Source of the DNA: Escherichia coli
Lineage (GTDB): Bacteria; Pseudomonadota; Gammaproteobacteria; Enterobacterales; Enterobacteriaceae
Direction: 5' to 3' (one strand)
Assembly: GCF_003334305.1 (NCBI RefSeq)
Contig: NZ_QOWS01000007.1
Length of the DNA: 64,000 nucleotides
This document shows, piece by piece, positions 1 through 64,000 of the stretch. The position numbers and the translations under genes are program-made. The notes under the pieces were generated by a model. That model searched no databases. It was not told the origin of the DNA and saw only the letters and a list, made by a program, of their open reading frames with translations. How positions within the stretch are numbered: position 1 is the first letter of the stretch; every line of letters starts with the position of its first letter.

Positions 1-14
1 GCATTCAGTTTCAT
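1..14 (-). CDS. pdeF: c-di-GMP phosphodiesterase PdeF (YfgF), first codons only; gene runs off the left edge
   Basis: Reverse complement of nt 1-14 reads ATG AAA CTG AAT GC (M K L N A), matching the recalled PdeF N-terminus; only 14 nt visible. Confidence 0.3.
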
Positions 15-365
15 AGATGCTCAGCAGAATCCCCCACATCCTGAAGGAGGTGTATTCAGACAGGCATCCCACCTGACTTCGAATGATGATTATTCATCAC
101 TATAGAGAGCATTGATTCTAAGTGTCATATGAAAGTTCCAATTGATATATATCAAACAAAATAACCCTGATTAATGAATTATTACGTTTATCATGTTAAT
201 TCATCATTATTACATCATCATTGTAAATAATTAAATTAACTTCCATAACATTAAAATATGTATCCACTGACGCTTTTTTACATAACGAAGAATTGACCAT
301 TTTGTCCTGTTGTGCCTTAATGTAAGTACCGTCCACAGCGTGGGACATACTTCAAGGAACCTTTT

Positions 366-557
366 GTGAGTCAGGCAACCAGTATGCGAAAACGACACCG
401 ATTTAACAGTCGCATGACCCGTATCGTACTGCTCATCAGCTTTATCTTCTTCTTTGGCCGTTTTATCTACTCGTCCGTCGGTGCCTGGCAGCACCATCAG
501 AGCAAAAAAGAAGCTCAGCAATCCACACTCTCCGTCGAATCACCGGTACAACGTTAG
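366..557 (+). CDS. yfgG: small membrane protein YfgG (63 aa)
   Basis: 63-aa ORF with hydrophobic segment IVLLISFIFFFGRFIY; position between pdeF and yfgH matches K-12 order. Confidence 0.8.
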   Translation: MSQATSMRKRHRFNSRMTRIVLLISFIFFFGRFIYSSVGAWQHHQSKKEAQQSTLSVESPVQR

Positions 558-867
558 CGGTTACCTTCTCCACTTTCACAGAACCTAACGGCACTTCGCT
601 GTCGGATGCTTTTGCTCTTTGGAATTATCAAAGCGGCAGATATTCTTTCATCTTAAATTTTACGTCTTTGTCCTGACTGAGGTTTATCCTGTTTGGCTGC
701 GAAATAAATATAAAATTAATATATATGTTGTAATGATATATTTTTATAAATTATTCCCTGCGTGAATTTTAATAAATTTAATCTATCCCTTTATACGCAA
801 TACATTTACTTTCCTCTTTTGATGATCTTAAATGTCTTATTTTTCGTAATGTGTATAACAAGGAATA

Positions 868-1386
868 GTGATGAAATTTAAAAAATGTCTTCTGCCTGTG
901 GCAATGTTAGCGTCATTCACTCTGGCAGGATGCCAGTCAAATGCTGACGATCATGCCGCCGATGTTTATCAAACCGATCAACTGAATACCAAACAAGAAA
1001 CTAAAACCGTTAATATTATTTCCATTCTTCCCGCAAAAGTTGCCGTAGACAACTCCCAAAATAAACGGAACGCACAAGCCTTCGGCGCGCTTATTGGCGC
1101 AGTCGCTGGCGGTGTTATCGGCCACAACGTCGGTTCTGGCAGCAATTCCGGAACGACGGCAGGGGCAGTTGGCGGCGGAGCTGTAGGCGCGGCAGTGGGT
1201 TCTATGGTGAATGATAAAACCTTAGTGGAAGGTGTTTCTTTAACATATAAGGAAGGCACCAAAGTGTATACCTCTACCCAGGTGGGTAAAGAGTGCCAGT
1301 TTACGACAGGTTTAGCCGTTGTTATTACCACAACGTATAACGAAACGCGTATTCAGCCAAATACTAAATGTCCTGAAAAGAGCTAA
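868..1386 (+). CDS. yfgH: glycine-zipper outer-membrane lipoprotein YfgH (172 aa)
   Basis: Lipobox LAGC after signal peptide; Gly/Ala-rich zipper GALIGAVAGGVIGHNVGSG...GAVGGGAVGAAVG. Confidence 0.85.
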   Translation: MMKFKKCLLPVAMLASFTLAGCQSNADDHAADVYQTDQLNTKQETKTVNIISILPAKVAVDNSQNKRNAQAFGALIGAVAGGVIGHNVGSGSNSGTTAGAVGGGAVGAAVGSMVNDKTLVEGVSLTYKEGTKVYTSTQVGKECQFTTGLAVVITTTYNETRIQPNTKCPEKS

Positions 1387-1401
1387 TAATCAGGAGGAGT
1401 C

Positions 1402-1941
1402 ATGAAGAAAGTTTTTCTTTGCGCCATCTTGGCCTCCTTAAGCTATCCGGCTATCGCCTCATCATTGCAGGATCAACTCTCTGCTGTAGCAGAAGCTGAA
1501 CAGCAAGGTAAAAATGAAGAGCAAAGGCAGCATGACGAATGGGTCGCGGAGCGCAACAGGGAAATCCAGCAAGAGAAGCAACGTCGCGCAAATGCCCAGG
1601 CCGCCGCTAACAAAAGAGCGGCAACGGCAGCGGCAAATAAGAAAGCTCGTCAGGATAAACTGGACGCCGAAGCCTCTGCGGACAAAAAACGCGATCAAAG
1701 TTATGAAGATGAGCTACGCAGCTTAGAGATTCAGAAACAAAAACTGGCGCTGGCAAAAGAAGAAGCCCGCGTTAAGCGAGAAAACGAATTTATCGATCAG
1801 GAACTGAAGCACAAAGCTGCGCAAACCGATGTGGTGCAATCTGAAGCTGACGCCAACAGAAATATGACTGAAGGCGGTCGCGATCTGATGAAAAGCGTGG
1901 GCAAAGCAGAAGAGAACAAATCGGACAGCTGGTTTAATTAA
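1402..1941 (+). CDS. yfgI: YfgI, secreted charged coiled-coil-like protein (179 aa)
   Basis: Signal peptide MKKVFLCAILASLSYPAIA; Ala/Lys/Glu-rich low-complexity body; 16-nt gap after yfgH with SD-like AGGAGGAG. Confidence 0.85.
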   Translation: MKKVFLCAILASLSYPAIASSLQDQLSAVAEAEQQGKNEEQRQHDEWVAERNREIQQEKQRRANAQAAANKRAATAAANKKARQDKLDAEASADKKRDQSYEDELRSLEIQKQKLALAKEEARVKRENEFIDQELKHKAAQTDVVQSEADANRNMTEGGRDLMKSVGKAEENKSDSWFN

Positions 1942-1980
1942 TCGATGTTAGTAACTTCAAGCCTATGATTCTTGAAGATA

Positions 1981-2013
1981 AAAAACCCTCTGTAGTAACA
2001 GAGGGTTTTGTTC
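1981..2013. terminator. bidirectional rho-independent terminator between convergent yfgI and guaA
   Basis: aaaaaccctctgttactacagagggttttgtt-type hairpin (ccctctg...cagaggg) flanked by A-run and T-run. Confidence 0.6.
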
Positions 2014-2035
2014 ATTCATAGTGCAGGGATTAAAA

Positions 2036-3613
2036 TCATTCCCACTCAATGGTAGCTGGCGGCTTGCCGCTGATGTCATACACCACGCGGGAAATACCGT
2101 TCACTTCATTGATAATGCGGTTGGAAACGCGACCGAGGAAATCGTACGGCAGATGCGCCCAGTGTGCGGTCATAAAGTCGATGGTTTCGACAGCACGCAG
2201 AGAGACAACCCAGTCATACTTACGACCATCGCCCATTACGCCAACGGAACGTACCGGCAGGAACACAGTGAACGCCTGGCTGACTTTGTCGTACAGGTCC
2301 GCTTTACGCAGTTCTTCAATGAAGATGGCGTCAGCACGGCGCAGCAGGTCACAGTACTCTTTCTTCACTTCACCCAGCACACGAACGCCAAGGCCTGGTC
2401 CCGGGAACGGGTGACGGTACAGCATGTCGTACGGCAGGCCCAGCTCCAGACCAATCTTACGCACTTCGTCTTTGAACAGCTCTTTCAGCGGTTCAACCAG
2501 GCCCATCTTCATCTCTTTCGGCAGGCCGCCCACGTTGTGGTGAGATTTGATGACGTGTGCTTTACCGGTTGCAGAAGCCGCAGATTCGATAACGTCAGGG
2601 TAGATGGTGCCCTGCGCCAGCCACTTCACGTCTTCCAGTTTCAGCGCTTCTTCATCGAATACTTCAACGAAAACGCGCCCGATGATTTTACGTTTTGCTT
2701 CCGGATCGTTTTCGCCAGCCAGCGCTGACAGGAAGCGATCTTCTGCCGGTACGTGAACAATGTTAAGACCAAAGTGATCGCCAAACATATCCAGAACCTG
2801 CTCTGCTTCGTTGAGACGCAGCAGGCCGTTGTCGACGAATACGCAAGTCAGGTTTTTACCGATAGCGCGGTGCAGCAGCATTGCGGTTACGGAGGAATCC
2901 ACACCACCAGAGAGGCCGAGGATGACTTTATCGTCGCCTACCTGCTCGCGGATGCGAGCTACAGCATCGTCGATAATTTTCGCTGGCGTCCACAGGGCTT
3001 CACACTGGCAGATATCACGCACAAAACGCTCCAGCATGCGCATACCCTGGCGGGTGTGAGTCACTTCCGGGTGGAACTGTACGCCATAGAAGCGTTTTTC
3101 TTCGTTAGCCATAATGGCAAACGGGCAGCTTTCGGTGCTGGCTACGGTGACGAAGTCGGACGGGATAGCGGTAACTTTATCGCCGTGGCTCATCCAGACA
3201 TCGAGCAGCGGTTTACCGTCTGCGGTCAGCGCATCTTCGATACCGCGAACCAGTGCGCTGTCGTTTACGACTTCAACCTGCGCGTAGCCAAATTCACGTT
3301 CGTTAGAGGCTTCAACGTGACCGCCCAACTGCATTGCCATGGTCTGCATGCCATAGCAAACGCCGAATACCGGTACGCCTGCTTCAAAGACATACTGCGG
3401 CGCACGCGGGCTGTTTTCTTCGGTGGTGCTTTCCGGGCCGCCGGAAAGAATAATGCCGCTTGGATTGAAGTCACGAATTTGTGCTTCTGTCACATCCCAC
3501 GCCCACAGTTCGCAGTAAACACCCAGCTCACGCACGCGGCGCGCAACCAGTTGAGTGTACTGAGAACCGAAGTCCAGAATGAGGATGCGATGCTTATGAA
3601 TGTTTTCCGTCAT
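2036..3613 (-). CDS. guaA: GMP synthase (glutamine-hydrolysing), 525 aa
   Basis: Full-length ORF; N-terminus [22 protein letters not shown]; ends ...PPATIEWE. Confidence 0.97.
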
Positions 3614-3681
3614 TGACGCTTATTCCGAGGCAAGTGAAACAGATAATATAAATCGCCCGACATGAAGTCGGGCGAAGAGAA

Positions 3682-5148
3682 TCAGGAGCCCAGACGGTAG
3701 TTCGGGGACTCTTTAGTAATGGTCACGTCGTGAACGTGGCTTTCCTGAATGCCCGCACCGCTGATACGTACAAACTCCGCTTTAGTACGCAGTTCGTCGA
3801 TAGTACCACAGCCGGTCAGACCCATACAGGAGCGCAGGCCGCCCATCTGCTGGTGAATGATCTCTTTCAGGCGACCTTTATAAGCTACGCGACCTTCGAT
3901 ACCTTCCGGCACCAGTTTGTCGGCAGCGTTATCGCTCTGGAAATAACGGTCAGAGGAACCTTTGGACATCGCGCCCAGGGAACCCATACCACGGTAAGAT
4001 TTGTAAGAACGGCCCTGGTAGAGTTCGATTTCACCCGGAGATTCTTCAGTACCCGCCAGCATGGAACCTACCATCACCGCGCTTGCGCCAGCGGCGATAG
4101 CTTTGGCGATGTCGCCGGAGAAGCGAATACCACCATCTGCGATAACCGGAATACCGGTGCCTTCCAGGGCTTCAACTGCGTCAGCAACGGCAGTGATCTG
4201 CGGAACACCTACGCCAGTAACGATACGAGTCGTACAGATAGAACCAGGGCCGATACCGACTTTAACCGCGCTGCAACCAGCTTCTGCCAAAGCGCGTGCA
4301 CCTGCAGCTGTTGCCACGTTGCCGCCGATGATTTGCAGATCCGGATATTTAGCACGGGTTTCACGGATACGCTGCAAAACGCCTTCTGAGTGACCGTGGG
4401 AGGAGTCGATCAGCAGAACGTCAACGCCAGCGGCAACCAGCGCGTCAACACGCTCTTCGTTACCCGCACCTGCGCCAACTGCAGCACCAACACGCAGACG
4501 GCCTTGCTCGTCTTTACAGGCGTTCGGTTTACGTTCCGCTTTCTGGAAGTCTTTCACGGTGATCATGCCGATCAGGTGGAATTCGTCATCAACCACCAGC
4601 GCTTTTTCAACGCGTTTTTCGTGCATTTTTGCCAGCACCACTTCACGGGCTTCACCTTCACGCACGGTGACCAGACGCTCTTTCGGCGTCATGTAAACGC
4701 TAACCGGCTGGTTCAGGTCGGTAACAAAACGCACGTCACGACCGGTGATAATACCCACCAGTTCGTTTTCTTCGGTAACGACCGGATAGCCCGCAAAACC
4801 GTTACGCTCAGTCAGTTCTTTCACTTCGCGCAGCGTCGTGGTTGGCAGAACAGTCTGCGGATCAGTCACCACACCAGATTCGTGTTTTTTCACACGGCGA
4901 ACTTCTTCTGCCTGGCGTTCAATGGACATGTTTTTGTGGATAAAGCCGATACCGCCTTCCTGAGCCAGAGCAATAGCCAGGCGCGCTTCCGTTACGGTAT
5001 CCATTGCTGCGGAAAGCATAGGGATATTCAGACGAATAGTTTTCGTCAGCTGGGTGCTGAGGTCAGCAGTATTCGGCAGAACGGTAGAATGAGCAGGAAC
5101 GAGGAGAACGTCGTCAAACGTCAGAGCTTCTTTAGCGATACGTAGCAT
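3682..5148 (-). CDS. guaB: IMP dehydrogenase, 488 aa
   Basis: ORF-track entry is 511 aa; true start taken at internal ATG giving [18 protein letters not shown] (cat at 5146-5148 on plus strand). Confidence 0.95.
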
Positions 5149-5279
5149 GGGCAATATCTCGACCAGAGTGGTTAATAAATATTGCCGCGGCATTATACAG
5201 AGCGTAACCGATTGCATCTACCCCTTTTTGCAAAAAATGCTTGCTATCCCCGAAGGGCGGGTTACTATCGACTGAATAA

Positions 5280-6892
<1,613 letters not shown>

Positions 6893-6960
6893 ATGAATTC
6901 CTCCGGTAGCCATCCCTCTACATTCATAGAGGGAATGGCAGATAAAATACTTACGGATAA

Positions 6961-8433
6961 TTATTTATTTTTCTTGATGTGCTTCATCAGACGCTTACGT
7001 TTACGCATCTGGGTTGGCGTCAGGGTGTTACGCTTGTTCGCATACGGGTTTTCCCCTTCTTTGAACTGAATACGAATCGGCGATCCCATTACGTCCAGCG
7101 ATTTGCGGAAGTAGTTCATCAAGTAGCGCTTGTAGGAATCAGGCAGGTCTTTCACCTGATTACCGTGAATCACCACAATCGGCGGGTTATAACCACCAGC
7201 GTGGGCATATTTCAGCTTCACACGACGACCGCGTACCAGCGGCGGTTGGTGATCTTCAACAGCCATCGTCATGATGCGCGTCAGCATAGAGGTCCCCACA
7301 CGACGGGTGGAGCTGTCATACGCTTCACGTACTGATTCAAACAAGTTACCAACACCACTGCCGTGCAAGGCAGAGATAAAGTGCACACGAGCAAAATCGA
7401 TAAAGCCCAGACGGAAGTCCAGCGTTTCTTTCACCTGCTCTTTCACTTCCTGGCTCAGGCCATCCCACTTATTCACCACAATGACAAGTGAGCGCCCACT
7501 ATTGAGAATAAAGCCCAGCAGCGAGAGATCCTGATCGGAAATACCTTCGCGCGCATCAATCACCAACATCACCACGTTGGCATCTTCAATGGCCTGCAAC
7601 GTTTTGATTACGGAGAATTTCTCTACAGCATCGGTGATTTTGCCGCGTTTACGTACGCCAGCGGTGTCAATGAGCACATACTCACGTCCATCGCGTTCCA
7701 TTGGGATATAGATGCTGTCACGCGTCGTACCAGGCATGTCATAAACAACAACGCGCTCTTCACCAAGAATACGGTTAGTGAGTGTAGACTTACCTACGTT
7801 CGGACGACCCACAATCGCCAGTTTGATCGGCAGACTTTGCGGGTCAAAGTCGTCTTCCTCTTCTTCTTCGCCGTTCTCTTCCGCTTCAAATTGCGCCCAG
7901 TATTCAGCGTCTTCGTCGACTTCCTCTTGCGGTGCGAGATCTTCCATCCACGGCAGCAGCACATGCTCCAGCAGACTTAATACGCCACGACCGTGAGACG
8001 CGGCGATCGGGTAGATTTCACCTAAGCCAAGCGAGTAGAAATCAACCACTGCCTGATCGGGATCCAGACCGTCAGTTTTGTTTGCCACCAGGAAGGTCGG
8101 TTTTTCACGGGAGCGCAGATGTTTGGCAATCGCTTCATCTGCCGGCATCAGGCCCGCGCGCGCATCCACCATAAACAGTACGACGTCCGCTTCTTCAATC
8201 GCCAGCAGCGACTGTTCCGCCATGCGGGTTTCTACACCGTCTTCTGTGCCATCAATCCCGCCGGTATCAATACAGATAAACTCACGGCCTTCAATTTCCG
8301 CACGACCGTACTTACGGTCACGAGTCAGACCCGGGAAATCCGCAACCAGCGCATCTCGGGTGCGAGTTAGACGGTTAAATAACGTGGATTTTCCTACGTT
8401 AGGGCGCCCGACAAGCGCGACCACAGGTACCAT
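6961..8433 (-). CDS. der: ribosome-assembly GTPase Der (EngA), 490 aa
   Basis: Two GTPase domains each with [10 protein letters not shown]-loop; start at [20 protein letters not shown] (track ORF is a 13-codon 5' extension). Confidence 0.93.
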
Positions 8434-8550
8434 GTTTAAAGCCTCATTTTTATAAATCATCAGACAACGCACGCTATATTCGCGTCGTTGTTAAAAACAG
8501 GAAAACGGCCCCTGTCCAGGAGCCGTTTTCAAAGTGAACGACAGAGACGA

Positions 8551-9729
8551 TTAACGTGTAATAGAGTACACGGTTCCGTCTTTTGCCTGGATCAGCAGTT
8601 TGCCGTCAGCGGCAACCGGTTCAGTCTGGAAACCGGAACTATCAACTTTTTGCTGGGCAACGAAACGACCATCTTCGACGTTAATCCAGTGCAGATAACC
8701 TTCACTGTCACCGACCACCAGGTTGCCATTATACAGCACCGGAGAAGTCAGCAGGCGATGCAGCAGATCGCTTTGTGTCCACAGCGTAACGCCGCCATCA
8801 ATGGTCAACGCCATCACCCTGTCATTTTGATCGACCAGATAGATGCGATTGCCGTCGACGATGAAATCATTCACCGAACCCAGTTCGCGTTTCCACATAA
8901 TCTGACCACTGCGCAGATCAAGCGCCGTCAGGTTACCATTATAGGCCAGCGCGAAAACAACGCCGTTAACAACGACGGGAGTCGTGTCAACATCGCTCAG
9001 ACGGTCAATTTCGGTAGAACCGGTCGCCTGGGAAATACGCTGCTGCCAAATCATCTGGCCCTGTTCCATCAGCACTGCGCTGACGCGACCATTATCGCCA
9101 CCCACGACGGCCGCACCAAAAGCCGTTGCCGGCGCAGACTCGCCACGCAAAGAGAGCGAAGGCATATCGAGGTTAACTGTCCATTTGACAGCGCCGTCAG
9201 CTTCGTTCAGCGCTTGTAACTGACCGTTACTGGTGTGGATTAACACCAGACCGTCGCTGACCACCGGGCGCGAAAGTGCTTCACCCGCGACTTTAGTTTG
9301 CCATGCCACAGTACCATCGCTGGTATTCAGCGCGTAAACCTGCGCCTTTTCGCTGCCAATGTAGACATGCCCACCAGACACGGTCACACCGCCAGAAAGT
9401 AATGCAGGCTCTTTAGAGAACCAGCCATCTTTCTCGGCCAGGCTGACAGACCAGATTTCTTTGCCATCATCCGCATTCAGCGCTTTTACCAAACCAGCGC
9501 GGTCCGCTGCATAGACAACGTTGTCCGCCAGTGCCGGATGAAGATTGGAATAGAAGTTGCCAATGCCGCTACCAACGGAAGTGCTCCACGCCGTGGTCGG
9601 CGTAAACTGGTTTTCAACGGTTGGCAATGGGGACATCTTTACCACATCTTCTTCGCTGTTAAACAGCGAACAGCCGCTTAAAAGGGTAACGGAAAGCAGT
9701 CCTGGCAGCAGTAATTTACGCAATTGCAT
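8551..9729 (-). CDS. bamB: outer-membrane protein assembly factor BamB, 392 aa
   Basis: Lipoprotein signal with LLSGC lipobox; beta-propeller-like repeats; length matches. Confidence 0.95.
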   Translation of the reverse strand: MQLRKLLLPGLLSVTLLSGCSLFNSEEDVVKMSPLPTVENQFTPTTAWSTSVGSGIGNFYSNLHPALADNVVYAADRAGLVKALNADDGKEIWSVSLAEKDGWFSKEPALLSGGVTVSGGHVYIGSEKAQVYALNTSDGTVAWQTKVAGEALSRPVVSDGLVLIHTSNGQLQALNEADGAVKWTVNLDMPSLSLRGESAPATAFGAAVVGGDNGRVSAVLMEQGQMIWQQRISQATGSTEIDRLSDVDTTPVVVNGVVFALAYNGNLTALDLRSGQIMWKRELGSVNDFIVDGNRIYLVDQNDRVMALTIDGGVTLWTQSDLLHRLLTSPVLYNGNLVVGDSEGYLHWINVEDGRFVAQQKVDSSGFQTEPVAADGKLLIQAKDGTVYSITR

Positions 9730-9739
9730 CGGGTCCCTC

Positions 9740-10360
9740 TCAGATGGACAAATTATTAATTTTCATCTGCATCATTTCGCTCAGTGCCGGAGTAACATCG
9801 CTTTTCACGCCTGCTTCCCATGCACTACGCGCACCTTGCTTATCACCTTTGCTCAGCAATGCTTCACCACGCAGGTCGGCAACAATGGCAGCCCACCCTT
9901 CACCTTTGATGGTATCAAGGGTTTTCAGCGCGGCATCAGCCTGCTTGAGCTGTACCTGAACGCGAGCAAGACGCAGATTTATCACGGCTTTGAGATTTTC
10001 ATCGCTCGTGTCTGCCAGCCCCTGTTGTAACTGGGCGGCAGCTTTCTCTAGTTCATTTTTGTCAACAAATTGCTGCGCAAGTTCCAAAGAAGCCAGCGCA
10101 CCATAAGTATTTTTATTTTCAGCAGCAAATTTTTCCGCCGCCGGGATGCTATCCGGTTTGCCTTCGCTCACTGCGGTAACCGCATTTTGATAGGCAAGAG
10201 AAGCGGAGCGTGCAGAATCAACCTGATGGCTGTTCCAGTAGCGCCAGCCAATCAGTGCGCCAACGCCCAAAATCACCCCAACAGCCAGTGCTTTGCCATT
10301 TTCAGCAAAAAAGCGTTTAACCGCTTCTACCTGGTCGTTTTCGTTCTCGTAAATTTCCAC
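9740..10360 (-). CDS. yfgM: YfgM, TPR-like inner-membrane anchored protein, 206 aa
   Basis: Single N-terminal TM segment (ALAVGVILGVGALIGW) then helical repeats; 10-nt gap to bamB. Confidence 0.9.
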   Translation of the reverse strand: MEIYENENDQVEAVKRFFAENGKALAVGVILGVGALIGWRYWNSHQVDSARSASLAYQNAVTAVSEGKPDSIPAAEKFAAENKNTYGALASLELAQQFVDKNELEKAAAQLQQGLADTSDENLKAVINLRLARVQVQLKQADAALKTLDTIKGEGWAAIVADLRGEALLSKGDKQGARSAWEAGVKSDVTPALSEMMQMKINNLSI

Positions 10361-10377
10361 GCTGTCCTTCTCCTTCC

Positions 10378-11652
10378 TTAACCCAGTAACGTGCGCAAAT
10401 GCGCGGCTACGCTATCCTGCGCAACTGCCGTTTGCTCACCAGAGCGCAAATCCTTCACTACTGCTGTGCCGTTAGCCACTTCAGACTCACCCAGCACCAC
10501 AGCAACGCGGGCACCCCATTTATCAGCACGGGCAAACTGTTTCTTAAAGTTGCCGCCGCCGTGGTTGGTCATCAATTTCACGCCCTGTAATTCATCACGC
10601 AGACGCTCAGCTAATGCCATAGCCGCAGATTGTGTATCAGCACCTGAAGCCACCAGGTATATATCGACAACAGGATCGGCTTTAAATTCCGGATTAACGG
10701 CCTGTACTAACAATACAAGACGTTCGAGGCCCATCGCAAAACCGACAGCCGGTGTTGCACGACCGCCCAGTTGTTCCACAAGACCGTCATAACGACCGCC
10801 TGCACACACGGTGCCCTGGGAGCCGAGACTGTTAGTCACCCACTCGAAAACGGTACGGTTATAGTAATCCAGACCACGCACCAGACGCTGGTTTACGGTG
10901 TAAGCGATCCCCGCGCTCTCCAGCAGTTTGCACAGACCGGCAAAGTGCTCACGAGATTCCTCGTCCAGATAATCGCCTAATGCCGGAGCATCGTTGAGAA
11001 GCGCCTGCACTTCCGGATTTTTGGAATCCAGCACGCGCAGCGGGTTAGTGTACATGCGGCGTTTGCAGTCTTCGTCCAGCTTATCTTTATGCTGCTCAAG
11101 GAATGCCACCAGCGCATCGCGGTAATTGGCGCGTGCTTCCAGCGAACCGATAGAGTTCAGCTCAAGAGTTACGTGCTCGGAAATACCCAGCGCACGCCAC
11201 CAGCGGGCGGTGAGCATAATCAGTTCAGCGTCGATATCCGGACCTTGCAGACCGAAAACTTCGCAGCCCAACTGATGGAACTGACGATAACGCCCTTTCT
11301 GCGGACGCTCGTGACGGAACATCGGCCCGATATACCACAGACGCTGTTCCTGATTGTACAGAAGACCATGCTCAATGCCGGCGCGTACACAGCCCGCCGT
11401 CCCTTCAGGGCGCAGAGTCAGGCTGTCGCCATTGCGATCCTCAAAGGTGTACATCTCTTTTTCAACCACGTCGGTGACTTCACCAATCGCACGTTTGAAT
11501 AGCGGGGTCTGCTCTACAATCGGCAAGCGGATTTCACTGTAACCGTAGCTGCCGAGCACGTTTTTCAGTGTGCCTTCAATGCGCTGCCAGATGGCCGTTT
11601 CGCCAGGCAGGTAATCGTTCATGCCGCGAATGGCTTGAATGTTTTTTGCCAC
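10378..11652 (-). CDS. hisS: histidine--tRNA ligase, 424 aa
   Basis: Class II aaRS motifs; N-terminus [18 protein letters not shown]. Confidence 0.97.
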
Positions 11653-11659
11653 GTTTATT

Positions 11660-11755
11660 CTCTTTCTGAATATAAAAATGAACCCTCAACGCTTCCCTCA
11701 ATGTTTCGGGAGCTATGCGGGTTCAATCATACACGGGAAGCGAGGCGCTTCCCAT
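11660..11755 (-). ncRNA. sroE: candidate SroE sRNA (3'-UTR-derived from ispG) in the ispG-hisS spacer; boundaries approximate
   Basis: 110-bp spacer with hairpin gggaagcgcctcgcttccc downstream of ispG stop; sRNA placement is from memory. Confidence 0.4.
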
Positions 11756-11762
11756 CACGTTA

Positions 11763-12881
11763 TTATTTTTCAACCTGCTGAACGTCAATTCGACGCGCTT
11801 CGTCCAGCTGACTGGCTTTCGCACGAATGCGTGCTTCCAGCTGGTCGATCATATCGTTGTTGTCCAGACGGTCTTTGCGCACGCCATCTTCATAGAGGCC
11901 GCTTTTCTTGTTGCCGCCGGTGACGCCGAGTGTAGAAACCAGCGCCTCACCTGGGCCATTCACCACGCAGCCGATAATCGAAACGTCCATCGGAGTGATG
12001 ATATCTTCCAGGCGTTGCTCCAGCGCGTTAACCGTACCGATAACATCAAATTCCTGACGCGAACAGGTCGGGCAGGCGATGAAGTTGATCCCGCGCGAAC
12101 GGATACGCAGCGATTTCAAAATATCGAAACCGACTTTGATCTCTTCGACCGGATCGGCCGCCAGTGATACGCGCAGCGTGTCGCCGATGCCTTCAGACAG
12201 CAGCAGACCTAAACCAATGGCGGATTTTACTGCCCCGCTGCGTGCACCACCGGCTTCGGTGATCCCCAGATGCAGCGGCTGATCGATCTGTTTTGCCAGC
12301 AAACGATAAGACTCAACAGCGAGGAAGACGTCAGACGCTTTCACGCTGACTTTGAACTGATCGAAGTTCAGGCGATCGAGATGATCAACATGGCGCATGG
12401 CGGATTCCAGCAACGCCTGCGGCGTCGGTTCGCCATACTTTTCTTGCAGATCTTTTTCCAGCGATCCGGCGTTAACGCCAATACGGATCGGAATGTTTTT
12501 ATCGCGCGCACAGTCAACCACCATGCGAATACGCTCTTCATTACCGATATTGCCAGGGTTAATACGCAGACAATCGACGCCGTATTCCGCTACTTTCAGT
12601 GCAATGCGATAGTCGAAGTGGATGTCAGCCACCAGCGGCACGTTAACCTGCTGTTTGATGAGTTTGAACGCTTCTGCCGCGTCCATCGTCGGTACGGAGA
12701 CACGGACGATATCAGCGCCAACGCGTTCCAGCGCCTTGATTTGATTGACCGTTGCTTCGACGTCTGTCGTACGCGTATTGGTCATGGACTGTACGGCGAT
12801 GGGAGCACCATCGCCAATCGGCACATTCCCAACGTAAATACGTGTTGATTTTCTACGTTGAATTGGAGCCTGGTTATGCAT
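11763..12881 (-). CDS. ispG: 4-hydroxy-3-methylbut-2-enyl diphosphate synthase (IspG/GcpE), 372 aa
   Basis: Full-length ORF; C-terminal Cys cluster [10 protein letters not shown]...GCVVNGPGE. Confidence 0.97.
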
Positions 12882-12907
12882 GAAAAATCTCCCGCGTTAC
12901 CCGTCTG

Positions 12908-24604: not shown

Positions 24605-24908
24605 TGCGGCCCTTTCCGCCGTCTCGCAAGCGGGCGCTGGCTTAAGGAAAGGATGTTCCGCGACCGTTAGAGCAAGCGCGTCTCAGCGCTTGCTATCGCG
24701 GCAATATCGCCAGTGGTGCTGTCGTGATGCGGTCTTCGCATGGACCGCACAATGAAGATACGGTGCTTCTGTATCGTACTTATTGTTTCTGGTGCGCTGT
24801 TTTCCCAAGTAAATAATAACCGGAGTCTCTCCGGCGACAATTTACTGGTGGTTAACAACCTTCAGAGCAGCAAGTAAGCCCGAATGCCGCCCTTTGGGGC
24901 GGCATATT
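24605..24908 (+). ncRNA. ryfA: RyfA small RNA locus; 5' boundary approximate
   Basis: About 490-bp gap between sseA and sseB with no long ORF; plus-strand terminator at 24886-24910; ryfA placement here is from memory. Confidence 0.45.
24752..24877 (+). CDS. candidate small hydrophobic protein (41 aa) inside ryfA; possible alternative start at 24740 (45 aa)
   Basis: ATG...TAA ORF MKIRCFCIVLIVSGALFSQVNNNRSLSGDNLLVVNNLQSSK ending 8 nt before the terminator hairpin; only a weak SD (GGA). Confidence 0.3.
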   Translation: MKIRCFCIVLIVSGALFSQVNNNRSLSGDNLLVVNNLQSSK

Positions 24909-24910
24909 TT
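24886..24910 (+). terminator. rho-independent terminator at the 3' end of ryfA, overlapping the sseB stop
   Basis: gccgccctttggggcggc hairpin followed by atatttt. Confidence 0.6.
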
Positions 24911-25685
24911 AGATTATCCGATTCTGTTTAAAGTCACGCAAAAAACCACCCCAGCGACGTTCATAGAATGGCACAATATGTTCGGTAATAAAGTGGCTAA
25001 TTCCTTTTTCCCCTTTTTTCACCTGACAAATATCGATTGGTTCATCGCCAGGTAATGTATCGGTCGCTACACTTCCCGTCGCCTGAATAATTTCTTCGAT
25101 ATCACCATCGGCTTCAATGCCAATAAGTAAATTAGGCTGTGCCTCTTCGTTCTCTTTAATTGAACAAATAAAAGCACGCTTCACCGGCTTAATGGTTTTA
25201 AATAAGGTGGTGAGTGAATCAATCATTTGTGCTGGCGGCTCTGCGACTTCCGATAATATCAGCGATTCACCGCCTTCCAGGATTTCCTGGCTGCTCAGCG
25301 GATTTCCCTCTTCACCAATCAACAAACTGATTTCACGCGGCATAAATTCTTTACCGGTCGGCAGTTTGGCATTAAGGAAGAGCGTTTCGCCAAGGGTCAT
25401 CTCAAACAATGTGCGAACGGGCATTACGACAAATGCCTGTTCGTCTTCAACCGCCTGTTGAAGCGCTTCTAACGAGGTGAAAAAAGGAATGACGCTGGTG
25501 CCGTCTTCTTTTTCCCAGTGCTGTAAATCAAGCGCACTATCTTCAACCACAGCCTCGCCCTGCGCCGCCGTACCAGGCACCCAGACGGTGGATTCCAGTA
25601 GAGTACGGAAAAAGGCCGGGCGGTGCGCCGGTTCAGTTGCTGCTTTTTCCAGCAGGTCTTCAAGTTCGTTTTTTGTTTCGGACAT
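24909..25685 (-). CDS. sseB: SseB, 258 aa
   Basis: Start taken at MSETKNELEDLL (cat at 25683-25685). Confidence 0.85.
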   Translation of the reverse strand: MSETKNELEDLLEKAATEPAHRPAFFRTLLESTVWVPGTAAQGEAVVEDSALDLQHWEKEDGTSVIPFFTSLEALQQAVEDEQAFVVMPVRTLFEMTLGETLFLNAKLPTGKEFMPREISLLIGEEGNPLSSQEILEGGESLILSEVAEPPAQMIDSLTTLFKTIKPVKRAFICSIKENEEAQPNLLIGIEADGDIEEIIQATGSVATDTLPGDEPIDICQVKKGEKGISHFITEHIVPFYERRWGGFLRDFKQNRII

Positions 25686-25719
25686 AAGAACCACAATTCA
25701 TTCAACGTTCGGGGCGCAA

Positions 25720-25820
25720 ATGCCTGATGCGCTACGCTTATCAGGCCTACAAGGGATTCGCAATTTGTTGAATTTGCAGAATTTGTAGGCCGGATAAGGC
25801 GTTTACACCGCATCCGGCAT
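25720..25820. repeat. two REP units in inverted orientation (BIME-like) between sseB and pepB
   Basis: gcctgatgcgctacgcttatcaggcctac ... gtaggccggataaggcgtttacaccgcatccggca. Confidence 0.7.
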
Positions 25821-25826
25821 ATTAGT

Positions 25827-27110
25827 TTACGCCGTTAACAGATTAGCTATCGTGCGCACACCAAGTCCCGTAGCGCCCGCAGACCACTGTTCAACCGGCG
25901 CTTTACGGTAAGTCGCCGAGCAGTCGATATGCAGCCAGCCTTGCTGATAGTTCTCAACAAAGTGCGACAGGAAGCCCGCCGCCGTGCTCGCGCCTGCCGG
26001 ATACGCCGCGCTTCCGGTATTGTTCAGTTCGGCAAAGTTAGACGGCAGCTGGCTGCGGTGGAACTCCGCCAGCGGCAGACGCCAGAATGGTTCGTTCTCT
26101 TGTGAGGCACTCGCCAGCAAACGACCGGCAAGCGCATCGTCAAAACTGAACAGCGCGTGATAATCATTACCCAGCGCAGTTTTCGCCGCCCCGGTGAGGG
26201 TCGCCGCATCAATGATCATTTCCGGTTTCTGCGCACTGGCATCAATCAGACCATCGGCAAGCACCAGACGCCCTTCGGCATCAGTGTTCATCACTTCAAC
26301 TTTTTTACCGTTGCGATAGGTGATGATATCGCCCAGCTTGAACGCATTGCCGCTAATCAGGTTATCCGCACAGCAGAGGAACAGCTTCACGCGCTTGTTC
26401 AGTCCGCGCGTAATGGCAAATGCCAGCGCCCCGGTAACCGTTGCCGCGCCGCCCATGTCCGACTTCATCGAGTCCATAAACGCAGTCTGTTTGATGCTGT
26501 AGCCGCCGGAGTCAAAAGTGATACCTTTACCTACCAGGCACGCGTACACCGGTGCTTCTTTATCGCCAGTTGGGTTGTAATCCAGCGCCAGCAATACCGG
26601 AGAACGTTCTGAACCGCGCCCGACGGTGTGCAGCCCCATATAACCTTGCTCACGCAGATCTTCGCCTTTGGTGATCCGATAAGTCACACGATCGCCCGCG
26701 ACGTTGCTGATCAGATCAACAGCACGCTGTGCCAGTTGCGATGGTCCCAATTCTTCTGCCGGTGCGTTGATGGTGTCACGCACCCAGTCGATGATCATCA
26801 GGCGGTTATCCAGTTCCTGGCGCTGGGCATCGTCCAGATCCGGCCACTCCACTTTACGCGTGCCTTTCGGGGCTTTGTAACCTTGCCAGAATGCCCAGCA
26901 GCGATCCGCATCCCAGCCTTCACCGCTTAACTGAACATGCTTGATGCCCAGACCGTCAATCTTGCGCGCCGCACGCTGGATCAGCCCCAGATCGTCTGCC
27001 CCGTTCAAATGCAGGGTAATGCCGTCATTATTAATGCTGTAAGTTGCTTTTTCTCCCCAGCGCGCGTCGGCAGGTTGGGTAGAGAGGGTAATCTTCATCG
27101 CTTCTGTCAT
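25827..27110 (-). CDS. pepB: peptidase B (M17 aminopeptidase), 427 aa
   Basis: Start at [18 protein letters not shown] (track ORF is a 29-codon extension); NTDAEGRL motif. Confidence 0.93.
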
Positions 27111-27287
27111 TTTAGTTATCCTTCTTTGTAAAAGGGCCGCCAGTTGGCAGCCCCAGGATTTTTCCGCTAAATGATTCGCGTTGCAGGAAGGCGGCAAGTG
27201 AGTGAAGCCCCAGGAGCATAGATAACTATGTGACTGGGGTGAACGAGCGCAGCCAACGCATCTGCGGCGTGAAGCATGACGCGGAAA

Positions 27288-27488
27288 TTATTCGGCCTCG
27301 TCCAGCCAGACTAACAAAATCGCTTCGAGGATTTTCTCGTTGGATGCCTGCGGGTCGTCGTCGAAATCTTCCAGATCGCAAATCCACTGATGCATATCGG
27401 TGAATCGAACCGTTTTCGGATCAAGATCGGGATACGCATCGTACAGTGCTTCGCCAATTTCGCGGCTATCGGTCCATTTAAGTCCCAT
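27288..27488 (-). CDS. iscX: IscX (YfhJ), 66 aa
   Basis: [24 protein letters not shown]; last gene of the isc cluster. Confidence 0.9.
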
Positions 27489-27499
27489 ACTAACCTCTG

Positions 27500-27835
27500 T
27501 TAATGCTCACGCGCATGGTTGATAGTGTAACGCGGGATTTCGACCACTAAATCTTCGTCGGTGACGCGCGCCTGGCAGCTTAAACGGCTTTCCGGCTCCA
27601 GTCCCCAGGCTTTGTCCAGCATGTCGTCTTCCTGCTCTGAGCTTTCCGGCAGCGAGTCAAAACCTTCACGAACGATGCAGTGGCAGGTGGTGCAAGCACA
27701 GGATTTTTCACAGGCGTGTTCAATCTCGATACCGTTACGCAGAGCTGCGTCGAGAATGGTTTCACCGCTATTAGCTTCCAGAACAGCGCCATCAGGACAG
27801 AGATCCTGATGAGGCAAAATAACAATCTTTGGCAT
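27500..27835 (-). CDS. fdx: [2Fe-2S] ferredoxin, 111 aa
   Basis: Cys ligands in ...[12 protein letters not shown]... and ...LSCQARV. Confidence 0.95.
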
Positions 27836-27836
27836 A

Positions 27837-29687
27837 TTAAACCTCGTCCACGGAATGGCCTTTCAGCGCACGACGAACCGACTGGTCCATGCGGCGAGCG
27901 GCGAAATCCTGGGTTTGTTTGTCTACGTTTTTAATCGCTTGTTCGATGGCGTCAACGTCATCGCCCTGCGCCACTTCACTCAGGTGAGCGGCAGCATCGT
28001 CAATGACCTGACGTTCTGCGGCGCTTAACAGCGCGGCATCAGCAGCCAGCGCGCCGTGCAGACTTTCCAGCACACGCGCCGCTTCTACTTTTTGTTCTGC
28101 CAGCATTCGGGCTTTTACGTCCTGCTCGGCATAGCTCATTGAGTCTTTGATCATCGAAGCGATTTCGCTATCGGTCAGACCGTAAGACGGTTTGACCTGA
28201 ATAGACGCCTCAACGCCGGTGGATTTCTCCATCGCCGTCACGCTCAAAAGACCGTCGGCATCGACCTGGAACGTCACGCGAATATGCGCACCGCCAGCCG
28301 GTAGCGCCGGAATACCACGCAGCGCAAAACGCGCCAGTGAGCGGCAGTCCTGCACCAGTTCGCGCTCACCCTGCATTACATGGATAGACATCGCCGTCTG
28401 ACCATCTTTAAAGGTGGTGAAATCCTGAGCGCGGGCCACCGGAATAGTGGTATTACGCGGAATCACTTTCTCCACCAGGCCGCCCATCGTTTCGAGGCCC
28501 AGCGACAGTGGGATCACATCAAGCAGCAGCATTTCGCTGTCTGGCTTGTTACCCACCAGAATATCCGCCTGAATCGCCGCGCCAATAGCGACGACTTTAT
28601 CCGGGTCGATGGAAGTCAGCGGTGGACGACCGAAAAATTCGCCTACCCGTTCACGCACCAGCGGCACGCGAGTAGAACCGCCAACCATCACCACTTCCAG
28701 CACTTCATCAGCTTCTACGCCCGCGTCTTTCAGCGCGCGACGACAAGCCAGTAAGGTTCGTTTTACCAGTGGCGCGATCAGTTCATTGAATTGTTCACGG
28801 CTGATTTCGCCCTGCCAGCCCGCAACGTTAACGGTCACGGAGTCCGCATCGCTCAGGGCGATTTTGGCCGCAATGGCGGCATCCAGCAGTTCACGCTGAA
28901 CGCGGTTATCGCTACGATCAGGAATGCCCGCCTGTTCGCGAATGTAATCCGCCAGTAGATGGTCGAAATCATCGCCGCCGAGCGCGGAATCACCGCCGGT
29001 TGCCAGCACTTCAAACACGCCGCGACTTAAGCGCAGAATGGAAATATCAAACGTCCCGCCACCGAGGTCATAAACAGCGATCACGCCTTCCTGACCGGAA
29101 TCCAGCCCGTAGGCGATAGCCGCAGCGGTCGGTTCGTTAAGTAAGCGCAGGACGTGAAGGCCCGCCAGACGCGCCGCGTCTTTGGTGCCCTGACGCTGGG
29201 CATCGTCAAAGTACGCCGGAACGGTGATAACTACACCATCCAGCTCGCCTGCCAGGGCTTCAGTTGCCCGCGCCGCCAGTGCTTTGAGGATGTCCGCAGA
29301 AACGCGCACCGGGTTCAGCAGCCCCGCCGCCGTTTCAATCATCGGCAGGCCGTTTTCGCTGGCCTGGAATTGATAAGGCAGATGCGGATAGCGTTGCTGG
29401 ATATCAGCCAGCGAGCGCCCCATCAGGCGTTTAACAGAACTAATGGTGTTGGCGGTGTCAAGCGCTGCGTTAGTACGCGCGTCATAACCCACCGAATGCC
29501 CTTGCTGTTGATAGTGAACAACAGATGGCAGCAGGTGACGGCCTTCATGGTCGGCTAACGTTTCGGCCTGACCGCTGCGCACTGTCGCCACCAGCGAGTT
29601 GGTTGTGCCCAGGTCAATACCAGCCGCCAGACGACGCTGATGCGGCGCAGCACTCAAACCAGGTTCACTAATTTGTAATAAGGCCAT
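27837..29687 (-). CDS. hscA: Fe-S cluster assembly chaperone HscA (Hsp70 family), 616 aa
   Basis: Start at [10 protein letters not shown] (track ORF is an 18-codon extension); Hsp70 motifs [17 protein letters not shown]. Confidence 0.95.
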
Positions 29688-29703
29688 GTTTAGCTTCCAG
29701 AAA

Positions 29704-30219
29704 TTAAAAATCGAGCAGTTTTTCTTCGAGTTGTTCGGCACTGCTCCGCAGTTTATCGAGAAAACGCAGCTTACGCACGGTATCCGCCGCCGCGTCCCAC
29801 GCCTCGTTGTCTAACTGTTCAACCATCAACTGATGGCGGGTATCAAACATCTTTTTCACACGTTTGATAAAGCTTTCCAGCCGCGCTTCATCTTTCGCCT
29901 GTTCGATCTCGTCCAGCTCTTCGCGCAGCTCCAACTGTTCCATCAGGAACGCGGTGTCGCGCACAGTATGCTGCTCGCTGGCGAGATCAAAACCGTGTAA
30001 AGAAAGCAAATATTCCGCGCGCATTAACGGATGACGCAGCGTTTGCCAGGCCTGGTTAATGGTTGCAGATTGCTGTACGGCGGCGAGTTGTTCCGCCTGG
30101 CTTCCGCTGGCGAATTTATCAGGATGATACTGACGTTGTAGATCCTGAAAACGCAGGCTCAGCGCCTGGGTATCGAGTTGATAACGGGCAGGCAAGCCAA
30201 AGAGGGTGAAGTAATCCAT
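29704..30219 (-). CDS. hscB: co-chaperone HscB (J-domain), 171 aa
   Basis: J-domain with HPD motif (...QYHPDKF...). Confidence 0.95.
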
Positions 30220-30314
30220 AACATTCTCAGGGCTGCGATCCGCCGCGATAACGGCGAATCAGGTAAAACAAACCCCACGCGCAGGCGACCACGGTGGGGT
30301 TATCGGTATGCGCA

Positions 30315-30638
30315 TCAAACGTGGAAGCTTTCGCCGCAACCACACTCATCTTTAACGTTCGGGTTGGTGAATTTAAACCCTTCATTCAGGCCTTCTTTTA
30401 CGAAGTCCAGCTGCGTACCGTCCAGAAATTGCAGGCTTTTGCCATCGACCACGACTTTCACGCCTTTGTCTTCAAACACGATGTCTTCCGGCGTCGGTTC
30501 GTCAACAAATTCCAGTACATAAGCCATACCTGAACATCCGGAGGTTCTCACGCCCAGACGCAGGCCAAACCCTTTGCCGCGGTTAGCCAGAAAGGTATTT
30601 ACTCGCGCTGCTGCACTGTCGCTCAGTGTAATCGACAT
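30315..30638 (-). CDS. iscA: Fe-S carrier IscA, 107 aa
   Basis: Start at [14 protein letters not shown]-terminal CGCGESF. Confidence 0.95.
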
Positions 30639-30654
30639 AACCAAACCTCAACTC

Positions 30655-31041
30655 TTATTTTGCTTCACGTTTGCTTTTATAGTCCGCAATGGCGGCTTTG
30701 ATCGCGTCTTCTGCCAGAATAGAACAGTGAATTTTCACCGGCGGCAGTTCAAGTTCTTCAGCAATATCGGTGTTTTTGATCGCCTGCGCTTCGTCGAGAG
30801 ACTTCCCTTTCACCCATTCGGTGACCAGGGAGCTGGAAGCGATAGCAGAACCGCAGCCGTAAGTTTTAAAACGCGCGTCTTCAATGATACCTTCATCGTT
30901 GACTTTAATCTGCAACTTCATCACGTCGCCACAGGCCGGTGCCCCCACCATGCCGCTGCCGACGTTCTCGTCGTTGTTGTCAAAGGAACCCACGTTACGC
31001 GGATTCTCGTAATGGTCGATAACTTTTTCGCTGTAAGCCAT
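30655..31041 (-). CDS. iscU: Fe-S scaffold IscU, 128 aa
   Basis: MAYSEKVIDHYENPRNVG...; Cys ligands in GAPACGD, YGCGSA and HCSILA. Confidence 0.97.
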   Translation of the reverse strand: MAYSEKVIDHYENPRNVGSFDNNDENVGSGMVGAPACGDVMKLQIKVNDEGIIEDARFKTYGCGSAIASSSLVTEWVKGKSLDEAQAIKNTDIAEELELPPVKIHCSILAEDAIKAAIADYKSKREAK

Positions 31042-31068
31042 TATAAATTCTCCTGATTCCGATACCGA

Positions 31069-32283
31069 TTAATGATGAGCCCATTCGATGCTGTTCAGAT
31101 CCACGCCCTGCTTGTACATTTCCCACAGCGGAGAAAGGTCACGCAGACGACCGATGGATTTACGAACTAACTCGATGGTGTAGTCGATCTCTTCTTCAGT
31201 AGTAAAACGACCTAAAGAGAAACGGATAGAGCTATGTGCCAGCTCGTCGTTCAGCCCCAGCGCGCGCAGCACGTAGGACGGTTCGAGGCTTGCTGACGTA
31301 CAGGCGGAACCTGAAGAAACTGCGAGGTCTTTCAGCGCCATAATCAGCGACTCACCTTCAACGTAGTTGAAGCTGACGTTGAGAATGTTCGGCGCACCGT
31401 GTTCCAGGTCACCGTTCAGGTAAACTTCTTCGATATCTTTGATGCCGTTCCACAGACGGTTACGCAGGCCGCGCAGACGTTCCATCTCGGTCGCCATCTC
31501 TTCTTTTGCGATGCGATAGGCCTCGCCCATTCCGACGATCTGGTGAACAGGCAGAGTGCCGGAACGCATACCGCGCTCGTGACCGCCGCCGTGCATTTGC
31601 GCTTCGATGCGTACGCGCGGTTTACGACGTACATACAGCGCACCGATACCTTTCGGGCCATAGATTTTGTGACCGGAGAAAGACATCAGGTCAACTTTCA
31701 ACTGGCTCAGGTCGATAGGCAGTTTACCCACGCTCTGGGTTGCATCAACGTGATAGATAATGCCACGAGCACGGCACATTTCGCCGATAGCCGCGATATC
31801 CTGCACCACGCCGATTTCGTTATTTACGTGCATGATGGAAACAAGGATGGTGTCGTCACGCATCGCTGCTTCAAGTTCTTTCAGGTCGATAATGCCGTTA
31901 CGCTGCGGTGCCAGGTAGGTGACTTCAAAACCTTCGCGCTCCAGCTGACGGCAGGTATCCAGTACCGCTTTGTGTTCGGTTTTGCTGGTGATGATGTGCT
32001 TGCCTTTTTTCTGATAAAAGTTGGCTGCACCTTTGATCGCCAGGTTGTCAGATTCGGTTGCACCAGAGGTAAAGACGATTTCACGCGGATCAGCGCCGAC
32101 CAGATCGGCAATCTGATTACGGGCGATATCTACCGCTTCTTCAGCCTGCCAGCCGAAACGGTGAGAACGAGAGGCCGGGTTACCAAAGGTTCCGTCCATC
32201 GTCATGAACTGCATCATTTTCTCGGCAACACGCGGGTCCACCGGCGTGGTTGCGGAGTAGTCGAGATAAATCGGTAATTTCAT
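31069..32283 (-). CDS. iscS: cysteine desulfurase IscS, 404 aa
   Basis: Start at [19 protein letters not shown]-lysine motif [12 protein letters not shown]; active-site SSGSACTS. Confidence 0.97.
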
Positions 32284-32394
32284 TGCTCTATAAACTCCGT
32301 ACATCACTCAATGCAAGGAATCAGGCTACCGGCTGGATGTACGACCGTGTTTACGGAGTATTTAGCACTCCGGCCTGATTCTGAATTCTTTTTA

Positions 32395-32883
32395 TTAAGC
32401 GCGTAACTTAACGTCGATCGCGTCTTGTGTGCGGGTGCGTGGCGCGTCGTGAGTATGCTGACGACCAGACACATCCAGCACTTCCTGGTTATTAACCAGT
32501 TCGCCTAAAGTAATGTTGTTGAGAAAACCGGTGAGACGGTCGCTCAAATCACGCCACAGCGCGTGGGTCAGGCATTTATCGCCGCCCTGGCAGCCGCCTT
32601 TACCCTGACAACGGGTGGCATCTACAGATTCGTCAACGGCGCTAATCACTTCGCCAACGGCGATGCTGCTGGCATCTTTGCCTAACAGATAACCACCGCC
32701 TGGTCCACGTACGCTGGAAACCAGACCATTTTTACGCAGACGGGAAAACAGTTGTTCCAGATAAGAAAGGGAAATTCCCTGACGTTCGGAAATATCAGCC
32801 AACGGTACCGGGCCCGCTTCAGAGTTGAGCGCAACGTCAAGCATTGCGGTCACGGCATAGCGCCCTTTAGATGTCAGTCTCAT
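32395..32883 (-). CDS. iscR: Fe-S-responsive transcriptional regulator IscR (Rrf2 family), 162 aa
   Basis: [20 protein letters not shown]...; Cys ligands in [13 protein letters not shown]. Confidence 0.95.
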
Positions 32884-32959
32884 GTCTTACTTCACCTCAA
32901 ACTCGCCCCTGCCCGGGGTTTTTTATTGTAAAAGTGGGGGTATTGCATAGCAGGGTCAA

Positions 32960-33020
32960 GTCTGACATTCCCGAGTAAATTGGTCAACTATTTACTTGAC
33001 TGATTTAGTCGGGTATTTAA
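32960..33020 (-). promoter_or_regulatory. isc operon promoter region with candidate IscR operators; coordinates approximate
   Basis: Partially palindromic tracts cccgagtaaattggtcaactattt and tttacttgactgatttagtcgggtat upstream of iscR; site identity is from memory. Confidence 0.35.
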
Positions 33021-33054
33021 CCTTCAGTGCCATTTTTTTATCGTGGCGTTTGTA

Positions 33055-33148
33055 CCTGTTGTCGGATGCGGTGTGAACACCTTATCCGACCTACGGTTCT
33101 GTACATTGTAGGCCTGATAAGACGCGTTAAGCGTCGCATCAGGCAACT
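33055..33148. repeat. pair of REP units upstream of iscR / downstream of trmJ
   Basis: tgtcggatgcggtgtgaacaccttatccgacctac ... gtaggcctgataagacgcgttaagcgtcgcatcaggcaa. Confidence 0.7.
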
Positions 33149-33152
33149 ACTG

Positions 33153-33893
33153 TTATTCGGCCTTGTTACCTTTATTCTGCTGCTCAATAGAAGCCAGAAT
33201 CCCGCGCAGGATATTCAATTCCTGGCTTTCCGGGCGCGCACGGGTAAACAGACGGCGCAATTTATTCATCACCTGCCCCGGATGGTTTTCACGGATAAAA
33301 CCGGTTGCCAGCAGCGTTTGTTCCAGATGACCATAAAAACGCTCCAGATCATCGACCAGCGGATACGGCGTCTCTTCATGCTCGACCTGCTCGCCGTTTT
33401 CCTGAGTTGCCAGCCAGGCCATGCGCACTTCATAGGCAATAACCTGAACCGCCATCGCCAGGTTCAGCGAGCTGTATTCCGGGTTAGCCGCAATCGCGAC
33501 ATGATAATGGCATTTCTGCAACTCTTCATTGGTCAAGCCGACGCGCTCGCGACCAAACACCAGCGCCACCGGGGTATTTGCCGCTTCAGCGACGCTTTTC
33601 AGGCCGCATTCGCGCGGGTCGAGCATCGGCCATGGCAGCGTGCGGGAGCGTGCGCTGGTGCCCACCACCAGGCTACAACCGGCTAACGCTTCGTCGAGCG
33701 TATCGACGATGTGAGCATTACCAATCACATCGCTGGCCCCTGCTGCCAGGGCAATCGCCTGGGAGTCGGGTTTCACCAGTGGATTAACCAGCCACAGATT
33801 GGTTAATCCCATTGTTTTCATGGCACGGGCAACAGAACCCATATTGCCGGTGTGTGACGTCTCCACCAGCACAATTCGAATATTTTGCAGCAT
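33153..33893 (-). CDS. trmJ: tRNA (Cm32/Um32) 2'-O-methyltransferase TrmJ (SpoU family), 246 aa
   Basis: [30 protein letters not shown]. Confidence 0.93.
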
Positions 33894-34011
33894 TGTCTTT
33901 CTTCATCTAAAGATTATTCACGCATCTTATCATAAAACGAAGACAGATGCCGATCTCGCTGCTATACTCTGCGCCGTTTTCCCGTTCTTTAACATCCAGT
34001 GAGAGAGACCG

Positions 34012-34815
34012 ATGCATCCGATGCTGAACATCGCCGTGCGCGCAGCGCGCAAGGCGGGTAATTTAATTGCCAAAAACTATGAAACCCCGGACGCTGTAGA
34101 AGCGAGCCAGAAAGGCAGTAACGATTTCGTGACCAACGTAGATAAAGCTGCCGAAGCGGTGATTATCGACACGATTCGTAAATCTTACCCACAGCACACC
34201 ATCATCACCGAAGAAAGCGGTGAACTTGAAGGTACTGATCAGGATGTTCAATGGGTTATCGATCCACTGGATGGTACTACCAACTTTATCAAACGTCTGC
34301 CGCACTTCGCGGTATCTATCGCCGTTCGTATCAAAGGCCGCACCGAAGTTGCTGTGGTATACGATCCTATGCGTAACGAACTGTTCACCGCCACTCGCGG
34401 TCAGGGCGCACAGCTGAACGGCTACCGTCTGCGCGGTAGCACCGCTCGCGATCTCGACGGTACCATTCTGGCGACCGGCTTCCCGTTCAAAGCAAAACAG
34501 TACGCCACTACCTACATCAACATCGTCGGCAAACTGTTCAACGAATGTGCAGACTTCCGTCGTACCGGTTCTGCGGCGCTGGATCTGGCTTACGTCGCTG
34601 CGGGTCGTGTTGACGGTTTCTTTGAAATCGGTCTGCGTCCGTGGGATTTCGCGGCAGGCGAGCTGCTGGTTCGTGAAGCGGGCGGCATCGTCAGCGACTT
34701 CACCGGTGGTCATAACTATATGCTGACCGGTAACATCGTTGCTGGTAACCCACGTGTTGTGAAAGCCATGCTGGCGAACATGCGTGACGAGTTAAGCGAC
34801 GCTCTGAAGCGTTAA
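34012..34815 (+). CDS. suhB: inositol monophosphatase family protein SuhB, 267 aa
   Basis: IMPase motifs WVIDPLDGT and ...AAGRVDGFFE...; divergent from trmJ. Confidence 0.95.
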   Translation: MHPMLNIAVRAARKAGNLIAKNYETPDAVEASQKGSNDFVTNVDKAAEAVIIDTIRKSYPQHTIITEESGELEGTDQDVQWVIDPLDGTTNFIKRLPHFAVSIAVRIKGRTEVAVVYDPMRNELFTATRGQGAQLNGYRLRGSTARDLDGTILATGFPFKAKQYATTYINIVGKLFNECADFRRTGSAALDLAYVAAGRVDGFFEIGLRPWDFAAGELLVREAGGIVSDFTGGHNYMLTGNIVAGNPRVVKAMLANMRDELSDALKR

Positions 34816-34959
34816 TGACTCAGGCGGGTGATGTCACTCACCCGCCCTCGCCTTTCAGGCGCTATTCTGAAATACTTCCTCACCGCTTTACTTTCTTTCG
34901 TCACTCTCCCACCATCTTTCCCCGATTAATGGATGATAAAGAAGTCGCAAGGAAAGGTT

Positions 34960-35814
34960 ATGGCACTGCCAGTGAACAAACGCGTTCCCAAAATTCTGTT
35001 TATTCTCTTTGTTGTTGCCTTCTGCGTTTATTTAGTGCCGCGCGTTGCCATCAACTTCTTCTATTATCCTGACGATAAAATTTACGGTCCCGACCCCTGG
35101 TCGGCGGAATCCGTCGAATTTACGGCTAAGGACGGTACTCGTCTGCAAGGCTGGTTTATTCCTTCTTCGACGGGCCCTGCTGACAACGCCATCGCAACCA
35201 TCATTCATGCTCACGGCAATGCCGGAAATATGTCCGCCCACTGGCCGCTGGTCAGTTGGTTACCCGAGCGTAATTTCAACGTTTTTATGTTTGATTATCG
35301 CGGGTTTGGTAAATCAAAAGGCACGCCGTCCCAGGCCGGATTGCTGGACGATACGCAAAGCGCCATCAATGTGGTGCGCCATCGCAGTGATGTAAACCCA
35401 CAACGGCTGGTGCTGTTCGGGCAGAGTATTGGCGGGGCGAATATTCTTGCTGTTATTGGTCAGGGTGATCGTGAAGGCATACGTGCGGTGATCCTCGACT
35501 CCACATTTGCCTCTTATGCAACCATCGCCAACCAGATGATCCCCGGCAGTGGCTACTTACTTGATGAGAGTTACAGCGGCGAAAATTATATCGCCAGCGT
35601 CAGCCCGATCCCGCTTTTACTCATTCACGGTAAAGCTGATCACGTTATCCCATGGCAGCACAGCGAAAAGTTGTATAGCCTGGCAAAAGAGCCAAAACGG
35701 TTGATCCTAATCCCGGATGGCGAACACATTGATGCTTTTTCCGATCGCCACAGCGATGTTTATCGCGAACAGATGGTGGACTTTATCCTTAGCGCGTTGA
35801 ATCCGCAGAACTAA
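34960..35814 (+). CDS. yfhR: predicted alpha/beta hydrolase YfhR, 284 aa
   Basis: Start taken at ATG 34960 (MALPVNKR) with SD aggaaagg 4-10 nt upstream; nucleophile-elbow GQSIGG; N-terminal TM. Confidence 0.8.
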   Translation: MALPVNKRVPKILFILFVVAFCVYLVPRVAINFFYYPDDKIYGPDPWSAESVEFTAKDGTRLQGWFIPSSTGPADNAIATIIHAHGNAGNMSAHWPLVSWLPERNFNVFMFDYRGFGKSKGTPSQAGLLDDTQSAINVVRHRSDVNPQRLVLFGQSIGGANILAVIGQGDREGIRAVILDSTFASYATIANQMIPGSGYLLDESYSGENYIASVSPIPLLLIHGKADHVIPWQHSEKLYSLAKEPKRLILIPDGEHIDAFSDRHSDVYREQMVDFILSALNPQN

Positions 35815-36004
35815 CCCATGATCGCTAGCACGATAATCATTCACAAAACCACCTTAAGACATGCTAATCCACTGGTCAGAACAGTTTAAGATGAGAAAAA
35901 TTCTGTGACGCTTGCCAACATTTCTGATGATTAGCATTCCCTTCGTCATTTCCCTGAGCAAACTTTAGCTATTCTTATCAATTATGCTTATGGGAGATCT
36001 ACAG

Positions 36005-37285
36005 ATGATGCCTACGCTTGCTCCACCATCTGTCCTTTCGGCTCCCCAGCGCCGCTGCCAGATCTTGCTGACGCTCTTTCAGCCGGGGTTGACCGCCACC
36101 ATGGCAACCTTCAGCGAGCTTAATGGTGTGGATGATGATATTGCCAGTCTTGATATCAGCGAAACAGGACGGGAGATCCTGCGCTATCATCAACTCACAC
36201 TGACGACTGGTTATGACGGTAGCTACCGGGTTGAAGGTACAGTGCTTAACCAACGTTTGTGTTTATTTCACTGGCTACGACGTGGTTTCCGTCTGTGTCC
36301 ATCATTTATTACCAGCCATTTCACCCCCGCCCTGAAGAGTGAACTGAAGCGGCGCGGAATTGCGCGTAACTTTTACGACGATACCAATCTACAAGCGTTA
36401 GTGAATCTCTGCTCCCGACGGCTGCAAAAACGCTTTGAAACGCGCGATATTCATTTCCTGTGTCTGTATCTGCAATATTGTTTGCTGCAACACCACGCTG
36501 GAATTACGCCTCAGTTTAATCCGCTCCAACGTCGCTGGGCGGAATCCTGCCTTGAATTTCAGGTAGCGCAGGAAATTGGACGCCACTGGCAGCGTCGGGC
36601 GCTCCAGCCTGTACCACCTGATGAGCCACTGTTTATGGCACTACTTTTTTCCATGTTGCGGGTTCCCGATCCACTGCGGGATGCGCATCAGCGAGACAGA
36701 CAATTGCGTCAGTCTATCAAACGTCTGGTAAACCATTTTCGTGAGCTGGGAAATGTTCGTTTTTATGATGAACAGGGGTTATGTGATCAGCTTTATACCC
36801 ACCTCGCCCAGGCGTTAAATCGCAGTTTGTTTGCCATCGGTATTGATAATACCCTGCCGGAAGAGTTCGCCAGACTGTACCCACGCCTGGTGCGCACCAC
36901 CCGCGCGGCGCTGGCCGGATTTGAAAGTGAATACGGCGTCCATCTTTCTGATGAGGAAAGTGGTCTGGTCGCGGTGATTTTCGGTGCCTGGCTAATGCAG
37001 GAAAACGATCTGCATGAAAAACAGATTATTCTACTGACCGGGAATGATAGCGAGCGAGAAGCGCAGATTGAGCAGCAGTTACGCGAACTAACGTTACTGC
37101 CGCTCAACATTAAGCATATATCGGTAAAGGCATTTTTGCAGACAGGCGCTCCGCGTGGCGCGGCACTGATTATTGCGCCTTATACCATGCCATTACCGCT
37201 CTTTTCACCACCGCTGATCTATACGGACCTGACGCTGACAACACATCAACAGGAGCAGATCCGCAAAATGCTCGAATCAGCATGA
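36005..37285 (+). CDS. csiE: stationary-phase inducible protein CsiE, 426 aa
   Basis: Start at MMPTLAPPSV; length matches; 3' end overlaps hcaT 3' end by 9 nt. Confidence 0.85.
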   Translation: MMPTLAPPSVLSAPQRRCQILLTLFQPGLTATMATFSELNGVDDDIASLDISETGREILRYHQLTLTTGYDGSYRVEGTVLNQRLCLFHWLRRGFRLCPSFITSHFTPALKSELKRRGIARNFYDDTNLQALVNLCSRRLQKRFETRDIHFLCLYLQYCLLQHHAGITPQFNPLQRRWAESCLEFQVAQEIGRHWQRRALQPVPPDEPLFMALLFSMLRVPDPLRDAHQRDRQLRQSIKRLVNHFRELGNVRFYDEQGLCDQLYTHLAQALNRSLFAIGIDNTLPEEFARLYPRLVRTTRAALAGFESEYGVHLSDEESGLVAVIFGAWLMQENDLHEKQIILLTGNDSEREAQIEQQLRELTLLPLNIKHISVKAFLQTGAPRGAALIIAPYTMPLPLFSPPLIYTDLTLTTHQQEQIRKMLESA

Positions 37286-38416
37286 GGGAACAACTTTCGG
37301 GCGCAAAAACATTGCCGGAAGCGCCACCAGCGCCATTACCCAGAACACGCCGTGGCCCAGATATTGATACAGGAAACCGGCGAAAACGGTCATGATAGCG
37401 ATACTGCCGCCCATCGCGACGGCAGAGTAAACCGCCTGTAAACGGATGACTTCGCTACCCTGGCGAGCAGCAATATAACGCATGGCGGCCAGGTGGCAGA
37501 CCGTGAAGGTGCCGCAATGCAGAATTTGCACCACTATCAACCACGGCAACGCCGTAGTTGCTCCCATAATGCCCCAGCGCACTACGCCGCAAATCGCCGA
37601 GATCAACAGCATATCGCGTGCACTACAACGGCGGAAAAGTTTATTACTCAGCGCAAAGATAATGACTTCCGCCACCACGCCCAGCGACCACAAATACCCC
37701 ACCGCCGAGGCCGAGTAGCCAGCTGCCTGCCAGTAAATGGCGCTAAAACCGTAATAGGCCGCATGTGCCCCCTGCAATAAACAAACGCAGGCCAGAAAGC
37801 GCCAGTTCTGGCGAACCAGCGCCAACCACGCTGACCAACCGGTGCTCTCCTGCTGGCGGCTTGCCCCTTGTGGCTGAATCGTCGGACGGATGAGAAAGCC
37901 GAGCAGCATGGATGCCACGCCCAACGTCAACAGCGCGAGGATCACCCGATAATCAAACATAGTGACCAGTTTGCCCGTCAGCGCCGAGCCAATGACAAAC
38001 GCCACCGAGCCCCACAGTCGCACTTTGCCGTAATCAAGCGGGAACTGCTTTTGCCACGTATTCGCCAGTGCATCGGTCAACGGTACCAGCGGTGAGAAAA
38101 AGAGGTTAAAGCCAATCATCACCAGCATCAGCCACGCTACGTGCGCCCCCGCCCAGAAGGCGACAGCAAAGAGAAGTGTCAGCAGTGCCAGCACGCGCAA
38201 GGCGGAAATCAGGCGGGAAGGATCGCTGACGCGGGGCGCGATGAGCAAACTCCCGAGAAAACGGGCAACCAGACCTGCCCCCAATAACAGGCCGATGGTT
38301 TCTGGCGTTAAACCAATCCCTTTAAGCCAGACGCTCCAGAAAGGTAGAAAAATGCCGTAACTAAAAAAGTATGTGAAATAGCCGAGCGCCAACCAGCGCG
38401 TGGATTGCAAAACCAT
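37277..38416 (-). CDS. hcaT: MFS transporter HcaT (probable phenylpropionate permease), 379 aa
   Basis: 12-TM-like hydrophobic profile. Confidence 0.9.
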   Translation of the reverse strand: MVLQSTRWLALGYFTYFFSYGIFLPFWSVWLKGIGLTPETIGLLLGAGLVARFLGSLLIAPRVSDPSRLISALRVLALLTLLFAVAFWAGAHVAWLMLVMIGFNLFFSPLVPLTDALANTWQKQFPLDYGKVRLWGSVAFVIGSALTGKLVTMFDYRVILALLTLGVASMLLGFLIRPTIQPQGASRQQESTGWSAWLALVRQNWRFLACVCLLQGAHAAYYGFSAIYWQAAGYSASAVGYLWSLGVVAEVIIFALSNKLFRRCSARDMLLISAICGVVRWGIMGATTALPWLIVVQILHCGTFTVCHLAAMRYIAARQGSEVIRLQAVYSAVAMGGSIAIMTVFAGFLYQYLGHGVFWVMALVALPAMFLRPKVVPSC

Positions 38417-38575
38417 GAGTCCCTCCCGTCAGGAGGCGTTAGTCTGGGGTTAATCGAATGTTGGTGCAAGTTGAAAAATAAGAATATTCGAGCCTGCTTC
38501 CCGATGTCTGTAACGCCAGTTCACAAGCACTAAAAAACTGCGATCCGCGACGCATGTTGCAAAAATAATGCGTAA

Positions 38576-39466
38576 TTATGCCGTTACGTTTGCCAAACGT
38601 TCCTGCACAATGGCGATGAAATCGCGTAATGCCGGCTTCATCTCCCCTTTCTTCCACGCCATCAGTAAAGCAATGGAAGGCACATTTCCGGCAATGGGAC
38701 GAAAAACAACCTGTCCGGTATTAAAATTATTCATATAACCGGGTATCAAAGTGACGCCCAGCCCCATGCCCACCAGATTCATGGTCACCAGAATATTCGT
38801 TGCCACCTGGACGATATTTGGCTGGCTGTTTTCTTGCGCAAACCACGCTTTAACGATCGGCGCAAGCGAACCGGAATACGCCGGATCGGTACTGACGAAA
38901 TTCACGCCATCCAGTTGCGCGGCGGTGATCTCTTTTTCATGTGCTAAAGGGTGATCAACCGGTAACACAACCACTAATGGTTCGTCAAAAAGCTCCAGAT
39001 AATCAATCTCCGGGCTATAAACAGGATGGCGCATTAAGCCGACGTCGAGTTCACCACGGCGAATTTTTTCCTCCTGTTGCGTGGTGATTAAACTCACCAG
39101 CTCAATCAAGGTGTCTGGCTGTCTGAGACGAAACATCGGTAATACTTTTGGCAGTAAATTCACTTCCGCCGATGGCACAAAGCCAATGGTTAATTGTCTG
39201 TCTTCCTGAACAATTTTCCGCGCCCGTAATTTGGCATTTTCCGCTTGTTCGAGGATTGCCAGCGCGTCCTGGAGAAAACATTCTCCCGCCGCCGTCAACG
39301 CGACTTTGCGCTTATCCCTCACCAGTAACGGAACACCGACACAGTTTTCAAGATCGCGGATCTGGCTGCTTAACGAAGGCTGTGAGGTATGCAGTTTTTC
39401 CGCCGCACGGGTAAAGTTCAGTGCCTGCGCCACTGCGACGAAATAGCGTAAATGCCGTAGTTCCAT
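38576..39466 (-). CDS. hcaR: LysR-type activator of the hca operon HcaR, 296 aa
   Basis: Start at MELRHLRYFVAVAQALNFTRAAEKLHTSQPSLSSQIRDLE (LysR HTH); divergent from hcaE. Confidence 0.9.
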   Translation of the reverse strand: MELRHLRYFVAVAQALNFTRAAEKLHTSQPSLSSQIRDLENCVGVPLLVRDKRKVALTAAGECFLQDALAILEQAENAKLRARKIVQEDRQLTIGFVPSAEVNLLPKVLPMFRLRQPDTLIELVSLITTQQEEKIRRGELDVGLMRHPVYSPEIDYLELFDEPLVVVLPVDHPLAHEKEITAAQLDGVNFVSTDPAYSGSLAPIVKAWFAQENSQPNIVQVATNILVTMNLVGMGLGVTLIPGYMNNFNTGQVVFRPIAGNVPSIALLMAWKKGEMKPALRDFIAIVQERLANVTA

Positions 39467-39565
39467 CACCTTCCCCTTGTTATCGAAAAAACGTCTCAGC
39501 TGGTAGAAATTAACTATTTCACATATTAGCAACCAACCAGCAACATCCTTATGGCACAAAAATAG

Positions 39566-41477
<1,912 letters not shown>

Positions 41478-41478
<1 letters not shown>

Positions 41479-41798
41479 TGAATCGAATTTATGCGTGTCC
41501 CGTTGCGGATGTGCCGGAGGGTGAGGCTCTCCGGATCGATACCTCGCCCGTCATCGCCCTGTTCAACGTTGGCGGCGAGTTTTATGCCATTAACGATCGT
41601 TGCAGCCATGGTAATGCGTCAATGTCAGAAGGGTATCTGGAAGATGACGCCACGGTGGAGTGCCCGCTACACGCCGCCAGTTTTTGCCTGAAAACGGGGA
41701 AAGCGTTATGCCTGCCCGCCACCGATCCGCTCACCACTTATCCAGTACACGTTGAAGGTGGTGACATTTTCATCGACTTACCGGAGGCGCAGCCATGA
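41478..41798 (+). CDS. hcaC: Rieske ferredoxin component of 3-phenylpropionate dioxygenase, 106 aa
   Basis: [11 protein letters not shown] ... CPLHAASF Rieske motif; start overlaps hcaF stop (TGATG). Confidence 0.93.
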
Positions 41799-42607
41799 GC
41801 GATCTGCATAACGAGTCCATTTTTATTACCGGCGGCGGATCGGGATTAGGGCTGGCGCTGGTCGAGCGATTTATCGAAGAAGGCGCGCAGGTTGCCACGC
41901 TGGAACTGTCGGCGGCAAAAGTCGCCAGTCTGCGTCAGCGATTTGGCGAACATATTCTGGCGGTGGAAGGTAACGTGACCTGTTATGCCGATTATCAACG
42001 CGCGGTCGATCAGATCCTGACTCGTTCCGGCAAGCTGGATTGTTTTATCGGCAATGCAGGCATCTGGGATCACAATGCCTCACTGGTTAATACTCCCGCA
42101 GAGACGCTCGAAACCGGCTTCCACGAGCTGTTTAACGTCAATGTTCTCGGTTACCTGCTGGGCGCAAAAGCCTGCGCTCCGGCGTTAATCGCCAGTGAAG
42201 GCAGCATGATTTTCACACTGTCAAATGCCGCCTGGTATCCTGGCGGCGGTGGCCCGCTGTACACCGCCAGTAAACATGCCGCAACCGGACTTATTCGCCA
42301 ACTGGCTTATGAACTGGCACCGAAAGTGCGGGTGAATGGCGTCGGCCCGTGTGGTATGGCCAGCGACCTGCGCGGCCCACAGGCGCTCGGGCAAAGTGAA
42401 ACCTCGATAATGCAGTCTCTGACGCCGGAGAAAATTGCCGCCATTTTACCGCTGCAATTTTTCCCGCAACCGGCGGATTTTACGGGGCCGTATGTGATGT
42501 TGGCATCGCGGCGCAATAATCGCGCATTAAGCGGTGTGATGATCAACGCTGATGCGGGTTTAGCGATTCGCGGCATTCGCCACGTAGCGGCTGGGCTGGA
42601 TCTTTAA
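41795..42607 (+). CDS. hcaB: 2,3-dihydroxy-2,3-dihydrophenylpropionate dehydrogenase (SDR family), 270 aa
   Basis: SDR glycine-rich loop TGGGSGLG; start overlaps hcaC stop by 4 nt. Confidence 0.93.
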
Positions 42608-43819
<1,212 letters not shown>

Positions 43820-43915
43820 CCAGGATAATTAGCGAATATCTCAATGCCTGGGGCGTGGCGAGGTGCAAGAGTGTGTATTACGTTTAAATCACATTATCTT
43901 GCAAAGGGATTGGTT

Positions 43916-44338
43916 ATGAACACACTACGTTATTTTGATTTTGGAGCTGCCCGCCCCGTTTTGTTATTAATTGCCCGTATCGCCGTGGTCTTAATTTTCA
44001 TTATTTTTGGTTTTCCCAAAATGATGGGCTTTGACGGTACGGTCCAATATATGGCCTCGTTGGGCGCGCCAATGCCGATGCTGGCAGCGATTATTGCGGT
44101 AGTTATGGAAGTGCCCGCCGCGATATTAATCGTGCTTGGCTTTTTCACCCGTCCGCTGGCGGTGCTGTTTATTTTCTACACGCTGGGTACGGCGGTGATT
44201 GGTCACCATTACTGGGATATGACCGGCGATGCGGTTGGGCCAAATATGATTAATTTCTGGAAGAATGTCAGTATCGCTGGCGCATTCCTGCTGCTGGCAA
44301 TTACCGGGCCGGGGGCAATTTCTCTCGATCGGCGTTAG
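43916..44338 (+). CDS. yphA: DoxX-family inner-membrane protein YphA, 140 aa
   Basis: Start at MNTLRYFDF (ATG 43916); four hydrophobic segments. Confidence 0.85.
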
Positions 44339-44342
44339 GAAA

Positions 44343-44379
44343 GATGCCGGATGCGGCGTGAACGCCTTATCCGGCATTT
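44343..44379. repeat. REP element between yphA and yphB
   Basis: gatgccggatgcggcgtgaacgccttatccggcattt. Confidence 0.65.
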
Positions 44380-44385
44380 AATAAA

Positions 44386-45258
44386 TTACAGCCACTCTAC
44401 CCGCAACGACATCTCTGAAGTTGTTGATTCCCCTGGTGCTAGCGCAATGAGATCACCCCCTTCCGGGCGATGATGATCATCCGGCGCATGGCTCATCGGT
44501 TCCAGACAGAAGAAATCAAACGCATATCCTTTATCAAACGCAGGGTCGGAAACAAAGATGAAATAACACGGTGCAGGTGGCGTCGTTTCCATGATGATGG
44601 CATAACCTTCCTGCGGCTGCTCGATGCGGGCCTGACCATTCCATCCGGCAAAACCATTGTTCACCCACTGGCGCGGCAACGGCGCGGGCTGGTTAAAATC
44701 CAGTTCCTGCGGTAGCTGCTCGCAAAACTCACCCGCCAGCCACTGCTCCCGCTCCAGCCAGTAACCGCTCGCCTGTGCCTGAATCCGCGTTTGCGGCGAC
44801 AACGGAAAATAAGGATGCCAGCCGGTACCAAATGGCAGCGTCTCTGCCCCTTGATTGGTGACAGAGAGCGTCACCGTCAGCGTATCCGCCGTTAAATGAA
44901 ACGCCTGACTTACCCGATAGTGATAGACACCGCTGCGATGTTCATACACCAGACACAAACTATCATCGCTGTGCGAGACACATTGCCACTCGCCCAGCCA
45001 GCCATCGCCGTGTAGATAGTGCGCATCCCACTCAACATTCGGTTGCAGTTGATACTCACGCCCCTGCCAGACAAAACGATTGCCGCTCACCCGGTTTGCA
45101 AATGGCACCAGCGGAAAACATGAGGCATCGGTTGCCACACCGCTTTTTTTACCAGGACGTAAGAGCGGCGTCGTATCGCGCCAGAAGCCTTCGATTACGC
45201 CGCCCTGGTCAGAAACGTCCAGCTTTAGCGACCCGTGGGATAAGGTATAGATGGTCAT
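44386..45258 (-). CDS. yphB: aldose 1-epimerase (mutarotase) family protein YphB, 290 aa
   Basis: Full-length ORF; family assignment from memory. Confidence 0.85.
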   Translation of the reverse strand: MTIYTLSHGSLKLDVSDQGGVIEGFWRDTTPLLRPGKKSGVATDASCFPLVPFANRVSGNRFVWQGREYQLQPNVEWDAHYLHGDGWLGEWQCVSHSDDSLCLVYEHRSGVYHYRVSQAFHLTADTLTVTLSVTNQGAETLPFGTGWHPYFPLSPQTRIQAQASGYWLEREQWLAGEFCEQLPQELDFNQPAPLPRQWVNNGFAGWNGQARIEQPQEGYAIIMETTPPAPCYFIFVSDPAFDKGYAFDFFCLEPMSHAPDDHHRPEGGDLIALAPGESTTSEMSLRVEWL

Positions 45259-45269
45259 CCGCTAACTCC

Positions 45270-46331
45270 TTAATCCGGGAAGTTAATCACAACTTTCCCG
45301 CATTTGCCGCTCGCCATCAGCGCATAGGCATCACCTGCCTGTTCCAGCGAGAAGCGATGGGTAATGGCGTTACGCGGCCACAGTTTCCAGTCCGTCAGAT
45401 CATGGGCGCATTTTTCCATATGGAACAGACTGGTCACCCAGGAGCCGATAATCCGCCGTTGATGGTGCATCAGATCGGCGCTGACCTCGAACTCCACTTT
45501 TCCGGTTTCTCCGATGTAAACCACCCGTCCCCAGTCAGCGGTGGATCGCAGTGCCAGCAAGCGACCTGCGGCATTACCAGAACAATCGAGCGCAACATCC
45601 GCGCCACCGTGGGTGAGTTCGGCGATAATCTGCGGCAGACCTTCGGTGGTTGCTAAATAGCCGTGATCCATCACCCCTAACTGTTTTGCCATCGCCAGAC
45701 GTTCCGGCAGCATATCAACGCCGATGATCCGTTTTGCACCGCGACCTTTCGCCAGCATCATCGCCATCATGCCGACTGGCCCCAGACCGACCACCAGCAC
45801 GTTATCACTGCCGGAAACTTCGCCGCGCAAAATCCCTTCATAGGCCGTGCCAACGCCGCAACTGATAAACGCACCATCTTCGTAGCTCAGCGCATCCGGC
45901 AGGAGGATCAGATCTTTTTCTTCCGCCAGCAGATATTCGGCATGACCGCCGTCACGCTGCCAGCCGTAAGCCGCTTTTCCTTTGCCAGTACAAGAGATAG
46001 GAAAGCCGCGGCGGCAGTTCGGGCAAAAACCACAGCCAGAAATGTGATACACCAGCACGCGATCACCCTCTTTAAAATGGCGACAGCCTTGCCCCATCGC
46101 CACAATCTGCCCGCACGGTTCATGACCGTTGATAAATCCCTGGTATAACGGTTTATCGGGTGCCGCCGCCGTGGCACGGTGTTGATGATAGATATAGTGG
46201 ACATCGCTTCCGCAAATCCCGGAGGATTTCATTTTGATCAGTACCTGGTTAATCCCCGGCGTCGGCACCGCAACTTCCCGCAGATCGACGGTTGAATTTC
46301 CTGGTAAATAAGCTGCCAGCATCGTTTTCAT
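45270..46331 (-). CDS. yphC: Zn-dependent alcohol/polyol dehydrogenase family protein YphC, 353 aa
   Basis: Start at MKTMLAAYL; zinc-ADH signature GHEPCGQIVAMGQG; structural-zinc Cys cluster CGFCPNCRRGFPISC; Rossmann VVGLGPVG. Confidence 0.85.
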   Translation of the reverse strand: MKTMLAAYLPGNSTVDLREVAVPTPGINQVLIKMKSSGICGSDVHYIYHQHRATAAAPDKPLYQGFINGHEPCGQIVAMGQGCRHFKEGDRVLVYHISGCGFCPNCRRGFPISCTGKGKAAYGWQRDGGHAEYLLAEEKDLILLPDALSYEDGAFISCGVGTAYEGILRGEVSGSDNVLVVGLGPVGMMAMMLAKGRGAKRIIGVDMLPERLAMAKQLGVMDHGYLATTEGLPQIIAELTHGGADVALDCSGNAAGRLLALRSTADWGRVVYIGETGKVEFEVSADLMHHQRRIIGSWVTSLFHMEKCAHDLTDWKLWPRNAITHRFSLEQAGDAYALMASGKCGKVVINFPD

Positions 46332-46396
46332 AAATCCCTCATTAACAATACGATTAATTTTCATCCCTGCCGCACCCGCGCCAGGGGCGTTAAGGT

Positions 46397-47395
46397 TTAG
46401 CGTTTCGCTTTACTGCTTCGCTGGGTCAGCAAGATATTCGCCAGCACCGCCACCACGATGATGACGCCGCGTACCACCTGCTGGAAAAAGGAGTTAATAC
46501 CGAGCAGCACCAGACCGTTACCGATTAGCGTAATCACCAGCACACCAAGCAATGTACCGAACAGGGAACCGCGACCGCCGGAAAGTGCCGTACCGCCGAC
46601 CACGACCGCGGCGATGACGTCAAACTCCAGACCGTTTGCGGCACCTGCGTTACCAGAACCGAGGCGCGCCGCCAACAAAATGCCGGTCACCGCCGCTAAT
46701 AATCCCGAAAGGGTAAAGATAAGAATGCGCACCCGACGAACGTTGATGCCGCACAACTGCGCCGCCGTAGCATTACCGCCAACGGCAAAAACCGAGCGCC
46801 CGAAGGCGGTTTTGCGGCTGATGAACACAAACAGCGCAAACAACACAATCATGATCAGCGCGGATACCGGCACACCGAGAAATTGTCCGCCCAGCCAGTC
46901 CAGCACCTCGTTTTCGTCAATCGGCACTGGCAGTGCGTTCGTCATAAACAGCCCCATTCCGCGCAGGGCGCTCCACAGCCCCAGTGTGGCAACGAAACTT
47001 GGTACGTTAAACACGCCGCGCAGCACCCCGGCCAGCGTTCCCATCAGCGCGCCTAACAGCAACACCAGCAGACACGCCACCGCCAGCGGAACTTCAAATT
47101 GCAGCAAAAATGCCAGGCACACCGAGACAAAAGCCACCATCGGCCCAACGCTGACATCAATTTCACCGGAGATAATAATCAGCGTCATCGCCCAGGCGGC
47201 AATCCCAATGGTGGCGGCATCGCGCAGCACGTTCATCTGGTTATTCAATGAGATAAAGCCAGGCGCGTTCAGGGAGAAGACCAGATAAAGAATGGCGATT
47301 ACCACCAGCAAACCGATCTCATTAATATGGCGACTGACAAATTGTTTGAGCGAGACGCTCTTGCCCTGCGGCAATGATAATGACGAAGCAGACAT
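46397..47395 (-). CDS. yphD: sugar ABC transporter permease YphD, 332 aa
   Basis: Multi-TM hydrophobic protein, ribose/xylose-type permease pattern. Confidence 0.88.
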   Translation of the reverse strand: MSASSLSLPQGKSVSLKQFVSRHINEIGLLVVIAILYLVFSLNAPGFISLNNQMNVLRDAATIGIAAWAMTLIIISGEIDVSVGPMVAFVSVCLAFLLQFEVPLAVACLLVLLLGALMGTLAGVLRGVFNVPSFVATLGLWSALRGMGLFMTNALPVPIDENEVLDWLGGQFLGVPVSALIMIVLFALFVFISRKTAFGRSVFAVGGNATAAQLCGINVRRVRILIFTLSGLLAAVTGILLAARLGSGNAGAANGLEFDVIAAVVVGGTALSGGRGSLFGTLLGVLVITLIGNGLVLLGINSFFQQVVRGVIIVVAVLANILLTQRSSKAKR

Positions 47396-47419
47396 CTTCA
47401 GGTTCCTCGGTAAAATTCA

Positions 47420-48931
47420 TCAGTGCACAGACAGAATGGCGGACATCAGCTCATCCACATTGACCGGCGAGTGAAACTCCTGCGAGAACGTACCGTGCTG
47501 TAACAACAGGATGCGGTCGCACACCAGCGGCAACTCCTCCACTTCACTGGAGATAAACACCACGCTTTTTCCTTCGGCAGCCAGCTCACGGACAATACGG
47601 TAAATCTGCTGTTTGGCTTCGATATCGACGCCGCGCGTTGGCTCGTCGAGCAACAAAATCTGGCTGGCGGCATAGACCCAACGACCGATCACCACTTTTT
47701 GCTGATTGCCGCCAGAAAGCGTGCCGATGGGCGTTTCGCTACTGGCGGCCTTGACCGTCATCCGCTGCATCACCTCTTCGGTCAGGCGGCGGATGGTGGA
47801 CCATTGCAGTACGCCGTTGGCGCTGATTTTTTGCCGATTGGTCAGCACTGTATTTTCGTCAACGCCCAACCAGGGAATGATCCCCGCTTCTTTGCGGTTT
47901 TCTGGCGTATAGCCAATGCCGCGTTTCAGCATGTCGCCGTAATCGGGGCGCGTGATTTTCTCGCCGTTGATAACAATTTCGCCCTGTTCATACTCCTCCA
48001 GCCCAACAATCGCCTTCAGCAATTCACTGCGCCCTGCCCCCAGCAGGCCAGCAATGCCAAGCACTTCGCCGCGACGTAACGTAAAGCTGATATCCTCCAG
48101 CTTGGGCTTATGGCGTAATGCACGGACTTCCAGCACGGCCTGATCCACAATTTCCTGAGGGGCTACCGGCGCAATATCAACGTGATCACGCCCTAGCATT
48201 AGCGACACAATATGATGCGTGGAGGTGTTTTCGAGCATCACATCGCCCGCCACCTGACCATCGCGCATAACGGTGGCACAGGAGGCAATGCGGCGGATTT
48301 CTTCCATCCGGTGGCTGACATAAATCACCGCCACGCCCAGTGCCGACATCTTTTTCACCGCACTGATCACCAGTTCAACTTCTGCACTGGCAAGCGAGCT
48401 GGTGGGTTCATCAAGAATGACCACGCGCGGCTCGCCCTTCATCACCCGTGCAATTTCCACCAGTTGCTTTTGCGCCGGGCTTAGCGTTGAAACAAGTTGT
48501 TCAGGACTAACGTCAACGCCCAGCGCCTGTAAGCAACGTTGGGCATCCTGCGCCATTTGCAGGTAATCAATCATGCCGTTGCGGCGAGGCCATTGACCAA
48601 GGCAGAGGTTTTCTGCCACCGTCAGCCCTTCCACCAGACTTAATTCCTGATAAACCGCACGAACCCCCAGTTCAGCGGCACGGCGAGTCAACGTAGCTTC
48701 GTCACCTTCCAGTCGCGTCTCGCCAATCCAGATATCACCGCTATCCGGGCGTTCGCTGCCGGTAAGCATTCGAATGAGAGTCGATTTGCCCGCGCCGTTT
48801 TTACCTAACAGCGCACGAACTTCGCCTTTATTGAGCGTGAAGTTAACGTTATCCAGCGCAACGACGCCGGGGTAACGCTTATTTCCTGCCACCACTTTTG
48901 CTACCGGGACTGCCTCTGTTGCCGTGAACAT
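47420..48931 (-). CDS. yphE: sugar ABC transporter ATP-binding protein YphE (duplicated ATPase), 503 aa
   Basis: Two Walker A motifs GKNGAGKST and GLLGAGRSE; two signature motifs LSPAQKQ and LSGGNQQK. Confidence 0.9.
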   Translation of the reverse strand: MFTATEAVPVAKVVAGNKRYPGVVALDNVNFTLNKGEVRALLGKNGAGKSTLIRMLTGSERPDSGDIWIGETRLEGDEATLTRRAAELGVRAVYQELSLVEGLTVAENLCLGQWPRRNGMIDYLQMAQDAQRCLQALGVDVSPEQLVSTLSPAQKQLVEIARVMKGEPRVVILDEPTSSLASAEVELVISAVKKMSALGVAVIYVSHRMEEIRRIASCATVMRDGQVAGDVMLENTSTHHIVSLMLGRDHVDIAPVAPQEIVDQAVLEVRALRHKPKLEDISFTLRRGEVLGIAGLLGAGRSELLKAIVGLEEYEQGEIVINGEKITRPDYGDMLKRGIGYTPENRKEAGIIPWLGVDENTVLTNRQKISANGVLQWSTIRRLTEEVMQRMTVKAASSETPIGTLSGGNQQKVVIGRWVYAASQILLLDEPTRGVDIEAKQQIYRIVRELAAEGKSVVFISSEVEELPLVCDRILLLQHGTFSQEFHSPVNVDELMSAILSVH

Positions 48932-48953
48932 AGGGACCTCTGCGAATCAGCGA

Positions 48954-49937
48954 TTAGGGCAGACCATCAACGTGCGTTGCCAGCCACTGTTTACCATCTT
49001 CCGTTTTGGTATAGAGATCGATTGGCACCTGAATCACTTTTTCACCGTCGGCTTGTTTATTGATAACCTTCAATGTTTGCGCGAAAACAGCATTGCCCAT
49101 TTTCTTACCGGAAATATCCACTACCGCTTTCAGCACCTGATTGTTTTCCAGCTCCTGAGCAATTTCGGTTGTCATATCCGAACCGAAAACAGCAATTTTT
49201 CCGGCCTGATTTTGATTACGTACCGCTTTTACCGCGCCGAGTGTCGCACCGCCCGACTCCCCCATAATGGCGTTGAGATCCGGCGTGGAGATAATCAGTT
49301 TTTCACCAACGGAAATCGCTTTATCTAAAACAGTCCCTTCCTGATTAGCGACAATTTGCGCGCCGGGAACGCGGGATTTTAATACTTCTTCAAATCCTTT
49401 ACGTCGCTGCACACAAACTTCAAAGGCTTCGCAATTGATGACGGCAATTTTCGGCTGGTCAATTTTATTGGCAATAAAATAATCGGCGGCAGCGTTACCC
49501 AGTTTTTTACCAAATTCCAGTGGATCGCCGACCAGATACGCCGAGACATATTTATCGACACCCTTTTGATTAATACAGGTGTTGTAGCAAATCACCGGAA
49601 TACCCGCTTCACTGGCGCGACGAACGGTACGGCTACTGCCATTTTCAGACACTGCCGATAAAATAATGGCATCGACATTACGCGCCACGAGGGTATCAAC
49701 AAAGGTACTTTCTTTCGAAATATCACCCTGGGCGTTAGTTTCAATTAACTGTACCTGTACTGAAGAATCTTTTGCCGCATCCTGAACGCCCTGACGCACT
49801 CCAGCGTAATATCCCTGGGTATCAAGGTATATTGCACCAATGGTCATCTCTTTATCCGCAGCCCTGGCAAATAGTGCGCTACCTAATAGCGTACCCATTA
49901 ATAATAGATTACGGGTTGTTCTCATTTTTTTAGGCAT
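48954..49937 (-). CDS. yphF: periplasmic sugar-binding protein YphF, 327 aa
   Basis: Signal peptide MPKKMRTTRNLLLMGTLLGSALFARA; type I periplasmic binding protein-like. Confidence 0.88.
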   Translation of the reverse strand: MPKKMRTTRNLLLMGTLLGSALFARAADKEMTIGAIYLDTQGYYAGVRQGVQDAAKDSSVQVQLIETNAQGDISKESTFVDTLVARNVDAIILSAVSENGSSRTVRRASEAGIPVICYNTCINQKGVDKYVSAYLVGDPLEFGKKLGNAAADYFIANKIDQPKIAVINCEAFEVCVQRRKGFEEVLKSRVPGAQIVANQEGTVLDKAISVGEKLIISTPDLNAIMGESGGATLGAVKAVRNQNQAGKIAVFGSDMTTEIAQELENNQVLKAVVDISGKKMGNAVFAQTLKVINKQADGEKVIQVPIDLYTKTEDGKQWLATHVDGLP

Positions 49938-50033
49938 AGTGCCTCCTGTAGGGTTTTTATTAACAACGGCTTATTCTAATTATTTTGTGATGAGCGGCAG
50001 CGCGTGCCGCTCAAATATTACAGTTAATAGGGT

Positions 50034-53000
50034 TTAGTGAACGTAGTTAAAAATAAAAGGCATCACGGTGGTGAATAATGCCGCTTTCGGCCAGGCCGGA
50101 TTAATCGCCGTCAATTCAGCGCGAGCAGATTCATATTGCGCAACCTCCCCGAGTCCCGCGGACGCCAGCATCGCCACCATCAGGCATTTTTCTTTATGCT
50201 GCTGTTGTAAATCGCCATACAGCGACAACAGGTCAGGTTGTGAAACAGCAAAGAAATCCGCCTCAATACTGGTTTTCGCCATCTCTTGCGCCCACTGTTT
50301 CATTTCACTAAACAGTTGCTGTGCGGTTTGCTGTTCACCCAGCAGTCGCAGCGCCATTCCTTGCCAGAAGAGATAATCAACCGGCTGATCGTTGTAATAA
50401 CTGTGGATGTTAATGGTGCGATCGCCGGTCGCCGCCAGACGTAAACAACGCATCGCTTCAGTTTCATCGCCCTGCGCGTTGGCGCATATCGCCTGCCAGA
50501 ACCAGATGTCGTTATCAGTTTGCCCCGGTAAACGGCCTTCGCTTAAATTCTCCGGATAATGCAGCGCGGCATGAAGCAGTTCGCTGGCCTGCTGCGGCTC
50601 TCTGGCATCAAGATGCTGCCAGGCGCGTAATAACTGGTTGAGGATAAACTGACTGGTGACCTTCCCTTCCCCGCCTTCCCACGGGTGGAATTTGCGCGTG
50701 GCGAGAATGTCCGCCGCTTTGTCTGCCTGACCCGTGAGATGCCACAAATTGAGCAACTCTGCTGTCATGTCGTCGCGTTTCAGCGCAATTTCCAGATTAT
50801 TTTCCAGACGCGCCAGTCGTTTCTCCGGTGTGGCTCCGCTTAACTTATCAAGCAAATCCCGTTCGAAAAGCAGACGTGCATCCTGCGGCGCAAGCTGATA
50901 AGCATTATCAAGATAACGCGCGGCCAGCTCATAATCGTGTTGCTTATTCCACGCATGGATCGCTAACCCGCGCCAGCCGTCGGCAAACTCCGGCGACATC
51001 TCTACGCAACGTTGCCATAAGGTAATGGCTTTGTTGTAGCTACGCTTGTTGTAGTAGAAGCAGGCCAGTAAATGACGGGCAAACCAGCACTCTTCAATAC
51101 TCTCCAGCGCCGCCACTTCTTCCAGCGTATTCGGGAAACGGACAAACTGCGGGAAGACATCAATGGCTTTTGCGACCAGTTCGCCGCGTTCGGCTTTCGG
51201 CAATAAACTCGCCTGCAGGTAAAGCGGCAGCGTGCGCTGGCAGTCCAGTGCGTTCAGCATCTCTGCCGCCAGGGTGGGCATTCCCCAGTTAATCAGTTGC
51301 CCGGCGGTCATCAGAGCGTTAACGTCGCGTCCCTGACACAGACCGCGCCACTGCGCGAGAGCTGATTCGCTACGACCATCGAACCAGTTCAGCCACCACA
51401 GAGTGGCGTTCAGCGGATAATCGCGCAGCAGTTTCTCGCGCTGCACACGCGCGTTGTCCTGACGACCACTTAACACCAGCAGCAGATTATGCAGGCAAAG
51501 CACTTCCTGATTGGTTGGGCAGGCGCGAAGACTTTGTTGGCAAAAATCCAGACCAGCGTCGAAGTTACCATTACGCGCCGCCAGTCGTGCCAGGCCATAA
51601 TAGCCACCGGCTTTGCTGTTGCCGCTCCAGACCGCACGCCAGAAATCCTCTTCGGCTTGTTGATATTGTCCCTGACGTTCGTAAGCACTGGCGCGAATCA
51701 AACTGGCCTGTCCGCACTGCGGATTTTTGTTCAGCGCATGTGCGCGTTTCAGCGCCTGAGTGGCATACGCCACCGCTTGCGGGAAATCGGCGCGGTTATA
51801 TTCCAGCATCGCCAGCGCCAGGTTACAGCGGTAATCCAGCGGATCCAGCACCACGCCGCGCAGGTAGTAATCGAACGGTGAACGGCTGGCGTGATGATAT
51901 TGCTCCAGATGCTGACCGATAAACCAGGCTTCATCTGTACTGGTAATGTCTTGTGCTGCCAGTGGCGCTTTGGCGACGTCCGGCAACGGCAACTCTTGCG
52001 GCTGATGTTCCTGATAACTCAGTACAATATTGCCGTCGGCATCGGAGAGCTCAATGGTCAGCCTTTCAGGATTGATACCGTGCAACACGCCCTGGATGGC
52101 GGTCGCAGGCATCAGTGCCACGGCATCATCAAGTAACGCGTTGCATTTGCCGATTTCGCGGATCGCCAGGCGGTATCCGTTCAACGGAGAGATGGCATAC
52201 AGCCCCCACTCAATCCCCCGCTTACTACGCTGGAGTTTTATCACCGCATCGCGGGAGGCATTTTGCACCATGCCCAAAGAATGATAAGGCAGGAAATACT
52301 GCTCAAAACGCATCTCTTCGTAAGCATCAAGCCAGGTAAAATCGGGCTGGTTATCGGCAAAAATACCGGTCATCAGTTCGATATACGGGCCGTTATTGTC
52401 GGTCAGACTCTTATCCCACGCCTGGCCAAATTCACTGTGTCCCCAACTCCACTGTTTTTTACCTGGCGCGATATGGTGGTTGGCAACGTGCAGCAAACCG
52501 CCATCTTCATCGTGACACCACGCGCCGACAAAATCGTACTGCGATTTTTCGGCCATATATGAGGTTGGAACAGGCACATTTTTATAGCGAGAAATGTCCA
52601 CTCCGGCGGAGTAGTCCACTTTGTAGTAAGTGCCGGTGGCGATGGGGAAAGCGGAGACGGCCCGTTTGCCGTGATCAAACACCGCAGTCACATCCGGTGG
52701 GAAAACGCTCTGATGCCCTTCCCCCCCTTTCACTGCCGGGTTGGCCCACCACAAGAAATGACGCGGCGTGGCGTTACCGTTATAGACGCGGCTGGCGATT
52801 TCCAGCGCCGCCCGTTCAGGACGCAGTGTGAAACCTGTCATCACCTGTAAACCGTGCATCGGCTCCGTTTCGCCGACCCACACCGTCTGTGCGCCGTCTT
52901 CATGGGCTTCGAGGGTGAAATCAACGGGCATAAAGGTGGTCGGGCGATGGTGTTGCGGCCAGTTAAACTCAATCCCGCCAGAGATCCACGGTCCCAGCAG

Positions 53001-53315
53001 CCCCACCAGCGCAGGTTTAATGACTTCATTGTGATAGACAAAATCGCGTTGTTTCACTTTATCCCATGCGCGATGCACACGACCGCCCAGTTCCGGCAGG
53101 ATCATCACTTTGATGTAGTCGTTTTCCAGCCACACCGCCTGCCAGGATTTCAGGGTTTTCTGCTCGCTCAGCGTATCGGTCACGCCGTAGGGATAAACCG
53201 CGCCGGACGATCCCTGATAAACGCGATTTTCCAAGAACATGGGATGTATATCCTGCGGCCCGGTTTCATAGGTCGGGATCTCAACGCGCTCTTGCCACAC
53301 TTTTACTGGAGTCAT
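50034..53315 (-). CDS. yphG: large uncharacterised protein YphG, 1093 aa (N-terminal domain of unknown function plus C-terminal helical repeats)
   Basis: Start at MTPVKVWQERVE (track ORF is a 31-codon extension); no signal peptide seen; C-terminal half rich in Ala/Leu/Trp/Tyr helical repeats. Confidence 0.8.
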   Translation of the reverse strand: MTPVKVWQERVEIPTYETGPQDIHPMFLENRVYQGSSGAVYPYGVTDTLSEQKTLKSWQAVWLENDYIKVMILPELGGRVHRAWDKVKQRDFVYHNEVIKPALVGLLGPWISGGIEFNWPQHHRPTTFMPVDFTLEAHEDGAQTVWVGETEPMHGLQVMTGFTLRPERAALEIASRVYNGNATPRHFLWWANPAVKGGEGHQSVFPPDVTAVFDHGKRAVSAFPIATGTYYKVDYSAGVDISRYKNVPVPTSYMAEKSQYDFVGAWCHDEDGGLLHVANHHIAPGKKQWSWGHSEFGQAWDKSLTDNNGPYIELMTGIFADNQPDFTWLDAYEEMRFEQYFLPYHSLGMVQNASRDAVIKLQRSKRGIEWGLYAISPLNGYRLAIREIGKCNALLDDAVALMPATAIQGVLHGINPERLTIELSDADGNIVLSYQEHQPQELPLPDVAKAPLAAQDITSTDEAWFIGQHLEQYHHASRSPFDYYLRGVVLDPLDYRCNLALAMLEYNRADFPQAVAYATQALKRAHALNKNPQCGQASLIRASAYERQGQYQQAEEDFWRAVWSGNSKAGGYYGLARLAARNGNFDAGLDFCQQSLRACPTNQEVLCLHNLLLVLSGRQDNARVQREKLLRDYPLNATLWWLNWFDGRSESALAQWRGLCQGRDVNALMTAGQLINWGMPTLAAEMLNALDCQRTLPLYLQASLLPKAERGELVAKAIDVFPQFVRFPNTLEEVAALESIEECWFARHLLACFYYNKRSYNKAITLWQRCVEMSPEFADGWRGLAIHAWNKQHDYELAARYLDNAYQLAPQDARLLFERDLLDKLSGATPEKRLARLENNLEIALKRDDMTAELLNLWHLTGQADKAADILATRKFHPWEGGEGKVTSQFILNQLLRAWQHLDAREPQQASELLHAALHYPENLSEGRLPGQTDNDIWFWQAICANAQGDETEAMRCLRLAATGDRTINIHSYYNDQPVDYLFWQGMALRLLGEQQTAQQLFSEMKQWAQEMAKTSIEADFFAVSQPDLLSLYGDLQQQHKEKCLMVAMLASAGLGEVAQYESARAELTAINPAWPKAALFTTVMPFIFNYVH

Positions 53316-53432
53316 GGTGCCCTCAATATTAACAAGACATACTGAATTAAAAGATTTGTGGCAGTGTATTGAACAATCTGGCAATGTTTTCGCGGAATAA
53401 TCACGCAATTAACTAAACAAGGTTTAGTGAAG

Positions 53433-54626
53433 ATGAGAGCCTGCATTAACAATCAACAGATTCGCCACCATAACAAATGCGTGATTCTGGAACTGCTGTA
53501 CCGGCAAAAGCGCGCCAATAAATCAACGCTGGCCCGGCTGGCGCAAATTTCGATTCCGGCAGTCAGTAATATTTTGCAGGAACTGGAAAGCGAAAAACGG
53601 GTGGTGAATATCGACGATGAAAGCCAGACGCGCGGGCATAGTAGCGGTACATGGCTGATTGCGCCGGAAGGTGACTGGACGCTGTGCCTGAACGTGACGC
53701 CCACCAGTATTGAGTGTCAGGTTGCTAATGCTTGTTTAAGTCCGAAAGGCGAGTTTGAGTATTTACAGATTGATGCACCGACGCCGCAGGCGCTGCTGTC
53801 CGAAATCGAAAAATGCTGGCATCGCCACCGTAAATTGTGGCCGGACCGCACCATCAATCTGGCGCTGGCAATCCACGGTCAGGTTGATCCGGTGACCGGC
53901 GTGTCGCAAACCATGCCGCAAGCGCCGTGGACAACGCCGGTGGAGGTGAAATATCTGCTGGAAGAGAAGCTCGGCATTCGGGTGATGGTCGATAATGACT
54001 GCGTGATGCTGGCGCTGGCGGAGAAATGGCAAAATAATTCGCAGGAACGGGATTTCTGCGTGATCAACGTTGATTACGGCATTGGCTCGTCGTTCGTGAT
54101 TAACGAGCAAATTTATCGCGGCAGTTTGTATGGTAGCGGACAGATTGGTCACACCATCGTTAATCCGGATGGCGTCGTCTGCGACTGTGGACGTTACGGC
54201 TGCCTGGAAACCGTCGCCTCGTTAAGTGCTTTAAAAAAACAGGCGCGGGTATGGCTAAAATCACAACCGGTTAATACTCAGCTTGATCCTGAAAAACTGA
54301 CAACCGCGCAGTTAATCGCTGCCTGGCAGAGTGGAGAACCGTGGATCACCAGCTGGGTTGACCGCAGTGCCAATGCCATTGGTTTGAGTCTGTATAACTT
54401 CCTCAACATCCTCAATATTAATCAGATTTGGTTGTACGGTCGCAGTTGTGCCTTTGGTGAGAACTGGCTTAATACTATTATTCGCCAGACAGGATTTAAC
54501 CCGTTCGACCGCGACGAAGGACCGAGCGTGAAAGCGACGCAAATTGGCTTCGGGCAATTAAGCCGCGCACAACAGGTGCTGGGAATTGGCTATTTGTATG
54601 TTGAGGCGCAGTTACGACAGATTTGA
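53433..54626 (+). CDS. yphH: ROK-family transcriptional regulator YphH (NagC/Mlc-like), 397 aa
   Basis: Start taken at ATG 53433 (MRACINN; track ORF starts at GTG 53427); N-terminal HTH; ROK zinc motif CDCGRYGCLE. Confidence 0.85.
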   Translation: MRACINNQQIRHHNKCVILELLYRQKRANKSTLARLAQISIPAVSNILQELESEKRVVNIDDESQTRGHSSGTWLIAPEGDWTLCLNVTPTSIECQVANACLSPKGEFEYLQIDAPTPQALLSEIEKCWHRHRKLWPDRTINLALAIHGQVDPVTGVSQTMPQAPWTTPVEVKYLLEEKLGIRVMVDNDCVMLALAEKWQNNSQERDFCVINVDYGIGSSFVINEQIYRGSLYGSGQIGHTIVNPDGVVCDCGRYGCLETVASLSALKKQARVWLKSQPVNTQLDPEKLTTAQLIAAWQSGEPWITSWVDRSANAIGLSLYNFLNILNINQIWLYGRSCAFGENWLNTIIRQTGFNPFDRDEGPSVKATQIGFGQLSRAQQVLGIGYLYVEAQLRQI

Positions 54627-54644
54627 TGGCGCGATAACGTAGAA

Positions 54645-54669
54645 AGGCTTCCCGAAGGAAGCCTTTTTT
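54645..54669. terminator. bidirectional terminator between convergent yphH and glyA
   Basis: aggcttcccgaaggaagcct hairpin followed by ttttt. Confidence 0.6.
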
Positions 54670-54689
54670 CAACAGATTAACCGTTTCGC

Positions 54690-55943
54690 TTATGCGTAAA
54701 CCGGGTAACGTGCGCAGATGTCGAGAACTTTACCTTTGATGCGCTCGATAACGGCTTCATCATTGATGCTGTCCAGCACGTCACACATCCAGCCAGCCAG
54801 TTCTTTCGCTTCTGCTTCTTTGAAGCCGCGACGCGTAATTGCCGGAGTACCCACGCGAATACCGGAGGTCACAAACGGGCTCTTCGGATCGTTCGGTACG
54901 CTGTTTTTGTTGACGGTGATGTTAGCACGGCCCAGAGCGGCGTCTGCTTCTTTACCGGTCAGGTTTTTATCGACCAGATCAACCAGGAACAGATGGTTAT
55001 CAGTACCGCCGGAAACCACTTTGTAGCCGCGTTCCAGGAACACTTCTACCATCGCTTTAGCGTTTTTAGCGACCTGCTGCTGGTAAGTTTTGAACTCAGG
55101 CTCCATCGCTTCTTTCAGAGCAACCGCTTTACCGGCGATTACGTGCATCAACGGACCGCCCTGACCACCAGGGAAAACGGCAGAGTTCAGTTTTTTGTAC
55201 AGCTCTTCGCTACCACCTTTCGCCAGGATCAGGCCGCCGCGCGGACCCGCCAGGGTTTTGTGAGTGGTGGTAGTAACAACGTGAGCATGAGGAACCGGGT
55301 TCGGGTAGACGCCAGCAGCAACCAGGCCCGCAACGTGCGCCATATCAACGAACAGGTAAGCACCGATGCTGTCAGCGATTTCACGCATTTTCGCCCAGTC
55401 CACCACGCCGGAATATGCAGAGAAACCACCGATAATCATTTTCGGCTTGTGTTCTTTGGCTTGTTTTTCCAGATCGGCGTAGTCGATATGACCGGTAGCA
55501 TCGATACCGTAAGGAACGATGTTGTACAGTTTACCGGAGAAGTTAACCGGAGAACCGTGAGTCAGGTGACCGCCATGCGCCAGGTTCATACCCAGAACGG
55601 TATCACCTGGTTCCAGCAGCGCGGTGTAGACCGCAAAGTTAGCCTGGGAGCCGGAGTGCGGCTGGACGTTAGCGTAGTCAGCGCCGAACAGTTCTTTCGC
55701 ACGATCGATCGCCAGTTGTTCAACGATATCAACATACTCGCAACCGCCGTAGTAGCGTTTGCCCGGATAACCTTCAGCATATTTGTTGGTCAGCTGAGAA
55801 CCCTGCGCCTGCATTACGCGCGGGCTGGTGTAGTTTTCGGAGGCGATCAGTTCGATGTGCTCTTCCTGACGTACTTTTTCCTGCTCCATAGCCTGCCACA
55901 GTTCGGCATCATAATCGGCAATGTTCATTTCACGCTTTAACAT
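54690..55943 (-). CDS. glyA: serine hydroxymethyltransferase, 417 aa
   Basis: Start at [19 protein letters not shown]-lysine region [14 protein letters not shown]. Confidence 0.97.
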
Positions 55944-56221
55944 CCGCATCTCCTGACTCAGCTAACAATAAAATTTTTGGCCTTTATAGGCGGTCCTGTT
56001 GGACAACGGCGAACAGTATAACCGAATCATTGTGCGATAACAGGTCTTGACAAAGGAATTTACGCAAACGATTACCTTCAGGCTACGCAAGGCTTTGGAG
56101 AATAAAGAGCTTGCAACCGGAAACGGATTTCTTTTCAGGTTTGTGATGCAAATTTTTCACTTCATCACATTCTTTCTGAAAAACACCAAAGAACCATTTA
56201 CATTGCAGGGCTATTTTTTAT

Positions 56222-56244
56222 AAGATGCATTTGAGATACATCAA
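56222..56244 (+). promoter_or_regulatory. candidate NsrR operator overlapping the hmp promoter
   Basis: Imperfect palindrome aagatgcatttgagatacatcaa about 27 nt upstream of hmp ATG; SD aaggaag at 56259-56265. Confidence 0.5.
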
Positions 56245-56270
56245 TTAAGATGCAAAAAAAGGAAGACCAT

Positions 56271-57461
56271 ATGCTTGACGCTCAAACCATCGCTACAGTA
56301 AAAGCCACCATCCCTTTACTGGTGGAAACGGGGCCAAAGTTAACCGCCCATTTCTACGACCGTATGTTTACTCATAACCCAGAACTCAAAGAAATTTTTA
56401 ACATGAGTAACCAGCGTAATGGCGATCAACGTGAAGCCCTGTTTAACGCTATTGCCGCCTACGCCAGTAATATTGAAAACCTGCCTGCGCTGCTGCCAGC
56501 GGTAGAAAAAATCGCGCAGAAGCACACCAGCTTCCAGATCAAACCGGAACAGTACAACATCGTCGGTGAACACCTGTTGGCAACGCTGGACGAAATGTTC
56601 AGCCCGGGGCAGGAAGTGCTGGACGCGTGGGGTAAAGCCTATGGTGTACTGGCTAATGTATTTATCAATCGCGAGGCGGAAATCTATAACGAAAACGCCA
56701 GCAAAGCCGGTGGTTGGGAAGGTACTCGCGATTTCCGCATTGTGGCTAAAACACCGCGCAGCGCGCTTATCACCAGCTTCGAACTGGAGCCGGTCGACGG
56801 TGGCGCAGTGGCAGAATACCGTCCGGGGCAATATCTCGGCGTCTGGCTGAAGCCGGAAGGTTTCCCGCATCAGGAAATTCGTCAGTACTCTTTGACTCGC
56901 AAACCGGATGGCAAAGGCTATCGTATTGCGGTGAAACGCGAAGAGGGTGGGCAGGTATCCAACTGGTTGCACAATCACGCCAATGTTGGCGATGTCGTGA
57001 AACTGGTTGCTCCGGCAGGTGATTTCTTTATGGCTGTCGCAGATGACACACCAGTGACGTTAATCTCTGCCGGTGTTGGTCAAACGCCAATGCTGGCAAT
57101 GCTCGACACGCTGGCAAAAGCAGGCCACACAGCACAAGTGAACTGGTTCCATGCGGCAGAAAATGGCGATGTTCACGCCTTTGCCGATGAAGTTAAGGAA
57201 CTGGGGCAGTCACTGCCGCGCTTTACCGCGCACACCTGGTATCGTCAGCCGAGCGAAGCCGATCGCGCTAAAGGTCAGTTTGATAGCGAAGGTCTGATGG
57301 ATTTGAGCAAACTGGAAGGTGCGTTCAGCGATCCGACAATGCAGTTCTATCTCTGCGGCCCGGTTGGCTTCATGCAGTTTACCGCGAAACAGTTAGTGGA
57401 TCTGGGCGTGAAGCAGGAAAACATTCATTACGAATGCTTTGGCCCGCATAAGGTGCTGTAA
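56271..57461 (+). CDS. hmp: flavohaemoglobin (nitric oxide dioxygenase), 396 aa
   Basis: Start at [17 protein letters not shown]; globin domain then FAD/NAD reductase domain (RQYSLT...). Confidence 0.95.
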
Positions 57462-57505
57462 TTTGATGTTGCCGGATGGAAACATCCGGCAACCCTTGAC
57501 GCGGT

Positions 57506-57880
<375 letters not shown>

Positions 57881-57904
57881 CTAAACGTAACACATAACGC
57901 CAAT

Positions 57905-59239
57905 TCATTCCTTGAAATCGTTTGCATCCAGCTCGTGTCGGGAAAGCAGTTTATAAAATTCTGTCCGGTTGCGCCCCGCCATTCTCGCCGCGTGGGTGAC
58001 GTTGCCTTTGGTAATTTGCAGCAGCTTACGCAAATAGTTGAGTTCAAACTGATTACGTGCCTCAACAAAGGTTGGCAGCGCCGTGTTTTCACCCTCCAGC
58101 GCCTGCTCTACTAATGCATCGCTAATAACCGGAGATGAGGTCAGCGCCACGCACTGTTCAATCACGTTGACCAACTGGCGCACATTACCCGGCCAGCTAG
58201 CGGTCATCAGGCGTTTCATCGCATCAGTGGAGAACGCGCGGACAAACGGTTTATGTCGCTCTGCCGCCTGGCGCAACAGGTGATTTGCCAGAAGCGGAAT
58301 GTCTTCTGTGCGCTCTGCCAGAGCCGGAATTTTCAGGCTGACAACGTTGAGGCGGTAATAGAGATCTTCACGGAATTCCCCGCGCGCCATCGCTTTTGGC
58401 AGGTCGCGGTGAGTGGCGGAAATAATCCGCACGTCGATATCAATATCGCGGTTGCTGCCCAGCGGGCGCACTTTACGCTCCTGCAACACGCGCAGCAGTT
58501 TGACCTGCAATGGTGCGGGCATATCGCCAATCTCATCGAGAAATAGCGTACCGCCTTCCGCCGCCTGGAATAAACCTTCGCGATTGCTGACAGCGCCAGT
58601 AAACGCGCCACGCGCATGACCAAACAGCTCCGACTCCAGCAACTGCTCGGGCAATGCGCCACAGTTAATAGCAATAAATGGTTTGCTGTTACGCGGGCTG
58701 GCGTTGTGGATAGCCTGGGCGAAAATCTCTTTCCCGGTGCCGCTCTGGCCATTAATCAACACGCTGACGTCTGATTGCGCCACCAGCCGCGCCTGTTCCA
58801 GCAAACGCAGCATCAGCGGGCTGCGGGTGACAATTGCCTCGCGCCAGCGTTCATCGGTGGCTGGCGCGGATTGCTCCAGCGCATCGTCAATTGCCTGATA
58901 TAGCGCGTCTTTGTCGACAGGCTTGGTGAGGAAACTAAAAACGCCCTGCTGTGTTGCAGCAACGGCATCGGGGATAGAACCATGCGCAGTAAGAATAATT
59001 ACCGGCATTCCCGGCTGCACTTTCTGGATTTCAGCAAACAGCTGCATACCGTCCATTTCATCCATCCGCAGGTCGCTGATAACTAAATCTACTTTTTCGC
59101 GATTCAGTACCCGTAATCCTTCAGCGCCACTTTCCGCCGTGACCACACTGTAGCCTTCGCTGGTCAGGCGCAGGCCAAGCAGTTTCAGCAATCCCGGATC
59201 GTCATCGACCAATAATAAATGCGCAGGTTTATGGCTCAT
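57905..59239 (-). CDS. glrR: sigma54-dependent response regulator GlrR (YfhA), 444 aa
   Basis: Start at [14 protein letters not shown]; receiver domain, AAA+ domain with GAFTGA, C-terminal HTH; start overlaps qseG stop by 11 nt. Confidence 0.93.
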
Positions 59240-59942
59240 CAGGAGTGACCTCATGGGTGGATGGCGCGGGCTTTTCACCCTCGTGCGGCGTATCCGGCGA
59301 GAAATTTCCAGCCGGTTTGCGGGTCGAGAGCTGGCGTTCAATATCAGTCAGGTTTTCCAGCTTGCGGGTGGTGAGTTCCAGTTGCTGCTGTAGAACGTGA
59401 TGTTGCTGGCGCAATGTATCCAGCTCGCTGTCGCTGGCCTGCTGGAGCTTGCCGTAGCGTTGGCGCTCTTCCGCCAGTTGCAGTTGCAGCGCCTGACCGT
59501 CGCGCCAGAGTTGATACAGAGGGCGAACCTGTGCCGGGATCTCGGTACTTAGCGCATCAATGCGCGCGACCAGCTGGCGGCGCTCATACGGCGTAATTTT
59601 GGCGTCGGCGAGCAAAATCCCTTGTTTAAAGGTATTTTGCCAGCTGCCGTCGTCATATTGGCGAGCTTGCTGACGTGACTGCGCAGGCATTAAACGATCA
59701 GCACAATCCATCGCCCGCAGCCAGTAAAGCGGATTGGTTTCGGTTGATTTACCTTGCAGCGCCCAGATGTCGCTACATTCAGTAGAAAGATAGTCAGCCA
59801 GTTGATAAACCGGAATTTTTTCTTCTGCTGGCGTATCAATGGCTGGCTTATTGTGACTCTGCACGCAACCCAGCAATGCCAGACATGGCAGCCCTGCCAG
59901 CCACAGCCGTCGGGGCAATAATCGTTGAAAAATGTGTCGCAT
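59229..59942 (-). CDS. qseG: outer-membrane lipoprotein QseG (YfhG), 237 aa
   Basis: Start at MRHIFQRLLPRRLWLAGLPCLALLGC (lipobox LLGC). Confidence 0.85.
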   Translation of the reverse strand: MRHIFQRLLPRRLWLAGLPCLALLGCVQSHNKPAIDTPAEEKIPVYQLADYLSTECSDIWALQGKSTETNPLYWLRAMDCADRLMPAQSRQQARQYDDGSWQNTFKQGILLADAKITPYERRQLVARIDALSTEIPAQVRPLYQLWRDGQALQLQLAEERQRYGKLQQASDSELDTLRQQHHVLQQQLELTTRKLENLTDIERQLSTRKPAGNFSPDTPHEGEKPAPSTHEVTPDEP

Positions 59943-60106
59943 ATTCACCAGACTTAATGCCTATCCCAGTGGGCGTAATTATTGCAGGCAGTTTGGACAT
60001 GGACAGCGCGGAGAAACCGGAGCGTACACGTCGTACGTGAGGATTTCGAGCACTGCCCGGGGCCGAACTGGCAAATAAAATAGCCTGATGGGATAGGCTG
60101 TTAGCA

Positions 60107-64000: not shown

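What the first reader, a model, noticed from the sequence alone, without database searches (positions are those of the whole stretch)
15..365. Strongly AT-rich 350-bp regulatory spacer between pdeF and yfgG
The pdeF-yfgG divergent spacer is much more AT-rich than the surrounding DNA, with phased A/T tracts (attattacatcatcattgtaaataattaaattaacttcc...). This is typical of curved promoter DNA bound by nucleoid proteins (H-NS, Fis, IHF). From memory pdeF is anaerobically induced, so FNR or other sites may be here, but I cannot place them by eye.
Basis: partly seen in the sequence, partly recalled or inferred. Interest (0 to 1): 0.2.

Follow-up and report, generated by a model that had tools for sequence, protein, structure and literature searches.

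The report
Known FNR/H-NS promoter region of pdeF
This AT-rich stretch is the already characterised control region shared by two back-to-back E. coli genes: it holds a perfect binding site for the oxygen sensor FNR and lies under the silencing protein H-NS, so it is ordinary, although the pdeF leader beside it carries a conserved RNA structure that I could not find described anywhere.

Summary
The window is E. coli chromosome. Bases 15-365 are exactly the 351-bp pdeF(yfgF)<>yfgG divergent spacer. AT-richness is real: 34% GC against 53% for the window, and 23% in a 137-bp core. The "phased A/T tracts" are not: 10-11 bp periodicity equals shuffles, and a wedge model predicts no unusual curvature.

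The one perfect FNR box in 64 kb, TTGATATATATCAA, sits at 142-155, 31 bp from a TAGAAT -10. This is the published class II FNR promoter of yfgF (Lacey 2010, as cited). Myers et al. 2013 report an FNR ChIP peak here, an extended H-NS ChIP-chip region covering the whole spacer, higher FNR occupancy without H-NS/StpA, and oxygen-dependent yfgF expression only in that mutant. No IHF peak lies in the spacer, and there is no Fis or IHF consensus. The yfgG promoter (TTGACC-17-TGcCTTAAT, start about 329) is sigma70- and sigmaS-bound.

Verdict: already known and low interest.

Side result: in 15 orthologous spacers, from E. coli and about ten other enterobacterial genera, the most conserved part is the 93-nt pdeF leader. 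It has two GGA-loop hairpins, an invariant MPV mini-ORF, and a block complementary to the start-codon region. It has no Rfam match and I found no literature on it. This may be an undescribed translational control, possibly through CsrA.

The parts
1..14 (-). First 14 bases of the pdeF (yfgF, b2503) coding sequence; ATG at 14..12
   Evidence: Reverse complement is ATGAAACTGAATGC. Annotated pdeF in strain H15 and MG1655.
15..107 (-). pdeF 5' leader, about 93 nt, from the inferred start at about 107 to the ATG. GC is 46%, so this part is not AT-rich
   Evidence: The start is inferred from the FNR box centre (148.5) minus 41.5 and from the TAGAAT -10. The published description is class II, -41.5. 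Leader length is 93-99 nt in 14 of 15 orthologs. GC.
12..22 (-). Conserved translation-initiation block on the RNA, G(A/G)GCAUCUAUG
   Evidence: CATAGATGC at window 12-20 is invariant in the 9-genus alignment. The RNA core GCAUCUAUG was found in all 15 leaders.
31..50 (-). Leader hairpin HP2: CCUCC / GGGGG stem with loop UUCAGGAUGU, which contains CAGGAUG
   Evidence: A GGA-in-loop hairpin is found in the orthologs with different stems (AAACCCU/AGGGUUU, AUACCC/GGGUAU, AACCUUC/GAAGGUU and others). Mean stem is 6.0 bp against 3.43 in shuffles. Three pairs show changes on both sides; 74-75% of cells are paired against 23-49% when slid.
56..78 (-). Most conserved block of the spacer. On the RNA it reads GUCAGGU(G/U)GGAUGCCUGUCUGA. 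It forms a local hairpin CAGGU/GCCUG with loop (G/U)GGAU. It contains the mini-ORF AUG CCU GUC UGA (67..56). GGAUGC is complementary to GCAUCU next to the pdeF AUG
   Evidence: The core is invariant in 9 genera and in 15 leaders. RNAalifold predicts the hairpin. MPV* is kept in 12 of 15, and the ORF is in frame and open to the pdeF AUG in 2. The long-range pairing has probability >=0.6 in 10 of 15 leaders.
83..100 (-). 5'-proximal leader hairpin HP0 (GUGAUGA AUAA UCAUCAU)
   Evidence: Present in the E. coli fold. Other genera have a hairpin at the same place with unrelated stems, for example CCGCG/CGCGG. Not tested statistically.
115..120 (-). pdeF -10 hexamer TAGAAT
   Evidence: Seen in the sequence. 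Named as the -10 of the E. coli yfgF promoter in PMC3718329. TA(G/A/C)AAT is kept in all 15 orthologs at the same distance from the FNR box.
99..128 (-). Alternative sigma70 promoter-like match ATGACA-18-TATAGT, the 'constitutive promoter' predicted by Shimada 2014. Probably not the main promoter
   Evidence: Its -10 is not conserved outside Escherichia in alignment A2.
142..155 (.). FNR box TTGATATATATCAA, a perfect palindromic consensus centred at 148.5
   Evidence: It is the only perfect match in 64 kb. Expected number is 0.0013 in the spacer and 0.043 in the window. Myers 2013 Table S6 lists this sequence at 2627088 with PatSer score 16.08 and under a ChIP-seq peak. TTGA(T/C)N4(A/G)TCAA is kept in all 15 orthologs.
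156..292 (.). AT-rich core between the two promoters: 137 bp, 23% GC, likely the main H-NS substrate. It contains conserved blocks at 170-192, 222-230, 242-251 and 267-283 with no assigned factor
   Evidence: Length is 133-137 bp (137 in 9 of 15) and GC is 19-35% in all 15 orthologs, although the sequence of 156-221 is not conserved beyond Escherichia and Citrobacter. It lies inside the published H-NS ChIP-chip regions.
293..321 (+). yfgG promoter: -35 TTGACC (293-298), 17-bp spacer, extended -10 TGc CTTAAT (313-321)
   Evidence: Predicted by Shimada 2014. AATTGACC and T.TG.CTTAAT are invariant in 9 genera.
329..365 (+). yfgG 5' UTR, from the published start (2627275 in U00096.2, which is window 329) to the GTG; AAGGAA Shine-Dalgarno at 352-357
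   Evidence: TSS and sigmaS ChIP-seq region are from Peano 2015. The sigma70 ChIP-seq peak at 2627279 is window 333. The coordinate offset of 2626946 was fixed by the FNR site position in Table S6.
366..557 (+). yfgG coding sequence (63 aa, DUF2633; 'Ni/Co stress response protein')
196..348 (-). 50-aa ORF that PGAP annotates as a 'hypothetical protein' (WP_000017552.1). Judged spurious
   Evidence: Annotated in strain H15 but not in MG1655. Its length changes within Escherichia (50, 46, 64 aa), and no equivalent ORF exists in other genera.

Best explanation
Bases 15-365 are the known bidirectional control region of pdeF (yfgF) and yfgG.

Leftward transcription: an FNR dimer on the perfect box at 142-155 sits at -41.5 and recruits RNA polymerase to the TAGAAT -10 at 120..115. 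This is a class II activator mechanism. It makes a transcript with a 93-nt leader when oxygen is absent.

Rightward transcription: a good sigma70/sigmaS promoter (TTGACC-17-TGcCTTAAT) starts yfgG at about 329.

The two promoters are separated by a 137-bp core at about 23% GC. This core belongs to a 2-4.5 kb H-NS-bound region. H-NS (with StpA) lowers FNR occupancy and damps anaerobic induction of pdeF. The AT-richness therefore works as an H-NS substrate and as easily melted promoter DNA, not as a phased-A-tract bend.

Shown in published experiments: FNR binding, H-NS binding, the effect of hns/stpA deletion, and sigma70/sigmaS occupancy. Shown here: composition, uniqueness of the site, spacing, and conservation. 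Inferred: that the AT-rich core itself is what recruits H-NS, and that H-NS acts by occlusion.
For: Identity of the locus.

Composition.

FNR:
- The FNR box is unique in the window and perfect, with a chance expectation of 0.0013.
- The box-to-(-10) geometry is kept in all 15 orthologs.

Myers 2013 supplements:
- FNR ChIP peak at 2627146, called by three ChIP-seq algorithms and by ChIP-chip.
- H-NS regions 2626274-2628408 (anaerobic) and 2624400-2628963 (aerobic).
- FNR peak average rises from 0.35 to 1.68 in the hns stpA mutant (significant).
- yfgF shows an O2-dependent change (0.23) only in that mutant.

Other:
- Genomic-SELEX H-NS mark and RpoD binding.
- SigmaS ChIP-seq and the yfgG TSS.
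- AT-richness and the 133-137 bp length of the core are conserved across the 15 orthologs although its sequence is not.
Against: - Myers 2013 Table S6 lists 'None' for H-NS/IHF/Fis overlap at this FNR site. This conflicts with their own Table S3 interval.
- In glucose minimal medium they saw no FNR-dependent change in yfgF expression in the wild type (Table S9), so FNR activation depends on conditions.
- No Lang-type high-affinity H-NS motif is present within 2 mismatches, and no curvature is predicted, so where H-NS nucleates is unknown.
- Lacey 2010 itself could not be read. Its content is taken from citing papers.
- The pdeF start site is inferred here, not seen.
Confidence: 0.85

Rival explanations
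1. The AT-rich spacer is intrinsically curved DNA, with A/T tracts phased with the helix. It acts architecturally and is recognised by IHF and Fis as well as H-NS.
For: Some A/T-tract centres are about two helical turns apart (18.5, 18.5, 21, 20, 21.5 bp). A local wedge-model peak of 16.9 degrees per turn at about 271, at the T6 tract, is near the window's 99th percentile. H-NS is known to prefer curved AT-rich DNA (Shimada 2014 text).
Against: AA/TT periodicity does not exceed shuffles (P=0.32 and 0.52). The 120-bp end-to-end/contour ratios are ordinary, at the 13th-87th percentile, while the same method flags the neighbouring yfgG-yfgH spacer in the top 1%. There is no IHF or Fis consensus and no IHF ChIP-chip region in the spacer. 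The wedge parameters were recalled from memory, and the model is only a prediction.
Confidence: 0.1
2. The low GC has no function of its own. It is the usual composition of enterobacterial promoter DNA plus mutational bias, and H-NS binding is an incidental consequence with little regulatory weight.
For: Other crude intergenic gaps in the window are also below the coding GC, at 0.34-0.58. The sequence of 156-221 is not conserved outside Escherichia and Citrobacter. The yfgG promoter is strongly sigma70-occupied despite H-NS.
Against: The core stays at 19-35% GC and 133-137 bp long in all 15 orthologs, whose pdeF coding GC ranges from 0.43 to 0.55. Indels would be expected in neutral AT-rich DNA. 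Deleting hns and stpA raises FNR occupancy about 2.5-fold in log2 peak average and uncovers O2-dependent yfgF expression.
Confidence: 0.15
3. The spacer encodes a small protein: the 50-aa ORF at 196..348 on the - strand that PGAP annotates. Its conservation would then reflect coding.
For: PGAP calls it in strain H15 and in many RefSeq E. coli genomes.
Against: It is not in the curated MG1655 annotation. Its start and length change within Escherichia (50, 46, 64 aa), and there is no equivalent ORF in the other genera. It overlaps the conserved yfgG -35 and -10 elements, which explains the local nucleotide conservation.
Confidence: 0.03
4. ArcA, BasR or other response regulators, rather than H-NS, are the main readers of the AT-rich core.
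For: There are four ArcA-like words (<=4 mismatches to GTTAATTAAATGTTA) against 0.56 in shuffles. BasR shifts a yfgF promoter fragment at 2-16 uM, and yfgF rises 2.3-fold in a basSR mutant of APEC. PgrR SELEX lists the spacer. Conserved unassigned blocks lie at 170-192, 222-251 and 267-283.
Against: yfgF and yfgG do not appear in the held ArcA ChIP and expression supplements of Park 2013. PmrA/BasR-box matches are not above shuffles. The EMSA used micromolar protein and no site was mapped.
Confidence: 0.15

Closest known systems
Class II FNR-activated promoters (FNR box TTGAT-N4-ATCAA centred at -41.5, e.g. yfiD/grcA)
   Same: Perfect FNR box. It lies 31 bp centre-to-centre from a TAnAAT -10, and there is no -35. 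FNR is bound in vivo. yfgF is itself a published example.
   Different: In wild-type cells in glucose minimal medium, FNR occupancy is low (peak average 0.35) and no FNR-dependent expression change was seen. yfiD is strongly regulated in the same data.
H-NS-masked FNR targets described by Myers et al. 2013 (e.g. hlyE, yaiV, feaR)
   Same: The site lies in an extended (>1 kb) H-NS ChIP-chip region. FNR signal rises in the hns stpA mutant. O2-dependent expression is seen only in that mutant.
   Different: Here FNR is still detectable in the wild type, so the site is damped rather than silent. Their Table S6 does not flag it as overlapping a nucleoid protein.
pnrf-type FNR promoters suppressed by IHF and Fis
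   Same: An FNR-dependent promoter whose output is held down by nucleoid-associated proteins (abstract of PMC5434802).
   Different: No IHF or Fis consensus and no IHF ChIP signal in this spacer. The protein involved here is H-NS.
CsrA-controlled mRNA leaders of c-di-GMP genes (dgcT/ycdT, dgcZ/ydeH) and CsrB-type CAGGAUG hairpin repeats (from my own knowledge, and Sarenko 2017 for dgcT)
   Same: The pdeF leader presents GGA in the loops of two hairpins about 28 nt apart. In E. coli one loop reads CAGGAUG. The gene belongs to the motility/biofilm c-di-GMP network.
   Different: No GGA overlaps the Shine-Dalgarno region. No CsrA binding data exist for pdeF: it is absent from the held CLIP-seq supplements, which came from aerobic cultures where pdeF is silent. 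The resemblance is a lead, not a test.
Upstream-ORF or anti-Shine-Dalgarno translational switches (e.g. uof-fur; CsrA activation of ymdA by opening a sequestering hairpin; from my own knowledge)
   Same: An invariant 3-codon ORF (MPV) with an AGGU(G/U)GG stretch directly upstream lies in a block complementary to the 6 nt before the pdeF AUG. Occupying that block would free the start site.
   Different: Both partners are invariant, so covariation cannot support the pairing. In E. coli K-12-like leaders the pairing is not the dominant predicted fold (P=0.10). Translation of the mini-ORF is untested.

Membership tests
Class II FNR-dependent promoter | FNR box matching TTGAT-N4-ATCAA | tested here: met
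   TTGATATATATCAA at 142-155, 10 of 10 specified bases. It is the only perfect match in 64 kb, with 0.0013 expected in the spacer.
Class II FNR-dependent promoter | Box centred near -41.5, overlapping the -35 position, with a -10 hexamer about 31-32 bp away | tested here: met
   The box centre is 148.5 and the TAGAAT centre is 117.5, 31 bp apart. The same geometry holds in all 15 orthologs. The published assignment is -41.5. The start site itself was not observed here.
Class II FNR-dependent promoter | FNR occupancy in vivo | not testable with these tools
   Published: ChIP-seq (three algorithms) and ChIP-chip peak at 2627146, which is window 200 (Myers 2013 Table S5).
Class II FNR-dependent promoter | FNR-dependent anaerobic induction | not testable with these tools
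   Published as FNR-activated and maximal anaerobically (Lacey 2010, as cited). Not seen in wild type versus fnr mutant in glucose minimal medium (Table S9). Seen as an O2 effect only in the hns stpA mutant (Table S11).
H-NS-bound / silenced AT-rich region | AT content well above the genome average over >100 bp | tested here: met
   GC is 0.342 for the spacer and 0.234 for the core, against 0.527 for the window.
H-NS-bound / silenced AT-rich region | H-NS occupancy by ChIP or SELEX | not testable with these tools
   Published: ChIP-chip regions of 2134 bp (anaerobic) and 4563 bp (aerobic) span the spacer. Genomic SELEX carries the H-NS mark. Table S6 of the same ChIP paper says 'None' at the FNR site, which is unresolved.
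H-NS-bound / silenced AT-rich region | Change of expression or factor access when hns is removed | not testable with these tools
   Published: FNR peak average rises from 0.35 to 1.68, and O2-dependent yfgF expression appears only in the hns stpA mutant.
H-NS-bound / silenced AT-rich region | High-affinity nucleation motif TCGATAAATT (Lang 2007, recalled from memory) | tested here: not met
   No match with <=2 mismatches in 15-365.
Intrinsically curved promoter DNA | A/T tracts phased at about 10.5 bp and predicted or measured curvature | tested here: not met
   Periodicity equals shuffles. Wedge-model end-to-end/contour ratio is at the 13th-87th percentile. Gel anomaly was not testable.
IHF / Fis / CRP target | Match to WATCAANNNNTTR, GNNYAWWWWWTRNNC or TGTGA-N6-TCACA | tested here: not met
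   No IHF or Fis match with <=1 mismatch. CRP-like matches (<=3 mismatches) are not above shuffles. The nearest IHF ChIP-chip region is inside pdeF.
CsrA-regulated mRNA leader | Two or more GGA motifs, at least one in a hairpin loop | tested here: met
   GGA sits in the loop of HP1 (an invariant block) and in the loop of HP2 in the orthologs. HP2 stems differ between genera.
CsrA-regulated mRNA leader | A GGA site overlapping the Shine-Dalgarno sequence or start codon (for the usual repression mode) | tested here: not met
   The nearest GGA (GGGGGA, 35..30) ends 15 nt before the AUG. The region just 5' of the AUG is GAGCAUCU.
CsrA-regulated mRNA leader | Direct CsrA binding or csrA-dependent expression | tested here: inconclusive
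   yfgF, pdeF and b2503 do not appear in the held supplements of the E. coli CsrA CLIP-seq study. No supplements are held for the Salmonella study. No paper links the two. pdeF is not expressed aerobically, so absence is uninformative.
Any described RNA family (Rfam 15) | Covariance-model match | tested here: not met
   No relevant match at E<=1 in window 1-1000 on either strand. The one listed match is a chance lncRNA hit at 807-893.

The most novel reading that the evidence does not exclude
The 93-nt pdeF leader (window 107..15, - strand) is an undescribed, genus-spanning cis-regulatory RNA. It has a 5' hairpin and an invariant block GUCAGGU(G/U)GGAUGCCUGUCUGA. That block can fold locally, presenting GGA in a loop, or pair with GCAUCU directly 5' of the pdeF AUG. 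It also encodes a 3-codon ORF (MPV). A second hairpin has covarying stems and GGA in its loop.

On this reading, pdeF translation is gated by whatever occupies the block: CsrA, or a ribosome on the mini-ORF. That would add a post-transcriptional layer to the FNR/H-NS control and link the Csr system to an anaerobic c-di-GMP phosphodiesterase.
Probability: 0.4. Interest if true: 0.45.

Novelty: already known. Interest (0 to 1): 0.2.

Why it matters
As a finding about an AT-rich regulatory spacer it changes nothing. The FNR site, the promoter class, H-NS occupancy and H-NS damping of FNR are all in print. Its use here is as a clean worked example showing that AT-richness alone does not imply phased tracts or curvature.

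The side observation could matter modestly. PdeF is the anaerobic c-di-GMP phosphodiesterase, and it is undetectable in standard cultures. If its leader is a CsrA- or uORF-gated translational switch, that would explain the extra silence beyond transcription. It would also connect carbon-storage (Csr) signalling to c-di-GMP turnover under anoxia, and this can be tested with a few reporter constructs.

Tried and rejected
1. Curvature and phasing: a wedge-model path and AA/TT Fourier power gave no signal in this spacer. The first, very local curvature measure was noisy, so I replaced it with the 120-bp end-to-end ratio, validated on synthetic controls.

2. Consensus scans for IHF, Fis, the H-NS (Lang) motif, Fur, NikR and Lrp gave no hits. 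CRP and OxyR hits were not above shuffles. NarL/P 7-2-7 hits were marginally above (14 against 6.5; P=0.04), all with 4 of 12 specified bases mismatched, and were not pursued.

3. ArcA-like words were enriched against shuffles. They were rejected because yfgF and yfgG are absent from the held ArcA ChIP and expression supplements.

4. PmrA/BasR box: not above shuffles, despite a published EMSA.

5. The 50-aa PGAP ORF is not conserved.

6. Rfam gave no match. The whole-leader folding energy is unremarkable (z=-0.65). The signal lies in conservation and covariation, not in stability.

7. A conserved longer uORF was rejected: the E. coli MNNHHSKSGGMPV frame is not kept in other genera.

8. A sigma54 promoter or a DNA operator reading of the conserved block was considered by eye. 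I judged it less likely than an RNA reading because the centre of the block is as invariant as its arms. This was not formally tested.

9. CsrA CLIP-seq look-ups were uninformative. Lacey 2010 and Jonas 2008 are not held.

10. The genome-contig scan with the PdeF N-terminus returned only Escherichia plus one Citrobacter. I obtained wider orthologs through YfgG homologs and their contigs.
Full report
**Where we are.** Bases 1-900 of the window match 5423 of 5426 complete E. coli genomes and are 100% identical to strain H15. The annotation there and in MG1655 places pdeF (formerly yfgF, b2503) on the - strand with its ATG at window 14. yfgG (b2504) is at 366-557 on the + strand, followed by yfgH, yfgI and guaA. 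The curated MG1655 record annotates nothing inside it.

**The observation.**
- AT-richness is real. GC is 0.342 over 15-365, 0.254 over 100-300 and 0.206 over 130-260. The window mean is 0.527, with sd 0.043 for 351-bp windows.
- Only 0.5% of such windows are as low, and they all fall in this spacer or in the next one (yfgG-yfgH).
- Crude non-coding gaps in the window range from 0.34 to 0.58 GC, so this spacer is at the low end even for intergenic DNA.
- The low GC is not uniform. The part that is transcribed as the pdeF leader (15-107) is 46% GC, and the AT-rich part is a 137-bp core at 23% GC plus its flanks.
- The second half of the observation, 'phased A/T tracts', fails. There are 12 short tracts, mostly AATT. 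AA/TT power at 10-11.25 bp is matched or exceeded by 32% of dinucleotide-preserving shuffles (52% for the core).
- A Bolshoy/Trifonov wedge model (parameters recalled from memory) gave the expected results on A6N4, out-of-phase and random controls. It puts 120-bp segments of the spacer at the 13th-87th percentile of the window for end-to-end/contour ratio.
- The same calculation puts the neighbouring yfgG-yfgH spacer (about 795-855) in the most curved 0.2-1%.

**The FNR site.**
TTGATATATATCAA at 142-155 is a perfect FNR consensus and the only perfect match in the 64 kb. From base composition, 0.0013 such matches are expected in the spacer and 0.043 in the window.
- Its centre (148.5) lies 31 bp from the centre of a TAGAAT hexamer on the - strand (120..115). 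That is the geometry of a class II promoter with a start near 107.
- This is already published. PMC3718329, citing Lacey et al. [quoted passage not shown]
- Myers et al. 2013 list this very sequence at 2627088 (U00096.2) with PatSer score 16.08, under an FNR ChIP-seq/ChIP-chip peak centred at 2627146. That entry fixes the conversion: window = U00096.2 coordinate - 2626946.

**Nucleoid proteins.**
- Table S3 of the same paper gives H-NS ChIP-chip regions 2626274-2628408 (anaerobic) and 2624400-2628963 (aerobic). These map to window -672..1462 and -2546..2017. An 'extended' H-NS region therefore covers the whole spacer and its neighbours.
- Shimada et al. 2014 mark the spacer as holding a Genomic-SELEX H-NS site as well as RpoD-holoenzyme binding.
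- H-NS matters functionally. FNR peak average rises from 0.35 in the wild type to 1.68 in an hns stpA mutant (significant, Table S7).
- yfgF has an O2-dependent expression change only in that mutant. The Table S11 value is 0.23, a ratio that reads aerobic/anaerobic because glpA, cit and yfiD are also below 1.
- In the wild type in glucose minimal medium no FNR-dependent change was seen (Table S9).
- The nearest IHF ChIP-chip region lies inside pdeF at window -713..-434, and there is none in the spacer.
- Consensus scans find no IHF, Fis or Lang-type H-NS motif.
- One inconsistency remains. Table S6 lists 'None' for nucleoid-protein overlap at this FNR site although Table S3 spans it.

**The rightward promoter.**
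- TTGACC (293-298), a 17-bp spacer and TGcCTTAAT (313-321) form an extended -10 promoter. Shimada 2014 predicted it.
- Peano et al. 2015 give a sigmaS ChIP-seq region that maps to window 154-453 and a yfgG start at 2627275, which is window 329.
- Myers et al. list a strong anaerobic sigma70 ChIP-seq peak at window 333. yfgG is about 2.2-fold higher anaerobically (Table S12).
- The FNR box is about 180 bp upstream of this start. That is too far for the usual FNR activation modes, so a direct FNR effect on yfgG is not indicated.

**Other reported binders.** PgrR SELEX lists the spacer. BasR shifts a yfgF promoter fragment in an EMSA at 2-16 uM, and yfgF rises 2.3-fold in a basSR mutant. I found no PmrA/BasR box above chance. 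ArcA-like words are enriched over shuffles, but the held ArcA ChIP and expression supplements do not list either gene.

**Comparative footprint.**
- I collected 15 orthologous spacers through a PdeF scan and through YfgG homologs and their contigs. They come from Escherichia, Citrobacter, Salmonella, Klebsiella aerogenes, Kluyvera, Atlantibacter, Leclercia, Enterobacter, [E.] lignolyticus, Pluralibacter and one unnamed lineage.
- The divergent pdeF<>yfgG pair is kept everywhere, while the genes beyond yfgG differ.
- Spacer length is 346-353 bp in 13 of 15. The exceptions are 412 bp in Salmonella, which has a 60-bp insertion after the yfgG -10, and 366 bp in Citrobacter sp. Cy234.
- The FNR box, the TAnAAT -10 at the class II distance, the yfgG AATTGACC -35 and the T.TG.CTTAAT -10 are invariant or nearly so.
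- The core between the FNR box and the yfgG -35 is 133-137 bp (137 in 9 of 15) and 19-35% GC in every ortholog. This holds although the sequence of 156-221 is unalignable beyond Escherichia and Citrobacter.
- So AT-richness and length, not sequence, are what is conserved there. That argues for a physical role such as an H-NS substrate, spacing, or ease of melting, rather than a series of specific sites.
- Shorter conserved blocks at 170-192, 222-230, 242-251 and 267-283 have no assigned factor.
- The alternative sigma70 match ATGACA-18-TATAGT is not conserved.
- The 50-aa ORF that PGAP annotates at 196..348 (-) varies in length within Escherichia and has no counterpart elsewhere. I regard it as spurious.

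The most conserved stretch of the whole spacer is not a promoter element. It is window 56-78, inside the pdeF leader.
- On the RNA it reads GUCAGGU(G/U)GGAUGCCUGUCUGA.
- It can form a local hairpin CAGGU/GCCUG with loop (G/U)GGAU (RNAalifold).
- It contains an AUG-CCU-GUC-UGA mini-ORF (MPV). This is kept in 12 of 15 orthologs and is MPVC in Salmonella. In Atlantibacter and Enterobacter asburiae it is open and in frame with the pdeF AUG 51 nt downstream.
- Its GGAUGC is complementary to GCAUCU, part of a second invariant block, G(A/G)GCAUCUAUG, at the pdeF start codon. In partition-function folds that long-range pairing has probability >=0.6 in 10 of 15 leaders, although only 0.10 in the E. coli window sequence.
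- Between the two blocks lies a second hairpin whose stems differ among genera: CCUCC/GGGGG, CCCUU/AAGGG, AAACCCU/AGGGUUU, AUACCC/GGGUAU, UACUCCG/UGGGGUA, AACCUUC/GAAGGUU. Its loop carries GGA in most of the 15 (CAGGAUG in E. coli); no loop-GGA hairpin was found in Citrobacter sp. Cy234.
- Its mean stem is 6.0 bp against 3.43 +/- 0.42 in shuffles (0 of 300; the sequences are related, so this is not a true P value).
- On MAFFT and model-fitted alignments, 85-86% of cells pair against 23-49% when partners are slid. Three pairs change on both sides. The covariation score is 0.131 against 0.097 (4 of 500 shuffles).
- A covariance model of the element finds it once per ortholog and nowhere else in the window.
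- Rfam has no match.
- Two GGA-loop hairpins about 28 nt apart are what CsrA recognises (my own knowledge of the CsrA SELEX consensus and the CsrB repeats). CsrA already controls c-di-GMP enzymes.
- I found no paper or dataset linking CsrA to pdeF. No GGA overlaps the Shine-Dalgarno region. PdeF is not expressed in the aerobic cultures used for CLIP-seq.
- This is therefore a hypothesis with structural support, not a finding.

**Verdict.** What is there is the published class II FNR promoter of pdeF and the yfgG promoter, under an extended H-NS region. It is already known and of low interest. The conserved pdeF leader is the only element here that might be new.

Noticed in passing
window 558-867 (yfgG-yfgH spacer): A second spacer, even more AT-rich (GC 0.28; it holds the lowest 351-bp window of the 64 kb). 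The wedge model predicts strong curvature around 795-855, in the top 0.2-1% of the window, unlike the pdeF-yfgG spacer. A FlhDC Genomic-SELEX peak is reported in it.
   Followed up: partly
window 196-348 (- strand): RefSeq/PGAP annotates a 50-aa 'hypothetical protein' (WP_000017552.1) inside the spacer in many E. coli genomes. It is absent from the curated MG1655 record and not conserved, so it is probably a spurious call overlapping the yfgG promoter.
   Followed up: yes
L021 (E. coli strain E5, NZ_CP104521.1) 3623-4793; corresponds to window 123 to about 880: An IS5-like ISKpn26 element replaces everything from just upstream of the pdeF -10 to the start of yfgH. This removes the FNR box, the AT-rich core and yfgG. 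About 50 of 5423 genomes lack a place covering at least 80% of the 900-bp query.
   Followed up: partly
window 56231-56244: TTGAGATACATCAA, one mismatch from the FNR consensus, lies about 40 bp upstream of hmpA in the glyA<>hmpA divergent spacer. From memory this is the known FNR operator of hmp. Myers 2013 names hmp among predicted FNR sites that lack a ChIP peak.
   Followed up: partly
Myers et al. 2013 Tables S3 and S6 (window 142-155): Table S6 says the yfgF/yfgG FNR site overlaps no H-NS/IHF/Fis enrichment. Table S3 of the same paper lists H-NS regions that span it under both growth conditions.
   Followed up: no
A2 columns 337-395; L010 (Salmonella), between the yfgG -10 and the yfgG start: Salmonella carries a roughly 60-bp insertion in the yfgG 5' UTR (spacer 412 bp instead of about 352). 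Every other element keeps its spacing.
   Followed up: no
L010-L020, downstream of yfgG: yfgH and yfgI were not seen next to yfgG in any of the fetched non-Escherichia loci. Elsewhere yfgG is followed by unrelated genes (LysR regulators, TrkH, fimbrial chaperone, MscS-like channel, TetR). Only the pdeF<>yfgG pair is the conserved unit.
   Followed up: no
L003 7-84 (Escherichia sp. MOD1-EC7003): The pdeF leader diverges completely from the consensus about 45 nt upstream of the ATG, and the contig ends there. This could be a rearrangement, a mobile-element junction or an assembly break.
   Followed up: no
window about 15915: The most curved 120-bp segment predicted in the whole window (end-to-end/contour 0.774) lies here. 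It is about 90 bp from a short low-GC intergenic gap at 16005-16089.
   Followed up: no
window 1-14 and L001 300-1500 (- strand; N-terminal part of the pdeF coding sequence): pdeF coding DNA is itself low in GC (0.45 against 0.53 for the window). This fits the aerobic H-NS ChIP-chip region that covers the whole gene.
   Followed up: no

What the first reader, a model, noticed from the sequence alone, without database searches (positions are those of the whole stretch)
868..1941. yfgH-yfgI: glycine-zipper lipoprotein followed by a charged coiled-coil protein
YfgH has a lipobox and a long small-residue zipper (GALIGAVAGGVIGHNVGSGSNSGTTAGAVGGGAVGAAVG). YfgI, 16 nt downstream, has a signal peptide followed by a highly charged Ala/Lys/Glu/Gln-rich body with near-repeats (AANKRAATAAANKKA). 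The pair looks like a co-expressed envelope module. Neither has a well-defined molecular function to my knowledge.
Basis: partly seen in the sequence, partly recalled or inferred. Interest (0 to 1): 0.25.

Follow-up and report, generated by a model that had tools for sequence, protein, structure and literature searches.

The report
yfgH-yfgI: membrane ring lipoprotein plus rod
These are the known E. coli genes yfgH and yfgI: an outer-membrane lipoprotein related to SlyB and an unstudied exported protein predicted to be one long helix. The two travel together as a fixed pair, including on phage-plasmids and small plasmids, so YfgI is probably a partner of YfgH, but the locus itself is ordinary and already annotated.

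Summary
Window 868-1941 holds E. coli yfgH and yfgI, present in 5424 of 5426 complete E. coli genomes.

**YfgH.** It is a full-length paralogue of SlyB, with a lipobox, two GxxxG helices and a beta domain. It is no longer of unknown function. A 2011 genetic screen and a December 2025 preprint show it is an outer-membrane (OM) lipoprotein needed under OM stress.

**YfgI (DUF5384).** It is not named in that preprint, and no searchable paper mentions DUF5384.

New here:
- Every DUF5384 gene examined but one lies directly downstream of a YfgH orthologue, from Enterobacteriaceae to Pseudomonas and Acetobacter.
- In the reverse direction, 75 of 78 YfgH loci carry YfgI.
- The pair also sits on P1/P7-type phage-plasmids and small ColE1-like plasmids.
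- AlphaFold2 predicts mature YfgI as one unbroken helix of about 156 residues (about 23 nm). It has conserved ends, a variable spacer that differs by insertions and deletions, and a C-terminal Trp-Phe. A few homologues have a transmembrane anchor in place of that Trp-Phe.
- The sequence shows no significant heptad pattern, so "coiled coil" is not demonstrated.

A physical YfgH-YfgI contact is inferred, not shown; a fused AlphaFold2 model gave no confident interface. The result is modest: a known locus with a testable hypothesis for YfgI.

The parts
805..833 (+). Candidate weak sigma-70 promoter of yfgHI: TTTACT (805-810), a 17-nt spacer, then TTAAAT (828-833). This is an inference only.
   Evidence: Both hexamers are among the few blocks conserved in the otherwise divergent, AT-rich upstream region across Escherichia, Pseudocitrobacter, Kluyvera and Citrobacter. 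They score 8 of 12, below the threshold of the simple scan, which found nothing on the + strand. GC is 0.29 over 601-900.
861..864 (+). Ribosome-binding site (AGGA) of yfgH.
   Evidence: TAACAAGGA is invariant in 8 of 8 genera or species aligned. It lies 6 nt before ATG 871.
868..1386 (+). yfgH coding sequence: the SlyB-family outer-membrane lipoprotein precursor, 172 aa from GTG 868 and more likely 171 aa from ATG 871.
   Evidence: ORF. RefSeq annotation in 5424 genomes. Pfam PF05433, PF13488 and PF05818. phmmer to SlyB 7ojf over the full length, E 1.4e-10. Foldseek top hit SlyB with probability 1.0.
922..933 (+). Lipobox L-A-G-C. Cys22 is the lipidated first residue of the mature protein, and Gln at +2 (no Asp) indicates OM sorting.
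   Evidence: Sequence. Cys22 is invariant in 15 of 15 orthologues. OM localisation is shown experimentally in bioRxiv 10.64898/2025.12.22.696046.
1084..1209 (+). Two-helix glycine zipper (residues 73-114), the predicted membrane hairpin.
   Evidence: Pfam PF05433 E 4e-8. G73, G77, G81, G85 and G99, G103, G107, G111 are invariant.
1210..1383 (+). Periplasmic beta domain of YfgH. It carries subfamily-specific marks: the invariant Cys143 and Cys168 pair (probably a disulfide, by inference) and the C-terminal motif (N/T)ETRIQPNxxCP.
   Evidence: Alignment A6. SlyB has no Cys at these positions in the aligned region. Beta strands appear in the AlphaFold2 model.
1392..1397 (+). Shine-Dalgarno site AGGAGG for yfgI, inside the 15-nt spacer between the genes.
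   Evidence: Sequence. No terminator-like site lies between the genes.
1402..1941 (+). yfgI coding sequence: DUF5384 precursor, 179 aa.
   Evidence: ORF. Pfam PF17358 E 9e-62. phrog_1094.
1402..1458 (+). Sec-type signal peptide of YfgI (residues 1-19, with cleavage after A-I-A inferred).
   Evidence: Sequence features. 100 of 110 family representatives have a hydrophobic N-terminus. sig_peptide is annotated on the P7 homologue.
1459..1512 (+). Conserved N-terminal motif of mature YfgI (SSLQDQLSAVAEAEQQGK, residues 20-37).
   Evidence: Alignments A1 and A2.
1519..1680 (+). Variable spacer with few large hydrophobic residues (about residues 40-93). It includes the Ala-rich near-repeat AANKRAATAAANKKA (1603-1647), where E. 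coli alleles differ by in-frame insertions and deletions.
   Evidence: E. coli alleles of 179, 177, 175, 173 and 170 aa differ only by gaps at residues 65-76. Conservation is low. Across the family the distance from N-motif to C-motif ranges from 95 to 164 residues.
1681..1938 (+). Conserved C-terminal half of YfgI (residues 94-179): DKKRDQsYEDELRsLEI...ARVKRENeFIDQELK..AAqTDVvQSeADANRN.sEGG.DLM.S.GKA....WFx. It has a heptad stripe at I110, L117, V124 and I131 and ends in invariant Trp177-Phe178.
   Evidence: 62 of 110 representatives end in an aromatic pair, and 4 have a transmembrane helix with a basic tail at that position instead.
1982..2009 (.). GC-rich hairpin flanked by A and T runs. 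It acts as a bidirectional intrinsic terminator shared by yfgI (+) and guaA (-).
   Evidence: Terminator scan: 12-bp stem. Sequence.

Best explanation
yfgHI is a two-gene operon that encodes an envelope module for maintaining the outer-membrane (OM) barrier.

**YfgH.** YfgH is a SlyB-type lipoprotein. After Lol delivery it inserts a glycine-zipper hairpin into the OM. By homology with SlyB, it assembles into rings around OM proteins and lipid patches when LPS or OM biogenesis is disturbed.

**YfgI.** YfgI is exported by Sec and is predicted to be a rod-like helix of about 23 nm. Its two conserved ends are separated by a spacer that tolerates length changes. I propose it is the dedicated accessory partner of YfgH.
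- One conserved end docks on the periplasmic face of YfgH, which carries subfamily-specific marks: a Cys pair and the ETRIQPNxxCP tail.
- The aromatic C-terminus (Trp-Phe) sits at a membrane surface. In homologues where a transmembrane helix replaces it, that membrane should be the inner membrane.
- The rod would therefore brace or position YfgH-stabilised OM patches relative to the rest of the envelope.
- The reported nalidixic-acid sensitivity of a yfgI mutant is then a barrier defect for a hydrophobic drug, not a DNA-repair defect.

**Shown.** Gene anatomy, SlyB homology, strict gene pairing and the helix prediction are shown here. YfgH phenotypes come from the literature.

**Inferred.** Physical contact between YfgH and YfgI, the orientation of the rod, the tethering role and the reading of the nalidixic-acid phenotype are inferred.
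For: **Operon.**
- The genes are 15 nt apart with an AGGAGG site and no terminator between them. A shared terminator follows yfgI.
- They are listed as yfgHI, and S. Typhi srgIL is treated as one SdiA-regulated operon.

**YfgH is SlyB-like.**
- phmmer against SlyB 7ojf gives E 1.4e-10 over residues 8-164.
- Foldseek gives probability 1.0.
- Pfam matches the glycine zipper.
- Published work shows OM localisation, SDS/EDTA sensitivity, induction by lpxC, lptD and bamA knock-down, and pull-down of BamA, LptD and porins.

**Coupling.**
- A YfgH orthologue sits directly upstream in 21 of 22 loci holding a DUF5384 gene. These include Pseudomonas, Acetobacter and metagenomic lineages with quite different flanks.
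- The same 13 phage records hold both genes.
- Plasmid records number 200 for YfgI and 205 for YfgH, with the same split by organism.
- In an independent metagenome scan started from YfgH, 75 of 78 assessable loci have DUF5384 immediately downstream.

**Dependence runs one way.**
- YfgH occasionally occurs alone (L088 and L106).
- A 7-bp frameshift removes export of YfgI in the O145:H28 lineage while yfgH stays intact.
- The delta-yfgH phenotype was complemented by YfgH alone.
- All three fit YfgI being accessory to YfgH.

**Rod.**
- AlphaFold2 with 121 sequences gives a single helix over residues 2-157, pLDDT 93.
- The ends are conserved and the spacer varies in sequence and length.
- Four representatives have a C-terminal transmembrane helix with a basic tail exactly where the G/S-W-F end sits, and they are still paired with YfgH.

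**Nalidixic acid.**
- A yfgI mutant shows 7% survival on nalidixic acid but 74% and 98% on ampicillin and kasugamycin.
- The protein has a signal peptide, so a direct role on DNA is unlikely.
Against: - No direct evidence of contact exists. An AlphaFold2 model of YfgH joined to YfgI by a linker, with 20 paired sequences, gave pTM 0.34 and no gain in confidence.
- The YfgH pull-down and mass spectrometry in the preprint do not report YfgI. However, YfgH was over-expressed alone and only five gel bands were analysed.
- YfgH works without extra YfgI in complementation.
- A long single helix from a monomer prediction can hide an oligomeric bundle or a hairpin.
- No significant heptad or salt-bridge periodicity supports either a coiled coil or a stable single helix.
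- Spacer length varies by about 70 residues across the family. This argues against a strict ruler for a fixed distance.
- Two YfgH orthologues lack YfgI.
Confidence: 0.4

Rival explanations
1. YfgI is a transient periplasmic assembly factor or regulator of YfgH rather than a structural tether. It could be a holdase that keeps the glycine-zipper hairpin soluble until insertion. It could instead be a brake or trigger that controls when YfgH oligomerises.
For: The same strict gene pairing supports this reading. YfgH can function when supplied alone, as expected if YfgI only improves efficiency or timing. No stable 1:1 interface was predicted. The C-terminal half carries a conserved, mildly hydrophobic stripe that could hold a client.
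Against: SlyB and TraT, which have the same hairpin, need no such partner. A rod of about 156 residues with a spacer of variable length is an odd shape for a chaperone. Homologues with a C-terminal membrane anchor suggest a fixed position in the envelope rather than a soluble carrier.
Confidence: 0.25
2. The pair is at root a cargo module of mobile elements that changes the cell surface for the element's benefit, with the E. coli chromosomal copy a domesticated descendant. Possible roles are surface or superinfection exclusion, masking of phage receptors, or serum resistance, as with TraT of F-like plasmids.
For: Paired copies occur on P1/P7-type phage-plasmids between the immunity region and the late tail operon. 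They also occur on IncY plasmids and on ColE1-like plasmids of 3.9-7.5 kb. Both proteins belong to sizeable phage protein families, phrog_1277 and phrog_1094. YfgH shows weak but real similarity to TraT: Pfam E 4.5e-6 and PDB 9e2v E 6e-3. The distribution is patchy, for example absent from S. Typhimurium. The promoter region is AT-rich. The Acetobacter copy has a SocA-family antitoxin-like gene about 1 kb downstream.
Against: The chromosomal copy is present in 5424 of 5426 complete E. coli genomes at a fixed site. It has OM-stress phenotypes unrelated to phage or conjugation. Neither protein matches any PADLOC defence model. No exclusion phenotype has been reported. The two roles are not mutually exclusive.
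Confidence: 0.15
3. YfgI acts independently of YfgH as a 'nalidixic acid resistance' or DNA-damage-response protein, as current product names say. On this view the adjacency only reflects shared transcription.
For: A yfgI deletion had 7% survival on nalidixic acid with near-normal survival on ampicillin and kasugamycin, following a prediction from phyletic profiles.
Against: YfgI has a signal peptide and no DNA-related domain. Its family is found almost only next to YfgH. SdiA-dependent expression of the S. Typhi orthologues gave no change in nalidixic-acid or UV sensitivity. Nalidixic acid is a hydrophobic quinolone whose entry rises when the LPS barrier is weakened (general knowledge, not tested here).
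Confidence: 0.07

Closest known systems
SlyB (E. coli and Salmonella PhoP-regulated OM lipoprotein; cryo-EM 7OJF and 7OJG)
   Same: YfgH aligns with SlyB over its whole length (E 1.4e-10). It has the same lipobox, two-helix glycine zipper and beta domain. SlyB is the top Foldseek hit. Published phenotypes are also alike: SDS/EDTA sensitivity and co-purification with BamA, LptD and porins.
   Different: YfgH carries an invariant Cys pair and an ETRIQPNxxCP tail that SlyB lacks in the aligned region. Its suppressors map to clsA rather than to the Mla pathway. It almost always comes with a second gene, yfgI, which slyB does not have as far as I know.
TraT (surface-exclusion and serum-resistance lipoprotein of F-like plasmids; cryo-EM 9E2V and 9FSM, a decameric ring)
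   Same: It is an OM lipoprotein with a small-residue helical membrane segment and a beta domain. Sequence similarity to YfgH is weak but significant: Pfam PF05818 E 4.5e-6 and phmmer E 6e-3. Like the mobile yfgHI copies, it is carried on mobile elements.
   Different: Foldseek similarity of my model to TraT is not significant (E 0.25). TraT is larger, and its gene neighbour traS is unrelated to DUF5384 (from my own knowledge). No exclusion phenotype is known for YfgH.
Two-component spanins of phages (Rz i-spanin with Rz1 o-spanin)
   Same: This is an analogy of architecture only. An OM lipoprotein is paired with a long helical periplasmic protein encoded next to it, and both are found in phage genomes. 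In four DUF5384 representatives the helical protein is membrane-anchored.
   Different: There is no sequence relationship. YfgI has a cleavable signal peptide and, in E. coli, no membrane anchor. Where an anchor exists it is C-terminal rather than N-terminal. YfgH is a 150-residue ring-type lipoprotein, not a short proline-rich o-spanin. In P7 the pair lies outside any lysis cassette.
Lpp (Braun's lipoprotein) and TolA domain II: helical periplasmic spacers
   Same: These are long Ala-, Lys-, Glu- and Gln-rich helices in the periplasm whose length matters for envelope geometry (general knowledge). The predicted 23-nm YfgI helix is of the order of the distance between the inner and outer membranes.
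   Different: No homology was detected. Searches against PDB sequences and PDB folds returned nothing. YfgI has no lipid anchor, no C-terminal Lys for peptidoglycan attachment and no N-terminal membrane helix. It lacks the regular heptads of Lpp.
Pfam DUF5384 (PF17358) and PHROG phrog_1094
   Same: YfgI is a typical full-length member: E 9e-62 and E 3.5e-104.
   Different: The family has no described function, and no searchable paper mentions it.

Membership tests
SlyB / glycine-zipper 2TM outer-membrane lipoprotein family (PF05433) | N-terminal lipoprotein signal peptide with a lipobox Cys and an OM-sorting +2 residue | tested here: met
   L19-A20-G21-C22 followed by Gln. The Cys is invariant in 15 orthologues. 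OM fractionation is reported in the preprint.
SlyB / glycine-zipper 2TM outer-membrane lipoprotein family (PF05433) | Two consecutive GxxxG-repeat helices (a 2TM glycine zipper) | tested here: met
   PF05433 E 4e-8 and PF13488 E 9.5e-5. Eight invariant Gly residues at i, i+4 spacing.
SlyB / glycine-zipper 2TM outer-membrane lipoprotein family (PF05433) | Full-length homology, including the periplasmic beta domain, to a solved SlyB structure | tested here: met
   phmmer against 7ojf_A: E 1.4e-10, query 8-164 aligned to chain 5-154. Foldseek: E 3.6e-5, probability 1.0, TM 0.51 normalised to the target. The model had only moderate confidence in this part.
SlyB / glycine-zipper 2TM outer-membrane lipoprotein family (PF05433) | Assembly into rings of about 10-13 subunits that enclose OM proteins and lipid | not testable with these tools
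   Only single-chain prediction was available. The preprint offers AlphaFold3 models and pull-downs but states that it has no strong biochemical evidence of oligomers.
DUF5384 (PF17358) | Significant full-length match to the family profile | tested here: met
   E 9.1e-62, residues 33-178 against model positions 1-145 of 145.
TraT surface-exclusion lipoproteins (PF05818) | Full-length match to the TraT profile or structure | tested here: inconclusive
   The Pfam match is partial: residues 62-158 against model positions 78-172 of 214, E 4.5e-6. phmmer gives E 6e-3. Foldseek gives E 0.25. YfgH is related at superfamily level but is not a TraT orthologue.
Canonical coiled-coil protein | Sustained heptad (a/d) hydrophobic periodicity | tested here: not met
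   Best a/d occupancy in 28-residue windows is 3.99 of 8, against 4.11 +/- 0.26 in shuffles. The z-score for 3.5-residue periodicity is 0.4 overall and 1.4 in the C-terminal half. The spacer has 1-2 large hydrophobic residues per 28.
Single alpha-helix (ER/K-type) domain | Strong excess of i to i+3 or i+4 pairs of opposite charge | tested here: inconclusive
   30 pairs against 24.3 +/- 4.2 in shuffles, z = 1.4. Charged residues make up 39%, well below typical ER/K motifs (that comparison is from my own knowledge).
Two-component spanin (Rz/Rz1) | An i-spanin with an N-terminal membrane anchor, a short o-spanin lipoprotein, and a location in a lysis cassette | tested here: not met
   YfgI has a cleavable signal peptide and no transmembrane helix. 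YfgH is SlyB-like. In P7 the pair lies between the immunity region and the tail-tube operon.
Known anti-phage defence systems (PADLOC) | Match to a defence-system protein model | tested here: not met
   No families matched either the chromosomal or the P7 proteins.

The most novel reading that the evidence does not exclude
YfgH and YfgI form a two-part trans-envelope brace. A SlyB-like ring in the outer membrane is coupled to a helical rod of about 23 nm that spans the periplasm. The aromatic or membrane-anchored C-terminus of the rod sits at the inner membrane, and its conserved N-terminal motif engages the ring. This would be a previously unrecognised way of mechanically or spatially linking stressed outer-membrane patches to the inner membrane. 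Phage-plasmids of the P1/P7 type and small plasmids have picked it up as portable cargo.
Probability: 0.15. Interest if true: 0.6.

Novelty: new variant of a known kind. Interest (0 to 1): 0.33.

Why it matters
SlyB-type ring lipoproteins are a recently recognised way for Gram-negative bacteria to hold a damaged outer membrane together. YfgH has just been added to that group.

If YfgI is its obligate partner, studies that delete or over-express yfgH alone miss half of the system. The name "nalidixic acid resistance protein" for YfgI would then be misleading.

The pairing gives a direct, cheap hypothesis for a domain of unknown function in the best-studied bacterium.

The module also rides on P1-like phage-plasmids and on small plasmids. 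One of those small plasmids carries it beside a phosphoethanolamine transferase-like gene. This suggests that envelope robustness can be transferred horizontally. That could matter for tolerance to detergents, chelators, hydrophobic antibiotics and perhaps polymyxins.

The locus itself is a long-annotated core gene pair, so the advance is incremental.

Tried and rejected
- **Fused AlphaFold2 model.** I modelled mature YfgH, a 40-residue Gly/Ser linker and mature YfgI with 20 paired orthologue rows. The result was pLDDT 67 and pTM 0.34, with the zipper poorly modelled. It gives no support for a 1:1 interface. It is inconclusive because YfgH is probably oligomeric, the alignment is shallow and no coordinates or PAE are returned.
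- **Fold search with the YfgI helix against the PDB.** No matches were found, as expected for a single helix. A profile search of PDB sequences also found none.
- **Coiled-coil and single-helix tests.** Neither periodicity is significant, so I dropped the "coiled-coil" label.
- **Promoter search.** The consensus scan found no + strand sigma-70 site upstream. No sigma-E-like GAACTT-N15-18-TCNNA occurs in the window. Only a weak conserved candidate emerged from the multi-genus alignment.
- **RNA and DNA repeats.** Rfam gave no hit in 1-2100. No DNA direct repeat of 10 nt or more underlies the protein near-repeat.
- **Defence system.** PADLOC found nothing.
- **Spanin reading.** I rejected it on anatomy and context.
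- **MCR gene on the small plasmid.** The neighbouring phosphoethanolamine transferase is far below every MCR or EptA cut-off, so I do not call it a colistin-resistance gene.
- **Phage hits at 100% identity.** The TL-2011b records are host flank of an integrated prophage, not a phage-borne copy.
- **Literature.** No paper mentions DUF5384, upf50.0, upf50.5 or the two PHROG identifiers.
Full report
**What is there**

The window starts inside the 5' end of yfgF (pdeF, minus strand). It then runs through yfgG (366-557), yfgH (868-1386) and yfgI (1402-1941), followed by guaA and guaB on the minus strand. A megablast of 560-2040 finds the segment in 5424 of 5426 complete E. coli genomes at 95% identity or more. 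[quoted passage not shown]

- the lipobox LAGC, with Cys22;
- the small-residue stretch at residues 73-111;
- the YfgI signal peptide MKKVFLCAILASLSYPAIA;
- the near-repeat AANKRAATAAANKKA at residues 68-82.

Two small corrections apply. The spacer between the genes is 15 nt and carries an AGGAGG. The yfgH start is more likely ATG 871 than GTG 868, because the ATG and the upstream TAACAAGGA are invariant across genera while 868-870 varies.

**YfgH**

Pfam gives the glycine-zipper 2TM family (PF05433, E 4e-8) and a partial TraT match (E 4.5e-6). Against the sequences of solved structures, YfgH aligns with SlyB (7OJF) over essentially its whole length (E 1.4e-10) and weakly with TraT (9E2V, E 6e-3). 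The YfgH part of an AlphaFold2 model finds SlyB as the only significant PDB fold match (E 3.6e-5, probability 1.0).

An alignment of 15 orthologues shows several invariant features:
- the lipobox Cys;
- eight Gly residues at i, i+4 spacing;
- a Cys143 and Cys168 pair, which SlyB lacks in the aligned region;
- a C-terminal (N/T)ETRIQPNxxCP motif, also absent from SlyB there.

The literature already gives YfgH a role:
- It shows aggravating interactions with lptD, vancomycin-induced bulging and lower OM protein levels (PMC3219608).
- A December 2025 preprint (10.64898/2025.12.22.696046) shows OM localisation, SDS/EDTA sensitivity, NPN uptake and induction on lpxC, lptD and bamA knock-down.
- The same preprint shows co-purification with BamA, LptD and porins, and suppressors in clsA. 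It proposes SlyB-like rings from AlphaFold3 models.

So YfgH is a new paralogue of a known kind, and this is already published.

**YfgI**

Pfam gives only DUF5384 (E 9e-62). NCBIfam has no model for it. PHROGs places it in phrog_1094, of unknown function. No solved relative exists by sequence. No paper in the searchable library contains "DUF5384", and the YfgH preprint never mentions yfgI.

The only phenotype is 7% survival of a deletion mutant on nalidixic acid, with 74% and 98% survival on ampicillin and kasugamycin (PMC3536626). This gave rise to the product name "nalidixic acid resistance protein".

The family is small. There are 258 clusters at 90% identity and 277 representatives at 50% identity with E of 0.001 or better, 207 of them at 1e-10 or better.

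Alignments show three zones:
- a conserved N-terminal motif (S-L-x-D-Q-I/L-x-A-V...);
- a poorly conserved Ala- and charge-rich middle;
- a strongly conserved C-terminal half ending in Trp-Phe-x.

Within E. coli, alleles of 179, 177, 175, 173 and 170 residues differ only by in-frame gaps at residues 65-76.

With a 121-sequence alignment, AlphaFold2 predicts the mature protein as one uninterrupted helix over residues 2-157. Mean pLDDT is 93 and falls only over the last 25 residues or so. At 0.15 nm per residue this is about 23 nm.

The sequence has no significant heptad periodicity and no significant excess of i, i+3 or i+4 salt-bridge pairs. The spacer has almost no large hydrophobic residues. 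Only a single stripe (I110, L117, V124, I131) runs through the conserved half. "Helical rod" is therefore supported and "coiled coil" is not shown.

Among 110 full-length family representatives:
- 100 have a hydrophobic N-terminus;
- 62 end in an aromatic pair;
- 4 instead have a hydrophobic transmembrane helix followed by basic residues, exactly where the G/S-W-F end sits;
- where both motifs could be located, the distance from N-motif to C-motif ranges from 95 to 164 residues.

**The pair**

This is the main new result.

*Starting from YfgI.* A scan of one genome per species returned 14 loci. A YfgH orthologue lies immediately upstream on the same strand in all 14. They include Pseudomonas rhizoryzae, a Pseudomonas MAG and two Acetobacter genomes, where guaA and the other E. 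coli neighbours are absent. Look-ups for divergent representatives gave the same picture, including the transmembrane-anchored variants. In total, 21 of 22 loci are paired, with gaps of 0-16 nt. The exception is a 409-residue protein in which the DUF5384 C-half is fused to a long N-terminal repeat region.

*Starting from YfgH.* A metagenome scan kept 80 loci, of which 78 have enough downstream sequence to judge. Of these, 75 have a DUF5384 ORF directly downstream. Two intact YfgH orthologues (74% and 50% identical) lack it, and one locus is disrupted.

*Mobile-element collections.* The two genes again track each other:
- the same 13 phage records hold both;
- 200 plasmid records hold YfgI and 205 hold YfgH, with the same split by organism;
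- of the YfgH matches, 198 cover at least 80% of the query, and those listed below that are fragments.

The mobile copies sit in three kinds of element:
- P1/P7-type phage-plasmids. In P7 the genes are upf50.5 and upf50.0, between the c4-icd-ant immunity region and the late tail-tube operon.
- IncY plasmids.
- Small ColE1-like mobilisable plasmids. One of these carries the pair beside a divergent CptA/EptC-like phosphoethanolamine transferase.

The P7 copy is 66.7% identical to the chromosomal YfgH but only 47.5% identical to YfgI. YfgI therefore evolves faster.

*Direction of dependence.* YfgI almost never occurs without YfgH, while YfgH occasionally occurs alone. In the O145:H28 lineage (27 of 5426 genomes) a 7-bp deletion at 1469-1475 frameshifts yfgI just after the signal peptide, and yfgH stays intact. 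The delta-yfgH phenotype was complemented by YfgH alone. All of this fits YfgI being an accessory to YfgH.

**Expression**

- No terminator-like hairpin or consensus promoter lies between the genes. A strong bidirectional terminator (1982-2009) follows yfgI and also serves guaA.
- The literature treats the pair as one operon. It appears as yfgHI in a gSELEX table. The orthologues srgIL in S. Typhi are driven by one SdiA- and AHL-dependent promoter, although the E. coli fusion did not respond to SdiA.
- The 310-nt upstream region is AT-rich, with GC 0.29, and diverges quickly between genera. The exceptions are a TTTACT-17-TTAAAT pair, a TACAAT-like block and the ribosome site. I list the first as a candidate promoter only.

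**How it most likely works**

*Shown.*
- The operon anatomy.
- SlyB homology of YfgH.
- Export signals on both proteins.
- The near-obligate pairing.
- The helix prediction.
- The conserved-ends, variable-spacer layout of YfgI.

*From the literature.*
- YfgH protects the OM under LPS or OM-biogenesis stress.

*Inferred.*
- YfgI binds YfgH.
- YfgI acts as a rod-like adaptor. Its C-terminal aromatic end, or transmembrane helix in some homologues, sits at a membrane. For a Sec-exported protein with a stop-transfer helix and a basic tail, that should be the inner membrane.
- The N-terminal motif reaches towards the YfgH ring.
- The nalidixic-acid phenotype then reflects easier entry of a hydrophobic quinolone through a weakened barrier. 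This would explain why ampicillin and kasugamycin were unaffected. The step rests on general knowledge and was not tested.

I put about 0.4 on [quoted passage not shown]. I put about 0.15 on the stronger trans-envelope tether version.

*Rivals.*
- An assembly factor or regulator of YfgH (0.25).
- A surface-exclusion or receptor-masking cargo function, with the chromosomal copy domesticated (0.15).
- An independent DNA-damage role (0.07).

The fused-chain AlphaFold2 test gave no interface (pTM 0.34). This neither supports nor excludes contact.

**Comparison with what is known**

- YfgH passes every testable membership criterion for the SlyB family. Ring formation could not be tested.
- YfgH is related to TraT only at superfamily level.
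- YfgI is a standard DUF5384 member.
- YfgI fails the test for a canonical coiled coil.
- It is not a spanin.
- It matches no PADLOC defence model.
- The closest functional analogies are Lpp, TolA domain II and the spanin pairs. These are analogies of shape and place only.

**Verdict**

The finding is real and correctly described, but it concerns a long-annotated core gene pair of E. coli, and the function of the first gene is already in the literature. This analysis adds the evidence that YfgI belongs with YfgH, the rod-like prediction with its membrane-anchored variants, and the mobile copies.

I rate it as a new variant of a known kind: a SlyB-type lipoprotein with a dedicated partner. Interest is about 0.33.

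Noticed in passing
window 1469-1475 (yfgI codons 23-25); L026 1501-2010: A 7-bp deletion (AGGATCA) just after the signal peptide frameshifts yfgI in 27 of 5426 complete E. coli genomes, mainly O145:H28. Annotation pipelines rescue it as a 169-aa protein from an out-of-frame start that lacks a signal peptide. yfgH is intact in these strains.
   Followed up: yes
window 868-873: The annotated GTG start of yfgH (868) is not conserved between genera, whereas ATG 871 and the upstream AAGGA are invariant. The precursor is probably 171 aa rather than 172 aa.
   Followed up: partly
L023 4476-5540 (phage P7 upf50.5 and upf50.0); also SJ46, RCS47, JL22 and phi456: P1/P7-type phage-plasmids carry a diverged copy of the pair between the c4-icd-ant immunity region and the late tail-tube operon. 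RefSeq and PHROGs (phrog_1277) name the YfgH-like lipoprotein 'DNA methyltransferase'. Other records call the two genes 'minor tail protein' and 'tail tip protein'. These names look like propagated mis-annotations.
   Followed up: partly
L024 3593-6967 (E. coli plasmid pRHBSTW-00573_2, 7.5 kb, ColRNAI, MOBP): A small mobilisable plasmid carries the yfgHI-like pair directly downstream of a divergent CptA/EptC-like phosphoethanolamine transferase of 513 aa. That gene scores far below all MCR and EptA cut-offs. Similar 7.5-kb plasmids occur in isolates from pig and poultry sources, and a 3.9-kb Salmonella Cerro plasmid also has the pair.
   Followed up: partly
window 1942-2035 (yfgI-guaA spacer); L108; hit H8; L002: The short spacer with the shared terminator is an insertion site. 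Prophage TL-2011b is integrated there in an O103:H25 strain, and its GenBank record includes yfgF-yfgI as flank. One genome has an IS200C there. The E. whittamii locus has about 700 extra bases between yfgI and guaA.
   Followed up: partly
L019 1316-2737 (protein P0240): One metagenomic protein fuses the conserved DUF5384 C-terminal half to a long N-terminal region of Ala-, Asn-, Asp- and Lys-rich repeats. It has no YfgH gene upstream and is the only DUF5384 locus seen without YfgH.
   Followed up: no
L015 786-1511; L016 4001-4720; proteins P0196 and P0208: Four DUF5384 representatives have a C-terminal transmembrane helix with a basic tail in place of the Trp-Phe end. The two whose loci were examined (L015 and L016) still follow a YfgH orthologue.
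   Followed up: partly
L088 2486-3016; L106 2474-3013: Two intact YfgH orthologues, which keep the Cys pair and ETRIQPN motif, have no yfgI downstream. In L088 the next gene encodes a His- and Asp-rich secreted protein with weak similarity to the CigR family.
   Followed up: partly
window 366-557 (yfgG) and 196-348 (minus strand): yfgG encodes a 63-aa membrane protein (DUF2633), and a Dub-seq study linked its over-expression to a high score under nickel stress. A 50-aa ORF on the minus strand in the AT-rich yfgF-yfgG spacer is called as a gene in several public records, with no family match.
   Followed up: no
L013 151-4375 (Acetobacter syzygii): The Acetobacter copy of the pair has a SocA-family antitoxin-like gene about 1 kb downstream. 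The other ORFs flanking the pair matched no NCBIfam family. This may point to a mobile or prophage context.
   Followed up: partly

Follow-up and report, generated by a model that had tools for sequence, protein, structure and literature searches.

The spacer between ispG and hisS in Escherichia coli raises the question of why two essential genes should be separated by a conserved, structured RNA, and whether that RNA is itself a regulator or the trace of signals that control its neighbours. We addressed this question in a 64,000-nt stretch of E. coli DNA (the window), which is collinear with K-12 MG1655 and 99.3% identical to it across 8 kb. The genes at the locus and the RNA are all on the minus strand, a point on which the initial annotation was silent. 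The genes are the following:

14206-15360, minus strand: rlmN, far over the cut-off of its NCBIfam equivalog model
12908-13921, minus strand: rodZ, far over the cut-off of its NCBIfam equivalog model
11763..12881, minus strand: ispG (gcpE) coding sequence, an ORF matching NCBIfam NF001540 with 528 bits (cut-off 345), stop codon TAA at 11765..11763
10378..11652, minus strand: hisS coding sequence, an ORF with a GTG start at 11652..11650, matching TIGR00442 with 524 bits (cut-off 287)
9740-10360, minus strand: yfgM, named from the K-12 annotation rather than by an NCBIfam model
8551-9729, minus strand: bamB, far over the cut-off of its NCBIfam equivalog model

The gene order rlmN-rodZ-ispG-hisS-yfgM-bamB(-der) agrees with the ispG-hisS-yfgM-bamB-der unit that had been proposed, but ispG-hisS is not a simple single transcription unit, as a transcription start site (TSS) at G11718 lies inside sroE. 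At the other end of the cluster, Term-seq data include an “orphan” 3′ end at the bamB-der junction (window position about 8499, minus strand; MG1655 2637422) with a hairpin and T-run sequence. A terminator thus also stands at this junction, and the cluster does not form a single unbroken unit.

The spacer occupies 11653..11762, exactly 110 nt, and is indeed structured. Its folding energy is -42.3 kcal/mol (z = -5.3), a value reached by none of 200 shuffled sequences. The hairpin singled out in the initial annotation, gggaagcgcctcgcttccc, is present on the minus strand at 11753..11735, with 8 bp, a 3-nt loop, and a folding energy of -12.4 kcal/mol that two of 200 shuffles equalled; a second, longer hairpin at 11725..11679, followed by U5, had been passed over. 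The claim that the spacer lacks an ORF is essentially right. The only ORFs that overlap it are mechanical ones extending into the flanking genes, and sense-strand mini-ORFs that start within it are at most 23 aa long or run out of frame into hisS.

Recognition of the spacer as SroE in the initial annotation was correct. The RNA can be placed as follows:

11672..11763, minus strand: SroE RNA (Rfam/K-12 definition, 92 nt), RF00371, corresponding to MG1655 b4761 at 2640595..2640686

The RF00371 (sroE) match at 11763..11672 on the minus strand covers model positions 1-92 of 92 and scores 114.6 bits (E = 7e-28), where the gathering score is 51. In the MG1655 record, the curated ncRNA sroE (b4761) is at the equivalent position and shares 1 nt with the ispG stop codon. 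SroE in the window is identical to the K-12 RNA at 91 of 92 bases, with the single difference at 11714, and a 231-nt stretch around sroE is found in exactly one copy, always chromosomal, in each of the complete E. coli genomes searched (5426 of 5426). The SroE locus is already known, and it is a curated K-12 gene. Among the RefSeq E. coli records listed (for example NZ_AP018808.1 and NZ_CP074749.1), none of 10 has an sroE feature at this locus, and the curated K-12 record has one. Other structured RNAs in the window, all full length, are ryfA (RF00126; 24606-24910, plus strand; 317.9 bits, threshold 80), GlmY (RF00128; 61629-61776, minus strand; 147.1 bits), and the iscR stability element iscRS (RF01517; 32285-32394, minus strand; 138.1 bits).

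What the RNA does is a separate matter from what it is, and the arrangement of elements within the spacer is informative here. From the ispG stop codon to the hisS start, the elements are:

11735..11753, minus strand: hairpin 1, GGGAAGCG-CCU-CGCUUCCC, beginning 9 nt past the ispG stop; fold -12.4 kcal/mol
11749..11754, minus strand: candidate -35 element TGGGAA of the hisS promoter (inferred), matching the consensus at 3 of 6 positions, within the 5′ arm of hairpin 1
11726..11731, minus strand: candidate -10 element TATGAT, in the invariant linker GUGUAUGAUUGAACCC, 7 nt upstream of the published TSS
11718, minus strand: published TSS from 5′-triphosphate-enriched 5′RACE-seq, 66 nt upstream of the hisS GTG (Kim et al., 2012; PMC3415461)
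11679..11725, minus strand: hairpin 2, with outer stem UGAACCC/GGGUUCA and a variable inner part; -22.4 kcal/mol, z = -5.0; terminator-like
11674..11678, minus strand: U5 run immediately downstream of hairpin 2, with the annotated 3′ end of SroE at 11672
11653..11665, minus strand: AAAGAGAAUAAAC block, the Shine-Dalgarno region before the hisS GUG start, near-invariant in the alignment of 22 Enterobacteriaceae-type spacers described below

Hairpin 2 and U5 of E. coli have the G+C-rich stem and the U-run that characterize an intrinsic terminator. A consensus scanner called neither a promoter nor a terminator in the E. coli spacer, the loop being too long for the terminator scan. A REP element was also considered for hairpin 1 and rejected: in a window-level test allowing up to three mismatches, hairpin 1 is unique in the 64 kb, and the “REP” label that RepRanger gives to sroE appears to rest on palindromy.

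Our reading rests on the position of this one published TSS relative to the two hairpins and on inference from the comparison among species. Kim et al. (2012; PMC3415461) mapped 5′ ends after removal of monophosphate RNAs with terminator exonuclease, and their Table S1 gives a start at U00096.2 2638663 (minus strand), labelled sroE, with a distance of 45. The accompanying 51-mer maps to window positions 11768..11718, so the start is G11718. A neighbouring TSS from the same study, 377 nt upstream of hisS, maps to 12029 (minus strand), inside the ispG coding sequence, as expected, which validates the coordinate conversion. Transcripts from this ispG-internal TSS would have to pass hairpin 2. The read count at G11718 is low (6), comparable to that of neighbouring TSSs (PMC3415461), and its distance of 7 nt from TATGAT falls within the 6-8 nt of sigma-70 promoters. 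The combination TGGGAA-17-TATGAT scores 8.1 bits with a position weight matrix (PWM) and fails the 9-of-12 rule of the consensus scanner. Processed 5′ ends that are structured can withstand the exonuclease, which is a caveat to this TSS. The RNA that begins at G11718 has only weak structure (z = -1.6), and SroE has strong structure (z = -5.7).

The 5′ end of SroE itself presents a different picture. Inspection of mapped 5′ ends, as the initial annotation had proposed, does recover the annotated SroE 5′ end, but only from the method without 5′-triphosphate enrichment (PMC3415461, Table S2), a pattern that fits processing; the enriched start is instead the one inside sroE. The same table flags the enriched-library signal as “upstream” of the sRNA, but its coordinates put G11718 inside sroE. 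The consensus scanner found no promoter-like site upstream of 11763, and one candidate there, TTGACG (11788-11783) with AATAAT (11767-11762), is not credible, with a 15-nt spacer and a -10 element overlapping the annotated 5′ end. The SMRT-Cappable-seq supplement has no entries for hisS, sroE, or ispG.

Mapping of RNA 3′ ends by Term-seq, another experimental check suggested for SroE, supplies the main evidence against our reading. The Adams 2021 tables available to us list no 3′ end at MG1655 2640580-2640619 for the hairpin 2 U-run, where the annotated SroE 3′ end (11672) is the one indication that transcripts stop. Those tables do list 3′ ends inside ispG and inside hisS. The ends within the hisS ORF are at window positions 11511 and 11360 (minus strand), 141 and 292 nt into the gene (MG1655 2640434 and 2640283), and the one at MG1655 2640283 has a very high Term-seq score. 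Given that no end is listed at the U-run, hairpin 2 may terminate only weakly, or RNAs with the SroE 3′ end may be rare, under the conditions of that study. The long loop of the E. coli hairpin and its U-run of only five may make termination there inefficient.

The missing 3′ end is also an argument for supposing that there is no functionally distinct RNA, and that “SroE” is an overlap of coverage from the ispG 3′-UTR and the hisS 5′-UTR or a transient decay intermediate, with structures that serve only as mRNA stabilisers. Bulk RNA-seq cannot tell SroE from ispG-hisS mRNA, and automatic RefSeq annotation omits the gene, both of which agree with such a reading. However, an early experimental sRNA screen catalogued a molecule quoted at about 90 nt (PMC3632133), the K-12 gene is curated, and a very stable hairpin marks each boundary of the RNA, 5′ and 3′, so that a discrete stable species would be expected. 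We consider the absence of a distinct RNA improbable.

Comparison among species indicates which parts of the spacer are held constant. The comparison drew on 80 species, each represented by one hisS locus and ranging from Escherichia to Vibrionaceae. In all 80, ispG is directly upstream of hisS on the same strand, with a spacer of 13 to 411 nt. The Rfam scan covered the first 60 sampled loci, leaving out L062-L081 (mostly Vibrionaceae, plus Gilliamella, Schmidhempelia, and one Yersinia); the sroE model was over threshold in 19 of these, all from Enterobacteriaceae, and had no above-threshold match in L042-L061. The hisS start codon GUG (window 11650-11652), usually following AAC or GAC, is kept in most of the 80 loci, E. 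coli and Vibrio alike, but Acerihabitans has AUG and one Vibrio has UUG, among other exceptions.

In an alignment of 22 Enterobacteriaceae-type spacers, the hairpin 1 arms, the linker, the 3′ arm GGGUUCA, the U-run, and the translation start region AAAGAGAAUAAAC-GUG are invariant or nearly so, and TATGAT lies within a 16-nt block that is invariant in all 22. TGGGAA-17-TATGAT, or a close variant with the same -10 element, is the best PWM site in almost every one of these spacers. The interior of hairpin 2 varies freely: it measures 33 nt in Escherichia and about 18 nt in Kluyvera and Pluralibacter, and loop length across species is 5-36 nt, or 156 nt with an insertion. Enterobacter has lost it down to a compact GAGCCCA-UUCUU-UGGGUUC followed by U6, which the scanner calls a terminator (E. 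cloacae). Despite this variable loop, the TATGAT element ends 1 nt before the 5′ arm of hairpin 2 in every one of the 22 spacers, and the U-run, U5-U8 in all, stays a constant 19-23 nt from the hisS start. Within E. coli, the most divergent allele has four differences, all of them inside hairpin 2 and confined to the inner loop.

Base pairing is well kept in both helices, with 96% of cells paired and two double-changed pairs in hairpin 1, and 98.6% of cells paired in the outer stem of hairpin 2 (22 species). Taken together, the two helices are 97% paired; two of their 15 pairs changed on both sides and nine never vary. A test of helix covariation has little power here because the arms are nearly invariant, and constraint on the RNA would be inseparable from constraint on the DNA when judged from sequence alone. 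Large insertions in the spacer (L006 2315-2501, L057 2260-2501, L055 2255-2501, and L076 2089-2501) fall within hairpin loops or between modules, not in stems; Pseudocitrobacter, for example, has its insertion in the loop of hairpin 1, and Klebsiella sp. BIGb0407 in that of hairpin 2. The L057 and L076 insertions have inverted segments in common. The ends of the inserts presumably resemble ERIC/IRU repeats.

This pattern bears on a rival reading of SroE, that of a trans-acting, chaperone-dependent sRNA derived from a 3′-UTR in the manner of CpxQ and SroC, which would pair with its targets through the linker or the upper part of hairpin 2. SroE has been grouped with sRNAs processed from longer transcripts (PMC8313858). 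Its terminator-like 3′ hairpin and U-run are conserved across Enterobacteriaceae, the invariant linker GUGUAUGAUU, part of which is accessible, could act as a seed, and nucleotides 38-53 are accessible in vivo according to the literature. One of ten predicted SroE targets, ligB, was bound in vitro, but weakly, and the other nine were not bound (PMC6172242). Association with Hfq, which the initial annotation had suggested looking for, receives a mixed answer: SroE is listed among Hfq-associated sRNAs in nitrogen-starved E. coli (PMC12539622), but it has no (ARN)x Hfq motif (PMC5575007), and its change of -1.75-fold in a Klebsiella hfq mutant is below the 3-fold threshold of that study (PMC3136514). 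Further arguments against action in trans are the short U-tail (U5 then AU), expression that is constitutive, with a level constant across nutrient conditions (PMC12266141), and overexpression without a biofilm phenotype (PMC4606813). The conservation pattern also argues against it, as every invariant block coincides with a putative promoter, terminator, or Shine-Dalgarno element, and the inner part of hairpin 2 is entirely deleted in Enterobacter. A trans-regulatory role of SroE is not established, and we regard it as unlikely.

A second proposal places the function of SroE in cis. Barquist et al. (2013; PMC3632133) found SroE to be required in Salmonella by TraDIS, noted its position upstream of the required gene hisS, and offered the hypothesis of a cis-acting, T-box-like hisS leader. 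In its general form, the spacer would be a riboregulator of hisS that senses tRNA-His or histidine, either T-box-like or as a hisL-type attenuator. The TraDIS result is in keeping with this proposal, as is an element with a terminator-like hairpin that always lies directly upstream of hisS. However, an Rfam scan of 11500-11900 at a permissive E <= 1 reports sroE alone and no T-box leader (RF00230), and mini-ORFs within the spacer have at most one His codon, none consecutive, contrary to a hisL-type leader peptide. Naville and Gautheret (2010) discuss hisS attenuators in Firmicutes, not the sroE element.

The one attenuator-like pairing that we could find was rejected. The motif GGGAAGCG is duplicated at 11753-11746 and 11697-11690, and either copy could pair with CGCUUCCC; the second copy is GGGUUAGCG in Citrobacter, is missing in Enterobacter, and reads GGGGCGCG in the divergent E. 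coli allele. The sole candidate for an alternative structure is thus absent in Citrobacter and destroyed within E. coli. The Enterobacter element, reduced to hairpin 1, linker, and bare terminator, has no room for a sensor, and the mapped TSS lies downstream of both hairpin 1 and the 5′ arm of hairpin 2. The T-box and leader-peptide models fail their defining tests, and a histidine- or tRNA-sensing leader is in our judgement highly improbable.

Spacers in other families of Enterobacterales have promoter-like sites of their own. Near-consensus TTGAAx-18-TATAAT is found in Rahnella, Serratia, Yersinia, Pectobacterium, Brenneria, Dickeya, Rouxiella, and Edwardsiella, with a score of 12.8 bits (PWM) and 10 of 12 in the consensus scanner; the Hafnia counterpart is TTGATG-17-CATAAT. 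A long-range stem, UGAACCCG(A)/(U)CGGGUUCA, encloses the promoter site in many of these species, with U5-U7 behind it. In these cases the -10 element touches the 3′ arm of the stem with its last base, and the predicted start is at or after that arm. Equivalent stems followed by U5-U7 in Rahnella and Pantoea have z-scores of -4.4 and -6.3. A script aligned Pantoea CCUGU/ACAGG with E. coli ACCC/GGGU; by eye, the difference looks like a compensatory exchange of C-G for U-A. The UUGAAC block itself forms the -35 element in Xenorhabdus, Photorhabdus, and Providencia, and we found no stem adjoining a U-run in the spacers of these three genera; Proteus has UUGAAU in that role.

Vibrionaceae spacers are short and unrelated. 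The element is wholly absent in L045 (2487-2501), L060 (2476-2501), L063, L073, and most Vibrio loci, and spacers without it include one of 13 nt in Pantoea sp. 1.19 and ones of 24-27 nt in Acerihabitans, Gilliamella, and Schmidhempelia. Where the element is absent, hisS is presumably co-transcribed with ispG. Across the families that have such sites, these comparisons suggest a recurring theme of a terminator-like stem with a nested hisS promoter whose transcripts would lack the complete stem. In Enterobacteriaceae the -10 element would stand before the 5′ arm. In Yersiniaceae, Pectobacteriaceae, and Hafniaceae, the putative -35 and -10 elements would both lie in the loop, touching the 3′ arm, and in Morganellaceae UUGAAC would serve as the -35 element.

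We think that the sroE locus probably acts mainly in cis, as a composite junction at which a terminator and a promoter lie between two essential genes, and that SroE is a by-product of it. Transcripts from ispG would carry both arms of hairpin 2 and U5, and some may end there by intrinsic termination or by trimming back to the hairpin. Loss of the upstream RNA as far as the ispG stop codon, by cleavage or decay, would then leave the 92-nt RNA, which could persist thanks to the stable hairpin at each end. SroE is most likely a stable 3′-UTR remnant of ispG mRNA. The same DNA would contain a sigma-70 promoter for hisS, with its -35 element in the 5′ arm of hairpin 1, its -10 element in the linker, and its start at G11718. 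This start is just past the 5′ arm of hairpin 2, so transcripts made from the promoter would lack that arm, would form no terminator, and would continue into hisS. Direct observation covers what the RNA is, its two hairpins, how its parts are conserved, and where the published TSS falls relative to the hairpins; termination at hairpin 2, the origin of the SroE 5′ end, and the escape of the promoter-derived transcript are what we infer from them.

A nested promoter would account for several results that are awkward for a regulatory RNA. Insertions in sroE would separate hisS from its promoter, which would explain the requirement seen by TraDIS, and the model would also explain the failure of the target search and conservation at the level of sequence rather than covariation. 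The initial annotation had proposed that processing in the spacer decouples expression along the operon. Decoupling of ispG from hisS is retained in our reading, but a terminator-like hairpin with an internal hisS promoter is a likelier cause than RNA processing alone. For the wider generalization, that a catalogued orphan sRNA is chiefly the by-product of a terminator with a nested promoter and that similar logic operates in two registers across Enterobacterales, we see about an even chance. The internal TSS in sroE was published but overlooked, and a cis role for SroE had been proposed earlier. If the nested arrangement is correct, the conserved sroE sequence is a junction that sets hisS expression independently of ispG, and it cautions that not every conserved, structured intergenic RNA is a trans-regulator.

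Comparison with known systems helps to place the locus. With respect to RF00371/b4761, the RNA in the window is alike in locus, strand, boundaries, and two-hairpin structure, with no difference at the level of identity; what may be added to the known family is that the conserved sroE columns appear to coincide with putative promoter and terminator elements of hisS. Like the processed 3′-UTR sRNAs CpxQ and SroC, SroE is at the 3′ end of an mRNA, right after the stop codon; its 3′ hairpin is terminator-like, and its 5′ end was probably produced by processing. Unlike them, SroE lacks a validated target, a clear dependence on Hfq, and a phenotype. The next gene, on the same strand, begins only 21 nt downstream, and the DNA that encodes the RNA contains a probable promoter. 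Gram-positive hisS T-box leaders and the hisL attenuator share with sroE a structured RNA with a terminator upstream of a histidine-related gene, but sroE has no T-box model match, no run of His codons, and no conserved antiterminator alternative. The rpsU-dnaG-rpoD operon has a junction made of an operon-internal terminator and an internal promoter. In junctions of this type, as proposed here for sroE, a partial terminator and a downstream promoter uncouple adjacent co-oriented genes. The sroE junction would differ from them in that its promoter is nested in the terminator hairpin, whose 5′ arm would be closely flanked by the -10 element upstream and the TSS downstream.

What the first reader, a model, noticed from the sequence alone, without database searches (positions are those of the whole stretch)
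24740..24877. Short hydrophobic ORF inside the ryfA sRNA locus
Within the sseA-sseB gap the plus strand has an ATG-to-TAA ORF (24752-24877, 41 aa; in-frame ATG at 24740 would give 45 aa) encoding MKIRCFCIVLIVSGALFSQVNNNRSLSGDNLLVVNNLQSSK. It has a basic N-terminus, a 13-residue hydrophobic core and a polar tail, and it ends 8 nt before the ryfA terminator hairpin. That architecture is typical of small membrane proteins and type I toxins carried by dual-function sRNAs. From memory, the Salmonella ryfA homologue encodes a small toxic protein (TimP) controlled by an antisense sRNA (TimR); whether the E. coli copy is translated is not visible here. The SD is weak (GGA 7 nt upstream).
Basis: partly seen in the sequence, partly recalled or inferred. 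Interest (0 to 1): 0.55.

Follow-up and report, generated by a model that had tools for sequence, protein, structure and literature searches.

The report
E. coli timP small toxin gene

Summary
The ORF at 24752-24877 (+) exists exactly as described and encodes the stated 41-aa peptide. It lies in a full-length Rfam ryfA match (24606-24910, 317.9 bits). RefSeq annotates these coordinates as timP, "small toxic inner membrane protein TimP". The peptide scores 79.6 bits against NCBIfam NF040796 (cutoff 45).

All 17 ryfA homologues I collected, from seven genera, keep an intact 38-41-codon frame from the same ATG. Every indel is a whole number of codons, and between-genus dN/dS is about 0.25-0.36. 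The alternative ATG at 24740 is AAG in 5 of 17 homologues and in Salmonella, so the 45-aa form is unlikely.

The partner gene is also present. A roughly 97-nt minus-strand sRNA (about 24528 to 24432) has a 5' end perfectly complementary over 17 nt to stem-loop 2 of the timP leader. Seed and target co-vary across taxa.

[quoted passage not shown] I could not map the site 1-2 pairing of the inactive state.

The system is published: Salmonella (2020, 2024, 2026) and Shigella RyfA1/RyfB1 (2017). Translation and toxicity of the E. coli peptide remain untested.

The parts
24752..24877 (+). timP ORF: 41 codons plus TAA, encoding the small hydrophobic protein TimP
   Evidence: Searches give the sequence. 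RefSeq CDS timP WP_001385884.1 has identical coordinates. NCBIfam NF040796 scores 79.6 bits against a cutoff of 45. The frame is intact in 17/17 homologues with only whole-codon indels, and between-genus dN/dS is 0.25-0.36.
24740..24742 (+). Alternative in-frame ATG (45-aa version), in the loop of SL4; probably not the start
   Evidence: It is AAG in 5/17 homologues and in Salmonella. The NCBIfam model begins at M1 of the 41-aa form. In Salmonella, mutating the ATG homologous to 24752 abolishes the protein (PMC7667032).
24606..24910 (+). timP mRNA, historically called the 'ryfA sRNA'
   Evidence: Rfam RF00126 full-length match, 317.9 bits, E=1.6e-89. The fold z-score is -6.3. The 5' end is inferred from the Rfam model and from the ORF offset of +147, compared with +145 from the mapped Salmonella TSS (PMC7667032).
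24595..24600 (+). Candidate timP -10 box TATTAT, 6 nt before the inferred 5' end
   Evidence: Read from the sequence and conserved in the K-12 and O157 alleles. The scan tool instead proposes TTGTCA-16-TATTGT at 24557-24584, which would start transcription about 14 nt earlier. This is unresolved.
24611..24652 (+). SL1 of the timP leader: lower stem CCTTTCC/GGAAAGG plus an inner hairpin
   Evidence: Rfam structure. 96-100% of cells are paired across 16 sequences, with compensatory changes.
24635..24641 (+). Pseudoknot site 1 (CGCTGGC), in upper SL1
   Evidence: It pairs with 24709-24715. All 7 pairs are 100% paired in 16 sequences, and 3 pairs show changes on both sides. The Salmonella equivalent is essential for translation (PMC11228461).
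24662..24667 (+). Site 2 (GACCGT), complementary to the 5' arm of SL4
   Evidence: 6 pairs with 24729-24734, 100% pairable in 16 sequences. Covariation cannot be assessed here because SL4 was my search pattern. It corresponds to Salmonella C57/C58/G59 (PMC13000454).
24672..24693 (+). SL2. Positions 24672-24688 are the TimR target and contain the 'CGCGT' variable region
   Evidence: A 17-nt perfect repeat of 24512-24528. SL2 is 95% paired. Fris 2017 defines the variable-region types (PMC5333039).
24695..24728 (+). SL3. Its upper stem and loop carry pseudoknot site 3, GCCAGTG at 24709-24715
   Evidence: Rfam structure; pair counts.
24729..24748 (+). SL4 hairpin, which sequesters the Shine-Dalgarno GGA (24742-24744)
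   Evidence: It is invariant in my sample by construction. The SD trapped in SL4 was shown by structure probing in Salmonella (PMC11228461).
24884..24905 (+). Intrinsic terminator of timP: 9-bp stem, 4-nt loop, then a T-run
24432..24528 (-). TimR (RyfB-like) antitoxin sRNA, about 97 nt. Both ends are inferred, not mapped
   Evidence: Minus-strand sequence. The fold shows an unstructured 5' seed, a small hairpin and a terminator, with z = -4.5. Transcripts of about 100 nt were detected at the equivalent position in Shigella (PMC5333039).
24512..24528 (-). TimR 5' seed, perfectly complementary to timP leader 24672-24688
   Evidence: The cognate duplex is -43.3 kcal/mol, against -25 to -33 for non-cognate alleles. 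Cognate matches are 15-18 of 18 in 15/17 taxa, against a non-cognate mean of 12.5.
24535..24563 (-). Candidate timR promoter: -35 TTGACA (24563-24558), 17-nt spacer, -10 GAGTAT (24540-24535)
   Evidence: Read. The -10 matches only 3/6, so the scan did not list it. The predicted start at about 24528 coincides with the start of complementarity.
24433..24460 (.). Bidirectional terminator hairpin shared by sseA (+) and timR (-)
   Evidence: Sequence; fold.
24501..24546 (+). Body of the timR gene, a diverged direct duplicate of timP leader 24663-24714
   Evidence: Local alignment score 42, against a shuffle mean of 14 and maximum of 25.

Best explanation
The ORF is timP, the toxin gene of the enterobacterial timP/TimR type I toxin-antitoxin-like module. 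The 'ryfA sRNA' is its mRNA.

Shown from sequence and comparison:
- The window holds a complete module. The timR gene and the timP gene are transcribed divergently from a shared promoter region between sseA and sseB.
- The 41-codon frame is under coding constraint across genera.
- The TimR 5' end is perfectly complementary to SL2 of the timP leader, and the two co-vary.
- The SD lies inside hairpin SL4.

Inferred by homology to the Salmonella system (PMC7667032, PMC11228461, PMC13000454):
- The primary transcript folds into an inactive form with the SD locked in SL4.
- A structural rearrangement forms the pseudoknot. Site 2 can then invade SL4 and free the SD, so that 30S subunits initiate at ATG 24752.
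- TimR binds the SL2 loop of the active form, disrupts the pseudoknot and keeps translation off. TimP is therefore made only when TimR is depleted.
- TimP inserts into the inner membrane through its uncleaved, signal-sequence-like N-terminus. At high dose it makes the membrane leaky and stops growth.

Whether the E. coli allele is translated and toxic is inference only.
For: - Exact ORF and peptide.
- Rfam ryfA match at 317.9 bits.
- RefSeq timP CDS at identical coordinates.
- NCBIfam toxic_TimP at 79.6 bits, cutoff 45.
- The locus is present in 5426/5426 complete E. coli genomes, and timP is annotated in 30/30 and 59/60 evenly sampled genomes.
- The frame is intact in 17/17 homologues from seven genera. 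Indels are whole codons only. dN/dS is 0.25-0.36, with stronger constraint on the hydrophobic N-terminal half (pN/pS 0.32 against 0.62).
- Shortened E. coli variants are in-frame deletions.
- TimR seed and target: 17-nt perfect match, co-variation matrix, duplex energies, fold with terminator.
- The pseudoknot is 100% paired with 3 compensatory pairs, and sites 2-4 are 100% pairable.
- The synteny matches the Salmonella locus and the mRNA is 77% identical to it.
- Experimental basis in Salmonella: PMC7667032, PMC11228461, PMC13000454. In Shigella: PMC5333039.
Against: - I found no direct evidence that the E. coli peptide is made. PMC13188913 (2026) says this remains to be determined.
- A translational reporter in Shigella gave no protein (PMC5333039).
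- ORF-disrupted ryfA alleles fully complement UPEC ryfA-deletion phenotypes (PMC8205139). The known E. coli phenotypes are therefore RNA-level.
- Deleting timR has minimal effect in APEC (PMC13188913).
- Within Escherichia, pN/pS is about 1.1. Few substitutions are involved, so it is uninformative rather than contrary.
- The C-terminal tail differs greatly from Salmonella TimP (59% identity overall), so toxicity may not transfer.
- Some lineages carry start-region deletions: E. albertii P0016, S. sonnei P0049 and E. coli P0033.
- The TimR ends and both promoters are inferred, not mapped.
Confidence: 0.88

Rival explanations
1. Dual-function RNA. The transcript is both the timP mRNA and a trans-acting riboregulator, and in E. 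coli the RNA activity accounts for the known stress, motility, fimbriae and virulence phenotypes. This adds to the best explanation rather than excluding it.
For: - Three ORF-disrupting ryfA alleles still complement a CFT073 ryfA deletion (PMC8205139).
- ProQ binds RyfA in APEC (PMC10664665).
- RyfA1 overproduction lowers ompC mRNA in Shigella (PMC5333039).
- The RNA is highly structured beyond what the ORF needs (z = -6.3).
Against: - No direct target duplex has been defined in the papers I read.
- The conserved leader structure is already explained by the translation switch (PMC13000454).
- The phenotypes could be indirect.
- Nothing in the sequence tested here identifies a trans-acting seed.
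Confidence: 0.4
2. TimP is translated, but its native role is not killing. It would be a small inner-membrane protein with a regulatory or structural function, and toxicity would be an overexpression artefact.
For: - In Salmonella, native-level TimP in a timR deletion strain does not slow growth and only mildly induces cpxP. The authors themselves decline to assign a toxic function (PMC7667032).
- Deleting timR has minimal effect in APEC (PMC13188913).
- The locus is chromosomal, syntenic and universal in E. coli rather than mobile.
Against: - Tight multilayer repression, a co-evolving antisense partner and a divergent-duplicate gene architecture are the hallmarks of type I toxin modules.
- Loss-of-function selection shows the protein is lethal when expressed from a heterologous promoter in the E. 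coli chromosome (PMC13000454).
Confidence: 0.3
3. In E. coli the ORF is a vestige. ryfA acts only as a non-coding RNA, and the frame stays open because of RNA-structure constraint and recent common ancestry.
For: - Within-Escherichia pN/pS is about 1.1.
- No E. coli protein has been detected in the literature (PMC13188913, PMC5333039).
- The SD is buried.
- The phenotypes are ORF-independent (PMC8205139).
Against: - The frame is open in 17/17 homologues at pS of about 0.6 between genera, and indels are whole codons only.
- In-frame 4-6-codon deletions occur inside E. coli itself.
- The hydrophobic half is nearly invariant in dozens of Escherichia variants.
- The cognate TimR and every element needed to open the SD are retained. 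These have no known purpose other than translational control.
Confidence: 0.1
4. Translation starts at ATG 24740 and gives a 45-aa protein, MDRT-MKIR..., as assumed for CFT073 in PMC8205139.
For: - The ATG is in frame and present in all six Escherichia alleles, and in Citrobacter, three of the four Yersinia, Superficieibacter and Pantoea.
- Some database entries are annotated with MDR(T/A)M extensions: P0020 and P0081.
Against: - The codon is AAG in 5/17 homologues and in Salmonella.
- It lies in the SL4 loop with no SD upstream.
- The GGA that serves the downstream ATG would lie inside this ORF.
- The family model and PGAP use the 41-aa start.
- In Salmonella, ATG-to-AAG at the downstream start abolishes the protein (PMC7667032).
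Confidence: 0.04

Closest known systems
Salmonella enterica timP/TimR, formerly ryfA/STnc2070 (Andresen 2020; Eleftheraki & Holmqvist 2024; Eleftheraki 2026)
   Same: - Same position between sseA and sseB and the same Rfam family.
- The mRNA is 77% identical.
- The ORF starts at the same place after SL4 (+147 against +145).
- The first 16 residues match at 15 positions.
- The antisense sRNA is divergent, its 5' end pairs with the SL2 loop, and it ends in an intrinsic terminator.
[quoted passage not shown]
   Different: - The protein is 41 aa rather than 38 aa, and the polar tail is unrelated in sequence (overall 59% identity).
- The SGALFSQ region lacks the Salmonella Ala20-Asp21 predicted cleavage motif.
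- E. coli has no STM2534 ORF between sseA and timR.
- The seed/target sequence differs (CGCGT type against GCACGCCGTAG).
- The window has an extra in-frame ATG in the SL4 loop.
- No experiments exist on this allele.
Shigella dysenteriae RyfA1/RyfB1 and RyfA2/RyfB2 (Fris 2017)
   Same: It is the same gene family and is nearly identical in sequence. The 5-nt 'variable region' of that paper lies in the SL2 loop, and the window carries the CGCGT ('ryfA1-like') type. RyfB1 is the TimR equivalent, with 16-17 nt of complementarity.
   Different: S. dysenteriae has two tandem modules, and the window has one. That paper treated RyfA1 as a non-coding regulator and did not detect a protein.
tisB/istR-1, zorO/orzO, shoB/ohsC and dinQ/agrB: divergently encoded type I TA loci of E. 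coli
   Same: - A small hydrophobic inner-membrane toxin.
- The antitoxin sRNA is encoded divergently next to the toxin gene and pairs with the 5' UTR far upstream of a structurally sequestered RBS.
- In tisB a pseudoknot promotes ribosome loading.
- The window's TimR region weakly resembles the Rfam AgrB model (29.8 bits, below the cutoff of 40).
   Different: - timP mRNA is activated by refolding, not by ribonucleolytic processing (PMC11228461).
- TimP has a signal-sequence-like N-terminus rather than a plain transmembrane helix (PMC7667032).
- No SOS/LexA control is known.
- TimP has no sequence similarity to TisB, ZorO, ShoB or DinQ.
Dual-function sRNAs that encode small proteins (SgrS/SgrT, RNAIII/delta-hemolysin, SR1/SR1P)
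   Same: An RNA first catalogued as an sRNA that contains a conserved small ORF. ORF-independent phenotypes are reported for E. coli ryfA (PMC8205139).
   Different: No base-pairing target of RyfA other than TimR has been defined. Here the structured 5' part serves translational control of its own ORF.

Membership tests
TimP protein family (NCBIfam NF040796 toxic_TimP) | The whole-protein score exceeds the curated cutoff of the family HMM | tested here: met
   79.6 bits against a cutoff of 45, covering residues 1-40 of 41 and profile positions 1-40 of 40. Database homologues are named TimP.
ryfA / timP mRNA (Rfam RF00126) | Full-length match to the covariance model above the gathering score | tested here: met
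   317.9 bits against a gathering score of 80, model positions 1-296 of 296, window 24606-24910 on the + strand.
timP/TimR module | Conserved genomic position between sseA and sseB | tested here: met
   Order yfhM-sseA-timP-sseB-pepB in the window and in Salmonella.
timP/TimR module | Conserved small ORF starting just after the SD-sequestering hairpin, under coding constraint | tested here: met
   Intact in 17/17 homologues, whole-codon indels only, dN/dS 0.25-0.36 between genera.
timP/TimR module | An sRNA gene lying divergently upstream whose 5' end is complementary to SL2 of the timP 5' UTR and which is followed by an intrinsic terminator | tested here: met
   17-nt perfect complementarity between 24512-24528 and 24672-24688. 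Terminator at 24433-24460. Cognate versus non-cognate matrix and duplex energies. The transcript itself was not observed.
timP/TimR module | RNA switch: SD sequestered in SL4, SL1-SL3 pseudoknot, and site 2 complementary to the 5' arm of SL4 | tested here: met
   All elements map to the window. The pseudoknot is 100% paired with 3 of 7 pairs compensatory, and sites 2-4 are 100% pairable. SL4 is invariant. The inactive-state site 1-2 pairing could not be mapped convincingly.
timP/TimR module | The ORF is translated, and TimR represses that translation | not testable with these tools
   Shown only for Salmonella (PMC7667032). Stated to be undetermined for E. coli (PMC13188913).
Type I toxin-antitoxin system (general) | The small protein is toxic on overexpression and damages the inner membrane | not testable with these tools
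   Salmonella TimP is toxic, also when expressed in E. coli (PMC7667032, PMC13000454). This E. coli allele has not been tested.
Type I toxin-antitoxin system (general) | Toxin under 60 aa with a hydrophobic membrane segment, and an RNA antitoxin acting by base pairing | tested here: met
   41 aa with a 13-residue core of mean KD +2.8. The antisense partner is shown at sequence level.
Sec signal-sequence-bearing small protein | n-h-c signal-peptide architecture recognised by a dedicated predictor | tested here: inconclusive
   The layout looks like n (MKIR), h (CFCIVLIV) and c (SGA...). The only PDB near-matches are leader peptides of secreted proteins, at non-significant E-values of 0.05-1. 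SignalP and Phobius were not available. PMC8205139 reports a predicted Sec signal for the CFT073 version.
Dual-function sRNA | A trans-acting regulatory activity of the RNA that does not depend on its ORF | not testable with these tools
   The only evidence is from the literature: complementation by ORF-disrupted alleles (PMC8205139). No target seed was identified here.

The most novel reading that the evidence does not exclude
E. coli carries several orthogonal 'lock-and-key' TimR/timP specificity alleles. The SL2-loop types CGCGT, TGTTT and CACCC each co-vary with their own TimR seed. Recombination has shuffled them, so some strains are mismatched. In K-12 the adjacent timR matches this window's timP (-43.3 kcal/mol) and not K-12's own (-32.7), and K-12 timP depends on a distal second timR copy (-39.4). 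If TimP is really translated in E. coli, repression strength, and so TimP leakiness and any stress or virulence phenotype, would depend on the allele combination. The matched single module in this window would then be the tightly repressed state.
Probability: 0.3. Interest if true: 0.4.

Novelty: already known. Interest (0 to 1): 0.15.

Why it matters
The finding adds no new biology. The gene, its antisense regulator and its unusual translation switch are published and annotated in RefSeq.

It does show that a tool-less reader can recover a genuine small-protein gene hidden in an 'sRNA'.

For E. coli specifically, one open question remains: whether TimP is ever made and what it does. ryfA deletion phenotypes in UPEC and APEC are ORF-independent, while the sequence shows clear coding constraint and a complete, co-evolving repression apparatus.

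The window allele is a single, perfectly matched timR/timP pair and is at least 99% identical in about a quarter of complete E. coli genomes. It would be a cleaner experimental model than K-12, whose locus is a rearranged two-timR chimera.

Tried and rejected
Most hits were chance G+C-rich matches and only 19 of 120 loci were Enterobacterales. It missed Salmonella because its stem ends GACCGCAAC. SL4 is therefore invariant in my sample by construction, which says nothing about covariation.

I replaced it with a profile search.

3. I looked for E. coli ribosome-profiling or tagging evidence for this ORF in the paper library and found none.

4. Within-Escherichia pN/pS is about 1.1, based on very few substitutions. 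I treat it as uninformative, not as evidence of relaxed constraint.

5. The longer 63-aa antisense ORF (24667-24858, minus strand) is rejected. It is broken by stops in 5/17 homologues, and it is the expected shadow of a sense ORF.

6. The 45-aa start is rejected.

7. The Rfam AgrB resemblance of TimR is below threshold in the window (29.8 against 40). It is driven largely by the terminator and is not taken as homology.

8. An extra 5-bp pairing between the TimR hairpin loop (ACGGU) and site 2 appears in the window-type duplex. By eye it is not conserved in the K-12 distal or O157 TimR sequences, so it is not proposed as part of the mechanism.

9. I could not map the inactive-state site 1-2 pairing of the 2026 model onto the window with confidence.

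10. The promoter scan did not list the timR promoter because its -10 matches only 3/6. It also offers a timP promoter that would start about 14 nt upstream of the Rfam 5' end. The transcription starts remain inferred.
Full report
**Observation.** The window is E. coli chromosome. The sseA-sseB intergenic region (24417-24908) is 100% identical to strain H15 and is found in all 5426 complete E. coli genomes searched. The plus strand carries an ATG (24752) to TAA (24875-24877) ORF of 41 codons. It encodes MKIRCFCIVLIVSGALFSQVNNNRSLSGDNLLVVNNLQSSK, and an in-frame ATG at 24740 would add MDRT.

The peptide has two basic residues at its N-terminus and a 13-residue hydrophobic core with a mean Kyte-Doolittle value of +2.8. 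The tail is polar and the net charge is +3. GGA lies 7 nt upstream of the ATG, as stated.

Length alone is not remarkable. The same 492-bp gap holds at least eight other ORFs of 20 aa or more, including a 63-aa antisense ORF.

**What it is.** The region 24606-24910 is a full-length match to Rfam ryfA (RF00126) at 317.9 bits, E = 1.6e-89. In the identical RefSeq genome, PGAP annotates a CDS at exactly the ORF's coordinates as timP, 'small toxic inner membrane protein TimP' (WP_001385884.1). K-12 and O157:H7 are annotated the same way. The peptide scores 79.6 bits against NCBIfam NF040796 (toxic_TimP), whose curated cutoff is 45. The 45-aa version aligns from its residue 5.

**Literature.**
- Andresen et al. 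2020 (PMC7667032) showed that Salmonella ryfA encodes the 38-aa inner-membrane protein TimP. An ATG-to-AAG mutation abolishes both the protein and its toxicity. Overexpression makes membranes leaky. The divergent sRNA TimR pairs with the 5' UTR to block translation. [quoted passage not shown]
- Eleftheraki & Holmqvist 2024 (PMC11228461) and Eleftheraki et al. 2026 (PMC13000454) defined the mechanism. The SD is trapped in stem-loop SL4. A pseudoknot between SL1 and SL3 (sites 1-3) and a pairing of site 2 with the 5' arm of SL4 (site 4) are required for initiation. TimR binds the SL2 loop and destabilises the pseudoknot.
- Fris et al. 2017 (PMC5333039) described the same locus in Shigella as RyfA1/RyfB1, with a 5-nt variable region. 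The types are CGCGT, CACCC and CCCCC ('ryfA1-like') and TGTTT (ryfA2).

I scanned species-representative genomes with a pattern from the SL4 hairpin, which lies upstream of the ORF body and so does not favour intact ORFs. I then located ryfA with the Rfam model.

Together with the window, K-12 and O157, this gave 17 full-length homologues: six Escherichia, four Yersinia, three Rahnella, and one each of Citrobacter, Superficieibacter, Erwinia and Pantoea.
- All 17 keep an intact ORF of 38-41 codons starting at the same ATG just after SL4.
- All length differences are whole codons.
- Between-genus dN/dS is 0.25-0.36. Constraint is stronger on the hydrophobic N-terminal half (pN/pS 0.32) than on the tail (0.62).
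- In the same span the +1 frame has at least 2 stops in every sequence, and the +2 frame has stops in 15 of 17.
- The 63-aa antisense ORF is broken by stops in 5 of 17.

Within Escherichia, pN/pS is about 1.1, but this rests on very few changes. Shortened E. coli database variants (35-37 aa) are in-frame deletions of 4-6 codons in the tail, and the CFCIVLIVSGAL core is nearly invariant. In evenly spaced samples of the E. coli genome ranking, timP is annotated in 30 of 30 and 59 of 60 genomes. The SL4-ORF-terminator segment covers at least 80% of the query in 5410 of 5426 genomes, and every match is at least 90% identical. The refutation criterion is therefore not met: the frame is conserved.

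**Which start codon.** The upstream ATG (24740) sits in the SL4 loop. It is AAG in 5 of 17 homologues and in Salmonella. The family model, PGAP and the Salmonella start-codon mutant all point to the ATG homologous to 24752. The 45-aa form assumed for CFT073 in PMC8205139 is therefore unlikely.

**The partner sRNA.** The segment 24512-24528 is a perfect 17-nt direct repeat of 24672-24688 in the timP leader. A minus-strand transcript through it is therefore perfectly antisense to the SL2 loop region.

On the minus strand there is a perfect -35 box (TTGACA, 24563-24558), a 17-nt spacer and a weak -10 box (GAGTAT, 24540-24535). These would place the 5' end at about 24528, exactly where complementarity starts. 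The RNA would end at the bidirectional terminator shared with sseA (24433-24460), giving about 97 nt. That RNA folds with an open 5' seed, a small hairpin and the terminator, with z = -4.5. Both ends and the promoter are inferred, and the scan tool did not list this promoter.

Across taxa the seed and target differ in sequence but stay matched. The best 18-nt window is 15-18 of 18 for cognate pairs in 15 of 17 taxa, against a non-cognate mean of 12.5. Duplex energies are:
- window TimR with window timP: -43.3 kcal/mol
- K-12 distal TimR with K-12 timP: -39.4 kcal/mol
- O157 TimR with O157 timP: -40.0 kcal/mol
- non-cognate combinations: -25 to -33 kcal/mol

The body of the timR gene (24501-24546) is a diverged direct duplicate of leader positions 24663-24714 (score 42, shuffle maximum 25). 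This is the usual origin of divergent type I antitoxins.

**The translation switch in this window.** I used the Rfam structure and a 16-sequence alignment. Elements map as follows:

| Element | Window coordinates |
|---|---|
| SL1 | 24611-24652 |
| Pseudoknot site 1 (CGCTGGC) | 24635-24641 |
| Site 2 (GACCGT) | 24662-24667 |
| SL2 | 24672-24693 |
| SL3 | 24695-24728 |
| Pseudoknot site 3 (GCCAGTG) | 24709-24715 |
| SL4 | 24729-24748 |
| Site 4 (GCGGTC) | 24729-24734 |
| SD (GGA) | 24742-24744 |

- The pseudoknot is paired in 100% of cells, and 3 of its 7 pairs show changes on both sides, in 8, 6 and 2 sequences respectively.
- Sites 2-4 are 100% pairable.
- The whole structure pairs 96% of cells, against 37-54% when partners are slid by 1-3 columns.
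- SL4 is invariant in my sample because it was the search pattern.
- I could not map the inactive-state site 1-2 pairing with confidence.

**Mechanism (shown versus inferred).** Shown here: module architecture, coding constraint, seed-target co-variation, and presence of the switch elements listed above. Inferred from Salmonella experiments: refolding-dependent initiation at 24752, TimR-mediated repression, membrane insertion through an uncleaved signal-like N-terminus, and dose-dependent toxicity.

Some evidence argues for caution in E. coli:
- No protein was detected from a Shigella reporter (PMC5333039).
- ORF-disrupted alleles complement UPEC ryfA-deletion phenotypes (PMC8205139).
- Deleting timR has little effect in APEC, and that paper states that the coding question remains open (PMC13188913).

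These results are compatible with a tightly repressed toxin plus an additional RNA-level function. They do not show that the peptide is never made.

**Comparison with known systems.** The window's module is an orthologue of Salmonella timPR. It shares synteny, its mRNA is 77% identical, and the protein is 59% identical with a near-identical N-terminal half. It differs in tail sequence, in length (41 against 38 aa), in seed sequence, and in lacking the STM2534 ORF. In the Shigella nomenclature it is a CGCGT-type 'ryfA1-like' allele with its RyfB partner.

It works like the divergent type I TA loci tisB/istR-1, zorO/orzO and dinQ/agrB. It differs from them in using structural rather than nucleolytic activation. 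No solved structure matches TimP.

**Verdict.** The feature is already known and annotated. The only open point is experimental: translation and function of the E. coli peptide.

Noticed in passing
L002 (E. coli K-12/MC4100) 1498-2314; cores at 1598-1613 and 1919-1935: The K-12 sseA-sseB gap is 817 bp against 492 bp in the window. It holds two timR copies and a 5' stub of a second timP. The timR next to timP is the window (CGCGT) type and fits K-12's own timP poorly (13/18, -32.7 kcal/mol). The distal timR is the cognate one (-39.4). K-12 therefore looks like a recombinant with a mismatched adjacent antitoxin.
   Followed up: partly
window 24430-24511 (-); L104 1439-1519: The TimR region gives a sub-threshold match to Rfam AgrB (RF02891, the dinQ antitoxin): 29.8 bits against a gathering score of 40. 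The equivalent RNA in Pantoea latae just passes, at 40.7 bits. The match is probably driven by shared architecture and the terminator, but a distant relationship between TimR and AgrB is not excluded.
   Followed up: no
window 24544-24579: A 14-bp-arm palindrome (AGTAACTCTCTTTTTGTCAAGCAAAAGAGAGTTATT) lies between timR and timP. It contains the timR -35 box TTGACA and its mirror TTGTCA on the other strand. It could be a shared regulator site or simply overlapping divergent promoters. The O157 allele keeps it only in part.
   Followed up: no
window 24501-24546 vs 24663-24714: The timR gene body is a diverged direct duplicate of part of the timP leader (local score 42, shuffle maximum 25). The antitoxin therefore probably arose by duplicating the leader and reading it from the opposite strand.
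   Followed up: yes
window 24501-24505 vs 24663-24667: In this allele the loop of the small TimR hairpin (ACGGU) is complementary to site 2 of the timP leader (ACCGU). This extends the predicted duplex beyond the 17-nt core. By eye the K-12 distal and O157 TimR sequences lack it.
   Followed up: partly
L117 (Yersinia similis) 4361-4837: This ryfA copy has a rearranged 5' part that resembles TimR sequence and shows no TimR-like match upstream (12/18). An Rfam Ysr224 sRNA (RF02770, 133.9 bits) lies directly upstream on the same strand. The ORF is intact.
   Followed up: no
L067, L068, L069 (Yersinia pekkanenii): At least three ryfA/timP copies occur in one genome. In E. coli, up to 3 places per genome were seen (5604 places in 5426 genomes).
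   Followed up: no
proteins P0016 (E. albertii), P0033 (E. coli), P0049 (Shigella sonnei): In these variants the timP start region is altered, apparently by deletion, and the hydrophobic core is fused to an upstream frame or truncated. This looks like lineage-specific decay or re-wiring of translation control.
   Followed up: no
H90, NZ_CP044293.1 (E. coli P276M) 1050411-1050455: In one of the 60 sampled genomes only 25% of the SL4-ORF-terminator segment is present and no timP is annotated. This is probably a deletion of the toxin gene. In total, 16 of 5426 genomes lack 80% coverage.
   Followed up: no
window 24667-24858 (-): A 63-aa antisense ORF overlaps timP. It is interrupted by stops in 5 of 17 homologues, so it is a shadow of the sense frame and not a gene.
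   Followed up: yes
window 61629-61776 (-), 32285-32394 (-), 11672-11763 (-): Other Rfam matches above the gathering score in the window are GlmY (147.1 bits), the iscRS stability element (138.1 bits) and sroE (114.6 bits). All are expected for this part of the E. coli chromosome.
   Followed up: no

What the first reader, a model, noticed from the sequence alone, without database searches (positions are those of the whole stretch)
25720..25820. REP/BIME palindromic units at four intergenic sites
REP-type palindromes (core GCCGGATGCGGCG and variants) occur at 25720-25820 (two inverted units, sseB-pepB), 33055-33148 (two units, iscR-trmJ), 44343-44379 (yphA-yphB) and 62053-62090 (glmY-purL). 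These are the only interspersed repeats I found. They mark operon boundaries, and the one upstream of the isc operon could affect mRNA stability or gyrase binding. No IS elements are associated with them.
Basis: partly seen in the sequence, partly recalled or inferred. Interest (0 to 1): 0.15.

Follow-up and report, generated by a model that had tools for sequence, protein, structure and literature searches.

The report
Ordinary E. coli REP/BIME palindromes
The four sites are genuine copies of the well-known REP/BIME palindromic repeats of E. coli, sitting just after the ends of genes; they are ordinary and already described as a class, though they differ between strains in instructive ways.

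Summary
A covariance model built only from REP units taken elsewhere in K-12 finds exactly six units in the 64-kb window, all at the four reported sites: five at 44-54 bits and one at 21 bits.

- Site 1 (sseB-pepB) is a canonical BIME-1: Z1, a 34-nt L linker with an IHF-like site, then Y.
- Site 2 (iscR-trmJ) is a single BIME-2 unit: Y, a 13-nt linker, then Z2.
- Site 3 (yphA-yphB) is a lone Y unit without the GTAG head.
- Site 4 (glmY-purL) is a degenerate Y-like perfect palindrome.

All lie at the 3' ends of transcription units. Three start 7-8 nt after a stop codon. None has a U-tract.

Across 5,426 E. coli genomes the sites vary in known ways. Site 2 holds one to three BIME-2 units, or a BoxC element instead. 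K-12 has only half of site 4. K-12 has a BIME-1 at yphH-glyA where this window is empty. E. albertii shares sites 1 and 2.

The isc remark needs correcting: that BIME lies in the trmJ 3' UTR, upstream of the iscR promoter. Verdict: already known, low interest.

The parts
25721..25750 (-). Z1 palindromic unit of a BIME-1, with its GTAG head at 25750-25747 on the minus strand
   Evidence: It matches the 30-nt Z1 consensus 30/30 (the z1 and z2 labels in that call are swapped). Model R1 scores it 49.0 bits, E 3e-14. The RNA hairpin is -12.9 kcal/mol, z -3.3.
25751..25784 (.). L linker of the BIME-1, 34 nt, with an IHF-like site at 25761-25773(-): ATTCAACAAATTG
   Evidence: The site matches WATCAANNNNTTR at 12 of 13 positions. 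The same register occurs in K-12's other BIME-1, and none of the other three sites has such a match. The background rate is 0.11 per 100 nt. The whole Z1-L-Y unit is 89.6% identical to K-12's yphH-glyA BIME-1.
25785..25819 (+). Y palindromic unit of the BIME-1. It has the GTAG head and the AA/GC stem mismatch, and ends 8 nt from the pepB stop codon (25827-25829)
   Evidence: R1 scores it 54.0 bits, E 6e-16. It matches the consensus 34/35. The hairpin is -19.4 kcal/mol, z -4.9. The pepB end was checked by translation.
33060..33094 (-). Y unit of a single BIME-2. It has the GTAG head and carries a compensatory C:G to T:A change in the inner stem
   Evidence: R1 scores it 53.2 bits. The hairpin is -17.3 kcal/mol, z -5.2. 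The paired change is seen relative to E. albertii and K-12.
33095..33107 (.). Short 13-nt linker of the BIME-2 unit
   Evidence: The sequence is. In the independent K-12 set, Y-Z2 spacing in tandem arrays is 12-17 nt.
33108..33145 (+). Z2 unit of the BIME-2. It has the GTAG head and ends 8 nt from the trmJ stop codon (33153-33155)
   Evidence: R1 scores it 52.5 bits. It matches the Z2 consensus of Nunvar et al. (PMC2817692). The hairpin is -21.3 kcal/mol, z -7.5. The trmJ end was checked by translation.
44345..44379 (-). Solitary Y unit with AAAT in place of GTAG. It fills the 47-nt gap between the convergent genes yphA (stop 44336-44338) and yphB (stop 44386-44388)
   Evidence: R1 scores it 44.3 bits. 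The hairpin is -26.1 kcal/mol on the plus strand and -22.9 on the minus strand. A rare allele carries a full Y with CTAC, a Z2 and a partial unit (L005).
62055..62089 (-). Degenerate Y-like unit in the purL 3' UTR. It has GCAG instead of GTAG, and a perfect stem because the AA mismatch has become GC
   Evidence: R1 scores it 21.0 bits, E 1e-4. K-12 lacks 18 bp (one arm plus the loop) between AATGCCG direct repeats, and the model finds no unit there in K-12.
62012..62033 (-). Intrinsic terminator of purL, downstream of the REP. Included as context; it is not a REP
   Evidence: An 8-bp stem followed by a T run. It also appears in the fold.
54660..54680 (.). Unoccupied site between yphH and glyA, where K-12 and about 36% of E. 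coli genomes carry a BIME-1
   Evidence: Searches show the alignment. One search counts 1,940 genomes with the roughly 155-bp insert and 3,486 with the roughly 21-bp empty form.
57468..57493 (.). A 26-nt perfect palindrome, GTTGCCGGATG-GAAA-CATCCGGCAAC, between the convergent genes hmp and glnB. Its arms equal the outer stem of a Y unit. It may be a collapsed REP; this is unproven
   Evidence: R1 scores it 13.5 and 10.5 bits, E 0.04-0.5. The fold is -24 kcal/mol, z -4.8. The gap has the same length in 40 of 40 sampled genomes.

Best explanation
These are six members of the E. coli REP (palindromic unit) family, arranged as one BIME-1 (Z1-L-Y, sseB-pepB), one BIME-2 unit (Y-S-Z2, iscR-trmJ) and two solitary, partly decayed Y units (yphA-yphB and glmY-purL).

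Shown here: their sequence identity, their hairpin structure with covariation, their arrangement, their position directly after stop codons at the 3' ends of transcription units, the absence of a U-tract, their age at sites 1 and 2 (shared with E. albertii), and their strain-to-strain variability.

Inferred from published work on the family, and not tested at these loci:
- They are non-autonomous DNA, spread and amplified in trans by the REP-associated tyrosine transposase RayT. RayT needs the GTAG head and the AA/GC stem mismatch, so sites 3 and 4 should now be immobile relics.
- Once transcribed as 3' UTR hairpins, they block 3'-to-5' exonucleases and so stabilise the upstream message (pepB, trmJ, yphA, yphB, purL).
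- They partly attenuate read-through into the next gene (sseB, iscR, glmY) in a Rho-dependent way.
- Where the stem starts less than 16 nt after the stop codon (pepB, trmJ, yphA, yphB), they hinder terminating ribosomes and lower protein output.
- At the DNA level, the L linker of site 1 is an IHF site and the BIME-2 at site 2 is a gyrase site.
For: - Independent profile: six hits at the four sites, 21-54 bits, and nothing else convincing.
- Hairpin supported by covariation in the independent K-12 set: 95.1% of cells paired against 87.9% in shuffles, 35 double-change cells against 12.1, and 16-49% paired when partners are slid.
- Unit types and BIME classes follow published definitions (PMC3333891; PMC2817692). 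The K-12 set shows the same pattern: Z1 lies about 27-35 nt from Y, and Z2 lies 12-17 nt from Y in tandem arrays.
- An IHF-like site occurs only in the L linker.
- The RNA hairpins are stable, none is followed by a U-tract, and the true purL terminator is separate.
- Stop-to-stem gaps are 8, 8, 7 and 8 nt.
- The rule that REPs less than 16 nt from a stop reduce translation is quoted in PMC12306157.
- The dual stabiliser and Rho-dependent attenuator role is reported in bioRxiv 10.64898/2026.03.23.713779.
- Orthologous BIME-1 and BIME-2 are present in E. albertii, and site 2 shows a compensatory stem change.
- Copy number at site 2 changes in 91-bp steps, as expected for BIME-2.
Against: - No expression, binding or stability data exist for these four loci in anything I could retrieve. 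None of pepB, trmJ, yphA or purL is mentioned in the two REP genome-wide papers I checked.
- Natural alleles that lack the element, or half of it, are common. BoxC replaces the BIME-2 in about 25% of genomes. K-12 has only half of site 4. The Y unit at site 1 is lost in about 8% of the sample. So none of these elements is essential.
- The site-2 element has only one unit, so gyrase affinity may be low.
Confidence: 0.93

Rival explanations
1. The palindromes are gene-specific Rho-independent terminators that resemble each other only because all terminators are G+C-rich hairpins.
For: All of them lie at the 3' ends of genes and fold stably.
Against: None is followed by a U-tract, and the terminator scan finds none at the REPs. 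purL has its own separate terminator downstream. The sequences, and not only the structures, are shared between sites and with 64 units elsewhere in K-12. The 1.5-kb query spanning site 1, whose only repeated part is the BIME-1, matches a median of 18 places per genome.
Confidence: 0.02
2. They are selfish or neutral repeats with no effect on the neighbouring genes. They persist at gene ends because insertions there are harmless, and they stay palindromic through templated repair or conversion rather than through selection for function.
For: Loss, halving, expansion and replacement alleles are frequent in natural strains. Sites 3 and 4 have lost the GTAG head or the stem mismatch and look like decaying copies. 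The preprint reports large variance and no general half-life effect.
Against: Sites 1 and 2 are retained at orthologous positions in E. albertii, and every sampled E. coli genome keeps a repeat element there. The stem-preserving double substitution is seen at site 2. The stop-to-stem spacing is a uniform 7-8 nt at four gene ends. Published experiments show effects for other REPs.
Confidence: 0.3
3. They are primarily chromosome-architecture sites: IHF at the BIME-1 and gyrase at the BIME-2. On this reading the RNA-level effects are incidental.
For: The L linker carries an IHF-like site. The BIME-2 class is reported to bind gyrase strongly, and BIME-1 to bind IHF (PMC2817692 and PMC3333891).
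Against: The recent preprint found no chromosome compaction and no REP-REP contacts for the model element REP325. Sites 3 and 4 have neither a linker nor a partner unit. Site 2 holds only a single unit here.
Confidence: 0.15

Closest known systems
E. coli REP / palindromic units (Y, Z1, Z2) and BIME-1 / BIME-2 (Gilson, Bachellier, Hofnung; Ton-Hoang et al. 2012, PMC3333891)
   Same: The unit sequences match within 0-5 mismatches. Sites 1 and 2 have the GTAG head and the AA/GC stem mismatch. The architectures Z1-L(IHF)-Y and Y-short linker-Z2 are as described. The elements are extragenic at 3' ends of genes, and BIME-2 copy number varies between strains.
   Different: Nothing differs at sites 1 and 2. 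Site 3 lacks GTAG. Site 4 has GCAG and a perfect stem. Both are decayed members.
REPIN / RAYT system (Nunvar 2010, PMC2817692; Bertels and Rainey 2011, PMC3116915)
   Same: Sites 1 and 2 are inverted REP doublets, the unit thought to be mobilised by a single-copy RAYT. K-12 rayT is flanked by the same Y and Z2 units.
   Different: There is no RAYT in the window. Mobility was not tested. Sites 1 and 2 are old and positionally stable, since they are shared with E. albertii.
REP325 / naRNA4 (Rfam RF02564) and ES036/CssrF (RF02751)
   Same: naRNA4 shares the Y and Z2 building blocks. ES036 matches the BIME-1 linker region.
   Different: The scores fall below the gathering thresholds: 30-38 bits against 59.5, and 29.7 against 37.6. 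REP325 is a six-unit array with a different linker.
BoxC / TM_ECO intrastrand-triplex repeat (Holder et al. 2015, PMC4666352)
   Same: It occupies the same trmJ-iscR gap in O157:H7 and about a quarter of E. coli genomes. It is also a dispersed intergenic repeat, with a median of 15 places per genome.
   Different: The sequence is unrelated, and it is absent from this window. It belongs to a different repeat family.

Membership tests
E. coli REP (palindromic unit) | A 30-40-nt imperfect palindrome able to form a stem-loop | tested here: met
   All six units fold at -12.9 to -21.3 kcal/mol with z from -3.3 to -7.5. All six match the structure model.
E. coli REP (palindromic unit) | A conserved GTAG tetranucleotide 5' of the stem foot | tested here: inconclusive
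   Present in four units: 25721-25750, 25785-25819, 33060-33094 and 33108-33145. Absent at site 3 (AAAT) and altered at site 4 (GCAG).
E. coli REP (palindromic unit) | A two-base AA/GC mismatch in the stem, required for RayT binding | tested here: inconclusive
   Present in five units. At site 4 it has been converted to GC, giving a perfect stem.
E. coli REP (palindromic unit) | Match to a family profile built from independent copies | tested here: met
   Five units score 44-54 bits and one scores 21 bits (E 1e-4), with a model trained on 40 unique K-12 units from other regions.
E. coli REP (palindromic unit) | High copy number, dispersed and extragenic | tested here: met
   There are 64 units in 300 kb of K-12. 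The 1.5-kb query spanning site 1 (sseB, the BIME-1 and pepB), in which only the BIME-1 is repeated, matches a median of 18 places per genome. All window copies are intergenic.
E. coli REP (palindromic unit) | A cognate RAYT (rayT/yafM) in the same genome | not testable with these tools
   The window holds no RAYT and the source genome is not available. K-12 has rayT flanked by Y and Z2 units.
BIME-1 (RIB/RIP) | One Z1 and one Y in inverted orientation, separated by a long conserved L linker carrying an IHF site, present as a single copy | tested here: met
   Site 1 has Z1, a 34-nt linker and Y. The linker matches the IHF consensus at 12 of 13 positions. The unit is 89.6% identical to another K-12 BIME-1 over 106 nt. 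Actual IHF binding was not tested.
BIME-2 | Y and Z2 separated by a short linker, able to occur as tandem copies whose number varies between strains | tested here: met
   Site 2 has Y, a 13-nt linker and Z2. Strains carry one, two or three units in 91-bp steps. Gyrase binding was not tested.
Rfam naRNA4 (RF02564) | Score at or above the curated gathering threshold | tested here: not met
   The scores are 30.4-37.6 bits against a gathering score of 59.5.
Intrinsic (Rho-independent) terminator | A G+C-rich hairpin immediately followed by a U-tract | tested here: not met
   The scan finds no terminator-like site at any REP. Site 3 was not scanned; the sequence after its hairpin has no such T run. 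The only true terminator nearby is purL's, at 62033-62012.

The most novel reading that the evidence does not exclude
The trmJ-iscR gap may be a recurrent exchange site whose lineage-specific content (one, two or three BIME-2 units, or a BoxC element) changes the TrmJ C-terminus and stop-codon context and also the amount of read-through or supercoiling reaching the iscR promoter. That would give strain-specific tuning of tRNA methylation and Fe-S cluster biogenesis without any change in coding or promoter sequence.
Probability: 0.08. Interest if true: 0.35.

Novelty: already known. Interest (0 to 1): 0.1.

Why it matters
It matters little as a discovery. REP/BIME elements have been known since 1984, and strain polymorphism of BIMEs and BoxC has been described before.

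The practical value is in annotation. These stretches should be labelled as repeats, not as sRNAs or ORFs; PGAP sometimes calls a hypothetical protein across the sseB-pepB BIME.

The window also offers a compact set of natural alleles: one to three BIME-2 units or BoxC at trmJ-iscR, a full or half palindrome at purL, and a present or absent BIME-1 at yphH-glyA. These could serve as ready-made tests of the current 3' UTR stabiliser/attenuator model.

Tried and rejected
- **Curated REP features in MG1655:** I looked for them in the RefSeq record, but the copy available lists no repeat features for this region.
- **Fuzzy-regex consensus scan:** it timed out and was replaced by blastn-short. In some searches my z1 and z2 labels were swapped; I corrected them from Nunvar et al. 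and from the spacing pattern in K-12.
- **Boccard and Prentki 1993 (RIB/IHF):** the paper is not held, so IHF was assessed only by consensus match.
- **Genome-contig scan on the IscR box:** Sites 3 and 4 and the yphH-glyA site therefore could not be polarised with an outgroup.
- **hmp-glnB mini-palindrome as a collapsed REP:** no longer allele exists in 40 sampled genomes, so this stays open.
- **RayT tblastn against the window:** only a spurious 41-aa hit.
- **BoxC pattern in the window:** none.
- **Rfam:** no family reaches threshold at any site.
- **Terminator reading:** rejected because there is no U-tract.
- **Limits of the population figures:** the figures for sites 1-4 are systematic samples of 39-59 records, not full counts, and the collection over-represents laboratory K-12 derivatives.

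Full report
**What is there.** The window is a non-K-12 E. coli segment. It is about 99% identical to, and colinear with, MG1655 at roughly 2.629-2.694 Mb. The core motif is enriched: 15 matches with up to 2 mismatches against 3.9 +/- 2.2 in shuffles, and 8 of the 15 lie in the four sites. An unbiased repeat search ranks the four Y-type units as the top direct-repeat family and puts REP-REP pairs in the top four inverted matches. Everything else is low-identity coding-sequence noise.

**Independent profile test.** I harvested 64 REP units from 300 kb of MG1655 far from this locus, including the rayT 'REPtron', REP325 and the rhaD-rhaA array. I aligned the 40 unique ones. The hairpin is supported by covariation: 95.1% of cells are paired against 87.9% in shuffles, there are 35 double-change cells against 12.1, and slid controls give 16-49%. 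I then built a covariance model and scored every position of the window with filters off. It returns exactly six convincing hits, all at the four sites:

| Unit | Strand | Bits |
|---|---|---|
| 25785-25819 | + | 54.0 |
| 33060-33094 | - | 53.2 |
| 33108-33145 | + | 52.5 |
| 25721-25750 | - | 49.0 |
| 44345-44379 | - | 44.3 |
| 62055-62089 | - | 21.0 (E 1e-4) |

**Classification.** The definitions come from Ton-Hoang et al. (PMC3333891) and the Y and Z2 consensus sequences from Nunvar et al. (PMC2817692). The K-12 set shows the same pattern: Z1 lies about 27-35 nt from Y, and Z2 lies 12-17 nt from Y in arrays.
- Site 1 is a canonical BIME-1: Z1, a 34-nt L linker, then Y. The linker holds a 12/13 match to the IHF consensus at 25761-25773, in the same register as K-12's yphH-glyA BIME-1. 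No other site has such a match.
- Site 2 is one BIME-2 unit: Y, a 13-nt linker, then Z2.
- Site 3 is a lone Y unit with AAAT where GTAG should be.
- Site 4 is a Y-like unit with GCAG for GTAG and a perfect stem, because the AA mismatch has become GC.

According to Ton-Hoang et al., RayT needs both the GTAG head and the mismatch. Sites 3 and 4 are therefore probably immobile relics; this is an inference. Rfam's only REP-derived families, naRNA4 and ES036/CssrF, are hit below threshold. The window has no IS element and no RAYT gene.

**Context.** Every element lies at the 3' end of a transcription unit. The gap from stop codon to REP stem is 8 nt for pepB, 8 nt for trmJ, 7 nt for yphA and 8 nt for yphB. 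For purL it is 23-25 nt. All units fold as stable RNA hairpins and none is followed by a U-tract. purL has its own intrinsic terminator at 62033-62012, downstream of the REP. The iscR-trmJ BIME lies in the trmJ 3' UTR, about 45 bp upstream of the IscR box at 32994-33014. It is not part of the isc mRNA.

**Likely mechanism (inferred from the literature, not tested here).** As 3' UTR hairpins, REPs protect upstream mRNA from 3' exonucleases and partly attenuate read-through in a Rho-dependent way (bioRxiv 10.64898/2026.03.23.713779). REPs less than 16 nt from a stop codon reduce translation (quoted in PMC12306157), and four of the five gene ends here meet that rule. BIME-1 linkers bind IHF, and BIME-2 elements bind gyrase. 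None of the genes here is mentioned in the two genome-wide REP papers I checked.

**Comparison across strains.** I queried 5,426 complete E. coli genomes with concatenated flanks, so that the span of each match gives the insert size.

| Locus | Alleles found |
|---|---|
| Site 1 (sseB-pepB) | 125-126 bp in 36 of 39 sampled. 102 bp in 3 of 39, from a 23-bp deletion between GTTTACGCCG repeats that removes half of Y. |
| Site 2 (iscR-trmJ) | One unit in 31 of 59, two in 7, three in 6 (K-12; 91-bp period). An unrelated element in 15 of 59, including O157:H7. |
| Site 3 (yphA-yphB) | 49 bp in most genomes. A rare +112-bp allele has a full GTAG-bearing Y, a Z2 and a partial unit. |
| Site 4 (glmY-purL) | Full palindrome in about 60% (24 of 39). 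An 18-bp shorter half-palindrome in K-12 and about 40% (15 of 39), bounded by AATGCCG direct repeats. |
| yphH-glyA | A BIME-1 in K-12 and 1,940 genomes. Empty in this window and 3,486 others. |

- The unrelated element at site 2 matches the BoxC/TM_ECO consensus exactly (PMC4666352) and is itself dispersed, with a median of 15 places per genome. It shortens TrmJ by one residue.
- At site 3, the window's form could be a deletion between ATCCGGC repeats in the longer allele.
- E. albertii carries the orthologous BIME-1 at site 1 and a single BIME-2 unit at site 2. Both insertions therefore predate the species split. K-12's array and the BoxC replacement are derived.
- The window's Y unit at site 2 shows a stem-preserving C:G to T:A double change.

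**Verdict.** This is a textbook repeat family behaving as described in the literature, including its polymorphism. Novelty: already known. Interest: low.

Noticed in passing
window 57468-57493: A 26-nt perfect palindrome, GTTGCCGGATG-GAAA-CATCCGGCAAC, sits in the 44-nt gap between the convergent genes hmp and glnB. Its arms equal the outer stem of a Y REP, but the inner stem is missing. The REP model gives it 13.5 bits (E about 0.04). The gap length is fixed in 40 of 40 sampled E. coli genomes.
   Followed up: partly
window 33041-33152 vs L003 (O157:H7) 240-365: In O157:H7 and about 25% of E. coli genomes, the trmJ-iscR BIME-2 is replaced by a 126-bp element. It matches the BoxC/TM_ECO triplex-motif consensus and has a median of 15 places per genome. 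TrmJ then ends ...GNKA* instead of ...GNKAE*.
   Followed up: yes
window 38505-43832 vs L006 (ST131) 2419-2616: ST131 lacks hcaR-hcaEFCBD. The 5.3-kb block is replaced by 198 bp holding an L-linker-like motif and a degenerate Y unit (26 bits). That is a decayed half BIME-1 at the junction of a gene-cluster presence/absence polymorphism.
   Followed up: partly
window 54660-54680: The empty yphH-glyA site keeps an intact hairpin plus T-run terminator (GAAAGGCTTCC-CGAA-GGAAGCCTTTTTT). In K-12 the T-run and about 15 nt are replaced by roughly 149 bp carrying a BIME-1, so the insertion is not clean.
   Followed up: partly
window 24430-24622: This stretch in the sseA-ryfA gap matches K-12 twice, at L001 28358-28550 and 28679-28871. 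K-12 therefore has a 321-bp tandem duplication in the timR/ryfA (timP toxin) region that this strain lacks.
   Followed up: no
window 25804-25835 and 44330-44350: The last codons and stop of pepB (CGGCGTAAAC) repeat 10 nt of the adjacent Y unit, and a natural 23-bp deletion between the two copies exists (L004). The yphA end has a similar context: CGGCGT, the stop codon, about 7 nt, then ATGCCGGATGCGG. This hints that REP-derived sequence contributes to the 3' ends of genes.
   Followed up: partly
window 25701-25825 (other genomes, rows H144, H147, H152): In some RefSeq genomes PGAP annotates a 'hypothetical protein' in the sseB-pepB region queried. It is probably a spurious ORF call over the BIME-1; its coordinates were not inspected.
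   Followed up: no
window 32994-33014; L008-L012: The exact 21-nt IscR-box sequence ACTTGACTGATTTAGTCGGGT upstream of iscR also occurs in five Aeromonas species. The scan did not return the E. coli representative genome or most other enterics.
   Followed up: no

What the first reader, a model, noticed from the sequence alone, without database searches (positions are those of the whole stretch)
43916..54626. yph cluster: a carbohydrate or polyol uptake-and-conversion module with no assigned substrate
Next to the hca operon lies a compact block: yphB (mutarotase family), yphC (Zn-ADH signature GHEPCG), yphD (permease), yphE (duplicated ABC ATPase), yphF (periplasmic binding protein with signal peptide), then the 1093-aa yphG and the divergent ROK regulator yphH (CDCGRYGCLE). 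The combination predicts import of a sugar or polyol followed by anomer conversion and oxidation or reduction, under a ROK repressor. To my knowledge no substrate or physiological role has been assigned. This is the least functionally explained part of the window, but it is annotated core genome, not a newly discovered system.
Basis: partly seen in the sequence, partly recalled or inferred. Interest (0 to 1): 0.5.

Follow-up and report, generated by a model that had tools for sequence, protein, structure and literature searches.

The report
E. coli yph sugar locus, YphG core
This is the intact but still unexplained E. coli yph sugar-utilisation gene cluster; comparison with other bacteria shows it is a mosaic built around YphG, a very widespread enzyme-like protein of unknown function, and points to galactose-type sugars as the likely substrate.

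Summary
Window 43916-54626 holds intact yphA-H between hcaD and glyA, and yphG is present in 5420 of 5426 complete E. coli genomes. I found no published substrate, and no protein reaches an NCBIfam equivalog cut-off.

The cluster is a mosaic.
- **Conserved core:** a regulator, YphG (DUF5107 plus TPR), a sugar transporter and a mutarotase. In 88 loci from Enterobacterales, Bacteroidota and Firmicutes, YphG lies within three genes of a XylE-like sugar porter in 59, and beside three unrelated mutarotase subfamilies.
- **Add-on:** yphFED plus yphC is a mobile block. Serratia keeps both transporters. In Aquitalea, Agrobacterium and Rhizobium the block sits beside bona fide galactonate dehydratase, and in Aquitalea also beside KDPGal aldolase and a lactonase.
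- **Bacteroidota neighbours:** often beta- and alpha-galactosidases and GalM.
- **Regulation:** a conserved 23-bp palindrome, present twice, is the candidate YphH operator.
- **yphA:** probably not part of the unit.

Best reading (about 0.4): uptake of a galacto-configured aldose, anomer exchange, oxidation toward galactonate, plus an unknown YphG reaction.

The parts
43916..44338 (+). yphA, DoxX-family membrane protein. It lies inside the finding's coordinates but is probably not part of the functional unit.
   Evidence: Annotated DoxX. In Klebsiella and Lelliottia the DoxX gene stays next to glyA, on the opposite side of the cluster, so it behaves as an ancestral neighbour. Its only NCBIfam hit is weak (41 bits against a cut-off of 80).
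44386..45258 (-). yphB, short aldose 1-epimerase (mutarotase).
   Evidence: Identical to PDB 3NRE (E 5e-210). Pfam PF01263. H83, H148 and E253 are invariant in the six-genus alignment A4. The same subfamily (44-72% identity) occurs both in YphG-MFS clusters and in ABC-DgoD clusters.
45270..46364 (-). yphC, zinc MDR dehydrogenase and candidate aldose 1-dehydrogenase. The likely true start is ATG 46331 (353 aa).
   Evidence: Pfam ADH_N, ADH_zinc_N and Glu_dehyd_C at 3.7e-10. No NCBIfam equivalog cut-off is met; best are Tdh at 171/380 and IolM at 168/450. It is 83% identical to the Aquitalea orthologue that sits beside dgoD, a dgoA-type aldolase and a lactonase. Orthologues are 353 aa.
46397..47395 (-). 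yphD, single permease of a CUT2 (monosaccharide-type) ABC importer.
   Evidence: Best NCBIfam models are RbsC at 227 bits and AraH at 221 bits, both below cut-off. Pfam BPD_transp_2 in orthologues.
47420..48931 (-). yphE, fused double ABC ATPase.
   Evidence: Full-length matches to AraG at 456 bits and XylG at 435 bits, below cut-offs. Two ABC_tran domains in orthologues.
48954..49937 (-). yphF, periplasmic binding protein with a signal peptide.
   Evidence: Peripla_BP_1/4. Nearest solved chain is 5HSG, a structural-genomics entry whose molecule name gives no ligand (1e-24); after it come ribose, galactofuranose, galactose and allose binders. Homologues at 57-69% identity in Aquitalea, Agrobacterium and Rhizobium head operons that contain galactonate dehydratase.
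49992..50012 (-). GC-rich hairpin GAGCGGCAcgcgcTGCCGCTC in the yphG-yphF spacer; role unknown.
   Evidence: Read. The stem is conserved in Klebsiella (alignment A2). No T-run follows it.
50019..50041 (-). O2, second copy of the candidate YphH operator (TTCACTAAACCCTATTAACTGTA). It overlaps the yphG stop codon, about 90 nt upstream of the yphF ATG.
   Evidence: 16 of 20 matches to the palindrome consensus. It is one of only two sites in the 64-kb window that reach at least 15 of 20. The Klebsiella site at the equivalent place is TTAACTAAAGAGCGTTTACTGTA.
50034..53315 (-). yphG, 1093 aa, cytoplasmic. Domains: mutarotase-like sandwich (1-345), small beta domain (357-435) and a TPR solenoid of about 34 helices (460-1092).
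53400..53409 (-). Invariant box ATTGCGTGAT beside O1; role unknown.
   Evidence: Identical in E. coli, Aeromonas, Serratia and Lelliottia (alignment A1).
53409..53431 (+). O1, candidate YphH operator TTAACTAAAC-AAG-GTTTAGTGAA. It lies 2-24 nt upstream of the yphH ATG and about 95 nt upstream of the yphG ATG.
   Evidence: Inverted repeat with 10-nt arms, 90% complementary. One mismatch to the pattern, with 0.21 matches expected by chance in the window. Conserved at the same place in Aeromonas, Serratia, Lelliottia and Klebsiella, and otherwise nearly absent from the roughly 1.5 Mb of fetched DNA scanned.
53433..54626 (+). yphH, ROK-family transcription factor with an N-terminal HTH; not a kinase.
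   Evidence: Aligns with Mlc from residue 9 (PDB 1Z6R/3BP8 at 1e-22). The zinc motif CDCGRYGCLE is present. NagC and Mlc equivalogs are far below cut-off (112/650 and 109/530). It is called the 'third uncharacterized ROK repressor' in PMC4288165. It is divergent from YphG in all 17 Enterobacterales, Aeromonas and Photobacterium loci where they are adjacent.

Best explanation
The locus is an intact, regulator-controlled unit for a free monosaccharide with galactose-like configuration. The candidates are D-galactose itself or a close analogue such as D-fucose, L-arabinose, or a very small galactoside. It is built in two layers.

**Layer 1, ancient:** yphH (regulator), yphG, a sugar transporter and yphB. 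The sugar is imported. YphB interconverts its anomers. YphG is a cytoplasmic enzyme whose active site sits in a mutarotase-like sandwich held by a TPR solenoid. It performs an anomer-sensitive conversion of that sugar: an isomerisation or ring rearrangement, or release of the sugar from a tiny glycoside. The product needs no further dedicated enzymes.

**Layer 2, acquired in the Escherichia/Klebsiella lineage:** yphFED is a high-affinity CUT2 ABC importer that replaced the proton symporter. yphC is an NAD-dependent zinc dehydrogenase that oxidises the aldose at C1 to the aldonolactone, and so to D-galactonate. D-galactonate is then consumed by the separate dgo genes of E. coli.

**Regulation:** YphH binds the 23-bp palindrome TTCACTAAAC-N3-GTTTAGTGAA at two places, the yphH/yphG divergent region and the region upstream of yphF. 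It releases them when the sugar is present.

**Shown here:** gene content and integrity, family and fold assignments, the conserved neighbourhoods, and the conserved palindrome.

**Inferred:** the substrate class, the YphC reaction, any YphG reaction, and repression by YphH.
For: **Core versus add-on**
- Aeromonas, Serratia, Lelliottia and Limnobaculum have ROK <-> YphG - MFS - epimerase, with no ABC transporter and no YphC.
- Klebsiella has the E. coli form at the same glyA locus.
- Serratia quinivorans has MFS, YphFED and YphC together in one operon.
- E. coli YphC is 83% identical to a betaproteobacterial orthologue.

**Neighbourhoods in 88 loci**
- XylE-like porter within three genes in 59, adjacent in 46.
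- Any transporter (MFS or CUT2 ABC) in 65.
- Mutarotases of three different subfamilies in 28.
- GH2 related to the BT4151 exo-beta-1,4-galactosidase in 30 (916 bits).
- GH97 alpha-galactosidase-like or GH36 in 8.
- A GalM-type epimerase that passes its subfamily cut-off.

**Galactonate link for the ABC half**
- YphF homologues at 57-69% identity head operons carrying galactonate dehydratase that passes the NF010624 equivalog cut-off of 311: 649 bits in Aquitalea, 729 in Agrobacterium, 725 in Rhizobium.
- In Aquitalea the operon also has YphC, a YphB-type epimerase, a KDPGal aldolase (285 bits against 207) and an SGL lactonase.
- The Rhizobiaceae operons have GntR/FCD regulators.
- One YphB subfamily spans both kinds of context.

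**YphG looks like an enzyme**
- About 55% identity between E. coli and Bacteroidota over 480 residues.
- A dense invariant polar and aromatic set.
- Confident models and a mutarotase fold.
- No signal peptide.

**Operator:**

**Monosaccharide size:** CUT2 family assignments.

**Dinucleotide cofactor:** YphC has GLGPVG followed by ...IGVD. An acidic residue at the end of beta-2 conventionally indicates NAD rather than NADP (established Rossmann-fold knowledge).
Against: - No experiment was found for any step.
- E. coli Leloir mutants are classically galactose-negative (my own knowledge). A galactose-to-galactonate bypass must therefore be silent, weak, or meant for an analogue.
- YphC's best curated models are threonine and scyllo-inosose dehydrogenases, all far below cut-off. 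Its Glu_dehyd_C match is modest.
- An SDR (PRK07063 type) is co-conserved with DgoD in two of the three outside contexts, Aquitalea and Agrobacterium, and could be the real aldose dehydrogenase there. That would leave YphC or the GMC oxidoreductase for another step.
- The E. coli locus has no lactonase.
- Galactosidase neighbours occur in only about a third of loci, and only in Bacteroidota and Firmicutes.
- The 80 loci are those most similar to E. coli, so they are not a random sample.
- The scheme gives no clear reason why galactose would need YphG at all.
- Profile comparison does not connect YphG to mutarotases (probability 0.14%), so catalytic residues could not be mapped.
- No sigma-70-like promoter was found in the yphG-yphH spacer.
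Confidence: 0.4

Rival explanations
1. Polyol route. YphFED imports a sugar alcohol or cyclitol. YphC oxidises it, as a sorbitol-dehydrogenase-type enzyme, to a ketose or aldose. YphB and YphG then process that sugar.
For: YphC belongs to the polyol/threonine dehydrogenase branch of the MDR family. Its solved neighbours include xylitol, sorbitol and galactitol-1-phosphate dehydrogenases. IolM scores 168 bits. YphF has weak similarity to the rhizopine and allose binders. In the outside contexts two oxidoreductases accompany DgoD, which would fit one step upstream of the aldose.
Against: No polyol-specific equivalog is met. The partner that always travels with the ABC and dehydrogenase genes is a mutarotase, which needs a reducing sugar. 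The clusters that lack YphC use a XylE-like sugar porter. In the outside contexts the downstream genes are sugar-acid genes.
Confidence: 0.2
2. YphG is a new cytoplasmic glycoside hydrolase for a very small galactoside, such as a glyceryl-, methyl- or inositol-galactoside. The mutarotase then equilibrates the released galactose for the Leloir pathway or for YphC. This is a variant of the main model that differs in the YphG step.
Confidence: 0.2
3. YphG is not catalytic. It is a sugar-sensing scaffold that uses its TPR solenoid to control the regulator or the transporter, by analogy with the sequestration of Mlc by PtsG.
For: TPR solenoids usually mediate protein-protein contacts. YphG is always divergent from the regulator gene in Enterobacterales. 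YphH belongs to the NagC/Mlc group but has an atypical linker (PMC4288165).
Against: The partner regulator changes family across phyla (ROK in 18 loci, AraC in 42) and the transporter changes class. YphG nevertheless stays about 55% identical. Conservation is concentrated in a pocket-like polar set in the sandwich domain. Some homologues have no regulator nearby.
Confidence: 0.1
4. The locus is a cryptic remnant in E. coli with no present function.
For: No phenotype or substrate is reported. Truncated YphB and YphG products occur in many assemblies. No recognisable promoter was found (PMC9308461).
Against: All eight reading frames are intact here. yphG is at least 80% covered in 5420 of 5426 complete genomes. 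YphF protein rises 3.0- to 4.6-fold (the paper's figures) during growth on levoglucosan relative to fructose, so it is expressed (PMC8753852). Operator sites are conserved.
Confidence: 0.1

Closest known systems
De Ley-Doudoroff galactose/galactonate pathway (E. coli dgoRKADT; galactose dehydrogenase, lactonase, DgoD, DgoK and DgoA in other bacteria)
   Same: In Aquitalea, Agrobacterium and Rhizobium the YphF-type importer and YphB-type epimerase, together with YphC (Aquitalea) or a GMC oxidoreductase in its place (Rhizobiaceae), are operon neighbours of equivalog-level DgoD. In Aquitalea they also sit beside a DgoA-type aldolase and an SGL lactonase. The logic of import, anomer exchange and C1 oxidation fits.
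   Different: The E. coli locus has no lactonase, dehydratase, kinase or aldolase. YphC is an MDR zinc enzyme, not one of the characterised galactose dehydrogenase families. YphG has no counterpart in this pathway. No activity has been tested.
Sulfoquinovose (yih) and sulfofucose Entner-Doudoroff-type clusters
   Same: Both combine a dedicated transporter, a short YihR/YphB-type mutarotase and an anomer-specific first enzyme. The sulfofucose pathway uses an ABC importer, an optional mutarotase, a dehydrogenase, an SGL lactonase and a DgoD-like dehydratase (PMC12421959; PMC5902678). YphB's only NCBIfam hit is the PRK15172 aldose-1-epimerase model.
   Different: There are no sulfonate-handling genes here. 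The Aquitalea aldolase is the phospho-type PF01081, not PF03328. The yph locus has no GH31 and no isomerase.
NagC/Mlc ROK repressors and their 23-bp operators
   Same: The domain layout (HTH plus ROK with a zinc motif) is the same, and the palindrome has the same overall length.
   Different: YphH is far below the NagC and Mlc equivalog cut-offs. Its linker lacks the conserved GR motif (PMC4288165). The palindrome sequence (CACTAAAC/GTTTAGTG) is unlike the A/T-rich NagC and Mlc half-sites (my recollection). Binding has not been tested.
Galactose mutarotase (GalM) and short aldose 1-epimerases (YeaD, YihR, YphB)
   Different: There is no detectable sequence or profile relation. Pfam keeps it as DUF5107. 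It is fused to a second beta domain and a TPR solenoid of about 630 residues. Its conserved residue set differs, and the catalytic His/His/Glu correspondence could not be established.
PDB 5CD6 (BDI_1685, Parabacteroides distasonis)
   Different: It is only about 580 residues long. Its deposited name is only 'TPR-domain containing protein', and I found no paper on it.

Membership tests
CUT2 (monosaccharide) ABC importer: YphD, YphE, YphF | Type I periplasmic binding protein with a signal peptide, one fused double ATPase, and one BPD_transp_2 permease | tested here: met
   The matches are Peripla_BP_1/4, two ABC_tran domains, and RbsC/AraH-like permease models.
CUT2 ABC importer of a named sugar (ribose, arabinose, xylose, galactose, allose, AI-2, galactofuranose) | Score above the curated NCBIfam equivalog cut-off | tested here: not met
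   YphF's best is AlsB at 65 against 335. YphE's best is AraG at 456 against 689. YphD's best is RbsC at 227 against 398.
Aldose 1-epimerase (YphB) | PF01263 fold and conserved His/His/Glu positions | tested here: met
   PDB 3NRE is identical. PF01263 is assigned. H83, H148 and E253 are invariant in A4. Their assignment as catalytic residues rests on analogy with GalM, and activity has not been tested.
Zinc MDR dehydrogenase (YphC) | ADH_N and ADH_zinc_N domains, GHE zinc motif, four-Cys structural zinc loop, GxGxxG | tested here: met
   for Pfam. The sequence shows GHEPCG, CGFCPNCRRGFPISC and GLGPVG.
Specific MDR enzymes (threonine 3-DH, scyllo-inosose 3-DH IolM, galactitol-1-P 5-DH, L-idonate 5-DH) | Equivalog cut-off | tested here: not met
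   Scores against cut-offs are 171/380, 168/450, 107/550 and 89/469.
Aldose 1-dehydrogenase role for YphC | NAD(P)-dependent oxidation of an aldose at C1 to a lactone | not testable with these tools
   Only context supports it, together with a Glu_dehyd_C match at 3.7e-10.
ROK transcription factor (YphH) | N-terminal HTH plus a ROK domain with the CxCGxxGCxE zinc motif, and absence of the kinase DxGxT loop | tested here: met
   The alignment to Mlc starts at residue 9. The kinase-loop position was judged by eye from the sequence.
NagC or Mlc orthologue | Equivalog cut-off | tested here: not met
   112 against 650 and 109 against 530.
Repression through the 23-bp palindrome | YphH binds O1 and O2 and is released by an inducer | not testable with these tools
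   There is only a phylogenetic footprint and the restricted occurrence of the motif.
Galactose mutarotase superfamily (YphG residues 1-345) | Supersandwich fold | tested here: met
Aldose 1-epimerase family PF01263 (YphG) | Sequence or profile membership and the catalytic His/His/Glu set | tested here: not met
   Pfam gives DUF5107, not PF01263. hhalign probability against the YphB family is 0.14%. Residue correspondence is unresolved, which is inconclusive for catalysis.
TPR proteins (YphG residues 460-1092) | Repeated helix pairs matching TPR profiles | tested here: met
   and (about 34 helices).
Glycoside hydrolase (YphG) | Hydrolysis of a glycosidic bond; membership of a known CAZy family | not testable with these tools
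De Ley-Doudoroff pathway locus | Lactonase, DgoD, DgoK and DgoA present with the dehydrogenase | tested here: not met
   None of these is among the genes annotated from hcaE to glrR around the cluster. They accompany the orthologous module only in other genera. That E. coli carries dgo elsewhere is my own knowledge.

The most novel reading that the evidence does not exclude
YphG founds a new, ancient class of cytoplasmic carbohydrate-converting enzymes. Its active site is built on the mutarotase sandwich and clamped by a long TPR solenoid. It is functionally wedded to sugar porters and mutarotases, and it carries out a reaction on galacto-configured sugars that is missing from current pathway maps. 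That reaction could be a cofactor-independent isomerisation or ring rearrangement, or a new glycosidase activity. The class is conserved from E. coli to Bacteroidota and Firmicutes, with structural matches also among eukaryotic (algal) proteins.
Probability: 0.45. Interest if true: 0.75.

Novelty: new variant of a known kind. Interest (0 to 1): 0.55.

Why it matters
The yph genes are among the few remaining multi-gene carbohydrate loci of E. coli K-12-type genomes that have no substrate. This analysis turns 'unknown sugar or polyol' into a short, testable list: galactose-type aldoses, with oxidation toward galactonate.

It also shows that the component worth studying is YphG. That family has about 3,900 sequence clusters, occurs in at least 596 species, and includes gut Bacteroidota and Prevotella. 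It is almost always placed next to a sugar porter, yet has no characterised member and only one orphan crystal structure. Assigning its reaction would annotate thousands of genes in gut, soil and marine polysaccharide-utilisation loci. It might also reveal a missing step in galactose or arabinose-type sugar metabolism.

The predicted operator gives an immediate handle on the last uncharacterised ROK regulator of E. coli.

Tried and rejected
- **Literature.** Searches for yph gene names, b-numbers, DUF5107, 5CD6, 8U01, BDI_1685, and YphF with galactose found no functional study. Many hits were false: B. subtilis YphC GTPase, peptide sequences, 'YpHCA' yield symbols, and taxonomic catalogues. 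The library omits most subscription journals, so absence is not proof.
- **Levoglucosan.** YphF rises during growth on levoglucosan relative to fructose (PMC8753852). It rises together with mgl, mal, xyl and ugp proteins, so this looks like relief of catabolite repression and is not substrate evidence.
- **CRP site.** I considered one in the conserved box ATTGCGTGAT. The second half-site matches poorly in all four genera, so I dropped it.
- **Profile comparison.** Comparing the YphG family with the YphB family to map catalytic residues gave no signal. The further YphB homologues retrieved were too close, at 46% identity or more, to help.
- **Promoter and terminator scan.** It found nothing above shuffled expectation and no promoter in the yphG-yphH spacer.
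- **Rfam.** No RNA family in 43800-54750.
- **Full-length YphG fold search.** No characterised enzyme with the same two-domain architecture. AFDB50 returned only DUF5107 and TPR proteins of unknown function.
- **NCBIfam.** No equivalog for any of the eight proteins.
- **yphA.** I first treated it as part of the unit, then rejected that on synteny.


Full report
**1. What is there**

The window segment 43916-54626 is the E. coli yph region, and all reading frames are intact.

| Gene | Coordinates | Strand | Product |
|---|---|---|---|
| yphA | 43916-44338 | + | DoxX family |
| yphB | 44386-45258 | - | aldose 1-epimerase |
| yphC | 45270-46364 | - | zinc dehydrogenase |
| yphD | 46397-47395 | - | ABC permease |
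| yphE | 47420-48931 | - | double ABC ATPase |
| yphF | 48954-49937 | - | periplasmic binding protein |
| yphG | 50034-53315 | - | 1093 aa, DUF5107 + TPR |
| yphH | 53433-54626 | + | ROK regulator |

- The flanks are hcaD and glyA.
- The segment is 100% identical to strain A7 and is found in all 5426 complete E. coli genomes, 5371 of them with at least 80% in one piece. yphG alone is at least 80% covered in 5420 of 5426.
- The spacers between yphB, C, D, E and F are 11-32 nt. The yphF-yphG spacer is 96 nt.
- Rfam finds no RNA family in the region.

**2. What is known**

- No protein reaches an NCBIfam equivalog cut-off.
- YphB is PDB 3NRE, whose title calls it only a 'putative aldose 1-epimerase'. 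It is used only as a structural reference in a sulfoquinovose mutarotase paper (PMC5902678).
- YphH is called the third, uncharacterised ROK repressor of E. coli, with an atypical linker (PMC4288165). It is still listed among transcription factors of unknown function (PMC9308461; PMC4797297).
- A 2023 review lists yphFED as a putative sugar ABC transporter (PMC10305011).
- YphF protein rises during growth on levoglucosan relative to fructose, together with the mgl, mal, xyl and ugp systems (PMC8753852). I read that as catabolite derepression.
- 'DUF5107' occurs in a single paper of the library, as an orthogroup of unknown function that marks phagotrophic stramenopiles (PMC8163842).
- I found no substrate assignment. 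The library lacks most subscription journals, so this is not proof of absence.

**3. The cluster is a mosaic, and YphG is its core**

YphG homologues at 54-83% identity keep the full architecture of about 1100 residues throughout Enterobacterales and Aeromonas. Their neighbourhoods differ from E. coli in a systematic way.

| Organism | Arrangement |
|---|---|
| Aeromonas, Serratia, Lelliottia, Limnobaculum | ROK <-> YphG, XylE-like MFS sugar porter, short epimerase; no ABC transporter, no YphC |
| Klebsiella | E. coli arrangement, at the same glyA locus |
| Lelliottia | MFS arrangement, at that same locus |
| Serratia quinivorans | ROK <-> YphG-MFS-YphF-YphE-YphD-YphC-YphB; the ABC + YphC block lies between the porter and the epimerase |

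- E. coli YphC is 83% identical to the orthologue of the betaproteobacterium Aquitalea, which indicates recent lateral movement of that block.
- yphA (DoxX) stays beside glyA on the other side of the cluster in Klebsiella and Lelliottia. I therefore treat it as a bystander.

**4. The YphG family**

- The N-terminal 480 residues hit 3899 clusters (50% identity representatives) at E of 0.001 or better, and 881 at 1e-30 or better. Most keep a length of about 1100 residues.
They include Enterobacterales, Aeromonas, Photobacterium, many Bacteroidota (Flavobacterium, Pedobacter, Mucilaginibacter, Parabacteroides, Prevotella, Bacteroides), Paenibacillus and Clostridia. Identity to E. coli is 53-57% over 480 residues.
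- The alignment shows a dense invariant or near-invariant set: K100, E116, N118, H122, H123, R124, N179, N192, H215, D306, E313, N322, Q323 and D325, plus several Trp and Tyr residues. Motifs are also conserved in the helical part (LEQY..., FHPWEGGEG).
- No homologue has a signal peptide. The conserved VKVW.E...IPTY motif starts at or within a few dozen residues of the predicted N-terminus.
- AlphaFold models are confident: pLDDT 96.4 for residues 1-480 and 95.8 with pTM 0.93 for the full length.
- The architecture is a beta supersandwich (1-345), a small beta domain (357-435) and about 34 helices (460-1092).
- AFDB50 returns only DUF5107 and TPR proteins of unknown function, including algal ones.
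- Profile comparison with the YphB family is not significant. YphG therefore shares the fold but is not a member of the mutarotase sequence family, and I could not map catalytic residues.

**5. What travels with YphG**

I called ORFs in 88 loci and clustered them.

| Neighbour | Loci within three genes (of 88) |
|---|---|
| XylE-like sugar porter | 59 (adjacent in 46) |
| Any transporter (MFS or CUT2 ABC) | 65 |
| AraC-type regulator | 42 |
| ROK regulator | 18 |
| Mutarotase, any subfamily | 28 |
| GH2 nearest to the BT4151 exo-beta-1,4-galactosidase model (916 bits) | 30 |
| GH97 alpha-galactosidase-like (640 bits) or GH36 | 8 |
| Sulfatases, in marine flavobacteria | 7 |

- The mutarotases belong to three unrelated subfamilies: YphB-type, GalM-type (passes the NF008277 subfamily cut-off), and a Paenibacillus type.
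- Independent recruitment of three mutarotase families argues that YphG uses or produces one anomer of a free reducing sugar.
- The glycosidase company points to galactose or sugars with the same ring configuration.

**6. What travels with the ABC + YphC half**

YphF has homologues at 57-69% identity outside the enterics.

| Organism | Operon | Dehydratase score (NF010624, cut-off 311) |
|---|---|---|
| Aquitalea | YphF-E-D-YphC-YphB, without YphG or ROK; beside dehydratase, KDPGal aldolase (285 bits against 207), an SDR and an SGL-family lactonase | 649 |
| Agrobacterium | GntR/FCD <-> binding protein-ATPase-permease-epimerase-GMC oxidoreductase-dehydratase, followed by the same SDR type | 729 |
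| Rhizobium | same order as far as the dehydratase; no SDR follows | 725 |

- The epimerases of these operons and those of YphG-MFS clusters belong to one subfamily (44-72% identity). This ties both halves to the same sugar class.
- YphC carries the Pfam Glu_dehyd_C signature at modest significance.
- It also has an Asp at the end of the beta-2 strand of its Rossmann fold, which conventionally means NAD.

**7. Regulation**

- The yphG-yphH spacer holds a palindrome with 10-nt arms, TTAACTAAAC-AAG-GTTTAGTGAA (53409-53431). It ends 2 nt before the yphH ATG.
- The palindrome and an adjacent invariant box, ATTGCGTGAT, are conserved in Aeromonas, Serratia and Lelliottia.
- A second copy (50019-50041) overlaps the yphG stop codon upstream of yphF and is conserved in Klebsiella.
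- I scanned all DNA fetched to that point, about 1.5 Mb in 91 loci plus the window, for at least 15 of 20 matches. Sites fell at these places and at only one other position.
- Lelliottia has its second copy just upstream of yphG.
- This is a good candidate YphH operator and suggests two controlled units, yphG and yphFEDCB. Binding and the direction of control are inferred.
- No sigma-70-like promoter was detected in the spacer.

**8. Most likely mechanism, and its limits**

1. A galacto-configured monosaccharide is imported. The original carrier was a proton symporter; in E. coli it is the YphFED ABC system.
2. YphB exchanges the anomers.
3. YphC oxidises the aldose at C1 toward galactonate, which the dgo genes elsewhere in E. 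coli would consume (my own knowledge).
4. YphG performs a second, older, anomer-sensitive reaction on the same sugar or on a tiny glycoside of it.

I put about 0.4 on this composite. I put about 0.85 on the weaker statement that this is a regulator-controlled monosaccharide catabolic locus centred on YphG.

Weak points:
- There is no experiment.
- E. coli Leloir mutants do not grow on galactose.
- An SDR co-conserved with DgoD in Aquitalea and Agrobacterium may be the real aldose dehydrogenase there.
- The locus has no lactonase.
- There is no chemical reason yet why galactose would need YphG.

The rivals are a polyol route, YphG as a new glycosidase, YphG as a non-catalytic sensor, and a cryptic remnant. 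They are scored separately.

**9. Novelty and verdict**

The genes are annotated core genome, so the locus is not a discovery. As a system it is a new variant of a known kind: a sugar operon with a central protein of unknown, probably new, activity.

I raise it slightly to 0.55 for three reasons. The analysis gives a concrete substrate class. It gives a candidate operator. It shows that YphG represents a very large, cross-phylum, uncharacterised family that is tightly coupled to sugar porters.

Noticed in passing
window 44386-45258 (yphB) and 50034-53315 (yphG): Many E. coli assemblies encode shortened products. YphB appears at about 198-200 aa (clusters with 337 and 336 members, plus NCBI-named 200-aa entries). 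YphG appears at 900 aa (1109 members) and 692 aa (1402 members). These could reflect lineage-specific decay or contig ends.
   Followed up: no
window 45270-46364 (yphC); L094 12576-13640: E. coli YphC is 83% identical to the orthologue in the betaproteobacterium Aquitalea, whereas the neighbouring YphB is only 56% identical. The ABC + dehydrogenase block has moved laterally and recently.
   Followed up: partly
window 53400-53409: The 10-nt box ATTGCGTGAT (read on the - strand), next to the palindrome, is invariant in four genera. It is a poor CRP site and its role is unknown.
   Followed up: partly
window 50049-50082 and 49992-50012: A terminator-like hairpin with a T-run lies inside the last codons of yphG. 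A GC-rich hairpin in the yphG-yphF spacer has its stem conserved in Klebsiella. Together they suggest attenuation or separate transcripts.
   Followed up: no
window 46331-46364: yphC is annotated here with 364 aa. Orthologues and their alignments start 11 codons later and give 353 aa. The annotated start is probably too early.
   Followed up: partly
window 53316-53408: The yphG ORF can be extended to TTG 53408, giving 1124 aa. The N-terminus conserved across phyla begins at ATG 53315. The longer form would run up to the edge of the candidate operator.
   Followed up: yes
L005 15701-18121; L007 19115-21522; L023: In Klebsiella, Lelliottia and Citrobacter a LacY-like symporter and a PRD-domain protein follow the epimerase. 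One Citrobacter also has a GH36 gene and a 462-aa ORF that I did not annotate (possibly a transporter) next to the ROK gene.
   Followed up: no
L067, L070, L077, L080, L083 (marine Flavobacteriia): Here YphG sits between sulfatases, an SGNH esterase, two GH2 genes and the sugar porter. This suggests a link to a sulfated or acylated galactan or galactolipid.
   Followed up: no
L092 5543-7919: The Agrobacterium operon is preceded by two more enolase-superfamily genes and a peptide-type ABC transporter. One of the two passes the ManD D-mannonate dehydratase equivalog (695 bits against 550).
   Followed up: no
PMC8163842: A DUF5107 orthogroup is one of the best indicators of the phagotrophic lifestyle among 30 stramenopile genomes, listed alongside digestive enzymes.
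   Followed up: no
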